A stretch of DNA of 22,141 nt from IMG/VR virus record IMGVR_UViG_2675903433_000026, positions 1 through 22,141 of that record. One strand, 5' to 3'. The translations under genes were made by a program, and so were the position numbers. Below the pieces are notes generated by a model, which saw only the letters and a list, made by a program, of their open reading frames with translations, had not been told where the DNA came from and searched no databases. Below, in pieces: positions 1 to 22,141 of this stretch (within the stretch, counting starts at the first letter, position 1; each line of letters starts with the position of its first letter). Source of the DNA: a virus (Duplodnaviria; Heunggongvirae; Uroviricota; Caudoviricetes).

Positions 1-65
1 CGTTTCTGGCAGGAGTAAAAGCGCCAGATAAATTCAGGGCGTGCGCAAGGATTGGCATTAACCAT
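1..65 (-). CDS. Possible 5' end of a gene running off the left edge (N-terminus MVNANPCARPEFIWRFYSCQK...)
   Basis: ATG at 63-65 (minus) preceded by a GAGG Shine-Dalgarno-like sequence; frame stays open to the window edge; lies downstream of the operator at 366-398. Partial and unverified. Confidence 0.2.
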   Translation of the reverse strand, partial: MVNANPCARPEFIWRFYSCQK

Positions 66-365
66 AGTTACGGCCTCATGTACAGGTTTAACAACCTGCT
101 ACCCGCTGTCAAACAGGTGGCAGGACGTGACGGGGTTGACAGACTGGCGTACATGAAACCAGCAGGCCGAAGCCTCCCCATCACGCCCCACCATAATTCG
201 GGCGTAACGTGGTTTACGGACACAAAAATACCGCAATATCGGATATCTGCGGTTGTCCGCATGTACATTCAGGCTGTCAAACCCGGTCGCAGAATTTACT
301 ACGACGTAGGAACTATAAGCCTGAACAACAGGAAGATCAATAGTCTGGCGTTCGATGGTAGTTTA

Positions 366-398
366 TTTGCTCTAATAAATCAAATTTATTAGAGCAAT
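366..398. promoter_or_regulatory. Palindromic pair of C1-repressor-type operators, overlapping by 1 nt
   Basis: Minus-strand 17-mer at 382-398 is a 17/17 match to ATTGCTCTAATAAATTT; plus-strand 17-mer at 366-382 (TTTGCTCTAATAAATCA) matches 14/17. Together they form a 14-bp inverted repeat with a 3-bp spacer. Confidence 0.7.
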
Positions 399-444
399 AA
401 GCGGTGTCGTAAAAATCAATACAATCGCAATCATATGAATAGAA

Positions 445-1443
445 TCAATCATTACCGCGCGACGGTTTCTGCGTGATAAACGTTTCAAGCATCTTTTCCG
501 CAATTGCCGACCAGGTGTGACACTGGACCTTTTCAGCATTTTTCACGCGATCAACGCGAGCAATAACCTCATCCCAATCAATCCGCGACTTGATAACCAT
601 ATGGTTCACCAAAGCCAGGCGATCTGGCGGAAGGCAATCTGGCGGCGTTAATATCAACGCCCCACACATTGCCGCCTCAAGAACAGTTAATCCAAGGCTT
701 TCGGGATGCGTAACGATAAAAACGTCACTCTTACGCAATTCAGCTGCAAATTCGGTTGCTGGTACCGGCGTCCGTCTGTATGGAGTTACCGAAATATTCC
801 CCGGATCAATGGTAACCAATCCGTCATCGGTCAACGTTCTGGCCTCATACGGAACGGTCAGACGCTGAAGGTTCATAAGGATACTTAAGGAGTGATCAAA
901 CCCACTAACATCAAATGCAGCGTGGTCTACAAAAATACGCAGAACATCGTCTGTCTTGATTTCCAGATGGAACAGTTCCTGATTCGCTGCCCATCCAACA
1001 TGTTTGTTAAAGCGATTATGACGCTCTAACCTGCCGGGATTATCCAGGTACCGCCAGGTATCATCGCGGACAGTAAAAGTAATATCGACTGGTGCCGAAT
1101 CCAGCATAGAACCGTCATATACCTGGGCTACCCATCCAGAGAATCGGCGACACAGTTGCATGCCTATTTCCCTGGGTACCGTAGTAAAATACCTCAATCC
1201 TGGTGCCAAAATGGCCTTCGCAGAACATGCGGTCGCAGCAGTCAACACAGCTTCAACATAATCCTCCGGGCTTTCGACGCCAGGGGAATATGGACGATGG
1301 TATTGCAATGTTACCCCTGCCTCACTAAAGGCGCAGGCCAGGTTATAAGCCCACATTTCCGTATATGTTTTCACATCACTGATGGCTTCAAATTTTCGCC
1401 CAATGATCAGGATGTTCATCGGCTTTTCCTCATTCCATTGCAT
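445..1443 (-). CDS. GT-B fold glycosyltransferase-like protein (332 aa) in the 'downstream of ban' position
   Basis: ATG overlaps the ban stop (ATGA); AAGAGGA Shine-Dalgarno upstream. C-terminal HPESLGLTVLEAAMCGALIL resembles the GT4/GT1 E-x7-E donor-binding motif; N-terminal MNILIIG resembles a Rossmann start. Function assigned from motifs only. Confidence 0.55.
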   Translation of the reverse strand: MQWNEEKPMNILIIGRKFEAISDVKTYTEMWAYNLACAFSEAGVTLQYHRPYSPGVESPEDYVEAVLTAATACSAKAILAPGLRYFTTVPREIGMQLCRRFSGWVAQVYDGSMLDSAPVDITFTVRDDTWRYLDNPGRLERHNRFNKHVGWAANQELFHLEIKTDDVLRIFVDHAAFDVSGFDHSLSILMNLQRLTVPYEARTLTDDGLVTIDPGNISVTPYRRTPVPATEFAAELRKSDVFIVTHPESLGLTVLEAAMCGALILTPPDCLPPDRLALVNHMVIKSRIDWDEVIARVDRVKNAEKVQCHTWSAIAEKMLETFITQKPSRGND

Positions 1444-2807
1444 TAATAATCCTCTTGCCAGTCAGCACCGGCATAGTTATCAAACCGTGAGTATTGGCCG
1501 TTAAAAGCCAATCTCACCGTGCCAATTGGGCCATTTCGTTGCTTTCCGATAATTACCTCGGCAATGCCCTTCATTTCGCTATCCGGGTGATAAACTTCGT
1601 CGCGATACAGAAACATGATCAGGTCTGCGTCCTGCTCAATTGCTCCTGATTCACGTAAATCTGAATTTACCGGTCGTTTGTCCGCACGCTGTTCAAGCGA
1701 TCGATTAAGTTGTGACAATGCCACCACCGGTACTTGTAATTCCTTCGCCAACGCCTTCAGTGAGCGAGAAATCTCGGCAATTTCCAGCGTTCGGTTATCT
1801 TGCAGCTCGGGGACGCGCATAAGTTGCAGGTAGTCGATCATAATCATGCTCAAACCACCATTTTCTTTATAAACACGACGAGCGCGGGAACGAAGCTCTG
1901 TAGGTGTCAGGGCGCTTGAGTCATCAATAAAAATATTCTGCTTGTCCAACAGAATACCCATTGCGCCAGAAACCCGCGCCCAATCATCGTCGTTAAGTTG
2001 CCCCGTTCTAATACGAGTCTGATCAACGCGTGCAAGAGAAGCCAGTGAGCGCATCATCAGCTGGTGGCTCGGCATCTCAAGGCTAAAAACCAATACGGGC
2101 TTATCGTTACGAACTGCGGCATTTTCGACGAGATTCATCGCAAACGTGGTCTTCCCCATAGATGGGCGGGCGGCGACAATGATGAGATCGGACGGCTGAA
2201 GCCCCGCCGTCTTCTTATTGAGATCGGTAAATCCCGTATCAAGCCCCGTTACACCATCATGCGGTCGCTGAAACAACTCTTCTATGCGAGATACCGTTGC
2301 ATCGAGAATGCTGGCGATATCTTTTGGACCACTACCGCTCTTTTGTCGTTTTTCAGCTATTTCAAAAACGCGGCGCTCGGCCATATCCAGCAATTCATTG
2401 CTGCCCCTGCCATCCTGCGCATATCCAGCTTCGGCTATTTCATTTGCGACGGAAATCATTTCACGAACAACCGCGCGTTCACGAACGATATCCGCATAAG
2501 CACAAATATTTGCCGCGCTGGGCGTGTTCTTTGACATCTCCGCAAGGTACGCAAAACCACCGGCGCGTTCTAATTTACCGTTCTGTTCAAGTGCTTCAGC
2601 AAGTGTTATCAAATCAATCGGTTTGCCATGACTTAATAACCTCTCCATCTCACTGAAAATTTCACGATGAGCACTGGTATAAAAATCATCAGCAACTATA
2701 CGATCTGCAACTTCATCCCAGCGGCAGTTATCAAGCATTAAGCCACCAAGCACAGCTTGTTCTGCACTAAGGGAATTTGGCATGGATTCAAGAGGGGATG
2801 CAGACAT
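1443..2807 (-). CDS. ban: Replicative DNA helicase, DnaB family (Ban-like, 454 aa from the ATG at 2807)
   Basis: Walker A ARPSMGKTTFAMN, DnaB N-terminal domain (AEQAVLGGLMLD...), conserved RecA-like core. GGTGGAG Shine-Dalgarno before the ATG at 2807; the ORF track extends to a TTG at 2822. Confidence 0.9.
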   Translation of the reverse strand: MSASPLESMPNSLSAEQAVLGGLMLDNCRWDEVADRIVADDFYTSAHREIFSEMERLLSHGKPIDLITLAEALEQNGKLERAGGFAYLAEMSKNTPSAANICAYADIVRERAVVREMISVANEIAEAGYAQDGRGSNELLDMAERRVFEIAEKRQKSGSGPKDIASILDATVSRIEELFQRPHDGVTGLDTGFTDLNKKTAGLQPSDLIIVAARPSMGKTTFAMNLVENAAVRNDKPVLVFSLEMPSHQLMMRSLASLARVDQTRIRTGQLNDDDWARVSGAMGILLDKQNIFIDDSSALTPTELRSRARRVYKENGGLSMIMIDYLQLMRVPELQDNRTLEIAEISRSLKALAKELQVPVVALSQLNRSLEQRADKRPVNSDLRESGAIEQDADLIMFLYRDEVYHPDSEMKGIAEVIIGKQRNGPIGTVRLAFNGQYSRFDNYAGADWQEDY

Positions 2808-3087
2808 TAGCACTCCACCCAAGCGTGCTGAATGTCAGATATAATCGGCATACTCAAATCACTCCTAACGATATGAGTCATCACCAGAAAATCAGGATTA
2901 ATTCGCCGGACTCTTCCCGGCTGTCACACCGAATCGCCAGGATGGTGAATCCGCAGTCCGACGCTATGAACGGGGCTTGCACATTCCGGCTACCTGGTTT
3001 GTTGCCTGAGCTAGGGGAAAGGTTACCCCTTTAACGTCACCAGACCGCTAACGACGCATGTGCCAGACGCCGTGTTACAACCAAATA

Positions 3088-3163
3088 TGGTGGCCCCTAC
3101 CGGACTTGAACCGGTGACCGTGCGATTATGAGTCGCCAGCTCTAACCACTGAGCTAAAGGGCC
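3088..3163 (-). tRNA. tRNA with CAU anticodon, most similar in pattern to the lysidine-type tRNA-Ile2 (ileX-like); tRNA-Met not excluded
   Basis: 76-nt cloverleaf read on the minus strand: acceptor GGCCCTT/AGGGGCC, anticodon arm GGCGACTCATAATCGC, T-loop TTCAAGT, encoded CCA. Confidence 0.85.
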
Positions 3164-3190
3164 GGATTACTGCCAATTTTGCTTACGCTT

Positions 3191-4018
3191 TTATTTCACC
3201 GGAACAAACGGAACAGCGGTATTACTGGTCATATACTTCGGTAATGTACCGTTCCATTTGTTGATCGCTTCCAAGTCCATAACACCTGGGTTCTGGCGCA
3301 GAGCTTCACCACGTAAACGAATGGCATCAGCTTCGGCCTGGGCTTTTGTGCGAATAGCATCAGCCTGTCCGGCAGCTTCCGCGCGCAGCATGTTGGCCTC
3401 TGCTTCACGTTGTTTGACCTCTTGCTCGCGTTGCAGGGTTTTTTGGTTTGCCGTGACTTTGGCGTTAATACTGTCAATAACTGTTGGCGGGTATTCTGGC
3501 TTACCTACATAAGAGAGGCTCATCACCTGAATGCCGATTGGCGTCATTTCTTCCTGAATGTCTTTAAGGGCTGCATCAAGCAATTCAGATTTGCCACCGT
3601 CGATAAATTTGTCGGTGGTCATTTTGCTGGCTAATCGGTTCAGAGCATCTGCAACCTTCTGGCGTAGATCGGTATCAGTAATATCATCTACACCTTTGCG
3701 ATAGGTCTGAAATACCGTTGTGACTTTTGCTGGATCAACCTTGTAGGCTACGCCGATGTGGTAACCAATGGTTGTTCCGTCGCTCATCTGGAAGCTGAAC
3801 GGCTCATCGTATGTCTTCATTTGCTTAAAGGTCGGGAAGATATAAACTTCAGTATTCAAGCCTGTCCAGTAGCGACCAACGCCAACTACTTCACCGATAC
3901 CTTTATCATCCCCCAGCTTATTTACTTTGATCCCTACGTTACCTGGCTCTACCCGATCGCATCCGGTCAGACATAAAGAACCCAAAATAATCGCTGCACT
4001 AATCAACGTTTTTTTCAT
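3191..4018 (-). CDS. plp: Lipoprotein, SPFH/band-7-like (plp-like, 275 aa)
   Basis: Signal peptide with lipobox LTGC (MKKTLISAAIILGSLCLTGC); C-terminal coiled-coil Ala/Glu-rich region; AGGAAA Shine-Dalgarno. Gene symbol is by position and similarity to the P1 arrangement. Confidence 0.7.
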   Translation of the reverse strand: MKKTLISAAIILGSLCLTGCDRVEPGNVGIKVNKLGDDKGIGEVVGVGRYWTGLNTEVYIFPTFKQMKTYDEPFSFQMSDGTTIGYHIGVAYKVDPAKVTTVFQTYRKGVDDITDTDLRQKVADALNRLASKMTTDKFIDGGKSELLDAALKDIQEEMTPIGIQVMSLSYVGKPEYPPTVIDSINAKVTANQKTLQREQEVKQREAEANMLRAEAAGQADAIRTKAQAEADAIRLRGEALRQNPGVMDLEAINKWNGTLPKYMTSNTAVPFVPVK

Positions 4019-4235
4019 TAATTAATTTCCTGGTTTTTTCACGAAAAAAGACTACTGCGAAAGCCGGGTAAATGAGCGCGAGAAGGACTCCCAACAATAC
4101 AAGTATTGTGCTGTTAGATGAGATCATATTTGGCAAAAGCCAAACATACAGAACCAGTGACACAATCAAACAGAGGACGGCATAAATATATAACCGCACC
4201 CATAGCGTTCGACATTTGTTCGGATTGTTCTGCAT
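3999..4235 (-). CDS. Small two-helix membrane protein (upl-like, 78 aa)
   Basis: Two hydrophobic stretches (IYAVLCLIVSLVLYVWLL and ILVLLGVLLALIYPAFAVVFF); GGAG Shine-Dalgarno; overlaps the plp start by 20 nt. Confidence 0.5.
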   Translation of the reverse strand: MQNNPNKCRTLWVRLYIYAVLCLIVSLVLYVWLLPNMISSNSTILVLLGVLLALIYPAFAVVFFREKTRKLINEKNVD

Positions 4236-4464
4236 CCTCTCACTCCATTATTTAACGAATAAAAAAGCTGCGGTGCCGGGTTCCTCCCGGTGTCCTTTGG
4301 CTGGTTATCCACCGTGGACGTGGAAACAAGGAGAAATAATGGACAGATATAACCATTTCCCCGCGTGCGCTTAGCCGCATTCACCGCAACGGAAAGAGCA
4401 TTCTTGGTGGACCTGTAGATTGGGATATGAACCCGTTACAGGAGAATGCTCTTACCTGTTATGT

Positions 4465-4540
4465 TGGTGCCGATTAACGGGATCGAACCGCTGACCATTC
4501 GCTTACAAAGCGACTGCTCTACCAACTGAGCTAAATCGGC
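4465..4540 (-). tRNA. tRNA-Thr (anticodon UGU)
   Basis: 76-nt cloverleaf: acceptor GCCGATT/AATCGGC, anticodon loop TTTGTAA, T-loop TTCGATC, encoded CCA. Confidence 0.85.
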
Positions 4541-4544
4541 AATG

Positions 4545-4631
4545 TGGTGGGGAGTGATGGAGTCGAACCACCCGAGTCGCAATGACAGTAGATTTACAGT
4601 CTACCCCGCTACCCCTACGGACTAACTCCCC
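4545..4631 (-). tRNA. Type II tRNA with GUA anticodon (tRNA-Tyr-like) with a long variable arm and atypical D arm
   Basis: 87 nt: acceptor GGGGAGT/ACTCCCC, anticodon stem GTAGA/TCTAC with loop CTGTAAA, long variable stem-loop (GTC ATTGC GAC), T-loop TTCGACT, encoded CCA. The D-arm pairing is non-canonical, so identity is less certain. Confidence 0.6.
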
Positions 4632-4636
4632 TAAAG

Positions 4637-4711
4637 TGGCGATGGTGGGTGGATTCGAACTACCGACCAGTTGGTTAACAGCCAACTGCTCTACCGCTGA
4701 GCTACACCATC
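4637..4711 (-). tRNA. tRNA-Asn (anticodon GUU)
   Basis: 75 nt: acceptor GATGGTG/CACCATC, anticodon stem GTTGG/CCAAC with loop CTGTTAA, T-loop TTCGAAT, encoded CCA. Confidence 0.85.
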
Positions 4712-5379
4712 ACTTGCCGGGTACGTCTCCGGCGAGGGCTTCCACCTCCGTATGCTTTTCGGCGCACCGCGCCATGGCTGCAATTCGGTAACAGGGGATG
4801 CATAACCCTGGCTTCCAGCGTGATTAGCGCCTTCAGCATGACGGGATATACCCGTAAATTCGTGGAACTGTACCCAAAGTGCTGTTAAGCACCGCTGTTA
4901 CGCTGAAAAGAAAACGCAACAGGAAAGGACGCTGACCAACAGATGGCCCCTTCTCGTTCATCTGGTTAATCACACCAGCGCCCTTACCTGTTGTGCCTCC
5001 CCGTTCCCTAATACACAGACGGGGACACTCTGCGGTCGATTTTTTGACGGGGGACGACTCATACCCCATGGCATCTGGCTTCTTAGGCCGCTACCATCAT
5101 CAGATCATCGTTTGCATTTACTTTAATGGTCAGTTTCTAAACCGCCGCAAAGTCGCTAACCATGACGAAAACCCTGAAAAAAACGCCCACCCGAAGATGG
5201 GCAAACTGGACGCTCGTAACGCACTTCGGCGTTGCCACTTAGGCGCATGGTCAACCTGGCAACTCGGCGTCATGATGGGGAAGGAGTCACTACCCCGCCA
5301 TACTTGCCGCCGCGCCTGTCGCGGCTAACAGCTAAATCGCTCTATAAATCACGATTCATTGAGTCGATATTACACTAAT

Positions 5380-5396
5380 AAATTTATTAGAGCAAT
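5380..5396 (-). promoter_or_regulatory. C1-repressor-type operator (17/17 match) followed by a TAATAT -10-like hexamer, at the head of the tRNA-upl-plp-tRNA-ban operon
   Basis: Minus strand reads ATTGCTCTAATAAATTT then attagtg TAATAT; the operator overlaps the last codons and stop of the methyltransferase gene. Confidence 0.7.
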
Positions 5397-8300
5397 ATAG
5401 CTATAACGTCATGAGCAACACCTCGAGTGTCTCCCTTACAAGACACAGAACGTCTGGCAAAAAGAGGTTCCACTCTGAAGCCACTGTCATGATAAAGCTC
5501 TCTGATGTTTGGCGCGCCACTGTTAGTAATGAGAACTTTCGCACCTCGACGATGAGCATCCGTCAACAGAGACACCAGGCGTTTTTGCTCTTCAAACTTA
5601 AAGTCATGACCGGAATAGTTCGTGAATCCCTCTGTATTTGGAAGCGGTTCATACGGCGGATCGCAAAAGATGACATCTCCTTCTCCGGCAGCTTCAATCA
5701 CCGCTGCAAAATCACCGCATACAAACTCAGACCGCCCTTCCGCACCGAGGAAGGCTTCCATCTCCTGTAATGGGAAATACGGAGTTTTATACTTCCCATA
5801 ACCGACATTGAACTCACCGGCCTGGTTGTAACGCGTCAATCCGTTAAAACAATGTCGGTTCAGGAACAAAAACGCCGCTGCGCGATGTAAATCATCATAG
5901 ACTTGTTTGTTAAACGCATTCCGTACTGCCAGGTATCCTTCCTGTGTGTTGTAGTCCTGGAAGAAACGATGTGCCAGAGTGATAAGTGAATGCGCCTCGC
6001 GTTGCAGAGTCTTGTAAAAGTTAATCAGGTCAGCATTCACATCATTTAGCAGATTTTCCTGGTATCCGGCATTCATGAAGACAGCTCCGCCACCAACGAA
6101 AGGTTCAATCAGGCGCTTCCCTTCTGGCAAATAGCGAAAGATTTGTTCCAGAACACCAAATTTTCCACCAGCCCATTTGAATATGGACCGTTCGAATTCT
6201 GCCGCTGGTTTAACTTTTCGCTCTTTTGTTTCACTCCCTTCCTTCTGCCGACATGCAGCCTTGGCAATCCGATCGCCAATCCAGCGCATTACTGGTATCG
6301 CCATACTATTGCCGATCGCTTTGTAACGCGGTCCGTCAGCTGCAAGCATCGCGGCCTCTTCTTCGCTTAAATCTGGATAGTGATTGCGAAGATATGCCAG
6401 TTCATCTGAATTAACTTTTTTACGCTTTTCCGTCGGGATCAACGTATGCCCATCAGGAAAACCTTGCAGCCTTTCACATTCGACAGGGGTAAGACGGCGG
6501 ACAGCTACTTCTGCGTTTCTTACTTCATAGCAAACAGCTGTTGGATTTTTAGCCATTAGAGATGGTGAAGTATTCTTAGTTGCAGCATGTTGTGTACCGC
6601 TCATACGCTCAGGAAAAGCCAATGTAACAAGATGCTCATGGCTTTCTTGCTCACGTGCCCGCAATGTACCATGCCCTTCTGACCAAAAACCTGCTCCTGT
6701 GCTGCTAAAAACGGCAAGGTCAGTGGCATCTTTAAAATCTCTTGCCTTTACTGTCGATGCGGTTTCATCGTCAATATATTCCCCAAATGCTGCCATCCTG
6801 AAAGCGTTTACGGCTTTCGTCGATTTCATACTGGGTGGCATGTCAGCGTGTAGGCATGGATTTAGGCTTTCGCCACTGATTGCAGCGCCATTTGCAATAA
6901 TGGCGGAAGCGATTTCCTTCTTTTTTCGGCTCGGCGCAATATTCCGGCGCACGCCTTCGAACTCAAAAAGTACCGTTGCGGGATCGAGGTCTGTTCGAGC
7001 ACTTGCGACAACAAACACGCGTCGGCGTCGTTGTGCCACTCCGAAGTATTGGGCATCAAGGATTCTCCAGGCCACCTTTCGCTGCGGTCCATAAATACAA
7101 CCACACTGCGGCCACTTTGGAGCATGGCAACCGGTTTTGCCATCCCACCGCCAGAACGCGTTACTTTTTCCTGATTCAGGTCGATCACCTGGTTCAAATG
7201 GCGCATCTTCTCCAGCCAATCCGGCAAGGAAACATCCGAAGGCGTTATCTGCCGATGACAAGACTCCTGGGACATTTTCCCAGACGATAACGGATGGTTT
7301 GAGAAATGACTCAGCCCGTTTGTCGTCAACTGCATTTGCAAGCTCCACATACTTTAAAGTTAGCGCGCCACGCTCATCATCAAGCCCACCACGTAATCCC
7401 GCGATACTGAATGCCTGACAGTTATGGACCACCGCACCATTGAGGATATAGGAATGATCACCTTCGACTTCTATGTTGTATACAGTATCTAGGCCTACCG
7501 ATTTAAACTCTTTGACTGTTCGTAAAAGCATTCCATGAGCCAATCTTGATTTACGTGACAATTTCTGCGGGCAGATTGTTACCTGATAATAATTCCGTTG
7601 ATTTACCACGCGATCCTCGATCACTTTTTTGGGCTCAACTTCAATAAAGCTGACCGAAGAAACATAACCACAAGTCTGTGACAACCCCGCAACGCCCCAA
7701 GCAAGCGCAGAACTAACACTATTAATTCTAAATCCCGCTTTACCACTTGGTGTCCCATCAGTATCAAGATAGCCTTGTAAAAACACATGACGCAATGGAT
7801 GCGACATCACCCATGCAGGGATACGCTTAGCATGGCTTAACTCGCCAAAATGTTCATTAAGCCAATTGGCATAACACGTATCATTCAAGGTTACTTTGAT
7901 GCTCCCTCGGATTTCGCTTGCCACGGAAAATATGTTTTCTGGTATGCGGCAATGAAACTTTCTCAATTTCTGGCAATTTATGCCAAAAACAACCGCCTTC
8001 TTAGATTTACCTCTCCATCTCCTAATATATCCATCGCCAACATAAGCGCCCGCAAGATACATAGCCTGTTCTTCAGACAAGAACCGAGAACAAATATCTG
8101 GAAATGCAATATTGAAATTAGTTAGAGCGCACCATTGATATCCCGGCATATCACATGCTGCTCGCCATTCCGGTTCAGACAACAACTCTCTCTTAAAATA
8201 TGTGCCATTTTTCCGGGTGTTTTGGGCTTTCCACCGAACAGCCAGGAAGGGATGGTCATTGGTTGTTCTTATACCTAAAGGCTGCCCAACGGCATTAAGT

Positions 8301-8674
8301 AACCCCGTATTAGCTATTTTTGAACCAACTCTTTTTACTTGTTGTAACCGCCCGAGATGACTGACTACGTAATCGCCAGGGCAAACATCTTCTATTGGTT
8401 TATAACCATTTTTACAAAGAACCATATGCCCCGCGGTAAAACATGGTGTCCCTCCCACCAGCACATCAGGGGCTTCAATTTCTCCAGCCTGGACTTTTTG
8501 GGCGAGTTTTGTCATGTCGCCAAGGTTGGCGACATGGGGCCAGCGGAGCGCAAGAACGGCCGATGGAAAAGGCTCGATTTCAGCAAACCACGCCGGACGC
8601 ATACCCAACGGTTCCCAGGCAATACTCGCGGCTTCAATTCCACTGCAAACAGATCCATAGCACAGCTCTTTCAC
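5387..8674 (-). CDS. dmt: Bifunctional DNA methyltransferase: N-terminal C5-cytosine MTase domain interrupted by an intein, C-terminal Dam-like N6-adenine MTase domain (1095-aa precursor; 754 aa after intein removal)
   Basis: C5-MTase motifs GGTP|CQAFSIAG (motif IV, split by the insertion), VWENVPG (ENV), QRRRRVF. C-terminal Dam-type motifs [10 protein letters not shown] (AdoMet binding) and DPPY. GGAGAGG Shine-Dalgarno. Confidence 0.9.
7421..8443 (-). mobile_element. Intein (341 aa) with LAGLIDADG homing-endonuclease domain, inserted before the catalytic Cys of the C5-MTase PC motif
   Basis: Starts CFTAGHMVL (block A, Cys1), block B TTNDH, two LAGLIDADG motifs ([11 protein letters not shown] and [11 protein letters not shown]), C-terminal [21 protein letters not shown] followed by the +1 Cys of CQAFS. 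Junction codons checked on the sequence (Pro TGG-rc at 8444-8446, Cys 8441-8443, His-Asn 7421-7426, +1 Cys 7418-7420). Confidence 0.85.
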
Positions 8675-9576
8675 TGCTTAGCCTCTCCGCCAAGGGCATT
8701 TACCAGAGCATCAACCAGGCACGAAATTTCACTGGTCAACAGGAAGAAATCTGCGTCCAGTCGCTGCGCAACATCTTCACTATCAATATCAGAGTTCTGC
8801 TCAAGCAATTCATCCGCAAATTTGACGCTGGTAAGGCTGAAGTTATGGTCCAGTGTAAATTTAATGCGGTTCTGCCAGTCGAGTGCCAACTTAGTGACGA
8901 GCTTGCCAGCTTCCAGGTGTGTGGAAATTTCATCGCTTCCCAAATCCTGCTTTTTCACTCGGGCAATACCGCCATCCTCAAGCACTGCCTTAAGTTCTGC
9001 CGCATCCCCCATTTGAAATCCCTGTGGAGCACTACCATCACGTACCCAGTCGGTCAGCGTTAATTCAATGGGATTTTCAACACTCAGGGGAACAGCAGGA
9101 AGAGAACCCAGAGACTTACGCATAAGCGCGAGCATATCCTCTGCCTGCCGCGCGCTGGCATTGATATAGATACGTTTAGTTGAACCGTCGTAGATCGCCT
9201 GGATAACAGAAAACTTTGAAAAAGCCCGTGGCAGAAGAGAATGCAGAACTTCGTCTTTCAGGGAGTCCTTCTCTGTTTTCTTCAGTTTACGCGCTTGTTC
9301 TTGCTCAAGTTTTTCAATTTTTTCTTGAATAGCTCGCTGGATAACCGGCGGGGGAAGAATTTTTGTTTCGCGCTTTGCTTCAACAAGGATAAAACCATTT
9401 CCATGCATAGCGATAACTTCGGAATTATCACCAAATGGCGATACAAAACCGAACTTGGCCATATCCTGACTACCGCATGGCGTGAAAAGGATCATTTTCT
9501 TTTTATCTTCTAAGTCGGTCAGATCCGCCTCACGAGAAAGTTTATAAATAGTAATGTTTTTCCAGTGCTTAAACAT
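8671..9576 (-). CDS. hrdC: Recombination-associated protein RdgC homologue
   Basis: Near-colinear similarity to E. coli RdgC from the internal Met ([16 protein letters not shown]..., [54 protein letters not shown]); AAGGG Shine-Dalgarno before the ATG at 9576. The ORF track extends further upstream to 9690. Confidence 0.88.
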
Positions 9577-9853
9577 GTTGTAACCCTTGAATATCAACCA
9601 CAGAAAGCTCGTCTTTGTAGAAAAAGGCCAGGTTGTGGCACCCCCTCGTTTGAGCGTATGAGCTGGGACCAATTTCGTTCTTCCAGACAAATGGCTTCAA
9701 ATCCGTACGGCGAAGCATAAAAACGCGATTTGTTCCGCTCTGATTCCCAATGAGGCAAAAGCCTTCTTTCACCTTGATAGCCTGCAAGTTGTCGAGTTCA
9801 CCGCTGGTTACACGGCTATCGAACTCCTTGCGGCTTATTAGCTCCATCTGCAT
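9569..9853 (-). CDS. Small protein upstream of hrdC (uhr-like); start placed at an internal ATG with GGAG Shine-Dalgarno
   Basis: ORF overlaps the hrdC start. The ORF-track start at 9925 is a TTG that lies inside the operator at 9925-9941, so the ATG at 9853 is preferred. No recognisable domain. Confidence 0.45.
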
Positions 9854-9924
9854 CTGACGACTCCAAACAAATGCCCATTGAAGGGCGATGGCTGAATGGT
9901 ACCGAAAACACGACATAAAAAACA

Positions 9925-9941
9925 ATATTTATTAGAGCAAT
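9925..9941 (-). promoter_or_regulatory. C1-repressor-type operator (16/17 match) at the head of the uhr-hrdC-dmt operon
   Basis: Minus strand reads ATTGCTCTAATAAATAT; located in the divergent intergenic region between the minus-strand uhr/hrdC/dmt genes and the plus-strand genes from 10023. Confidence 0.65.
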
Positions 9942-10022
9942 TTTACAGTAAGTAAACGCCATACAGACCACAAATAACCTAAGTTAAAATAACGAAAATC
10001 AGAGCAAATCATTGGTGATGAC

Positions 10023-10307
10023 GTGGAAAGTATTGCAACAAAAGACAGCATTTGTTCGGGGCACGGAGGATTCCCATCCAGGCCTCCTGTAGAGAGTGAA
10101 CCACTACTTAAAGTCAACGGAGTCGAAGTGTTAGTTGATGGTAAGCAATATGCACAGCATACCGATGGAAACAGTACGCACGGTGGGCAAGCTATATCAA
10201 CCAGGGCATGGTTTACCGTCAATGGTAAAGGGGTCGTATGCGTTGGTGACCCTGTTTCATGCGGCTCTACCGTAGCGTCAGGAGACGGCCTGGTTCAGGT
10301 AAGTTAG
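10023..10307 (+). CDS. Small Gly/Cys-rich protein, PAAR-repeat-like (94 aa, GTG start)
   Basis: Repeated beta-strand-like motifs around CSGHGG, VNGVEVLVDG, STHGG and VNGKGVVCVGDPVSCG resemble PAAR/spike-tip repeat proteins. No in-frame ATG, so only a GTG start is possible. Weak assignment. Confidence 0.3.
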   Translation: MESIATKDSICSGHGGFPSRPPVESEPLLKVNGVEVLVDGKQYAQHTDGNSTHGGQAISTRAWFTVNGKGVVCVGDPVSCGSTVASGDGLVQVS

Positions 10308-10316
10308 GAGATATCA

Positions 10317-11104
10317 TGCTGGAAAAAGACTACCAGTTATCCGCATATAAAAAATTGGCCGCAGCCGGTGGGATGAAAACACCTGGTGCCATAACATCGG
10401 CACGAAACAGTGCTAACACGGCAAAACAGCTTGCAGAAGAATTGATCGGATTAATTTTGGATACAATTGTCTATCCCGACACTATTACCAGCTATGTTTC
10501 AACGATCAGAACAACCACAACCGGCTTAACGAACATTGGAGAACTGGCAACTAAGCACGCGGACCTGTTGGCTGGTTATGCAGATCTGTCAATGCTGCTT
10601 CAACTCGATATTGGTTGGGATGTTTACTGCCGTGCTAATGAGCGAGAAGTATCAGAACTGCCTATCTCTATTGCCATTGGTGATGTGACTATTACTAAAT
10701 CGCTTGAGGACGCTGTAAACGCGCTTAATACATCAAGTTTAGTCGCTGCTATGGGTGAGATTAACCAGACCCTTAACACTGGCTCAGGAAGCTCGTCAGG
10801 CTCTGGTTCAGGCGGCGGCACTGCCACTCCACCACCAGCACTAACAGAAGAGCAAATTGAATCTCTGAAAGTAGCAACTGAACAGTTTGGGGTTGTTTTC
10901 AACCAGACAACAGCGCCCACAACTGCGTTACAACAGCAGTATGAACGAGCGAATGAAAGCGCCAACGTAGCCATAACTGCTTATAACCATGCTATCGGTA
11001 CCGCGCTTGCGGAAGCATCAGCAAATAAGGCCAGCACAGCCAGCGCAGTCGCCGCTTTGGTTCCTGATTCTGTTCTTGATGAATTAAACAAAGCGGCACG
11101 GTAA
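10317..11104 (+). CDS. Hypothetical two-domain protein (262 aa) with a central Gly/Ser/Pro linker
   Basis: AGGAG Shine-Dalgarno then ATG at 10317. Linker TGSGSSSGSGSGGGTATPPP separates an N-terminal domain from an Ala/Gln-rich C-terminal domain. No TM segment and no recognisable catalytic motif. Confidence 0.5.
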
Positions 11105-11143
11105 CAAAGGACTTCATTGATAATTTTTCTTCAGGAGGAAGAC

Positions 11144-11566
11144 ATGTCATTCTTTTCTACGTTAAAAACAGCTTTGTCTTTGAAGGAGAAACTTGCTGCT
11201 ACTGGTGTTCTTGTTCTGATTTGCGCACTTGTTGGTGCTGGGTTTGCATGGGAACGTCATCAGCTAAAGCAAGCCATGGAGAAAATTGGCAGTCTTGATC
11301 AGGCTGTTAAGGAACGTGATAAGTCAATAATGGATCTTAACCAGACCATTGAGACGATGAACAAAGCAGAGCAACATTTTCACAGCCAGGAAGTGAAAAA
11401 TGAATCAGAACAAGCCAAATATGCTGACAGGCAAATGGAACGAAAAGCTGAAGTTCAGAAACAACTGGTTGCGGCGGGTAATGTTCGCCAGCGCATTCCT
11501 GCTGACACTCAGCGGTTGCTCCGGGAGTCGATCAGCGAATTTAACGCCGACGCCGACAAAGGTTAA
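11144..11566 (+). CDS. Inner-membrane spanin (Rz-like, i-spanin)
   Basis: AGGAGG Shine-Dalgarno; N-terminal TM helix (TGVLVLICALVGAGFAW) followed by a coiled-coil periplasmic domain; C-terminal VAAGNVRQRI resembles the lambda Rz VAAGRRRLHI region. Confidence 0.7.
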   Translation: MSFFSTLKTALSLKEKLAATGVLVLICALVGAGFAWERHQLKQAMEKIGSLDQAVKERDKSIMDLNQTIETMNKAEQHFHSQEVKNESEQAKYADRQMERKAEVQKQLVAAGNVRQRIPADTQRLLRESISEFNADADKG

Positions 11567-11732
11567 CCACCCTGCCCCCAAAAGTGCGTTTATGTGCAGG
11601 ATGCCAGAGTTTAGCAGTGAATATTTTGATGATCTGCCAGCGTATATCCTCGATACAGAAACGATGCTGATGGGGATTAACAGGAAGAATCGCAACGTTA
11701 ATGATTACAACCGCGCTATCAGCGGTAACTAA
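11481..11732 (+). CDS. Outer-membrane lipoprotein spanin (Rz1-like, o-spanin), +1 frame, overlapping the 3' end of the i-spanin gene
   Basis: Lipoprotein signal MFASAFLLTLSGC (lipobox LSGC), Pro-rich mature region (TPTPTKVNHPAP), one additional Cys. Starts inside the Rz-like gene and extends beyond it (overlapped architecture). Confidence 0.65.
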   Translation: MFASAFLLTLSGCSGSRSANLTPTPTKVNHPAPKSAFMCRMPEFSSEYFDDLPAYILDTETMLMGINRKNRNVNDYNRAISGN

Positions 11733-11743
11733 AAGGGATTTTT

Positions 11744-12136
11744 ATGTCTGATAAAGTAACAGTAAAGCAAACTATCAACAAAGCGACTTCAATCTACAAA
11801 ATTGAGCACATCACTGTTGGCAAGCCAGGATCTGAACAATACCGTCATGCTTTCGAGCTTGCCGATCAGCTTGGTTTAAAACACCCGGATTGCATCGAGC
11901 ATGTATTTCCGACCTATGCTGATGAGCAATGTACTCATGTTCTTACCGAAGAGGATTTTTTCAGCACTGAAGAACGAGAAGGCGTTGATCGCTGCATTGG
12001 TGTGATTTGCTCTTCAGTGAGTTATGAGTTATTCCCTAATGTCCATGAAAATGGTGGTATTGGATACCAATTCCTGTACGAAGGCGATGAGCTTAAATGT
12101 TATGAACATGGTCTTCTTATCGAAAGCGTAGAATAA
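11744..12136 (+). CDS. Small acidic Cys/His-rich hypothetical protein (130 aa)
   Basis: AAGGGA Shine-Dalgarno; residues HPDC, EQCTH, DRC, CSS and KCYEHG suggest possible metal binding; followed by a terminator hairpin. Confidence 0.5.
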   Translation: MSDKVTVKQTINKATSIYKIEHITVGKPGSEQYRHAFELADQLGLKHPDCIEHVFPTYADEQCTHVLTEEDFFSTEEREGVDRCIGVICSSVSYELFPNVHENGGIGYQFLYEGDELKCYEHGLLIESVE

Positions 12137-12150
12137 TACCCTTCCTTCCA

Positions 12151-12175
12151 ACCGGCTATGTTGGCCGGTTTATTC
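12151..12175 (+). terminator. Rho-independent terminator-like hairpin
   Basis: Stem ACCGGC/GCCGGT with 7-nt loop, followed by a T-rich tract (TTTATT). Confidence 0.55.
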
Positions 12176-12178
12176 AAC

Positions 12179-12286
12179 TTATCCACAGCATAGATCCAAT
12201 AAACAGATCCTAAAGAGAACCCAGGAAGATCCAAAGAAGATCCCGGATCGCTGTAAGCCGCGCCATTTCTGGCCTGAAATGGGATC
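12179..12286. promoter_or_regulatory. Replication origin elements: DnaA box plus a cluster of GATC (Dam) sites
   Basis: Perfect DnaA box TTATCCACA at 12179-12187; five GATC sites within 12193-12249, embedded in repeated AGATCC-type heptamers, and a sixth at 12283-12286. A DnaA-like box with one mismatch (TTATCAACA) lies on the minus strand at 12414-12422. Confidence 0.75.
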
Positions 12287-12287
12287 A

Positions 12288-12394
12288 ACATTGACTATAC
12301 GCGATTTTATGTTGACTGTGCACGATTTATTGTTGACTGCACGCGATTTATTGTTGACTATATGCGACAGAAACATTGACTGTACGCGATTTTA
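12288..12394 (+). repeat. Five direct iterons (about 21-22 bp period) upstream of repA (origin/incC-type)
   Basis: Units (c/t)aTTGACTnTacGCGAtTTa at about 12288, 12310, 12331, 12352 and 12374. Confidence 0.85.
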
Positions 12395-12469
12395 GAGCCT
12401 GACTATTCACAGTTGTTGATAACTGCAATCCAGATGACGCCAGGCCGCGCCACATATGGAGAAACCACG

Positions 12470-13354
12470 ATGCTGGAAGAAAATAAAGGCTTCCTTAGCG
12501 TTGAAGAAGTTGCAGGAAATACAGGAGAAATCCACAGCCTGAAACCCAATAACAATAGCACTATACAACCCATTGCTTTGTTGCGCTTAGGTGTGTTTGT
12601 GCCAACCTTAAAATCTACCAATGTGGCACTACGTCGCGGATCGTCAGTTACTACAAACACAACGAACGCAACCGAAGAACTATCAAGCCTCAAAATTGTT
12701 GAGCAGGAAGGCTATGAGGGAATTGAAATTCATGGTCCACGCCTGGATATGGATACTGATTTTAAGGTGTGGGTGGGCATAACCTCCGCGTTGTTTGACT
12801 ACGCACCTGATGATGACGGCATAATCACCCTGCCATTCTCCGAGTTTGCCGATCGATGCGGCTATCCACGTAAGCGCCTTTCAAAGGCGTTCCGTAAAAG
12901 TATTGATGACTCTCTGACACGCATTCAGCAGACAGTTGTCAAATTCCGCTTCCCGGCGGCAAAAGGTCATCTCAATAACATTAACGTCAACTTGTTGGCA
13001 TATAGCAGCCTGAATACCGAGCTTGATGTTATCGAGATCCAGCCGCAGAAACAGCTATCTGAACTTTACTATGTTGACTATAAGCGAATCCTGAAGCTGA
13101 AGATGCTGGATAAGCTCGGGCGCAAAGAGACGGCCAAGGTACTGTATACATTCTTTGAGGCTCTACCCGCCAACCCGGCACCTGTCAGCATTGAGCGCCT
13201 TAGAGCAAGGCTTAATCTCAAATCATCCGTTAGCGTGCAAAATAGCGTTATCAGAAAAGCCATGAAAGATTTGGAAGCTATTGAATATCTTAAATTTTCA
13301 GAGATAAAAAACGGCAGGAAAATCGGCTTTCAGATCCATAAGCGCAATCCATAA
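12470..13354 (+). CDS. repA: Iteron-binding replication initiator RepA (294 aa from the ATG at 12470)
   Basis: Positioned between the two iteron arrays; GGAGA Shine-Dalgarno before the ATG at 12470 (the ORF track begins at 12413). Protein shows the conserved core pattern (ALLRLGVFVP, GPRLDMDTDFKVW) I recognise from P1-type RepA initiators. Confidence 0.8.
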   Translation: MLEENKGFLSVEEVAGNTGEIHSLKPNNNSTIQPIALLRLGVFVPTLKSTNVALRRGSSVTTNTTNATEELSSLKIVEQEGYEGIEIHGPRLDMDTDFKVWVGITSALFDYAPDDDGIITLPFSEFADRCGYPRKRLSKAFRKSIDDSLTRIQQTVVKFRFPAAKGHLNNINVNLLAYSSLNTELDVIEIQPQKQLSELYYVDYKRILKLKMLDKLGRKETAKVLYTFFEALPANPAPVSIERLRARLNLKSSVSVQNSVIRKAMKDLEAIEYLKFSEIKNGRKIGFQIHKRNP

Positions 13355-13625
13355 TATTGACTATATGCGATAGCGAGAAGTTGACTATAGGCGACATTCG
13401 TTGACGCTGGTGGATTTTTGCTGGCGTCAATATTCTGCAAGTCGCTATTGAGATGGCTTTTAGGGTCATTTCATCGCGTATAGTCAACGTTTCTCCCGAC
13501 AATATCTTACATAGTCGATCTTTGGTGGAGTTAAATCGACTACAGTCAACTTTTGACTGTAGTCACATCGCGCATAGTCAACTATTCACATTAACTTTCG
13601 CGCATAGTCAACATTTGCGCGGTTC
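13355..13625. repeat. Downstream iteron array in both orientations (incA-type copy-control locus)
   Basis: About nine copies of the TTGACTATA(G/T)GCG-type iteron or its reverse complement (CGCGCATAGTCAAC and similar). Confidence 0.8.
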
Positions 13626-13646
13626 TCATCAAGCAGTGGTATTGAT

Positions 13647-13982
13647 ATGCAAGAAGAGAAACAACACTACCTCTACGTTCTGGTGCCGGAGAACGGAGAT
13701 ACTTTTAAAATCGGCATTTCATGTGGTCCATTGGCACGGTTTAAAGGGCTACAAGTGAGTCCCGATTTTGCGCTTTCACGGGTCTATCGTGGTACGCGTT
13801 TGGCAATGGTTAATCTTGAGCGGGCTTTACACGCAACCTTTTTCCCCTGGAATGCGCCGTGGGAGAAAAGCGCCGGTGGCGGGCATACTGAATGGTTTAC
13901 ACGAGAGTGTCTTGATAAGGTTTTGGCTCATATCGAATATCTAAATGATATGTGGGGAGGGATTCTCGAGCGCATTAAGTAG
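13647..13982 (+). CDS. T5orf172-type (GIY-YIG-related) domain protein (111 aa)
   Basis: Pattern YLYVLVPENGDTFKIGIS ... LERALHATFF ... HTEWF matches the T5orf172 domain signature; ends at TAG 13980-13982. Confidence 0.6.
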   Translation: MQEEKQHYLYVLVPENGDTFKIGISCGPLARFKGLQVSPDFALSRVYRGTRLAMVNLERALHATFFPWNAPWEKSAGGGHTEWFTRECLDKVLAHIEYLNDMWGGILERIK

Positions 13983-14051
13983 AATGATTTACTTCAGCGT
14001 CCAGTAGATGCTGCTCGCTCTTTCGAAAAAGAACTGGATGTTACTTCTATC

Positions 14052-14456
14052 GTGACTTTCAAAGATGACGCAGGAATGAGGGACGTGGCTTATGTCTCCA
14101 TATCTGGCTATGAACCGGACGCGATCCGCGCTCAATGTGAATTGCTGAAAGCAATGTTTATGCTTCGGACTAAATATCCCTGGGAGACAGGGCGGGTGTG
14201 CTTCCCTATGGAAGAGTTAACCGCCACCATTGATTCTCAGCTTTACCACGATAATCCAGAGAAGTTTTTTAGCCTTTTAGCCGGTAATGGGCTTAACTGT
14301 GTGTCCGGGCTGGGGCGAAGTAGAATCCAACATGCCTCGCTCTTCGGTCCCTTCTTTTACGATCGACACGGGTACTTTGAGGCTGAACTTCCGGCGCTTA
14401 CGCGTGCTATAGATACTATCGATTTCGAACGATTATTCGCTGCTCTTAGCAAATAA
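14052..14456 (+). CDS. Hypothetical protein (134 aa from GTG; first in-frame ATG at 14076), in the same frame as the upstream T5orf172 ORF
   Basis: Open frame continues immediately after the TAG at 13980; no good ribosome-binding site before the GTG or ATG; followed by a strong terminator. Confidence 0.4.
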   Translation: MTFKDDAGMRDVAYVSISGYEPDAIRAQCELLKAMFMLRTKYPWETGRVCFPMEELTATIDSQLYHDNPEKFFSLLAGNGLNCVSGLGRSRIQHASLFGPFFYDRHGYFEAELPALTRAIDTIDFERLFAALSK

Positions 14457-14463
14457 CACTGAT

Positions 14464-14485
14464 GCCCCTGAACGGGGCTTTTTTG
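14464..14485 (+). terminator. Rho-independent terminator
   Basis: GCCCC-TGAAC-GGGGC hairpin followed by TTTTTT. Confidence 0.75.
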
Positions 14486-14624
14486 TGCCTTTCTTGTAAC
14501 TCTCAATCGTGCAAAATGAACAAAACATGCAGAGAATGCCATGTACAAGCATCTACGCATACATTATTATTTTATGCAGCATTTTTAATTAAATTCAAAA
14601 ATACAGCATAAAGGATGACTTTCG

Positions 14625-15821
14625 ATGAGTGATTCCAGCCAGCTTCACAAGGTTGCTCAAAGAGCAAACAGAATGCTCAATGTTCTGACTGAACAAGTAC
14701 AGTTGCAAAAGGATGAGCTACACGCGAACGAGTTTTACCAGGTCTATGCGAAAGCGGCACTGGCAAAATTGCCTCTACTGACTCGAGCGAACGTTGACTA
14801 TGCCGTAAGTGAAATGGAAGAAAAGGGTTATGTTTTCGATAAACGCCCTGCTGGCTCTTCAATGAAATATGCGATGTCAATTCAGAACATCATTGACATA
14901 TATGAACATCGCGGAGTGCCAAAATACCGGGATCGCTACAGCGAAGCGTATGTGATTTTCATCTCCAATCTTAAAGGCGGTGTGTCAAAAACTGTATCGA
15001 CGGTTTCTCTGGCGCATGCAATGCGTGCTCACCCTCATCTTCTGATGGAAGATTTAAGGATTCTGGTTATTGACCTTGATCCGCAATCTTCAGCAACGAT
15101 GTTTTTAAGCCATAAACACTCTATTGGTATCGTAAACGCAACATCTGCACAGGCTATGTTGCAGAATGTAAGCCGTGAAGAGCTGTTAGAGGAGTTTATT
15201 GTTCCTTCTGTTGTACCTGGGGTTGACGTTATGCCTGCGTCGATTGACGATGCCTTTATTGCATCCGATTGGAGAGAGCTGTGCAATGAGCATCTACCGG
15301 GTCAGAACATCCATGCTGTCCTGAAAGAAAATGTGATTGATAAGCTGAAGAGCGATTATGACTTTATCCTCGTTGATAGTGGTCCTCACCTTGACGCCTT
15401 CCTGAAAAATGCTTTGGCCTCGGCCAATATACTGTTTACACCTCTGCCGCCAGCAACTGTCGATTTCCACTCATCGCTTAAATACGTTGCCCGCCTTCCT
15501 GAGTTGGTGAAACTCATTTCGGATGAAGGCTGCGAGTGCCAGCTTGCGACTAACATTGGTTTTATGTCCAAGTTGAGTAACAAGGCAGATCATAAGTATT
15601 GCCATAGCCTGGCTAAAGAAGTGTTCGGTGGGGATATGCTCGATGTCGTCCTCCCTCGCCTTGACGGTTTTGAACGTTGCGGCGAGTCTTTTGACACTGT
15701 TATTTCAGCTAACCCGGCAACGTATGTTGGTAGTGCTGATGCATTGAAGAACGCGCGAATTGCCGCGGAAGATTTTGCTAAAGCAGTTTTTGACCGTATT
15801 GAATTTATCAGATCTAACTGA
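14625..15821 (+). CDS. parA: Partition ATPase ParA (type Ia, with N-terminal DNA-binding extension; 398 aa)
   Basis: Deviant Walker A KGGVSKT, length and N-terminal helix-turn-helix extension typical of P1-type ParA; placed immediately upstream of parB and parS. Confidence 0.95.
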   Translation: MSDSSQLHKVAQRANRMLNVLTEQVQLQKDELHANEFYQVYAKAALAKLPLLTRANVDYAVSEMEEKGYVFDKRPAGSSMKYAMSIQNIIDIYEHRGVPKYRDRYSEAYVIFISNLKGGVSKTVSTVSLAHAMRAHPHLLMEDLRILVIDLDPQSSATMFLSHKHSIGIVNATSAQAMLQNVSREELLEEFIVPSVVPGVDVMPASIDDAFIASDWRELCNEHLPGQNIHAVLKENVIDKLKSDYDFILVDSGPHLDAFLKNALASANILFTPLPPATVDFHSSLKYVARLPELVKLISDEGCECQLATNIGFMSKLSNKADHKYCHSLAKEVFGGDMLDVVLPRLDGFERCGESFDTVISANPATYVGSADALKNARIAAEDFAKAVFDRIEFIRSN

Positions 15822-15837
15822 GGAGTAAGAAACCCCC

Positions 15838-16839
15838 ATGTCAAAGAAAAACAGACCAACAATTGGGCGAACCCTTAATCCTTCAATATTAAGCGGATTT
15901 GATAGTTCTTCAGCCTCTGGCGATCGAGTCGAGCAGGTATTCAAGTTATCAACTGGTCGCCAGGCCACATTTATTGAAGAGGTAATACCTCCGAACCAGG
16001 TAGAAAGCGATACCTTTGTTGATCAGCATAACAACGGGCGTGACCAGGCATCTCTTACGCCAAAATCATTAAAAAGTATCCGAAGCACTATTAAGCATCA
16101 GCAATTTTACCCTGCAATAGGTGTTAGACGGGGTACAGGGAAAATTGAAATTTTGGATGGTTCCCGGCGTCGAGCTTCTGCCATCTTAGAGAACGTAGGG
16201 TTGCGGGTTTTAGTCACGGACCAGGAGATCAGCGTTCAGGAAGCGCAAAATTTAGCGAAAGACGTTCAGACAGCATTGCAGCACAGCATTCGAGAAATAG
16301 GTCTGCGTTTGATGCGAATGAAAAATGATGGGATGAGTCAGAAGGATATTGCAGCCAAAGAAGGGCTGTCTCAGGCTAAGGTCACGCGTGCTCTCCAGGC
16401 AGCGAGTGCTCCGGAAGAATTAGTCGCCCTTTTCCCTGTGCAGTCGGAATTAACCTTTTCGGACTACAAAACGCTTTGTGCTGTTGGCGACGAAATGGGG
16501 AACAAGAATTTAGAGTTTGATCAGCTTATTCAAAACATATCCCCGGAAATAAACGACATCTTATCCATTGAAGAAATGGCCGAAGATGAAGTTAAAAATA
16601 AAATCCTGCGCTTGATAACAAAGGAAGCCTCACTACTCACGGATAAAGGTTCTAAAGATAAGTCCGTAGTTACTGAATTATGGAAATTTGAGGACAAGGA
16701 TCGCTTTGCAAGGAAGCGCGTGAAAGGCCGTGCATTTTCTTATGAGTTTAATCGACTTTCAAAAGAGCTACAGGAAGAACTCGACAGGATGATTGGGCAT
16801 ATCCTTAGAAAGAGCCTCGATAAAAAGCCGAAGCCTTAA
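15838..16839 (+). CDS. parB: Centromere-binding partition protein ParB (333 aa)
   Basis: ParB/Spo0J-like core (GRRRASA arginine-rich motif), helix-turn-helix region, follows parA after a 16-nt gap; parS immediately downstream. Confidence 0.95.
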   Translation: MSKKNRPTIGRTLNPSILSGFDSSSASGDRVEQVFKLSTGRQATFIEEVIPPNQVESDTFVDQHNNGRDQASLTPKSLKSIRSTIKHQQFYPAIGVRRGTGKIEILDGSRRRASAILENVGLRVLVTDQEISVQEAQNLAKDVQTALQHSIREIGLRLMRMKNDGMSQKDIAAKEGLSQAKVTRALQAASAPEELVALFPVQSELTFSDYKTLCAVGDEMGNKNLEFDQLIQNISPEINDILSIEEMAEDEVKNKILRLITKEASLLTDKGSKDKSVVTELWKFEDKDRFARKRVKGRAFSYEFNRLSKELQEELDRMIGHILRKSLDKKPKP

Positions 16840-16843
16840 ACTT

Positions 16844-16926
16844 TCGCCATTCAAATTTCACTATTAACCTACTGTTTTTAAAGTAAATCCATCTAAAATT
16901 TCAAGGTGAAATCGCCACGATTTCAC
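16844..16926. promoter_or_regulatory. parS: parS partition site (centromere)
   Basis: Box B TCGCCA at 16844-16849 and 16912-16917; Box A ATTTCAC at 16855-16861 and 16920-16926 with an inverted copy GTGAAAT at 16906-16912; AT-rich putative IHF-binding region between the arms. Confidence 0.85.
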
Positions 16927-17063
16927 CTTGGATTTTACCTTCCTCCCCTACTCCCGAAAAAATAAAAAAATTGCTTGTCACGAGAAAGTCAACAAGTGAC
17001 TTTCAATAAAATCTCTTCCGAAAAGGGATTCACACAAGTGCCTTGTGTTTAAGGAAGAGTAAA

Positions 17064-18770
17064 TTGAGTAACTTACGCGAATACCAGAATCGTATTGCAG
17101 ATATCGCAAAACGCTCTAAAGCTGTGCTTGGCTGGGCAAGCACTGCGCAGTTCGGTACTGATAACCAATTCATTAAAGATGATGCCGCGCGTGCCGCATC
17201 TATCCTTGAAGCTGCACGTAAAGACCCGGTTTTTGCGGGTATCTCTGATAATGCCACCGCTCAAATCGCTACAGCGTGGGCAAGTGCACTGGCTGACTAC
17301 GCCGCAGCACATAAATCTATGCCGCGTCCGGAAATTCTGGCCTCCTGCCACCAGACGCTGGAAAACTGCCTGATTGAGTCCACCCGCAATAGCATGGATG
17401 CCACTAATAAAGCGATGCTGGAATCCGTCGCAGCAGAGATGATGAGCGTTTCTGACGGTGTTATGCGTCTGCCTTTATTCCTCGCGATGATCCTGCCTGT
17501 TCAGTTGGGGGCAGCTACCGCTGATGCGTGTACCTTCATTCCGGTTACGCGTGACCAGTCCGACATCTATGAAGTCTTTAACGTGGCAGGTTCCTCTTTT
17601 GGTTCTTATGCTGCTGGTGATGTTCTGGACATGCAATCCGTTGGTGTGTACAGCCAGTTACGTCGCCGCTATGTGCTGGTGGCAAGCTCCGATGGCACCA
17701 GCAAAACCGCAACCTTCAAGATGGAAGACTTCGAAGGCCAGAATGTACCAATCCGAAAAGGTCGCACTAACATCTACGTTAACCGTATTAAGTCTGTTGT
17801 TGATAACGGTTCCGGCAGCCTACTTCACTCGTTTACTAATGCTGCTGGTGAGCAAATCACTGTTACCTGCTCTCTGAACTACAACATTGGTCAGATTGCC
17901 CTGTCGTTCTCCAAAGCGCCGGATAAAGGCACTGAGATCGCAATTGAGACGGAAATCAATATTGAAGCCGCACCTGAGCTGATCCCGCTGATCAACCACG
18001 AAATGAAGAAATACACCCTGTTCCCAAGTCAGTTCGTTATCGCGGCTGAGCACACGGTACAGGCGGCGTATGAAGCACAGCGTGAATTTGGTCTGGACCT
18101 GGGTTCCCTACAGTTCCGCACCCTGAAGGAATACCTGTCTCATGAACAGGATATGCTGCGTCTTCGCATCATGATCTGGCGTACTCTTGCGACCGACACC
18201 TTTGACATCGCTCTGCCGGTTAACCAGTCCTTTAATGTATGGGCAACCATCATTCGTGGCAAATTCCAGACTGTATATCGCGACATTATTGAGCGCGTTA
18301 AATCTTCTGGTGCGATGGGGATGTTTGCTGGTGCTGATGCAGCATCTTTCTTCAAACAGTTGCCGAAGGATTTCTTCCAGCCAGCCGAAGACTATATCCA
18401 GACTCCGTATGTTCACTACATCGGTACCCTGTTCGGTAACGTGAAAGTGTACGAAGTACCTGCTGGTATTTGTAAGAACTTAACGACAGAGAACATTCAG
18501 TTCAGCTCGATGGATGTGCTGTGCTACGTCCGTGATGAAAATCCGGGTAAAGCAGGCTTCGTGACTGGTGATGCTGTCCCGGCTATCCCGTTCCAGCATC
18601 CGACCACTCCGGCGCTGGTCAACCGTACCACACTGTGGGGTTCGGCTATCAACGATATGCACCCACGCAACGGCGCTGATTACTTCACTCGTGTAACGCT
18701 GACAATGGCCAAAAAAGGCGGGCTTAACTTCATAAGCGGCGACACGATTGATGCCGGTGACTCTGAGTAA
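17064..18770 (+). CDS. Probable virion structural protein, possibly a major head protein with an N-terminal helical delta/scaffold-like domain (TTG start)
   Basis: AAGGAAG Shine-Dalgarno then TTG at 17064; about 130 N-terminal residues are Ala-rich and helical, followed by a large beta-rich body. Assignment is by architecture, not homology search. Confidence 0.4.
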   Translation: MSNLREYQNRIADIAKRSKAVLGWASTAQFGTDNQFIKDDAARAASILEAARKDPVFAGISDNATAQIATAWASALADYAAAHKSMPRPEILASCHQTLENCLIESTRNSMDATNKAMLESVAAEMMSVSDGVMRLPLFLAMILPVQLGAATADACTFIPVTRDQSDIYEVFNVAGSSFGSYAAGDVLDMQSVGVYSQLRRRYVLVASSDGTSKTATFKMEDFEGQNVPIRKGRTNIYVNRIKSVVDNGSGSLLHSFTNAAGEQITVTCSLNYNIGQIALSFSKAPDKGTEIAIETEINIEAAPELIPLINHEMKKYTLFPSQFVIAAEHTVQAAYEAQREFGLDLGSLQFRTLKEYLSHEQDMLRLRIMIWRTLATDTFDIALPVNQSFNVWATIIRGKFQTVYRDIIERVKSSGAMGMFAGADAASFFKQLPKDFFQPAEDYIQTPYVHYIGTLFGNVKVYEVPAGICKNLTTENIQFSSMDVLCYVRDENPGKAGFVTGDAVPAIPFQHPTTPALVNRTTLWGSAINDMHPRNGADYFTRVTLTMAKKGGLNFISGDTIDAGDSE

Positions 18771-18830
18771 TCAGGGGAAGTTCTCCGTTTAACATAGCGC
18801 CCCCGTGCGGGGCGCATAACAGGGAAAGTT

Positions 18831-20420
18831 ATGTCTCAATATTCAATTCAACAGTCATTAGGTAATGCATCCGGCGTCGCGGTTAGCCCGATCAATGCCG
18901 ATGCGACGTTATCTACCGGTGTTGCATTAAATAGCAGCTTGTGGGCTGGTATTGGCGTATTTGCGCGTGGCAAGCCGTTTACTGTTCTTGCGGTTACTGA
19001 GTCCAATTACAAAGATGTTCTCGGCGAACCGCTGAAGCCGTCTTCCGGCTCACAGTTCGAACCAATTCGCCATGTATACGAAGCTATTCAGCAAACGTCA
19101 GGTTATGTTGTTCGTGCTGTTCCGGATGATGCGAAGTTCCCGATTATTATGTTCGATGAATCAGGCGAACCGGCTTACAGTGCGTTGCCATACGGTTCTG
19201 AAATTGAACTTGATAGTGGCGAAGCCTTTGCTATCTACGTTGATGATGGTGATCCGTGTATTTCACCTACCCGTGAGTTAACCATCGAAACGGCAACAGC
19301 GGACAGCGCGGGTAATGAACGCTTCCTCTTAAAACTGACCCAGACGACTTCGCTCGGCGTGGTAACGACCCTGGAGACACACACTGTGTCTTTGGCGGAA
19401 GAAGCGAAAGATGACATGGGCCGCTTGTGTTATCTGCCTACGGCTCTGGAAGCCCGTTCTAAATATCTGCGCGCGGTTGTTAATGAAGAGCTGATTTCGA
19501 CGGCGAAAGTAACAAATAAAAAATCGCTGGCGTTCACTGGTGGTACCAACGGTGATCAGTCGAAAATCTCAACCGCTGCGTACCTGCGTGCGGTTAAGGT
19601 GCTGAACAATGCGCCGTACATGTACACCGCTGTTCTCGGCCTGGGTTGCTATGACAATGCGGCGATCACCGCGTTAGGTAATATCTGTTCTGATCGCCTG
19701 ATTGATGGCTTCTTTGATGTCAAACCGACATTGACGTATACGGAAGCGCTCTCTGCTGTTGAAGATACCGGTTTACTTGGTACCGATTATGTAAGCTGTG
19801 CTGTCTATCACTACCCGTTCTCCTGCAAAGACAAATGGACCCAATCCCGTGTGGTCTTTGGTCTGTCTGGCGTGGCGTATGCGGCGAAAGCTCGTGGCGT
19901 CAAGAAAAACTCTGATGTCGGCGGTTGGCATTACTCACCGGCTGGTGAAGAACGTGCCGTCATTGCTCGTGCGTCAATTCAACCGCTGTATCCGGAAGAT
20001 ACCCCGGACGAAGAAGCAATGGTCAAGGGCCGTCTCAATAAAGTATCTGTTGGCACCTCTGGCCAGATGATCATCGACGATGCTTTAACTTGCTGCACGC
20101 AGGATAACTATCTGCACTTCCAGCACGTCCCATCCCTGATGAATGCAATCAGCCGTTTCTTTGTCCAGTTAGCCCGACAGATGAAGCATAGCCCGGACGG
20201 TATTACTGCGGCTGGCCTGACTAAAGGGATGACCAAACTTTTAGATCGCTTTGTCGCCTCCGGCGCTCTGGTGGCTCCTCGTGATCCTGATGCTGACGGT
20301 ACAGAACCGTATGTGCTGAAAGTTACGCAGGCGGAATTCGATAAATGGGAAGTAGTCTGGGCCTGCTGCCCGACTGGCGTAGCCCGTCGTATCCAGGGCG
20401 TACCGCTGCTTATTAAGTAA
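18831..20420 (+). CDS. Hypothetical phage protein (529 aa), probably structural or late
   Basis: AGGGAAAG Shine-Dalgarno; same strand and tight spacing with neighbours; no motif I can name with confidence. Confidence 0.5.
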   Translation: MSQYSIQQSLGNASGVAVSPINADATLSTGVALNSSLWAGIGVFARGKPFTVLAVTESNYKDVLGEPLKPSSGSQFEPIRHVYEAIQQTSGYVVRAVPDDAKFPIIMFDESGEPAYSALPYGSEIELDSGEAFAIYVDDGDPCISPTRELTIETATADSAGNERFLLKLTQTTSLGVVTTLETHTVSLAEEAKDDMGRLCYLPTALEARSKYLRAVVNEELISTAKVTNKKSLAFTGGTNGDQSKISTAAYLRAVKVLNNAPYMYTAVLGLGCYDNAAITALGNICSDRLIDGFFDVKPTLTYTEALSAVEDTGLLGTDYVSCAVYHYPFSCKDKWTQSRVVFGLSGVAYAAKARGVKKNSDVGGWHYSPAGEERAVIARASIQPLYPEDTPDEEAMVKGRLNKVSVGTSGQMIIDDALTCCTQDNYLHFQHVPSLMNAISRFFVQLARQMKHSPDGITAAGLTKGMTKLLDRFVASGALVAPRDPDADGTEPYVLKVTQAEFDKWEVVWACCPTGVARRIQGVPLLIK

Positions 20421-20429
20421 GGGAATACA

Positions 20430-21245
20430 ATGAGCAAAAACTTTTTTCAATCCGGGGCATTTTTGGGGAATGGACTGTCTCGTTTCGCTTTGAACTCTGA
20501 TCCTGTGCAGCTGATGGAGTCTGCCCGAGCAAGCGCCGAACAGCCAACAGATCCGGTTATTAATAATAATCCGGAACCGGCGGCACAGACTAACGATAAC
20601 GTTCCATCTGCCCCGGCTCCTGAGCAAATCCTGGAAGGGAAAGACGGTAAAGAATGGACCGTCGAACAGGCGCACCAGATGATTCTGGAAGCTGCAAATA
20701 GAAGTGCTATGCAGAATGCGTTGAGTGATGCGGCCGACGCCGTTTTCGCCTGGGCTGATAGCGGTGATCTGACTTTCGACTCCCTTGATGGTTTCGTTCA
20801 GGCTATCGCTGGTATCTCTGATGACGACGACTCCGAAGTTACAGAAGAACAGGACGATGCCTATAACGAAGCATGGGCAAATGTTGCTGACTTCCTCGCA
20901 GCATGCGGTGTAGATGATGACCTGATCGAAGCACTGGCTGACGATGAAGACGACGACGCAGCTGCTGATGTTGGTGCCTCTATCGCTGGTTTAGATAGCG
21001 ACGACCGTGACGAACTGGAAGCGGCGTTTGTTGTTGCTGGCACTTCTGATGAAATGCTGACTGAAGCATTTAAGAAGGTTGTTCGTAACGGTGAGATCAA
21101 ACTCATCCGTAAACGCCTGCGTAAAAAACATCTGACTGCGGCTCAAAAATCGGCGCTGAAAAAAGCGCGTCGAAAAGCCCAGACGGGTGCGGCAAAACTT
21201 GCCCGCAAAAAGTCAATGAAACTGCGCCGTAAGCGCCTTGGCTAA
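20430..21245 (+). CDS. Highly acidic protein with a strongly basic C-terminal tail (271 aa)
   Basis: Asp/Glu-rich central region (DDDDSEVTEEQDD, DDEDDDAAAD) followed by KLIRKRLRKKHLTAAQKSALKKARRKAQTGAAKLARKKSMKLRRKRLG; AAGGGAA Shine-Dalgarno; starts 10 nt after the previous stop. Confidence 0.55.
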   Translation: MSKNFFQSGAFLGNGLSRFALNSDPVQLMESARASAEQPTDPVINNNPEPAAQTNDNVPSAPAPEQILEGKDGKEWTVEQAHQMILEAANRSAMQNALSDAADAVFAWADSGDLTFDSLDGFVQAIAGISDDDDSEVTEEQDDAYNEAWANVADFLAACGVDDDLIEALADDEDDDAAADVGASIAGLDSDDRDELEAAFVVAGTSDEMLTEAFKKVVRNGEIKLIRKRLRKKHLTAAQKSALKKARRKAQTGAAKLARKKSMKLRRKRLG

Positions 21246-21280
21246 AGGAGGAGGCCGGGGAACTCCGGCCTTTAACTTGA

Positions 21281-21862
21281 ATGGCTCCTATAGCTTATGG
21301 GGTTTACAGCCAGGCTGACGGTGTATCGCCATATCTGAAAGTTACTTTAACGAACTCTCAGTACCAGGTTACCGGATATATCAGCCAGGGAGCGGCAATG
21401 AACATGGCCCAGAATTGGGAAGCGCCGTTTACCGGTATGTCCATGGGATCTGTTTCTGGTGCTCTGGGTGGTTTTGTGCAAGTAGGTACTGAAACAACGT
21501 CGGTTGCCCGTTGGAATAGCTTAATGGTTTGGGAAGGGGGGACTCCGCCGACGTTCACGCTGCCTGTAACTTTCATTGCTTTGAACAATCCATTCATTGA
21601 AGTTTCAGGCGCTATCGCCGCGTTGACAGCCATGATTAGCCCGGAACTAAAAGCGGCCAATGTTGGTGGTCGAATCCCGGAGCGCGTGACGCTAAACATT
21701 GGTCGCCGGATCAACATCACCGATGTCGCCATCCAGGACTTAAGTTTTGATCTCGATGCGCCAAGGGACAGTAATGGATATTTCCTGAAAAACACCGTCA
21801 ACCTCCAGTTGACCGGTTCTTCGATATATAACAGCTCCGATATTGTTCGGGCGTTCCAGTAA
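21281..21862 (+). CDS. Hypothetical phage protein (193 aa), possibly structural
   Basis: AGGAGG Shine-Dalgarno at 21246-21251 and a GGCCGG/CCGGCC hairpin upstream; Gly/Ser/Thr-rich, beta-type composition. Confidence 0.5.
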   Translation: MAPIAYGVYSQADGVSPYLKVTLTNSQYQVTGYISQGAAMNMAQNWEAPFTGMSMGSVSGALGGFVQVGTETTSVARWNSLMVWEGGTPPTFTLPVTFIALNNPFIEVSGAIAALTAMISPELKAANVGGRIPERVTLNIGRRINITDVAIQDLSFDLDAPRDSNGYFLKNTVNLQLTGSSIYNSSDIVRAFQ

Positions 21863-21873
21863 AAGGATTTTAT

Positions 21874-22020
21874 ATGGGGCACAATAACACTAAGGGAAAC
21901 CGTAAATTTATTAAGGGCCGCTATACTGCCAACGCGGCCAAAGGCGAACGACTGGTATCTTCTGAATTCCAGCTCACTGTTGCAGGCCATGAAGATATCA
22001 GCGTACTGGTTCATCGATAG
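21874..22020 (+). CDS. Small basic ORF (48 aa) below the ORF-track length cutoff
   Basis: AAGGA Shine-Dalgarno 7 nt before ATG; MGHNNTKGNRKFIKGRYTANAAKGERLVSSEFQLTVAGHEDISVLVHR. Confidence 0.3.
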   Translation: MGHNNTKGNRKFIKGRYTANAAKGERLVSSEFQLTVAGHEDISVLVHR

Positions 22021-22141
22021 GAATTTAAATCCCAAAAAGATTAAAAAAACACCCCAAAACGGATGTTTATTCAACACTGCCTGCGTGCCATGAGTGCACC
22101 GCCGTCAATTAAATGGATCTTATCGATTGATACTGCATATC

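Follow-up and report, generated by a model that had tools for sequence, protein, structure and literature searches.

Dbn of P1-like phage-plasmids, a predicted GT-B-fold protein related to GT4 glycosyltransferases, and its possible partners in a phage glycan-building module

Why does a P1-like phage carry a gene for a glycosyltransferase-like protein directly behind the gene for its replicative helicase, and what might that protein modify? The locus that raises this question lies in a stretch of 22,141 nucleotides (“the window” throughout, meaning this whole stretch), whose DNA is 98 to 99% identical over nearly its full length to Punavirus genomes and many Escherichia coli plasmids and which is a segment of a P1-like phage-plasmid. 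The open reading frame that the original prediction placed at 445 to 1443, downstream of ban, is real: it lies on the minus strand, directly 3′ of the gene for the DnaB-type helicase, and its long form encodes 332 amino acids (aa). It is the orthologue of P1 Dbn (P1_gp078) by near-identity to that protein and by its slot directly after ban in an Oban-controlled operon; the dbn region is 98.1% identical to P1 at the DNA level, and at the protein level there is 98% identity with the main E. coli/P1-like cluster, which has 2431 member sequences. The name dbn stands for “downstream of ban”; the P1 record annotates the product as “function unknown, possible glycosyltransferase,” and the orthologues are known as glt in P7, “putative glycosyltransferase, Dbn” in RCS47, and “glycosyltransferase family 4 protein” in RefSeq. 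The gene is thus already known, and calling its product a glycosyltransferase re-derives an existing annotation and is no discovery. What the present analysis adds is a tie between dbn and the P1 genes pmgO, pmgP, and pmgQ, as well as a tie between the resulting module and Kdo-type polysaccharide clusters, neither of which was found in the literature searched.

The ban gene occupies positions 1443 to 2807 (minus strand; Pfam DnaB_C, E value 6e-108), with a start at 2807 that assumes the same first residues as in the 1365-nt ban of P1, the mechanical ORF reaching as far as a TTG at 2822. Repressor control of this gene pair had been proposed, and the sequence shows it: at 5369 to 5396 lies a bivalent C1 operator, the equivalent of Oban/Op72, which contains a perfect ATTGCTCTAATAAATTT in minus-strand orientation and governs the operon that ends in dbn. 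It is followed on the minus strand by an array of tRNA-Thr, tRNA-Tyr, and tRNA-Asn genes at the head of the operon (4465 to 4711), the genes for a 78-aa membrane protein and an SPFH-domain protein (together 3191 to 4235), a fourth tRNA gene with a CAT anticodon (3088 to 3163; tRNA-Ile2 in the P1 annotation), ban, and dbn, all on the same strand. The window shares with the P1 Dbn, P7 Glt, and RCS47 Dbn loci orthology at ~98% DNA identity, the position of the gene directly after ban, and the C1 control of the ban operon. It differs in carrying the SPFH and membrane protein genes at the place of P1 tciABC and in having an extra c4/icd module 3′ of dbn, unlike the P1, P7, and RCS47 records. This separate, immI-like c4/icd unit starts from a second bivalent C1 operator (366 to 398), which lies directly 3′ of dbn and bounds the dbn transcription unit on its 3′ side. 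In total, the window contains 5 C1 operator-like sites, compared to 0.14 expected by chance. An ORF on the plus strand to the left of dbn (78 to 392) was rejected as a gene; on the opposite strand, this stretch specifies the C4 antisense RNA together with its targets. Two internal promoters predicted in the P1 record, P1dbn and P2dbn, were not recovered in a simple promoter scan, which found fewer sites than in shuffled sequences, so that constitutive expression of dbn in lysogens is unsupported.

The junction between ban and dbn has an overlap of a single base, and its letters are TAATG (1441 to 1445, minus strand) and not the ATGA that had been suggested: the ban stop codon TAA (1445-1443) shares one base with the first ATG of dbn (1443-1441). 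A further ATG, corresponding to Met9, lies 24 nt downstream (1419-1417), and each of the two is preceded by GAGGA, the Shine-Dalgarno sequence of Met9 being located at 1431-1427. The conserved core of the gene begins at this second ATG (445 to 1419, minus strand; 324 aa). All homologues outside the P1 lineage start at the Met9 position, and the P1-like variant L086 has an inserted 101-aa ORF that separates ban from dbn and is joined exactly at the Met9 ATG. The AlphaFold2 model shows no structure for residues 1 to 9, and its confidence is reduced over the first block of 10 residues. The dbn start is ambiguous, the conserved start being Met9.

The proposal of a GT-B glycosyltransferase was based on a GT4-type E-x7-E motif, and both the motif and the fold hold up. 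The motif is contained in the segment HPESLGLTVLEAAMCGALIL (residues 246 to 265; positions 649 to 708, minus strand), which includes H246, E248 (codon 700-702), and E256 (codon 676-678). The AlphaFold2 model of Dbn, built with 16 homologues (pLDDT 87.5, pTM 0.85), consists of two Rossmann-like halves and a C-terminal helix that crosses back to the N-terminal domain, which is the GT-B architecture. In Foldseek searches, the top matches of this model are all GT-B enzymes, with an E value of 1.5e-9 to GlgM, in support of a retaining, GT4-like GT-B fold; the best viral match is a giant-virus glycosyltransferase (TM score, 0.76 to 0.80). Among 77 members of the Dbn family, with identities down to 22%, D173, H174, H246, E256, and G261 never vary, E248 is conserved in at least 90%, and the E-x7-E stretch aligns with those of MshA and an Actinobacillus glucosyltransferase (8xsg). 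By its predicted fold, Dbn would be a cytoplasmic two-domain GT-B transferase with a presumed enzymatic activity.

In other respects, Dbn stands apart from the retaining GT4 enzymes BshA, PimA, MshA, WaaG, GlgM, and sucrose-phosphate synthase. It is only 11 to 14% identical to them, is shorter (~320 aa), has no evident glycine-rich N-terminal loop, and shows sequence similarity confined to the E-x7-E stretch. In textbook GT4 enzymes, the donor diphosphate is held by Arg/Lys residues that follow the first C-domain strand. In Dbn, the family-invariant pair D173-H174 (codons at 922 to 927, minus strand), at the end of that strand, would take the usual Gly-Arg/Lys place, and this pair and the near-invariant D183 appear to sit at the GT4 basic-residue sites, in a register deduced from position; with the basic residues apparently replaced, the type of donor used by Dbn is uncertain. 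The match of Dbn to the Pfam domain Glycos_transf_1 (PF00534) covers residues 229 to 315 only and scores 23.8 bits, below the gathering score of 26.4, whereas a few distant members of the family, such as P0101 (29.9) and P0149 (28.4), are above this cutoff. No NCBIfam model matches Dbn, and a PADLOC scan was likewise empty, so that neither supports a role in a defense system. Against PDB chains, the family profile matched only through the E-x7-E stretch, apart from spurious matches to the Rossmann domain of KtrA, and a search of 1.84 billion representative proteins with this profile returned 375 relatives at E values of ≤1e-3, generic GT4 enzymes being absent from among them. On these profile comparisons, the Dbn family is a small, discrete clade that is related to the retaining GT4 enzymes and does not belong to mainstream GT4. 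A relationship to WaaS, a lipopolysaccharide (LPS) core enzyme of strain K-12 that is of similar length and encoded in the same waa cluster as waaZ, was tested and rejected, and the alignments with WaaG and WaaB are confined to the motif.

The gene is under purifying selection and is not a chance ORF. In 80 P1-like loci, there are 53 alleles of dbn, none of them with a premature stop, with a crude pN/pS of 0.20, and the eight conserved residues that were checked, including D173, H174, H246, E248, and E256, are unchanged in all 80. These invariant sites, together with the conservation across the family, leave little room for the reading of Dbn as a decayed or structural relic, a noncatalytic GT-B-fold protein simply carried along with ban. 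Such a relic would be compatible with the dispensability of dbn (see below), the subthreshold Pfam score, and the apparent loss of the canonical phosphate-binding basic residues, but the strong purifying selection without a single disrupted locus, the five residues invariant in 77 diverse homologues, and the retention of the family in biosynthetic clusters make it exceedingly improbable.

The two IMG/VR scans yielded P1-like loci only, and the contexts in other phages were hence taken from metagenome contigs and INPHARED; a scan of one genome per species yielded nothing beyond a P1-like contig from Escherichia and a piece of 209 bp that is probably a contaminant. In the genomes examined outside the P1 lineage, the Dbn homologue is never found beside a helicase gene and is adjoined instead by genes for other glycosyltransferases. 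Four unrelated phage lineages, represented by L012 and L181 (lambdoid-type contigs), L004, and the 111-kb coliphage EP_H11, contain a complete cassette of four transferase genes in the order phrog_4603 (MptE-like), phrog_2111 (MptE-like), Dbn (phrog_2518), and phrog_1962, of which phrog_4603 is labeled “alpha-2,3-sialyltransferase” and phrog_1962 “glycosyltransferase.” In the metagenomic protein P0089, an MptE-like domain (E value, 3e-28) and a Dbn-like one (E value, 2e-106) are naturally fused, and a fifth lineage (L184) has the MptE-Dbn fusion along with a phrog_1962 gene. Membership in the cassette is thus seen in these five lineages and in the fusion P0089, while in P1 the genes are split. 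The functional tie between Dbn and the helicase that was implied by their co-expression finds no support: since the linkage to ban is a peculiarity of the P1 lineage and the inserted ORF interrupts it in a variant, it appears to be incidental.

The cassette neighbors belong to recognizable classes of transferases. Both phrog_4603 and phrog_2111 are MptE-like (DUF115) proteins, and their joint profile matches WaaZ of E. coli (hhalign probability, 97.4%; E value, 1.4e-11), a Kdo III transferase, and the sialyltransferase CstII of Campylobacter (E value, 2.4e-7). The family that comprises phrog_1962 and PmgQ matches GT8-type GT-A enzymes, namely, AgtA (E value, 1.2e-5), glycogenin, and LgtC. In bacteria, too, Dbn homologues adjoin an MptE-like/WaaZ_KDO_III gene, in this case inside envelope-polysaccharide clusters. 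The cluster from Francisella (L102) includes kdsA, kdsC, kpsF, and KpsC/S-type genes, the one on Colwellia-type contigs (L005) encodes Wza, and a third (L185) contains an ABC transporter. These are Kdo-type capsule or O-polysaccharide clusters and not the LPS-core (waa) ones. Two proteins of ~320 aa encoded in the bacterial clusters were considered as Dbn paralogues and ruled out by comparison. Not all neighborhoods follow the pattern: no partner was found within 5 kb of the Dbn homologue on two plasmid-phage contigs (L180 and L182), and the neighborhood in L103 differs in encoding methyltransferases.

The window itself has no homologue of pmgO, pmgP, or pmgQ, but a P1-like genome holds all three partners, as detected by local tblastn (pmgO, 38% identity, E value of 1e-36; pmgP, 55%, 3e-64; pmgQ, 47%, 2e-59). 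In P1, they belong to the operon pmgN-pmgO-pmgP-ppp-pmgQ behind the C1 operator Oppp, in which the protein phosphatase gene ppp occupies the slot held by Dbn in other phages. This operon is on the same strand as dbn, with the baseplate/tail block 5-6-24-7-25-26 lying between them in the opposite orientation. The spacing is well maintained, pmgO being found ~5.9 kb from dbn in 70 of the 72 P1-like loci with enough flanking sequence. All four genes, dbn, pmgO, pmgP, and pmgQ, are nonessential for plaque formation by P1 (PMC10695390), so that their loss has no obvious phenotype. Because they are split between two operons in P1, with ppp at the place of Dbn, we infer from the other genomes that their products cooperate in this phage, and the donors proposed for Dbn are likewise deduced.

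Our preferred reading, which we put forward tentatively and at somewhat less than even odds, is that Dbn works with PmgO, PmgP, and PmgQ as one of the four enzymes of a phage module for building glycans and does not serve the helicase. Under this proposal, dbn, as the last gene of the C1-repressed ban operon, would be switched on once the repressor is lifted, along with the second C1-repressed operon ~6 kb away. PmgO and PmgP would act as CstII/WaaZ-like transferases, whose known relatives use CMP-activated ulosonic acids (Kdo and sialic acid), and PmgQ as a GT8-like GT-A transferase. The module would build a short oligosaccharide from nucleotide sugars of the host, probably CMP-Kdo and a common hexose donor, with Dbn, if the bacterial clusters and the fusion protein are a guide, adding a hexose next to the ulosonic acid (probably Kdo) step. 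The acceptor would be an envelope glycan linked to lipid, for instance LPS in its Kdo/inner-core region, so that the surface of the infected or induced cell would be altered. LPS is the receptor of P1, and this, along with the envelope polysaccharides made by the cellular relatives and the correspondence of the enzyme classes to those that build LPS/lipooligosaccharide (LOS) cores, is why we slightly favor an envelope glycan over virion proteins as the acceptor, a choice that is speculative. On the subject of the acceptor, it can also be observed that, against an envelope glycan, the bacterial homologues come from clusters other than waa and that several of the phage cassettes are located in or beside virion structural modules.

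The latter placement, exemplified by L184 and by the tail block in P1, also fits the glycosylation of the virion, in which Dbn, PmgO, PmgP, and PmgQ would decorate capsid, tail, or baseplate proteins in the cytoplasm before assembly and thereby change how stable the particles are, how they adsorb, or how they are recognized by the immune system. L184 has the MptE-Dbn fusion, the phrog_1962 gene, and a gene for an FkbM-type methyltransferase just upstream of the genes for head closure, gp10-like, and tail completion proteins, with unassigned ORFs, in which no head protein was identified, on the other side. In L012 and L181, the cassette is a few hundred bases upstream of terS, terL, and the portal gene, with at least one small ORF in between, although accessory genes are classically found in the Q-terS interval of lambdoid phages, which makes this position weak evidence. 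In P1, the baseplate/tail block has dbn on one side and pmgL-Q on the other, but both operons have sigma-70 promoters under C1 control, indicating early timing, unlike that of virion genes with their late promoters, and in EP_H11 the cassette is in the early region near a DNA ligase gene. Maf proteins glycosylate flagellin, and the relatives of the MptE-like/DUF115 proteins include a Maf-like chain (5mu5); the giant-virus enzyme as the best viral fold match also counts in favor of virion glycosylation, and nonessentiality in the laboratory is compatible with it. The glycosyltransferase sets of some mycobacteriophages have been reported to glycosylate virion proteins. No report of glycosylated P1 virion proteins was found in the literature searched, and the cellular homologues all make envelope polysaccharides. 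On balance, we consider virion glycosylation less likely than not, but a serious alternative.

The comparative context also narrows the range of targets, none of which had been evident to the original prediction. DNA modification, one of the classes it listed, is unlikely, since known DNA glycosylation systems need base-hydroxylating or hydroxymethylating enzymes (PMC13326640) and none is annotated in P1 or in the cassettes. A Dbn that is co-expressed with the helicase and adds sugars to phage DNA to evade restriction, as the glucosyltransferases of T4 and the arabinosyltransferase of HY126 do, would account for the operon linkage to ban; this linkage, however, occurs only in the P1 lineage and is broken in the variant, the cassette partners elsewhere are glycan-type transferases and not base-modifying enzymes, and the matches of Dbn to DNA-type transferases rank below many non-DNA GT4 enzymes and reflect a shared fold only. 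T4-type systems require modified bases, which by annotation are absent here: no pyrimidine hydroxymethylase or hydroxylase is listed in the annotation tables of P1 and P1-like phages or in the cassettes of the other phages, as judged by reading these annotations and not by a profile search. We accordingly rate DNA glycosylation as very improbable. A better, if still low, probability attaches to Dbn of P1 acting alone on a host protein, a small molecule, or RNA, with the synteny elsewhere being of historical significance only. The physical separation of dbn from pmgO-Q in P1, the homologues in L180 and L182 without recognizable partners, the methyltransferases in L103, and the three tRNA genes in the dbn operon could all be explained in this way. 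Yet bacteria and five phage lineages share the pairing with MptE-like proteins, which the fusion P0089 has made permanent, the ~5.9-kb distance between dbn and pmgO is kept in nearly all P1-like loci, and no particular alternative acceptor is positively supported.

Compared to known systems, the module of Dbn, PmgO, PmgP, and PmgQ resembles in its composition the enzymes of LPS/LOS core synthesis, with the same three classes represented: PmgO and PmgP are akin to WaaZ/CstII (GT42), Dbn to GT4 enzymes such as WaaG, and PmgQ to GT8 enzymes (LgtC, WaaO/WaaJ). The phage proteins are, however, only remote homologues of these enzymes, Dbn being unlike WaaS and matching WaaG over the motif alone. The bacterial members of the Dbn family in L102, L185, and L005, encoded beside an MptE-like gene, belong to capsule clusters of the ABC transporter-dependent (group 2-like) type, which include Kdo synthesis and KpsC/KpsS; the phages lack genes for export, Kdo synthesis, or a linker, and donors and acceptors from the host would be needed. 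The Gtr systems of O-antigen conversion consist of membrane proteins, the flippase GtrA, GtrB (GT2), and GtrC (GT-C), with transferases of the GT-A and GT-C types, whereas the Dbn model is compact and soluble and starts with a Rossmann strand, and the P1-like annotation names no product of the Gtr kind. With the mycobacteriophage virion glycosylation enzymes, the demonstrated homology does not extend beyond the fold. What the Gtr, T4, and mycobacteriophage systems share with Dbn is that all are phage-encoded sugar transferases dispensable for growth in the laboratory.

P1 is among the phages most used in genetics, and E. coli very commonly carries P1-like phage-plasmids, as reflected in the size of the main Dbn cluster (2431 sequences). 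Once dbn, pmgO, pmgP, and pmgQ are viewed as dispersed members of a single conserved cassette of transferases, the four genes come under one testable hypothesis. In its full form, which we regard as possible but on the unlikely side, Dbn and PmgO/P/Q would constitute a previously unrecognized phage glycosylation system, widespread in P1-like phage-plasmids and also present in unrelated enterobacterial phages, that uses host CMP-Kdo or another ulosonic acid and hexose donors to build a defined oligosaccharide on the LPS inner core or on virion proteins. The invariant Asp-His pair at the usual basic-residue sites could also be a sign that this GT-B enzyme has a donor or a mechanism out of the ordinary. 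If the product were attached to the LPS inner core, the phage would mask or destroy its own receptor during lytic growth; if it were attached to the virion, this would be the first case of Kdo-type virion glycosylation in a classical coliphage. Any such change of the LPS receptor or of the particle surface would bear on superinfection, on host range, and on P1-like elements as vectors.

Several members of the Dbn family are combined with additional domains. One phage lineage (L184, 4304-8180) encodes P0089, a natural fusion of an MptE-like (CstII/WaaZ-like transferase) domain with a Dbn-like domain, alongside an FkbM-type methyltransferase and a phrog_1962 (GT8-like) glycosyltransferase; the genes for head closure and tail completion of the phage follow closely downstream. 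In P0101, two Dbn units are joined in tandem, and C-terminal extensions of ~200 aa occur in several members of the family, one of these extensions being a methyltransferase. The 320-kb Stenotrophomonas jumbo phages RAS14 and CM1 encode a 552-aa protein whose C-terminal half is Dbn-like (28% identity; L097 4617-6275). The P1 counterpart of the transferase cassette lies outside the window, at 79592-82150 of NC_005856.1 (1593-4151 of the P1 locus L101). There, PmgO and PmgP, annotated as “putative morphogenetic” proteins, are transferases of the CstII/WaaZ-like type, and PmgQ is of the GT8-like type; between their genes, in the place held by the Dbn gene in other phages, lies ppp, a lambda-type phosphatase gene.

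The content of the ban operon in the window (3088-4711) differs from that in P1, the place of tciA, tciB, and tciC being taken by one gene for an SPFH-domain protein and another for a membrane protein of 78 aa. Its leader contains tRNA-Asn, tRNA-Tyr, and tRNA-Thr, whereas only the Asn and Thr tRNAs are annotated in the P1 leader; a CAT-anticodon tRNA precedes ban. In some P1-like genomes, a 101-aa ORF with no assigned function (phrog_12809; L086 7699-8004) is found between ban and dbn, its stop codon forming an ATGA overlap with the Met9 start of dbn. Judging by the match pattern, the same insertion is present in L087 to L090 and in L094.

Directly after dbn, the minus strand carries an immI-like control unit (113-398), which consists of a C4 antisense RNA at 113-198 (minus strand; 70.7 bits against Rfam), the a1/b1 target of this RNA (266-318, minus strand), and a bivalent C1 operator (366-398) whose two halves form a 13-bp hairpin. 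The plus-strand ORF at 78-392 is probably not a gene. In plasmid NZ_CP027223.1, this c4/icd module separates dbn from baseplate gene 5, whereas in P1 gene 5 immediately follows dbn.

A 209-bp contig from an Acinetobacter idrijaensis assembly (JQCU01000263.1) encodes 69 residues that are 99% identical to Dbn and probably represents contamination with a P1-like element or a vector.

Within Dbn residues 173 to 184 (window positions 892-927), the Asp-His pair 173-174 is invariant and Asp183 is nearly so. In canonical GT4 enzymes, the Arg/Lys residues that bind phosphate are expected at the corresponding positions. Judged by position, Asp173-His174 and Asp183 appear to occupy these sites, which might point to another donor or to a mechanism assisted by a metal.

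What the first reader, a model, noticed from the sequence alone, without database searches (positions are those of the whole stretch)
7418..8446. Intein with LAGLIDADG homing endonuclease inserted at the catalytic Pro-Cys motif of a phage-plasmid Dcm/Dam fusion methyltransferase
The C5-MTase motif IV is split as GGTP | [341 aa] | CQAFSIAG. The insert has the full intein signature: Cys1 block A (CFTAGHMVL), block B (TTNDH), two LAGLIDADG motifs, and a terminal HN followed by +1 Cys. That +1 Cys is also the catalytic nucleophile of the cytosine methyltransferase, so cytosine methylation would depend on protein splicing, while the C-terminal Dam domain might work in the precursor. Removing the insert leaves 754 aa, which equals the length I recall for P1 Dmt (recalled, not checked). 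An intein in a phage anti-restriction/modification enzyme is unusual, and the embedded endonuclease could home into intein-free dmt alleles.
Basis: partly seen in the sequence, partly recalled or inferred. Interest (0 to 1): 0.8.

Follow-up and report, generated by a model that had tools for sequence, protein, structure and literature searches.

The report
Intein splitting P1-type Dmt methyltransferase
A 341-residue self-splicing protein element (an intein) carrying a homing endonuclease interrupts the catalytic Pro-Cys motif of the Dmt DNA methyltransferase of a P1-like E. coli phage-plasmid; it is a clean and apparently undescribed example of a known kind of selfish element, found in about 3% of complete E. 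coli genomes.

Summary
The minus-strand ORF 5387..8674 (1095 aa) is a P1 Dmt homologue: a C5-cytosine MTase fused to a Dam-type MTase. Residues 78-418 (window 7421..8443) are an exact 1023-nt in-frame insertion between the Pro and Cys codons of motif IV. Reference P1 dmt lacks it and encodes 754 aa.

The insert has the class-1 intein sequence signatures I checked: Cys1, TxxH, terminal HN, +1 Cys. It also has two LAGLIDADG motifs with conserved Asp residues. Its AlphaFold model (pLDDT 92) matches PI-SceI and other endonuclease-bearing inteins.

It sits in 133 of 498 dmt-bearing plasmids and in 152 of 5426 complete E. coli genomes. It is far less diverged than the surrounding gene (7/1023 versus 88/985 differences between E. 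coli and E. albertii alleles). Intein-plus alleles share a flanking haplotype. This points to recent horizontal spread, as homing would produce.

It belongs to a large allelic family: 122 of 135 cluster representatives have a P|C…N|C junction in C5 MTases.

Splicing, cleavage and Dmt's C5 activity remain untested. Phage methylase inteins are already known, so this is a new member of a known kind. Public annotation does not mention an intein, and no paper found describes it.

The parts
5387..8674 (-). dmt precursor ORF (1095 aa plus stop; GTG start): C5-cytosine MTase domain interrupted by the intein, fused to a C-terminal Dam-type N6-adenine MTase
   Evidence: About 98% nt identity to P1/RCS47 dmt. 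Exact protein is WP_053904618.1, named only 'Dam family ... methyltransferase'.
8444..8674 (-). N-extein (aa 1-77), ending GGTP, the first half of C5-MTase motif IV; includes a variant motif I ([10 protein letters not shown])
7421..8443 (-). Intein, 341 aa / 1023 nt (aa 78-418): Hint splicing domain split by a LAGLIDADG endonuclease domain
   Evidence: Clean indel versus P1. Pfam Hint_2 and LAGLIDADG_3. AF2 pLDDT 92.1. Foldseek top hits are PI-SceI, TliVMA, PI-PfuI and PI-PkoII.
8417..8443 (-). Intein block [10 protein letters not shown], with Cys1 as the N-terminal splicing nucleophile
   Evidence: Cys1 is present in 135/135 family representatives and invariant in A1/A3.
8252..8266 (-). Intein block B, TTNDH (TxxH: Thr61 and His64 of the intein)
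   Evidence: T61 and H64 are invariant in A1. The His is invariant and the Thr nearly invariant (>=90%) across 149 sequences; both are invariant across the 50-sequence subset.
8027..8059 (-). First LAGLIDADG motif, [11 protein letters not shown] (candidate catalytic Asp137 of the intein)
7751..7783 (-). Second LAGLIDADG motif, [11 protein letters not shown] (candidate catalytic Asp229 of the intein)
   Evidence: Pfam LAGLIDADG_3 covers aa 298-361. D306/G307 are nearly invariant.
7421..7483 (-). Intein blocks [23 protein letters not shown], ending in His340-Asn341
   Evidence: Aligns to the C-terminus of the Spl DnaX mini-intein. Terminal Asn in 135/135 and 'HN' in 123/135 representatives.
7418..7420 (-). 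+1 Cys codon (Cys419 of the precursor, Cys78 of spliced Dmt): the splice acceptor and also the motif IV Cys that is the catalytic nucleophile in C5 MTases
   Evidence: The spliced sequence aligns with the M.HhaI PCQAFS motif. +1 Cys in 131/135 representatives.
6290..7420 (-). Remainder of the C5-MTase domain in the C-extein: CQAFSIAG (IV), WENVPG (VI), QRRRRVF (VIII), [15 protein letters not shown] (IX), GNSMAIPV (X)
5477..6175 (-). Dam-type (D12 class) N6-adenine MTase domain, with DPPY at 5651-5662
   Evidence: Pfam MethyltransfD12, E 2e-56

Best explanation
The segment is a genuine class-1 intein with an embedded two-motif LAGLIDADG homing endonuclease. It is inserted between Pro77 and Cys78 of the motif IV 'PCQ' active site of the C5-cytosine methyltransferase half of a P1-family Dmt protein. 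Proposed mechanism, inferred from canonical class-1 intein chemistry: the 1095-aa precursor is translated. Cys1 of the intein performs an N-S acyl shift at the Pro-Cys bond. The thioester is passed to the +1 Cys. Asn341 cyclises and releases the 341-aa intein. An S-N shift then recreates the Pro-Cys peptide bond, giving the 754-aa Dmt with an intact PCQAFS motif. Because the +1 Cys corresponds to the catalytic nucleophile of C5 MTases, and the intein separates motifs I and IV-N from the rest, cytosine methylation can only come from the spliced product. The downstream Dam domain is a separate fold and may not need splicing. The released intein is predicted to cut intein-free dmt alleles around ...GGGGGTACGCCT|TGTCAGGCATTCAG... 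when two P1-like elements meet in one cell. Repair from the intein-plus copy then copies in the intein together with flanking extein markers (homing). What is shown here: the anatomy, the fold, residue conservation, allele polymorphism and the population signature. What is inferred: splicing, cleavage and homing themselves.
For: (1) There is a clean 1023-nt in-frame indel exactly at the Pro|Cys codons versus P1 dmt (754 aa) and five other intein-free alleles. (2) Pfam gives Hint_2 (28.5 bits) and LAGLIDADG_3 (29.9 bits) inside a DNA_methylase + MethyltransfD12 protein. (3) Blocks F/G align with the Spl DnaX mini-intein, and the endonuclease region aligns with PI-PkoII. (4) The AF2 model has pLDDT 92.1 and pTM 0.89. 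Its Foldseek top hits are all endonuclease-bearing inteins (PI-SceI 3e-17, TliVMA, PhoVMA, PI-PfuI, PI-PkoII), followed by free LAGLIDADG enzymes. (5) Splicing and endonuclease residues are conserved in homologues of 25-55% identity: Cys1 135/135, terminal Asn 135/135, HN 123/135, +1 Cys 131/135. The block B His is invariant and the Thr is invariant or nearly so. The two LAGLIDADG Asp-Gly pairs are mostly nearly invariant (>=90%). (6) The spliced motif aligns with M.HhaI PCQAFS. (7) Distribution is patchy: 133 of 498 dmt-bearing PLSDB plasmids and 152 of 493 dmt-bearing complete E. coli genomes. The intein occurs on both 'long' and 'short' dmt backgrounds and in E. coli, Salmonella, E. albertii and E. 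fergusonii. (8) Divergence is discordant: E. coli versus E. albertii shows 7/1023 differences in the intein and 88/985 in the Dam part, Fisher p = 1e-20. The low-divergence tract is the intein plus about 550 nt downstream. (9) All 7 intein-plus alleles share synonymous flank markers (ACA CCA before the junction, GGA after), while five of the 6 intein-free alleles have ACG CCT before it and four have GGC after; EcE2863 and Ealb167 carry some intein-plus markers. (10) The Hint parts show only synonymous polymorphism, 0 nonsynonymous and 5 synonymous. (11) GC is 42.8% versus 49.3%.
Against: There is no experimental evidence of splicing or DNA cleavage for this or any close relative in the searched literature. 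Pfam Hint_2 is only just above its cut-off, and Intein_splicing is below its cut-off for this protein (18 versus 35.8 bits). All 10 nonsynonymous polymorphisms lie in the endonuclease domain (aa 114-284), against 6 synonymous there (Fisher p = 0.035). This could mean relaxed constraint on the nuclease. The low-divergence tract and shared flanks could also come from ordinary homologous recombination between P1-like plasmids plus clonal spread. From my own knowledge of engineered intein systems, a -1 Pro is usually unfavourable for the first splicing step; here it is the native context in 123/135 relatives. C5 activity of Dmt is only 'perhaps' in the P1 record.
Confidence: 0.85

Rival explanations
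1. The intein is splicing-competent, but its endonuclease is inactive or decaying. The element then no longer homes. It persists because precise loss is rare, and it spreads only by general homologous recombination and by clonal or horizontal spread of the P1-like plasmids that carry it.
For: All 10 nonsynonymous polymorphisms among 7 alleles fall in the endonuclease domain (10 nonsynonymous to 6 synonymous), against 0 to 5 in the Hint parts (Fisher p = 0.035). P1-like plasmids are visibly mosaic: dmt has long and short central regions, and allele EcE2863 combines a window-like C5 domain with a 68%-identical Dam domain. Recombination alone could therefore move the intein.
Against: Both LAGLIDADG acidic residues and the surrounding motifs are conserved here and are mostly nearly invariant in the wider family. 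No intein-plus allele examined has a stop or frameshift. 153 E. coli copies are all at least 99% identical, while 31% occupancy persists across diverged backbones and host species. That pattern fits an element still invading better than a fossil.
Confidence: 0.12
2. The insertion does not splice. It is a tolerated domain insertion that kills the C5-MTase half, while the essential Dam half keeps working in the 1095-aa protein.
For: The P1 record describes cytosine methylation only as 'perhaps'. The known requirement is for Dam methylation (PMC12707154). The C5 half might therefore be dispensable. The -1 residue is Pro.
Against: Splice-junction residues (Cys1, TxxH, HN, +1 Cys) are conserved over a family with only 25-55% identity, and the host C5 motifs stay intact. 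The Hint parts show only synonymous polymorphism. C5 motifs IV, VI, VIII, IX and X are intact in all 7 intein-plus alleles examined.
Confidence: 0.03
3. The insert is an assembly or annotation artefact, or a chance resemblance.
For: None found.
Against: The same 1023-nt segment occurs at the same position in 133 plasmid records, 153 places in complete E. coli genomes and 5 phage records. Foldseek E-values reach 3e-17.
Confidence: 0

Closest known systems
Intein-free Dmt of bacteriophage P1 (AAQ14041.1; AF234172 / NC_005856)
   Same: It is the same gene in the same position, between hrdC/rdgC and the ban operator/tRNA region. The extein is about 98% identical at nt level overall, falling to about 93-96% next to the insertion site, and the spliced length of 754 aa is identical. 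Both have the C5-MTase plus Dam fusion.
   Different: P1 reads ...VWGTPCQAFS... with no insert. It also carries different synonymous markers next to the insertion site (ACG CCT | ... GGC versus ACA CCA | ... GGA).
DNA-methylase inteins of actinobacteriophages (mycobacteriophage DNMT-1/2, PMC5050341; methylase intein of PMC9957025; C-5 methylase listed in bioRxiv 10.1101/2025.01.02.630785)
   Same: These are class-1 inteins with LAGLIDADG endonucleases in phage DNA methyltransferases, patchily distributed and horizontally transferred. Cluster-F mycobacteriophage methylase inteins are detectable relatives at about 27% identity over the full length.
   Different: The described mycobacteriophage hosts are N6_N4 MTases. 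The present element lies in a C5 MTase at the catalytic PC dipeptide, in an enterobacterial phage-plasmid, and in a bifunctional Dcm-Dam fusion. The insertion site in the actinophage C-5 methylases was not given in the text I could read.
PI-SceI (S. cerevisiae VMA1 intein) and archaeal PI-PfuI / PI-PkoII / TliVMA inteins
   Same: They share the architecture and predicted fold, a Hint domain interrupted by a two-motif LAGLIDADG nuclease. They share Cys1, the terminal HN and the +1 Cys chemistry.
   Different: Sequence identity is only 11-17%. The present intein is smaller (341 versus about 454-537 aa) and has a different host protein and target.
Allelic, undescribed inteins at the same PC site of other C5 MTases, for example Mannheimia phage vB_MhS_587AP2 / M. 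haemolytica (P0011), E. coli jumbo phages A4/TH47/ph0011 and Propionibacterium phage B22
   Same: The closest relatives (40-57% identity) have the same GGTPC|...HN|CQ junction in the same C5-MTase family, and P0027 is also a Dcm-Dam fusion. Overall 122 of 135 representatives have P|C...N|C.
   Different: They are 26-57% identical and sit in other hosts and elements. Their records annotate them only as methyltransferase or hypothetical protein.

Membership tests
Intein (class 1 protein-splicing element, Hint fold) | In-frame insertion at a conserved site of a host protein, absent from orthologues | tested here: met
   There is a clean 1023-nt gap at Pro|Cys versus P1 and five other intein-free dmt alleles.
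Intein (class 1 protein-splicing element, Hint fold) | Nucleophile (Cys/Ser) at intein position 1 and block B TxxH | tested here: met
   Cys1 and T61-N-D-H64 are present. Both T61 and H64 are invariant in A1/A3; in the 149-sequence alignment the His is invariant and the Thr nearly invariant. Cys1 is present in 135/135 representatives.
Intein (class 1 protein-splicing element, Hint fold) | C-terminal His-Asn followed by +1 Cys/Ser/Thr | tested here: met
   The sequence reads ...VVHN|C. Terminal Asn is in 135/135, HN in 123/135 and +1 Cys in 131/135 representatives.
Intein (class 1 protein-splicing element, Hint fold) | Hint fold | tested here: met
   Pfam Hint_2 scores 28.5 bits against a cut-off of 28.4. 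The AF2 model has pLDDT 92.1. Foldseek matches solved inteins at E 3e-17 to 3e-9. Pfam Intein_splicing is below its cut-off for this protein but matches 30 of 50 relatives.
Intein (class 1 protein-splicing element, Hint fold) | Demonstrated protein splicing (precursor converted to ligated exteins plus free intein) | not testable with these tools
   This needs expression with Western blot or mass spectrometry.
LAGLIDADG homing endonuclease (intein-embedded, two-motif) | Two LAGLIDADG motifs with conserved acidic residues, and the LAGLIDADG fold | tested here: met
   The motifs are [11 protein letters not shown] and [11 protein letters not shown]. The Asp-Gly pairs are largely conserved across the family: D306, G215 and G307 are >=90% in both large alignments, and D214 is >=90% in the 149-sequence alignment only. 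Pfam LAGLIDADG_3 scores 29.9 bits against 22.5. Foldseek hits include I-SceI and I-DmoI.
LAGLIDADG homing endonuclease (intein-embedded, two-motif) | Site-specific cleavage of the intein-free allele | not testable with these tools
   The predicted target spans GGGGGTACGCCT|TGTCAGGCATTCAG. A cleavage assay is needed.
LAGLIDADG homing endonuclease (intein-embedded, two-motif) | Population signature of mobility: patchy presence, intein younger than host gene, co-converted flanks | tested here: met
   Occupancy is 27-31%. Differences are 7/1023 versus 88/985, p = 1e-20. Intein-plus alleles share a flank haplotype. This signature is indirect and does not separate homing from ordinary recombination.
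P1 Dmt (bifunctional C5-cytosine / N6-adenine DNA methyltransferase) | Collinear homology to P1 dmt, the same neighbours, and both MTase domains | tested here: met
   Both extein pieces are 98.1% identical at nt level to P1 dmt. The neighbours are rdgC/hrdC upstream and the tRNA/ban region downstream. Pfam finds DNA_methylase and MethyltransfD12.
P1 Dmt (bifunctional C5-cytosine / N6-adenine DNA methyltransferase) | Demonstrated cytosine-5 methylation by the N-terminal half | not testable with these tools
   The P1 record says only 'perhaps at C5 cytosine'. Motifs IV, VI, VIII, IX and X are present and motif I is a variant.
C5-MTase motif IV (PCQ) as the insertion site | The flanking GGTP and CQAFS are the two halves of one motif IV whose Cys is the catalytic nucleophile | tested here: met
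   The spliced sequence [12 protein letters not shown] aligns with M.HhaI AGFPCQAFSISG. The nucleophile role of that Cys is established knowledge for M.HhaI (Cys81).

The most novel reading that the evidence does not exclude
The intein may be more than a passenger. Its endonuclease could act as an interference weapon between competing P1-like phage-plasmids, by cutting intein-free rivals during co-infection or superinfection of a lysogen. Its splicing, with Cys1 and the +1 catalytic Cys flanked by a normally unfavourable -1 Pro, could also be slow or conditional (for example redox-sensitive). In that case cytosine methylation by Dmt would be delayed relative to the Dam activity of the same polypeptide.
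Probability: 0.15. Interest if true: 0.7.

Novelty: new member of a known kind. Interest (0 to 1): 0.5.

Why it matters
1. It places a natural, apparently intact intein in ordinary E. coli, Salmonella and E. albertii mobile elements. It is present in 152 of 5426 complete E. coli genomes and about 30% of dmt alleles, on relatives of the model phage P1. A record labelled phage P1 (OP279344.1) already carries it. Homing between phage-plasmids could therefore be measured directly in a standard genetic system.

2. The splice acceptor corresponds to the catalytic cysteine of C5 MTases. The two methyltransferase activities of one polypeptide could therefore mature differently.

3. Public annotation ('Dam family site-specific DNA-(adenine-N6)-methyltransferase') hides the intein, the endonuclease and the C5 domain.

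4. The wider family of more than 120 sequence clusters at the PC dipeptide marks motif IV of C5 MTases as a major intein insertion site. I found no description of this site in the searchable literature.

5. The endonuclease is a candidate new rare-cutting enzyme whose target lies in a conserved coding motif.

Tried and rejected
1. A global MAFFT alignment of 13 dmt alleles misplaced the intein gap at the 5' end. I replaced it with separate alignments of N-extein, intein and C-extein.

2. The 149-sequence alignment A2 was too large to export or to scan against Pfam. I used a 50-sequence subsample and a phmmer domain table on the stored proteins instead.

3. I used all ten literature searches: intein with Dmt, P1, RCS47, P1-like, cytosine-5, cytosine methyltransferase and DNA methylase. 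None returned a paper describing this intein. Hits that held both words were coincidental.

4. Attempts to open the RCS47 paper and the Gilcrease and Casjens plasmid-prophage paper by DOI or PMC id failed because they are not held. Those two papers remain unchecked.

5. I considered that the insert might be a non-intein Hint or 'bacterial intein-like' domain. I rejected this because it has the terminal HN plus +1 Cys, sits at a clean indel in a conserved motif, and matches true inteins structurally.

6. I considered using dN/dS of the C5 domain between intein-plus alleles as a test of post-insertion selection. I rejected it because the divergence may predate a recent intein arrival.
Full report
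**What is in the sequence**

The window holds a 3288-nt minus-strand ORF, 5387..8674 (GTG start, 1095 aa). Pfam finds four domains:
- a C5-cytosine DNA methylase (PF00145, E 2e-29, in three stretches);
- a D12-class N6-adenine methyltransferase at aa 834-1066 (E 2e-56);
- a Hint domain at aa 77-126;
- a LAGLIDADG_3 domain at aa 298-361.

The protein reads ...DVLVGGTP|CFTAGHMVL...AVVHN|CQAFSIAG... The segment between the bars is aa 78-418, 341 residues, window 7421..8443. Removing it leaves 754 aa. The segment has 42.8% GC against 49.3% for the rest of the gene.

**Comparison with intein-free alleles**

The gene is the dmt gene of P1-like phage-plasmids. Both extein pieces are 98.1% identical to reference P1 dmt (AF234172). 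P1 dmt is 2265 nt, or 754 aa. It is annotated as a bifunctional methyltransferase that methylates GATC adenine 'and perhaps' C5 cytosine.

The nucleotide alignment shows one clean 1023-nt gap in P1, exactly between the Pro codon and the TGT Cys codon of ...GGT ACG CCT|TGT CAG GCA.... Five further intein-free alleles give the same picture.

With the insert removed, [12 protein letters not shown] aligns with AGFPCQAFSISG of M.HhaI. This is motif IV, whose cysteine is the catalytic nucleophile (established knowledge). The two flanks are therefore the two halves of one motif. The +1 Cys of the insert corresponds to the active-site Cys of C5 MTases.

Motifs VI (WENVPG), VIII (QRRRRVF), IX and X are intact downstream.

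**Is the insert an intein with a homing endonuclease?**

The sequence signatures are present:
- Cys1 in block A;
- T61-x-x-H64 in block B;
- block [23 protein letters not shown], ending in His-Asn;
- a +1 Cys;
- two LAGLIDADG motifs, [11 protein letters not shown] and [11 protein letters not shown], with acidic residues Asp137 and Asp229.

By sequence, the C-terminal blocks align with the Spl DnaX mini-intein, and the central part aligns with the intein endonuclease PI-PkoII.

An AlphaFold2 model built on 11 homologues has mean pLDDT 92.1 and pTM 0.89. Its sixteen best Foldseek matches in the PDB are all endonuclease-bearing inteins: PI-SceI at E 3e-17, then TliVMA, PhoVMA, PI-PfuI and PI-PkoII. 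Free LAGLIDADG enzymes such as I-SceI and I-DmoI follow.

**The wider family**

A full HMMER scan of 1.84 billion cluster representatives gave 4462 hits at E<=1e-3 and 188 at E<=1e-30. Of the 148 best, 135 cover the intein end to end. Among those 135:
- 135 begin with Cys;
- 135 end with Asn, and 123 end with His-Asn;
- 131 are followed by Cys;
- 123 are preceded by Pro;
- 122 have the full P|C...N|C junction;
- 116 continue 'CQx'.

In a sample of 50 (the window protein plus 49 representatives), 44 contain Pfam DNA_methylase and all 50 contain Hint_2. In the 149- and 50-sequence alignments, the -1 Pro, Cys1, the block B Thr and His, the terminal Asn and the +1 Cys are invariant or nearly so. 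Most residues of the two LAGLIDADG Asp-Gly pairs are nearly invariant as well.

The window's element is thus one member of a large family of allelic inteins occupying the PC dipeptide of C5 methyltransferases. One relative at 57% identity (P0027) is also a Dcm-Dam fusion.

Related inteins sit in the methylases of these phages:
- Mannheimia phage 587AP2 (47.7% identity);
- Propionibacterium phage B22;
- E. coli jumbo phages A4, TH47 and ph0011;
- Pseudomonas phage Lana;
- cluster-F mycobacteriophages, at about 27% identity.

**Population evidence for mobility**

The intein DNA is found in 133 PLSDB plasmids from E. coli, Salmonella, E. albertii, E. fergusonii and Shigella, out of 498 that carry dmt. 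It is found in 152 of 5426 complete E. coli genomes, out of 493 with dmt. Every E. coli copy is at least 99% identical. Five phage records hold it: RCS47, vB_EcoM-Ro157c2YLVW, and one record labelled P1 (OP279344.1).

It occurs on two dmt backgrounds that differ in the central region of the C5 domain, with C-exteins of 2034 and 1788 nt.

Between the window and an E. albertii allele there are 7 differences in the 1023-nt intein. The last 1000 nt of the gene have 88 differences in 985 aligned positions (Fisher p = 1e-20). The low-divergence tract covers the intein and about 550 nt downstream.

All seven intein-plus alleles share synonymous markers at the junction: ACA CCA before it and GGA after it. 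Five of the six intein-free alleles have ACG CCT before it, and four have GGC after it; EcE2863 and Ealb167 carry some intein-plus markers. In these 13 alleles the downstream haplotype over about 130 nt also tracks intein presence, with one exception described below.

Among the seven intein copies there are 11 synonymous and 10 nonsynonymous variable sites. The Hint parts have 0 nonsynonymous and 5 synonymous. The endonuclease domain has 10 and 6 (Fisher p = 0.035).

These data show recent horizontal movement of the intein with adjacent extein sequence, and strong constraint on the splicing domain. They fit homing with co-conversion. They do not exclude movement by ordinary recombination, and the nuclease domain may be under weaker constraint.

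**Mechanism proposed**

This part is inferred from canonical class-1 intein chemistry and LAGLIDADG biology:
1. The 1095-aa precursor is made.
2. Cys1 attacks the Pro77-Cys78 bond.
3. The acyl group moves to the +1 Cys.
4. Asn341 cyclises and frees the intein.
5. The Pro-Cys peptide bond of motif IV is re-formed.

Only the spliced 754-aa protein can have a functional C5 active site. The Dam domain lies about 400 residues downstream of the splice site in a separate fold, so it may work before splicing.

The free intein would cut intein-free dmt near GGGGGTACGCCT|TGTCAGGCATTCAG and be copied in during repair.

From my own knowledge, a -1 Pro is usually unfavourable in engineered intein fusions. 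It is the native context for 123 of 135 relatives, so these inteins presumably cope with it. It leaves open slow or conditional splicing.

**Comparison with what is known, and novelty**

Inteins typically sit in active-site motifs of nucleic-acid enzymes. Inteins in phage DNA methylases are documented:
- mycobacteriophage DNMT-1/2, which are N6_N4 enzymes (PMC5050341);
- an actinophage methylase (PMC9957025);
- a 2025 survey that lists C-5 methylases among hosts described as previously reported to contain inteins (bioRxiv 10.1101/2025.01.02.630785).

Ten full-text searches found no paper describing an intein in P1-family Dmt or at the PC motif. Two relevant subscription papers could not be opened.

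Public names for this exact protein (WP_053904618.1) and its cluster mention only a Dam-family methyltransferase.

I therefore file it as a new member of a known kind. It is solid and probably undescribed, and it sits in relatives of a model phage, but it is not mechanistically surprising.

**Context**

The window is identical in length to the one contig on record for this protein, 22141 nt. It matches P1-like plasmids at about 99% over 99% of its length. Gene order is ban/dnaB, tRNAs, dmt, rdgC/hrdC, uhr, then the repA-parAB region.

Noticed in passing
locus L012 (NZ_AP018804.1 plasmid pE2863-2), dmt at 384-2672: This intein-free dmt allele is a mosaic. Its C5-MTase part is nearly identical to the window's (at most 1 difference per 100 nt over about 1100 nt after the insertion site). 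Its junction is intein-plus-like (GGA ACA CCT|TGT ... GGA). Its Dam domain is only about 68% identical. It could be an empty-site ancestor of the intein-plus haplotype or a precise intein loss.
   Followed up: partly
locus L003 (OP279344.1, 'Escherichia phage P1 isolate del res del mod'), dmt at 1501-4542: A record labelled phage P1 carries the intein (99.8% nt identity) on a 'short' dmt background (1013 aa) identical in pattern to a Salmonella plasmid allele. The reference P1 genomes lack the intein. A laboratory-handled intein-plus P1-type phage therefore seems to exist.
   Followed up: partly
window about 6100-6900 (-), central part of the C5-MTase domain: dmt alleles come in at least two forms that differ in the region between motifs VIII and IX: C-extein 2034 nt versus 1788 nt, only 80-85% identical there, with several indels. 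Other lengths (2424- and 2589-nt matches) appear in PLSDB. In C5 MTases this region normally holds the target-recognition domain, so P1-like plasmids may differ in cytosine-methylation specificity.
   Followed up: no
window 4545-4631 (-): A tRNA-Tyr (GTA) gene lies between tRNA-Thr (4465-4540) and tRNA-Asn (4637-4711). In reference P1 and RCS47 the Thr and Asn genes are directly adjacent with no Tyr gene between them.
   Followed up: no
window 13647-14456 (+): Between repA and parA, the near-identical plasmid NZ_CP013030.1 has an intact 270-aa 'GIY-YIG nuclease family protein'. In the window the same stretch is split into two ORFs (13647-13982 and 14052-14456), so it is possibly a pseudogene here.
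   Followed up: no
protein P0011 (Mannheimia haemolytica, 578 contigs) and Mannheimia phage vB_MhS_587AP2 (KP137435.1, 27587-28606): The allelic intein (47.7% identity) in Mannheimia is followed by only about 20 residues (CQSDKGGTVK...) in the 439-aa protein. The phage record annotates two separate CDS under the match. The C-extein may be frameshifted or the gene split there.
   Followed up: no
NZ_CP070875.1 (E. fergusonii plasmid), 106022-106097: Only the last 76 nt of the intein (query 948-1023) match here, with no annotated gene. This is probably a truncated or rearranged dmt.
   Followed up: no
window 8444-8505 (-), last ~60 nt of the N-extein: The window's N-extein carries a different haplotype just upstream of the intein ([10 protein letters not shown] versus VLAGEIESPD). 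Five of the six other intein-plus alleles examined lack it; EalbRM+ shares only the last ~15 nt before the junction. The protein-level haplotype is shared with an intein-free E. albertii allele. This implies a recombination breakpoint within a few tens of nt of the insertion site.
   Followed up: partly

What the first reader, a model, noticed from the sequence alone, without database searches (positions are those of the whole stretch)
10023..11104. Uncharacterised two-gene module at the head of the plus-strand operon (small Cys/Gly-rich protein + Gly/Ser-linker protein)
Downstream of the divergent operator-containing intergenic region there are two genes with no function I can assign. The first (94 aa, GTG start) has PAAR/spike-tip-like repeats with Cys and His. 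The second (262 aa) has two domains joined by a long TGSGSSSGSGSGGG-TATPPP linker. They sit just upstream of a spanin pair, so they could be lysis-associated, structural, or an accessory/defence-type cargo pair.
Basis: inference. Interest (0 to 1): 0.5.

Follow-up and report, generated by a model that had tools for sequence, protein, structure and literature searches.

The report
P1 tail spike tip and cap
These two genes are the already described phage P1 genes upfC and upfB, which encode the pointed tip of the tail's membrane-piercing spike and a helical "tripod" protein attached to that tip, so the finding is real but not new.

Summary
The window is a P1-like phage-plasmid. The two ORFs at 10023-11104 are real and are P1 upfC and upfB (95.7% and 90.5% protein identity). 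UpfC (94 aa, GTG start) is a PAAR-type spike-tip protein. It is 97% identical to solved PDB chain 9vyi_A "UpfC", homologous to T4 gp5.4, and keeps the His3-Cys metal site. UpfB (262 aa) belongs to a small, unnamed family found only in P1-like elements of Enterobacterales. A 2026 cryo-EM study of P1 places it as a "tripod" on the spike tip, and its function is unknown. Published deletions and CRISPRi knockdowns show both genes are dispensable for plaque formation.

New points, all minor:
- The 262-aa UpfB start (ATG 10316) is correct. The 281-aa GenBank start is not conserved.
- The PAAR gene lies upstream of upfB in all nine lineages examined, although UpfB falls to 24% identity.
- UpfB is predicted to be one compact all-helical unit (pLDDT 95, pTM 0.88), so the Gly/Ser stretch is a loop, not an interdomain linker.
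- A degenerate P1 late-promoter motif lies 32 nt upstream of upfC. A relative has an exact copy at the same distance.

Verdict: already known, low interest. What UpfB does remains open.

The parts
9925..9941 (-). C1 repressor operator (P1 Op68/Odmt) in the divergent intergenic region. In P1 it controls the leftward dmt promoter. This is context, not part of the module.
   Evidence: One mismatch to the 17-bp C1 operator consensus. Five matches in the window against 0.14 expected. P1 annotation.
9972..9990 (+). Candidate degenerate P1 late (Lpa-type) promoter, AAATAACCT-aagt-TAAAAT, 32 nt upstream of the upfC start. Inferred, not shown.
   Evidence: P1 LPs, LPdar and LP23 read AAGTNACTT-N4-TANNAT. 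The window copy has 2 mismatches. Relative L003 has an exact copy at the same 32-nt distance, and it is the only exact hit in 12.8 kb.
10014..10019 (+). Shine-Dalgarno-like GGTGAT upstream of the upfC GTG.
   Evidence: Read from the sequence. It is complementary to the 16S rRNA 3' end (GAUCACC). Duplex energy with the short anti-SD used is only -2.8 kcal/mol.
10023..10307 (+). upfC: 94-aa PAAR-type tail spike-tip protein with a GTG start. Metal-site residues are His14, His46, His53 and Cys80.
   Evidence: 97% identical to PDB 9vyi_A 'UpfC' (E=1e-59). T4 gp5.4 at E=7e-8 and PAAR 4jiv_D at E=3e-4. Pfam PAAR_motif 27.2 bits, PHROG 281 E=3.7e-30. Relatives start at the same position with ATG, TTG or GTG.
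10306..10310 (+). AGGAG Shine-Dalgarno for upfB. It overlaps the upfC stop codon TAG (10305-10307), an arrangement typical of translational coupling.
   Evidence: Sequence. Anti-SD duplex -7.3 kcal/mol, against -2.8 for the upstream ATG at 10259.
10316..11104 (+). upfB: 262-aa acidic all-alpha protein, the 'tripod' placed on the spike tip in P1 cryo-EM.
   Evidence: 90.5% identical to P1 UpfB. PHROG 1559 E=7e-138. All 44 aligned homologues start at ML(D/E/S/N). AF2 pLDDT 95.1, pTM 0.88, 11 helices. Virion placement comes from PMC12810830.
10775..10840 (+). Codes for the Gly/Ser/Thr/Pro-rich loop of UpfB (residues about 154-175). Length and sequence vary across the family.
   Evidence: It is the only lower-confidence stretch of the model, pLDDT 66-78. 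Variable and gapped columns. Small indels among close alleles. No DNA tandem repeat.
11144..11566 (+). ppfA: Rz-like i-spanin, 140 aa from the ATG preceded by AGGAGGA. Neighbouring gene in the same transcription direction.
   Evidence: PHROG 89 E=1.5e-25. SD energy -10.3 kcal/mol. P1 annotation.
11400..11732 (+). mlp: Rz1-like o-spanin lipoprotein, embedded in and overlapping ppfA. Neighbouring gene.
   Evidence: PHROG 30284 E=2.2e-77. P1 annotation.

Best explanation
The two genes encode the outermost parts of the P1-type contractile tail. UpfC is a single-copy PAAR-fold cone that caps the blunt end of the trimeric gp5 beta-helix spike. A buried His3-Cys metal site stabilises it, and it sharpens the spike that is driven through the outer membrane when the sheath contracts. 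UpfB is an acidic, all-helical protein that docks on the faces of the UpfC cone and forms a three-legged 'tripod' at the very tip of the virion. Both are made late with the other virion proteins. upfB is probably translationally coupled to upfC, and the pair is probably transcribed from a weak Lpa-type late promoter. In relatives the pair heads the late operon that continues into the spanins, major capsid and sheath genes. In P1 the plasmid rep/par module has been inserted into that operon. Neither gene is needed for plaque formation in the laboratory. By analogy with T4 gp5.4, they most likely improve the efficiency of envelope penetration and DNA delivery on particular host envelopes. Shown here or in the literature: gene identity, the UpfC fold and location, conserved gene pairing, purifying selection, and dispensability. 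Inferred: the function of UpfB, its stoichiometry, the late promoter, and translational coupling.
For: - **Identity.** The region is 95-98% identical in DNA to P1 and P1-like phages, and the genes are annotated there as upfC and upfB. Protein identity to P1 is 95.7% and 90.5%.
- **UpfC.** It matches PDB 9vyi_A 'UpfC' (E=1e-59), T4 gp5.4 in 5iv5/4ku0 (E about 1e-7) and PAAR 4jiv_D. His14, His46, His53 and Cys80 align with those of gp5.4 and are kept in all relatives. Pfam PAAR and PHROG 281 both hit.
- **Literature.** HHpred assigned UpfC as the spike tip, and its deletion plaques normally (PMC9024508). Cryo-EM built UpfC on gp5 and fitted an AlphaFold3 UpfB model into tripod density at the tip (PMC12810830). 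CRISPRi scored both genes non-essential (PMC10695390). T4 gp5.4 is dispensable for assembly but needed for fitness and on deep-rough LPS hosts (PMC12407873).
- **Gene pairing.** A 94-95 aa PAAR gene lies upstream of upfB in all nine lineages examined, with UpfB only 24-47% identical.
- **Selection.** dN/dS is 0.066 for upfC and 0.23 for upfB.
- **UpfB fold.** The model is confident and all-helical, which agrees with the published 'alpha-helical tripod'.
- **Operon and promoter.** In L003 the order is upfC, upfB, spanins, gene 23, then the next large genes (probably sheath), with no rep/par module. An exact late-promoter motif lies 32 nt upstream of that upfC, and a 2-mismatch copy lies at the same distance in the window.
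Against: - UpfB's place in the virion rests on one study. The map there is of medium resolution and was fitted with a predicted model, not built.
- UpfB is not in the PDB, and it is not mentioned in the main text of the 2022 P1 virion proteome paper, which includes its table of detected proteins.
- Two papers disagree on stoichiometry: three trimers or three copies.
- The window's late-promoter motif has 2 mismatches in the -22 box and P1's has 3. About 0.65 such matches per window are expected by chance, and P1's curators did not annotate it.
- No phenotype is known for either deletion, so the proposed role in penetration is an analogy.
Confidence: 0.85

Rival explanations
1. UpfB, or the pair, is a lysis accessory that works with the downstream Rz/Rz1 spanins, for example by timing or assisting outer-membrane disruption.
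For: upfB lies directly upstream of the spanin pair in the window, in P1 and in most relatives. UpfB is not mentioned in the main text of the 2022 virion proteome paper.
Against: Cryo-EM places UpfB at the tail tip. It has no TM segment (maximum Kyte-Doolittle 19-residue window 1.23), and it is an acidic soluble helical protein with no lipobox. Lineage L014 keeps the PAAR-UpfB pair but has no spanin after it. The pairing that is always kept is with the PAAR gene, not with the spanins. The deletion and the knockdown show no plaque defect.
Confidence: 0.04
2. The pair is accessory cargo. On this reading it is a PAAR-borne toxin or effector with its partner, as in type VI secretion, or an anti-defence or defence moron unrelated to virion structure.
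Confidence: 0.04
3. UpfB is bound to the spike tip but acts as more than a passive cap. It would be a fast-evolving, host-specific factor released into the outer membrane or periplasm on penetration, acting on the membrane, sensing the envelope or guiding the tip. It would be conditionally essential on some hosts.
For: In the same genomes UpfB diverges much faster than UpfC: 24-47% against 54-74% identity, with dN about three times higher. It occupies the first point of contact with the cell. T4 gp5.4 is conditionally essential on LPS mutants. The model weakly resembles membrane-active helical bundles.
Against: There is no direct evidence. Faster divergence could reflect relaxed constraint on a dispensable decoration. 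dN/dS of 0.23 indicates purifying, not diversifying, selection overall. The structural matches are generic.
Confidence: 0.2

Closest known systems
Phage P1 UpfC (P1_gp066; PDB 9vyi chain A)
   Same: Same gene: 94 aa, GTG start, same genomic position, and 95.7% identity (3 substitutions beyond the start codon).
   Different: Only allelic differences: E2 for A, V71 for I, S86 for A.
Phage P1 UpfB (P1_gp065), the 'tripod' of the P1 baseplate (PMC12810830)
   Same: Same gene and position, 90.5% identity, full-length match to PHROG 1559.
   Different: The window carries the commoner of two alleles: 97% identical to a 2155-member cluster, against 90% to the P1 reference type. GenBank annotates P1 UpfB as 281 aa, but conservation and the SD site support 262 aa.
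Phage T4 gp5.4 spike tip (PDB 4KU0, 5IV5)
   Same: Homologous PAAR-fold cone of about 95 aa with the conserved His3-Cys site. Single copy on the gp5 beta-helix, and dispensable for plaques.
   Different: About 30% identity. P1 gp5 has no lysozyme domain. No tripod has been resolved on T4. T4 gene 5.4 lies next to gene 5, whereas upfC lies far from the P1 baseplate genes, beside the plasmid replicon.
T6SS PAAR proteins (for example Vibrio cholerae VCA0105, PDB 4JIV; PF05488)
   Same: Same fold family, and the same role of sharpening a VgrG/gp5-type spike (E=3e-4; Pfam hit).
   Different: UpfC scores well below the NCBIfam T6SS equivalog cut-off (36.7 against 124 bits). It is a phage virion protein, has no effector extension, and has no T6SS neighbours.
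T4 gp5.1, which a 2026 paper proposes binds a face of gp5.4 (PMC13611949)
   Same: A small gene next to the spike-tip gene and expressed late. It is modelled as docking on the PAAR cone.
   Different: No detectable sequence relationship to the UpfB family (hhalign probability 0.07%). It is 178 aa, and it lies upstream of the tip gene, whereas upfB lies downstream.
DUF7217 (PF23854) proteins of FelixO1-like and Ackermannviridae phages
   Same: Best viral structural matches to the UpfB model: Foldseek E 5e-4 to 9e-3 and TM 0.41-0.56 over the full length, with similar size. They share a short N-terminal motif, Q..(A/I)F(K)..L...G.(K)(T/S)P.
   Different: Profile-profile probability is only 4.9%, over 21 columns. 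No UpfB family member hits the Pfam model. In phage Wc4 the gene lies among tRNA genes, and no UpfC-like PAAR gene is detectable.

Membership tests
PAAR-type spike-tip proteins (PF05488; T4 gp5.4 / P1 UpfC group) | Sequence match to the PAAR profile | tested here: met
   Pfam PAAR_motif scores 27.2 bits against a cut-off of 27, which is marginal. PHROG 281 gives E=3.7e-30 over residues 1-93. phmmer finds gp5.4 at E=7e-8 and 4jiv_D at E=3e-4.
PAAR-type spike-tip proteins (PF05488; T4 gp5.4 / P1 UpfC group) | Three His and one Cys forming the metal site near the cone apex | tested here: met
   His14, His46, His53 and Cys80 align with the corresponding residues of T4 gp5.4 and are conserved in relatives L003, L005, L007, L008 and L013-L015. 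Metal binding itself was not tested.
PAAR-type spike-tip proteins (PF05488; T4 gp5.4 / P1 UpfC group) | Conical beta fold seated on the end of a gp5/VgrG beta-helix | not testable with these tools
   This is inferred from 97% identity to solved chain 9vyi_A and from the published cryo-EM model. No independent model was made here.
PAAR-type spike-tip proteins (PF05488; T4 gp5.4 / P1 UpfC group) | Stand-alone cone of about 95 aa without an effector extension (phage type) | tested here: met
   The protein is 94 aa, and relatives are 94-95 aa.
T6SS PAAR (NCBIfam NF033420 equivalog) | Score above the curated cut-off | tested here: not met
   36.7 bits against a cut-off of 124. The protein is related to T6SS PAAR but is not a member of that equivalog.
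UpfB / P1 tripod family (PHROG 1559; no Pfam family) | Full-length sequence match to P1 UpfB | tested here: met
   PHROG 1559 gives E=7.3e-138 over residues 1-262 of 263 profile positions. Identity to P1 UpfB is 90.5%.
UpfB / P1 tripod family (PHROG 1559; no Pfam family) | Encoded directly downstream of the PAAR spike-tip gene in a P1-like element | tested here: met
   This holds in the window and in eight other lineages. One of them, L008, has an intervening 122-aa gene.
UpfB / P1 tripod family (PHROG 1559; no Pfam family) | All-alpha fold | tested here: met
   The AF2 model has pLDDT 95.1, pTM 0.88, 11 helices and no strands.
UpfB / P1 tripod family (PHROG 1559; no Pfam family) | Physical attachment to UpfC at the tail tip, with a defined copy number | not testable with these tools
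   The only evidence is the literature, which disagrees on three trimers or three copies.
Lysis cassette proteins (holin, spanin or lipoprotein type) | TM segment, signal peptide or lipobox in UpfB or UpfC | tested here: not met
   The maximum Kyte-Doolittle 19-residue window is 1.23 for UpfB and 0.76 for UpfC. Neither sequence contains a lipobox. There are no lysis PHROG hits.
Anti-phage defence or toxin cargo | Match to a known defence or toxin family | tested here: not met
   PADLOC gives no hits at E of 0.1 or below. No Pfam or NCBIfam toxin domains were found.
DUF7217 (PF23854) | Sequence or profile match | tested here: not met
   None of the 44 family members hits the Pfam model. hhalign probability is 4.9%. 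Only Foldseek similarity exists, with TM about 0.4-0.56.

The most novel reading that the evidence does not exclude
UpfB is a functional, host-specific tip factor and not an inert decoration. It would be a fast-evolving helical protein carried on the PAAR cone that first meets the outer membrane and is released there. It would act on or sense the envelope, much as effectors ride on T6SS PAAR tips, and would be conditionally essential on certain LPS or outer-membrane backgrounds. It would define a class of spike-tip cap proteins so far seen only in P1-like phage-plasmids.
Probability: 0.2. Interest if true: 0.5.

Novelty: already known. Interest (0 to 1): 0.15.

Why it matters
The result closes this finding. 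The practical value is in annotation. Nearly all database copies of UpfB are labelled "hypothetical protein", and no Pfam family covers it. The reference P1 record over-extends UpfB by 19 codons. Many records label the PAAR gene "phospholipase" or "membrane protein". The open biological question is small: what does a helical tripod on the sharpest point of a contractile tail do, and why is it confined to P1-like elements? The conserved pairing with the tip gene, and divergence about three times faster than the tip protein, suggest testing it on envelope mutants, as was done for T4 gp5.4.

Tried and rejected
- **DUF7217 lead.** Foldseek against BFVD put DUF7217 proteins on top. I fetched phage Wc4, confirmed that its 240-aa protein is DUF7217, built an alignment and ran hhalign against the UpfB family. 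Probability was 4.9%. Wc4 has no UpfC-like PAAR gene. The lead is not supported beyond fold-level resemblance.
- **T4 gp5.1 as a UpfB counterpart.** hhalign probability was 0.07%, so the two are not related in sequence.
- **Profile search with the 44-sequence alignment.** It reached no new relatives. A Pfam scan of all 44 members gave only noise.
- **The search for related loci with the alignment.** It failed because no stretch was conserved enough.
- **afdb50 fold library.** It was not available.
- **Tandem-repeat origin of the Gly/Ser loop.** Tandem Repeats Finder found no DNA repeat.
- **Sigma-70 promoter scan.** Nothing was found upstream of upfC on the + strand.
- **PADLOC.** No hits.
- **The P1 genome paper** (PMC523184) is not held in the library.

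Full report
**What is at 10023-11104**

The window is a P1-like (Punavirus) phage-plasmid. The stretch 9900-11750 is 98.6% identical to Escherichia phage vB_EcoM-Ro157c2YLVW and 95.3% identical to reference P1, NC_005856. In P1 the two ORFs are annotated as upfC (P1_gp066) and upfB (P1_gp065). They are followed by ppfA/mlp, upfA, oriR and repA. On the other side they are preceded, divergently, by uhr, hrdC and dmt, with the C1 operator Op68/Odmt in between.

- ORF 1 is 10023-10307, starts with GTG and encodes 94 aa.
- ORF 2 ends at 11104.
- The operator is at 9925-9941 with one mismatch.
- The downstream pair matches Rz and Rz1 spanin PHROGs.

**Are they real genes, and where do they start?**

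Both genes are under purifying selection. dN/dS between the window and P1 is 0.066 for upfC and 0.23 for upfB.

The upfC frame contains no Met codon at all, so a non-ATG start is required. The homologues in other lineages start at exactly the equivalent codon, using ATG, TTG or GTG. All are 94-95 aa. A GGTGAT Shine-Dalgarno-like element precedes the GTG.

Three results favour 10316:
- All 44 full-length family members begin ML(D/E/S/N) at the position of 10316, and Met1 is an invariant column.
- Relatives L003 and L005 have no in-frame start upstream.
- ATG 10316 has an AGGAG site (-7.3 kcal/mol) that overlaps the upfC stop codon, whereas ATG 10259 has essentially none.

**UpfC**

UpfC matches Pfam PAAR_motif just above the cut-off (27.2 against 27 bits) and PHROG 281 at E=3.7e-30. 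Against the PDB:
- It is 97% identical to chain 9vyi_A, deposited as "UpfC".
- It matches T4 gp5.4 (5iv5, 4ku0) at E of about 1e-7.
- It matches the T6SS PAAR protein 4jiv_D at E=3e-4.

His14, His46, His53 and Cys80 align with the metal-site residues of gp5.4 and are conserved in every relative. It does not reach the NCBIfam T6SS PAAR equivalog cut-off, as expected for a phage tip protein.

The published record agrees:
- Gonzales et al. 2022 identified UpfC by HHpred as the gp5.4-like spike tip and found that its deletion plaques normally (PMC9024508).
- A 2025 preprint and a 2026 PLoS Pathogens paper place a UpfC monomer on the gp5 trimer in P1 cryo-EM maps.
- A T4 study shows that gp5.4 is dispensable for assembly, improves fitness, and is required on deep-rough LPS hosts.

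**UpfB**

UpfB has no Pfam, NCBIfam, PADLOC or PDB sequence match. It does match PHROG 1559, "unknown function", over its full length.

An exhaustive HMMER scan of 1.84 billion cluster representatives found only 59 hits. About 40 are full-length, 245-265 aa and 21-60% identical. Named members come from Escherichia, Salmonella, Enterobacter, Citrobacter, Edwardsiella, Plesiomonas and Buttiauxella. They lie on contigs of 70-105 kb, typical of P1-like phage-plasmids.

With the 44-sequence alignment, AlphaFold2 gives a very confident all-helical model (pLDDT 95.1, pTM 0.88, 11 helices). Confidence falls to 66-78 only over the Gly/Ser/Thr/Pro stretch. A pTM this high for the whole chain means the parts before and after that stretch are placed confidently against each other. 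The stretch is therefore better read as a variable surface loop in one helical unit than as a linker between two independent domains. This is an inference, because I could not inspect coordinates. The loop varies in length and sequence across the family. It shows small indels among near-identical alleles.

The 2026 cryo-EM paper calls UpfB a novel "tripod" anchored on the spike tip. It fitted an AlphaFold3 model into a medium-resolution map and did not build the chain. A later paper describes three copies, not three trimers, and states that the tripod's role is unclear. Deletion and CRISPRi both score upfB as non-essential.

**Evidence from relatives**

I examined nine lineages: the window, P1, L003, L005, L007, L008, L013, L014 and L015. 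In all of them a 94-95 aa UpfC homologue lies upstream of the UpfB homologue. In seven the two are directly adjacent. L008 has one intervening gene. In L015 the PAAR gene had simply not been called.

Across these lineages UpfC stays 54-74% identical, while UpfB falls to 24-47%. The pairing that is always kept is with the tip gene and not with the spanins, because L014 has no spanin after UpfB. This fits a physical partnership. It argues against a lysis role and against a mobile cargo islet.

In L003 the gene order is upfC, upfB, spanins, gene 23 (major capsid), then the next large genes (probably sheath), with no replicon in between. P1's odd placement of these genes beside oriR/repA therefore looks like the result of the rep/par module being inserted into an ancestral late operon. 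This is an inference.

**Expression**

P1's annotated late promoters LPs, LPdar and LP23 read AAGTNACTT-N4-TANNAT. No exact -22 box lies upstream of upfC in the window. However, AAATAACCT-aagt-TAAAAT, with 2 mismatches, lies at 9972-9990, 32 nt before the GTG. L003 has an exact AAGTAACTT-tcca-TACACT, also 32 nt before its upfC start, and this is the only exact match in that 12.8-kb locus.

This positional agreement suggests a late promoter that is degenerate in P1, which would suit a virion gene pair. The window motif alone would not be significant, since about 0.65 such matches are expected per window. P1's curators did not annotate it.

**Leads that failed**

- The best viral structural matches to the UpfB model are DUF7217 proteins. 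Profile-profile comparison gives 4.9% probability over 21 N-terminal columns. The DUF7217 gene of phage Wc4 is not near any detectable UpfC-like gene.
- T4 gp5.1, recently proposed to dock on gp5.4, shows no similarity to UpfB.

**Verdict**

But the module is neither unknown nor new. It is the P1 spike tip UpfC and its tripod UpfB. The additions made here are the corrected UpfB start, the conserved pairing, the faster divergence of UpfB, the compact helical fold, the candidate late promoter and the operon-insertion inference. All are small refinements. What the tripod does remains open.

Noticed in passing
window 5387-8674 (-), insert at about 7417-8446: The dmt methyltransferase is 1095 aa here, against 754 aa in reference P1. 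The extra 340 aa or so carry Hint and LAGLIDADG domains. They interrupt the catalytic PCQ motif of the C5-cytosine methylase half (...GGTP|CFTAGHMV...VVHN|CQAFS...), with canonical intein ends. The same insert, at 99% identity or more, is in 5 P1-like phage records and 133 PLSDB plasmids, all annotated simply as Dmt or Dam-family methyltransferase. A literature search found no description of it.
   Followed up: partly
window 10259-10315, and P1 NC_005856 upfB (64827-63982): The reference P1 record annotates UpfB as 281 aa from an upstream ATG that overlaps upfC. Conservation of the ML(D/E) start in 44 homologues, the lack of an upstream start in relatives, and the SD site all indicate 262 aa.
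   Followed up: yes
L003 5662-9388; window 12137-16990: In a Salmonella relative the order upfC, upfB, spanins runs straight into the major capsid gene 23, behind one exact late promoter. In P1 and the window, upfA, oriR/repA/incA and parAB/parS lie between them, and gene 23 has its own LP23 at 16994. This suggests the plasmid maintenance module was inserted into a late operon.
   Followed up: partly
window 3088-3163 and 4465-4711 (-): ARAGORN calls four tRNA genes (Met, Thr, Tyr, Asn) near dmt and ban. From memory, reference P1 has three, so the set may differ. This was not checked.
   Followed up: no
phage records listed: Homologues of the spike-tip gene in T4-like phages are annotated variously as 'phospholipase', 'putative membrane protein', 'baseplate wedge subunit' or 'toxin'. 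PHROG 281 files the family under 'moron, auxiliary metabolic gene and host takeover'. These labels are misleading for a structural spike-tip protein.
   Followed up: no
window 11117-11566: The mechanical ORF for ppfA starts at TTG 11117 (149 aa). The ATG at 11144 has a strong AGGAGGA site (-10.3 kcal/mol) and gives the 140 aa annotated in P1.
   Followed up: yes
L011 26634-27356 (-) (Pectobacterium phage Wc4): DUF7217 proteins of FelixO1-like phages share an N-terminal motif with UpfB at the same position (T.QQK.IF.L...G.GF.(S/N)P against Q..AFK.L..AGG.KTP) and a similar predicted helical fold. The profile comparison is not significant, so any relationship is unresolved.
   Followed up: partly

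Follow-up and report, generated by a model that had tools for sequence, protein, structure and literature searches.

Here we report that two adjacent open reading frames (ORFs) of a P1-like phage-plasmid, which share one reading frame and are separated by a single TAG codon, are very probably the halves of one gene that was broken by a nonsense mutation, and therefore represent an ordinary pseudogene or truncated allele. The ancestor would have been a 269-aa two-domain protein encoded in the p0111-type replicon module of P1-like phage-plasmids, in which a flexible linker joins an N-terminal T5orf172 domain to a C-terminal domain of predicted winged-helix-like fold. In one lineage, a C-to-A transversion turned Ser112 (TCG) into an amber codon (TAG). 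Translation would then stop right after the N-terminal domain and yield a 111-aa product that lacks the C-terminal domain, and the 3'-terminal 474 nt would still be transcribed up to a shared terminator, with no conserved start of their own.

The stretch of DNA analysed (the window; 22,141 nt) represents a P1-like phage-plasmid (Punavirus) of the SJ46 / RCS47 / pO111_2 type with a p0111-type replicon, and pO111_2 is 99.3% identical to it over most of its length. In elements of this type, the IncY repA of P1 is replaced by the "p0111" replicon. The features of the locus are listed in Table 1. The first ORF runs from the ATG at 13647 to the TAG at 13980–13982 (111 aa), and the same frame continues without interruption for 157 codons to the TAA at 14454–14456, just as the preliminary description of this DNA had it; the placement of the two ORFs between repA and parA was equally accurate (parA and parB together span 14625–16839). 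Based on nucleotide composition, an open stretch of 157 codons would arise by chance with a probability of about 3e-4, and the TAG at 13980–13982 is one of only two among the 1,928 stop codons in the six frames of the window that are preceded by at least 111 and followed by at least 157 open codons. The intact gene has been named gp57 (JL22) and 'GIY-YIG nuclease family protein' (RefSeq). It is also the unknown gene beside the p0111 repA in the paper on pSvP1, which has "2 orfs inserted between repA and parA" (PMC6906374). A literature search for T5orf172 in phage-plasmids yielded no reports, the gene being mentioned in two papers, solely as an unknown ORF that accompanies the p0111 repA.

Table 1. 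Features of the split gene and its surroundings (positions refer to the window).
Feature	Position	Strand	Remarks
repA (Rep_3-type)	12470–13354		Upstream of the split gene
Iteron-like repeat array, TCGCGCATAGTCAAC and complement	13352–13616	.	Between repA and the split gene
Whole ancestral gene	13647–14456	+	810 nt, 269 codons; one premature stop here; p0111-type replicon module
Truncated 111-aa product with complete T5orf172 (GIY-YIG-like) domain	13647–13982	+	Pfam PF10544, residues 8–85; structure model
Premature amber stop (TAG, codon 112)	13980–13982	+	C-to-A at 13981; ancestral TCG (Ser); nucleotide comparison with L002 and L003
3' part of the gene, presumably untranslated or barely translated: linker (residues ~113–129) and C-terminal domain	13983–14456	+	Holds annotated 123-, 126- and 134-aa 'hypothetical protein' ORFs
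Intrinsic terminator (GCCCC-TGAAC-GGGGC plus trailing T-run)	14464–14486	+	Closes a single transcription unit
parA	14625–15821		Downstream of the split gene

The comparison with related elements that the preliminary description had proposed showed that the locus is normally a single ORF in which a sense codon takes the place of the stop. In pHNCF11W-130kb, a single gene of 810 nt encoding a 269-aa "GIY-YIG nuclease family protein" is annotated at exactly the corresponding coordinates. Codon 112 reads TCG (Ser112) in the relative and TAG in the window, and this one base (C-to-A at 13981) is the sole cause of the split. The TCG codon was also present in L002, in L003 and in 39 of the 45 sampled copies. 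Allele-specific megablast searches, which employed 55-mers centred on the variant such that every 28-base seed spans it, recovered 388 TCG versus 12 TAG records from PLSDB and 383 TCG versus 28 TAG records from complete E. coli genomes. In approximately 93–97% of the related elements, the locus consists of a single uninterrupted gene of 810 nt, and TAG is present in 3–7% of the copies. The reconstructed protein matched the 269-position profile PHROG 2876 over its entire length (positions 1–269; E = 8.6e-194), and the 269-aa protein cluster at 90% identity comprises 1,241 members. A divergent orthologue with only 44% identity (P0004), which is located on a P1-like contig of 95.7 kb with a Rep3-gene-ParA-ParB synteny identical to that of the window, is likewise one continuous gene and has Asn at the position aligned with codon 112. 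Attempts to widen the family by a word-indexed search with the intact protein and the divergent orthologue, and by an exhaustive HMMER search with the C-terminal domain, yielded these two lineages only. Homologues are overwhelmingly one gene and do not consistently form two. Together, the TCG and TAG counts, the match to PHROG 2876 and the continuous orthologue argue for the first of the two alternatives put forward in the preliminary description, namely that a nonsense mutation split a protein of about 269 aa.

Neighbour joining of 29 distinct alleles placed the TAG alleles in one clade that is nested among the TCG alleles. The TAG is derived, arose once and is inherited clonally, and a minimal mutation explains it. 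All TAG copies in complete genomes are located on plasmids of approximately 72–108 kb, and the named serotypes that carry them are STEC O111:H8/H-, O157:H7 and O103:H2. Eighteen copies of the TAG clade (including the window), part of which were chosen for their identical 111-aa product, were compared. Upstream of the stop they differ by four synonymous changes, and the 474 nt downstream of it are unchanged. The block spanning ~13850 to ~14520 does not vary within the clade, and the few differences are recombination tracts that entered from the repA side. Comparison of L030 and L055 with positions 12470–13850 of the window revealed tracts from a different p0111 repA allele, whose last differences lie at 13847 and 13823, respectively; since these tracts end inside the N-terminal part of the gene and upstream of the TAG, the TAG haplotype must have recombined onto different repA backgrounds. 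The lack of changes after the TAG was considered as a possible sign of selection and rejected, because the block is invariant, the upstream changes are recombination tracts and the loci were preselected. By the same token, the undamaged state of the downstream frame is uninformative with respect to function, because the haplotype block is invariant and the clade is too young for decay. To call the mutation recent, as was done in the preliminary description, seems fair in view of the invariant block, though the allele is already found in several STEC serotypes.

A few records in this set deserve separate mention. One chromosome-sized record (L052; CP178336.1, 5.5 Mb; positions 1–6336) likewise contains the rep-gene-par block with the TAG allele, and the TCG allele occupies seven chromosomal places among the complete E. 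coli genomes; these chromosomal copies may represent integrated P1-like elements or assembly joins. In another record (L001; NZ_CP027223.1), which is 100% identical to the window over the split gene, three single gaps in 4.35 kb and an unannotated parA suggest either a frameshifted parA or homopolymer assembly errors in the record.

Constraint on the gene is weak, and independent events have disrupted it on many occasions. Across the 29 alleles, its pN/pS ratio is 0.32, with similar values in both halves, compared to 0.019 for repA, 0.002 for parA and 0.056 for parB in the same loci. Between the window and a divergent element (L048), RepA is 83%, ParA 89% and ParB 67% identical, and the protein of the split gene 44%. 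Among 43 IMG/VR loci that were retrieved without regard to allele, seven have a broken gene, which represents four independent events; of the neighbouring genes in these 43 loci, repA and parA are each broken in one (the parA case comes from a questionable assembly) and parB in none. Independent breaks include W68* in L041, whose 67-aa product is found on 95 contigs named for Salmonella and Enterobacteriaceae, Q228* in SJ46, and two 1-bp deletions in the copy of 673R5, which could be sequencing errors. In L046, a 1.76-kb insertion of the IS200/IS605 type (positions 3295–5057), comprising a Y1 transposase-like ORF and a 389-aa TnpB-like ORF, replaces nucleotides 295–523 of the gene. Further complete truncated forms of 91, 102, 124, 166, 173, 184 and 189 aa or with frameshifted tails were also encountered. 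Because the gene is dispensable and weakly constrained, such knock-outs are tolerated and recurrent.

The T5orf172 label that the upstream ORF had received is well founded. The Pfam domain T5orf172 (PF10544) was detected at residues 8–85 with 27.5 bits (cut-off 20), PHROG 681 ('endonuclease') was matched with E = 5.4e-9, and the top structural matches in BFVD are T5orf172 proteins. Motif-like residues (YLYVL, KIGIS, R31, E58, TEWF) are present and conserved in the orthologue with 44% identity. By sequence, the N-terminal domain belongs to the T5orf172 group of the GIY-YIG superfamily, and a role as nuclease is putative. An AlphaFold model of the intact protein, of low overall confidence (pLDDT 61.8), shows a beta/alpha N-terminal domain (residues 7–102), a linker of very low confidence (residues 114–129) and a C-terminal domain; the confidence of such models is limited because the two lineages do not permit a deep alignment. 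Codon 112 lies at the end of the N-terminal domain and just before the linker, so the 111-aa product comprises the T5orf172 domain in full and nothing beyond it.

By sequence, the C-terminal domain is an orphan; its predicted fold is winged-helix-like, and it presumably binds DNA. It had no match among the sequences of Pfam (scanned with residues 113–269), NCBIfam, PADLOC and PDB. A weak PHROG match to 'transcriptional regulator' (E = 0.26) was not relied upon. In an exhaustive HMMER search of 1.84 billion representatives, the domain was absent as a stand-alone protein outside the fragments of the split-gene family. At the level of the predicted fold, the WH1 domains of iteron-binding plasmid initiators (Rep_3: RepA of pPS10, RepE, Rep of MSBI1.176) provide a comparator. 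No sequence or profile similarity to Rep3_N or WH1 was detected, however, and an hhalign comparison with the RepA of the element gave a probability of 0.2. An identity as Rep-WH1 thus found no support in this profile-profile comparison and is a lead at the fold level only.

Iteron-like repeats (GTTGACTATxCGCGA) lie on both sides of repA. They are found upstream of repA (12291–12402); downstream of repA, they follow in the same orientation (13352–13397) and then inverted (13474–13616), and the last one ends 31 nt before the ATG at 13647. Because of this proximity of the inverted repeats to the start codon, the promoter of the split gene may overlap with RepA-binding sites. The same motif precedes the divergent orthologue P0004, where its translation created a spurious 'AYSQH' N-terminal extension of 41 aa. 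Likewise, ORF 13453–13758 in the window was rejected as a gene, since it arises from translated iteron repeats. A sub-threshold Rfam match to DUF2800 RNA over the array (13508–13650, minus strand; 21.9 bits vs a gathering score of 60.2, E = 0.27) is most likely due to chance.

The downstream fragment has no conserved start of its own and is not an independent gene elsewhere. Its annotated starts disagree (GTG at 14052 for 134 aa, ATG at 14076 for 126 aa, GTG at 14085 for 123 aa), and all of them follow the conserved DVTS motif (residues 131–134) and the first predicted strands of the C-terminal domain, such that the conserved residues 113–135 are cut off. The GTG at 14085 has a moderate Shine-Dalgarno-like match (–6.1 kcal/mol), but the best element is located just 2 nt away. 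Since the duplex energy at the true start of the gene is also poor (–2.8 kcal/mol), these energies do not discriminate. The impression that the second ORF is poorly provided with a start, already voiced in the preliminary description, is borne out by three discordant starts with weak or mis-spaced Shine-Dalgarno-like elements. No terminator-like or promoter-like site was detected on the plus strand between the TAG and the downstream ORF, and the only clean terminator follows the final TAA.

Four observations were counted against a gene split by a nonsense mutation, namely the annotation of two coding sequences in RefSeq, the wide spread of the TAG allele, the undamaged (though uninformative) sequence after the TAG and the Shine-Dalgarno-like match at GTG 14085. 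RefSeq lists the two pieces as ordinary coding sequences and not as a pseudogene (WP_001154680.1, and WP_001448561.1 or WP_000332218.1), and other pipelines also annotate two. This annotation, the neat cut between the domains and the moderate match at GTG 14085 would fit two real, separately translated genes, encoding a stand-alone T5orf172 protein and a protein of 123–134 aa, which as a nuclease-like and a DNA-binding module would work in trans. Such an arrangement is nevertheless very unlikely given the single gene in the great majority of homologues, a C-terminal domain that never occurs alone outside fragments of this family, and candidate starts that all drop the residues around the DVTS motif; moreover, the spacing of 2 nt at GTG 14085 and the lack of a promoter or terminator between the pieces speak against a second gene. 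An error of sequencing or assembly at 13981, which the preliminary description had also envisaged, would involve a single base and nothing else. Its probability is negligible, as it is refuted by population data: 28 complete E. coli genomes, produced by independent laboratories and on independent platforms, have this TAG, with pO111_2 of strain 11128 among the carriers, and an assembly collection has 4,810 indexed blocks with precisely this 111-aa product.

Programmed or leaky readthrough of the TAG at a useful rate, the second alternative of the preliminary description, would yield isoforms of 111 and 269 aa. The 157 open codons with a still undamaged C-terminal domain, the evolutionary success of the TAG allele and the A that follows the stop are compatible with it; in E. 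coli, an A after UAG does not make for one of the strongest termination contexts. Background readthrough of UAG in non-suppressor E. coli is about 1% or less, and programmed readthrough is exemplified by the A1 protein of phage Q-beta. The split gene resembles the latter in having an in-frame stop followed by a long open extension, but here the stop is a derived minority allele that lacks any identified stimulatory context. Because 93–97% of the copies and the divergent orthologue do not have the stop, it is not a conserved recoding signal. Downstream RNA structure is not unusual (z = –0.51), and an Rfam scan identified no element beyond the sub-threshold DUF2800 match. The four tRNAs encoded in the window have the anticodons CAT, TGT, GTA and GTT, and none has CTA, so there is no candidate suppressor among them; the young age of the clade, with its invariant haplotype block, accounts for the intact frame downstream. 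All this renders readthrough at a useful rate highly improbable. Trace readthrough or weak internal initiation may still occur, and meaningful expression of the downstream part appears unlikely.

The gene split by the nonsense mutation shares with other pseudogenes of this kind in clonal bacterial or plasmid lineages the single-base stop, the intact orthologues, the restriction to one clade, the weak constraint with repeated inactivation, and fragments that are called as separate coding sequences; a nonsense-split accessory gene is an ordinary kind of event. It shows no essential difference from a typical case; the cut coincides with a domain boundary, such that the 111-aa product retains a complete domain and might keep partial activity. 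The function of the truncated product would be lost or altered relative to the intact protein. The truncated form is at least neutral, given that thousands of assemblies and several serotypes now carry the TAG allele, and a function of its own is conceivable because the whole T5orf172 domain is retained.

In modular GIY-YIG endonucleases, such as I-TevI, a flexible linker connects the catalytic domain at the N-terminus to a DNA-binding domain at the C-terminus. The intact 269-aa protein is similar in its N-terminal domain of the GIY-YIG superfamily, the low-confidence linker and the predicted winged-helix domain at the C-terminus. Unlike I-TevI, it has no sequence similarity to I-TevI itself or to any solved structure, lacks an intron or intein context and is tied to a plasmid replicon module, and catalysis by its T5orf172 domain is putative. 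One might imagine that the intact protein is a replicon-coupled effector, in which a T5orf172 domain is fused to a Rep-WH1-like winged helix that would recognize p0111 or competing iterons and act in copy-number control, incompatibility or exclusion. We consider this unlikely. If it were true, the fast divergence (44% vs 83–89% identity for RepA and ParA) and the repeated knock-outs, including the TAG, would reflect selection and not neglect, and truncation at the domain boundary would leave a free N-terminal domain with altered activity. Any statement on whether the frequent inactivation is neutral or selected, or on the role of the intact T5orf172 and winged-helix protein, is speculative.

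For annotation, the nonsense mutation means that the halves, which are listed as two proteins in thousands of STEC assemblies, are better read as one disrupted gene. The C-to-A change in codon 112 cleanly marks a single clade, corresponding to one lineage of P1-like phage-plasmids of the p0111 type that circulates in O111, O157:H7 and O103:H2 STEC. The intact, uncharacterised gene accompanies the p0111 replicon, evolves fast and is often inactivated.

The window also contains a cluster of tRNA genes for Thr (TGT), Tyr (GTA) and Asn (GTT) at 4465–4711 on the minus strand and a separate tRNA gene with the anticodon CAT at 3088–3163 on the same strand, which is assigned to Met by ARAGORN and to Ile by RefSeq. 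Because reference P1 is known to carry only tRNAs for Asn, Thr and Ile, the tRNA-Tyr (87 nt) may be an additional tRNA that this phage-plasmid lineage carries as cargo; it does not represent a suppressor. Another pair of ORFs in one frame is located at 18831–21245 (plus strand), where the stop at 20418–20420 ends a 529-aa ORF and is followed by 274 open codons that include ORF 20430–21245. Since the homologues in L048 are separate genes of 529 and 274 aa, these are probably two adjacent genes that share a frame by chance.
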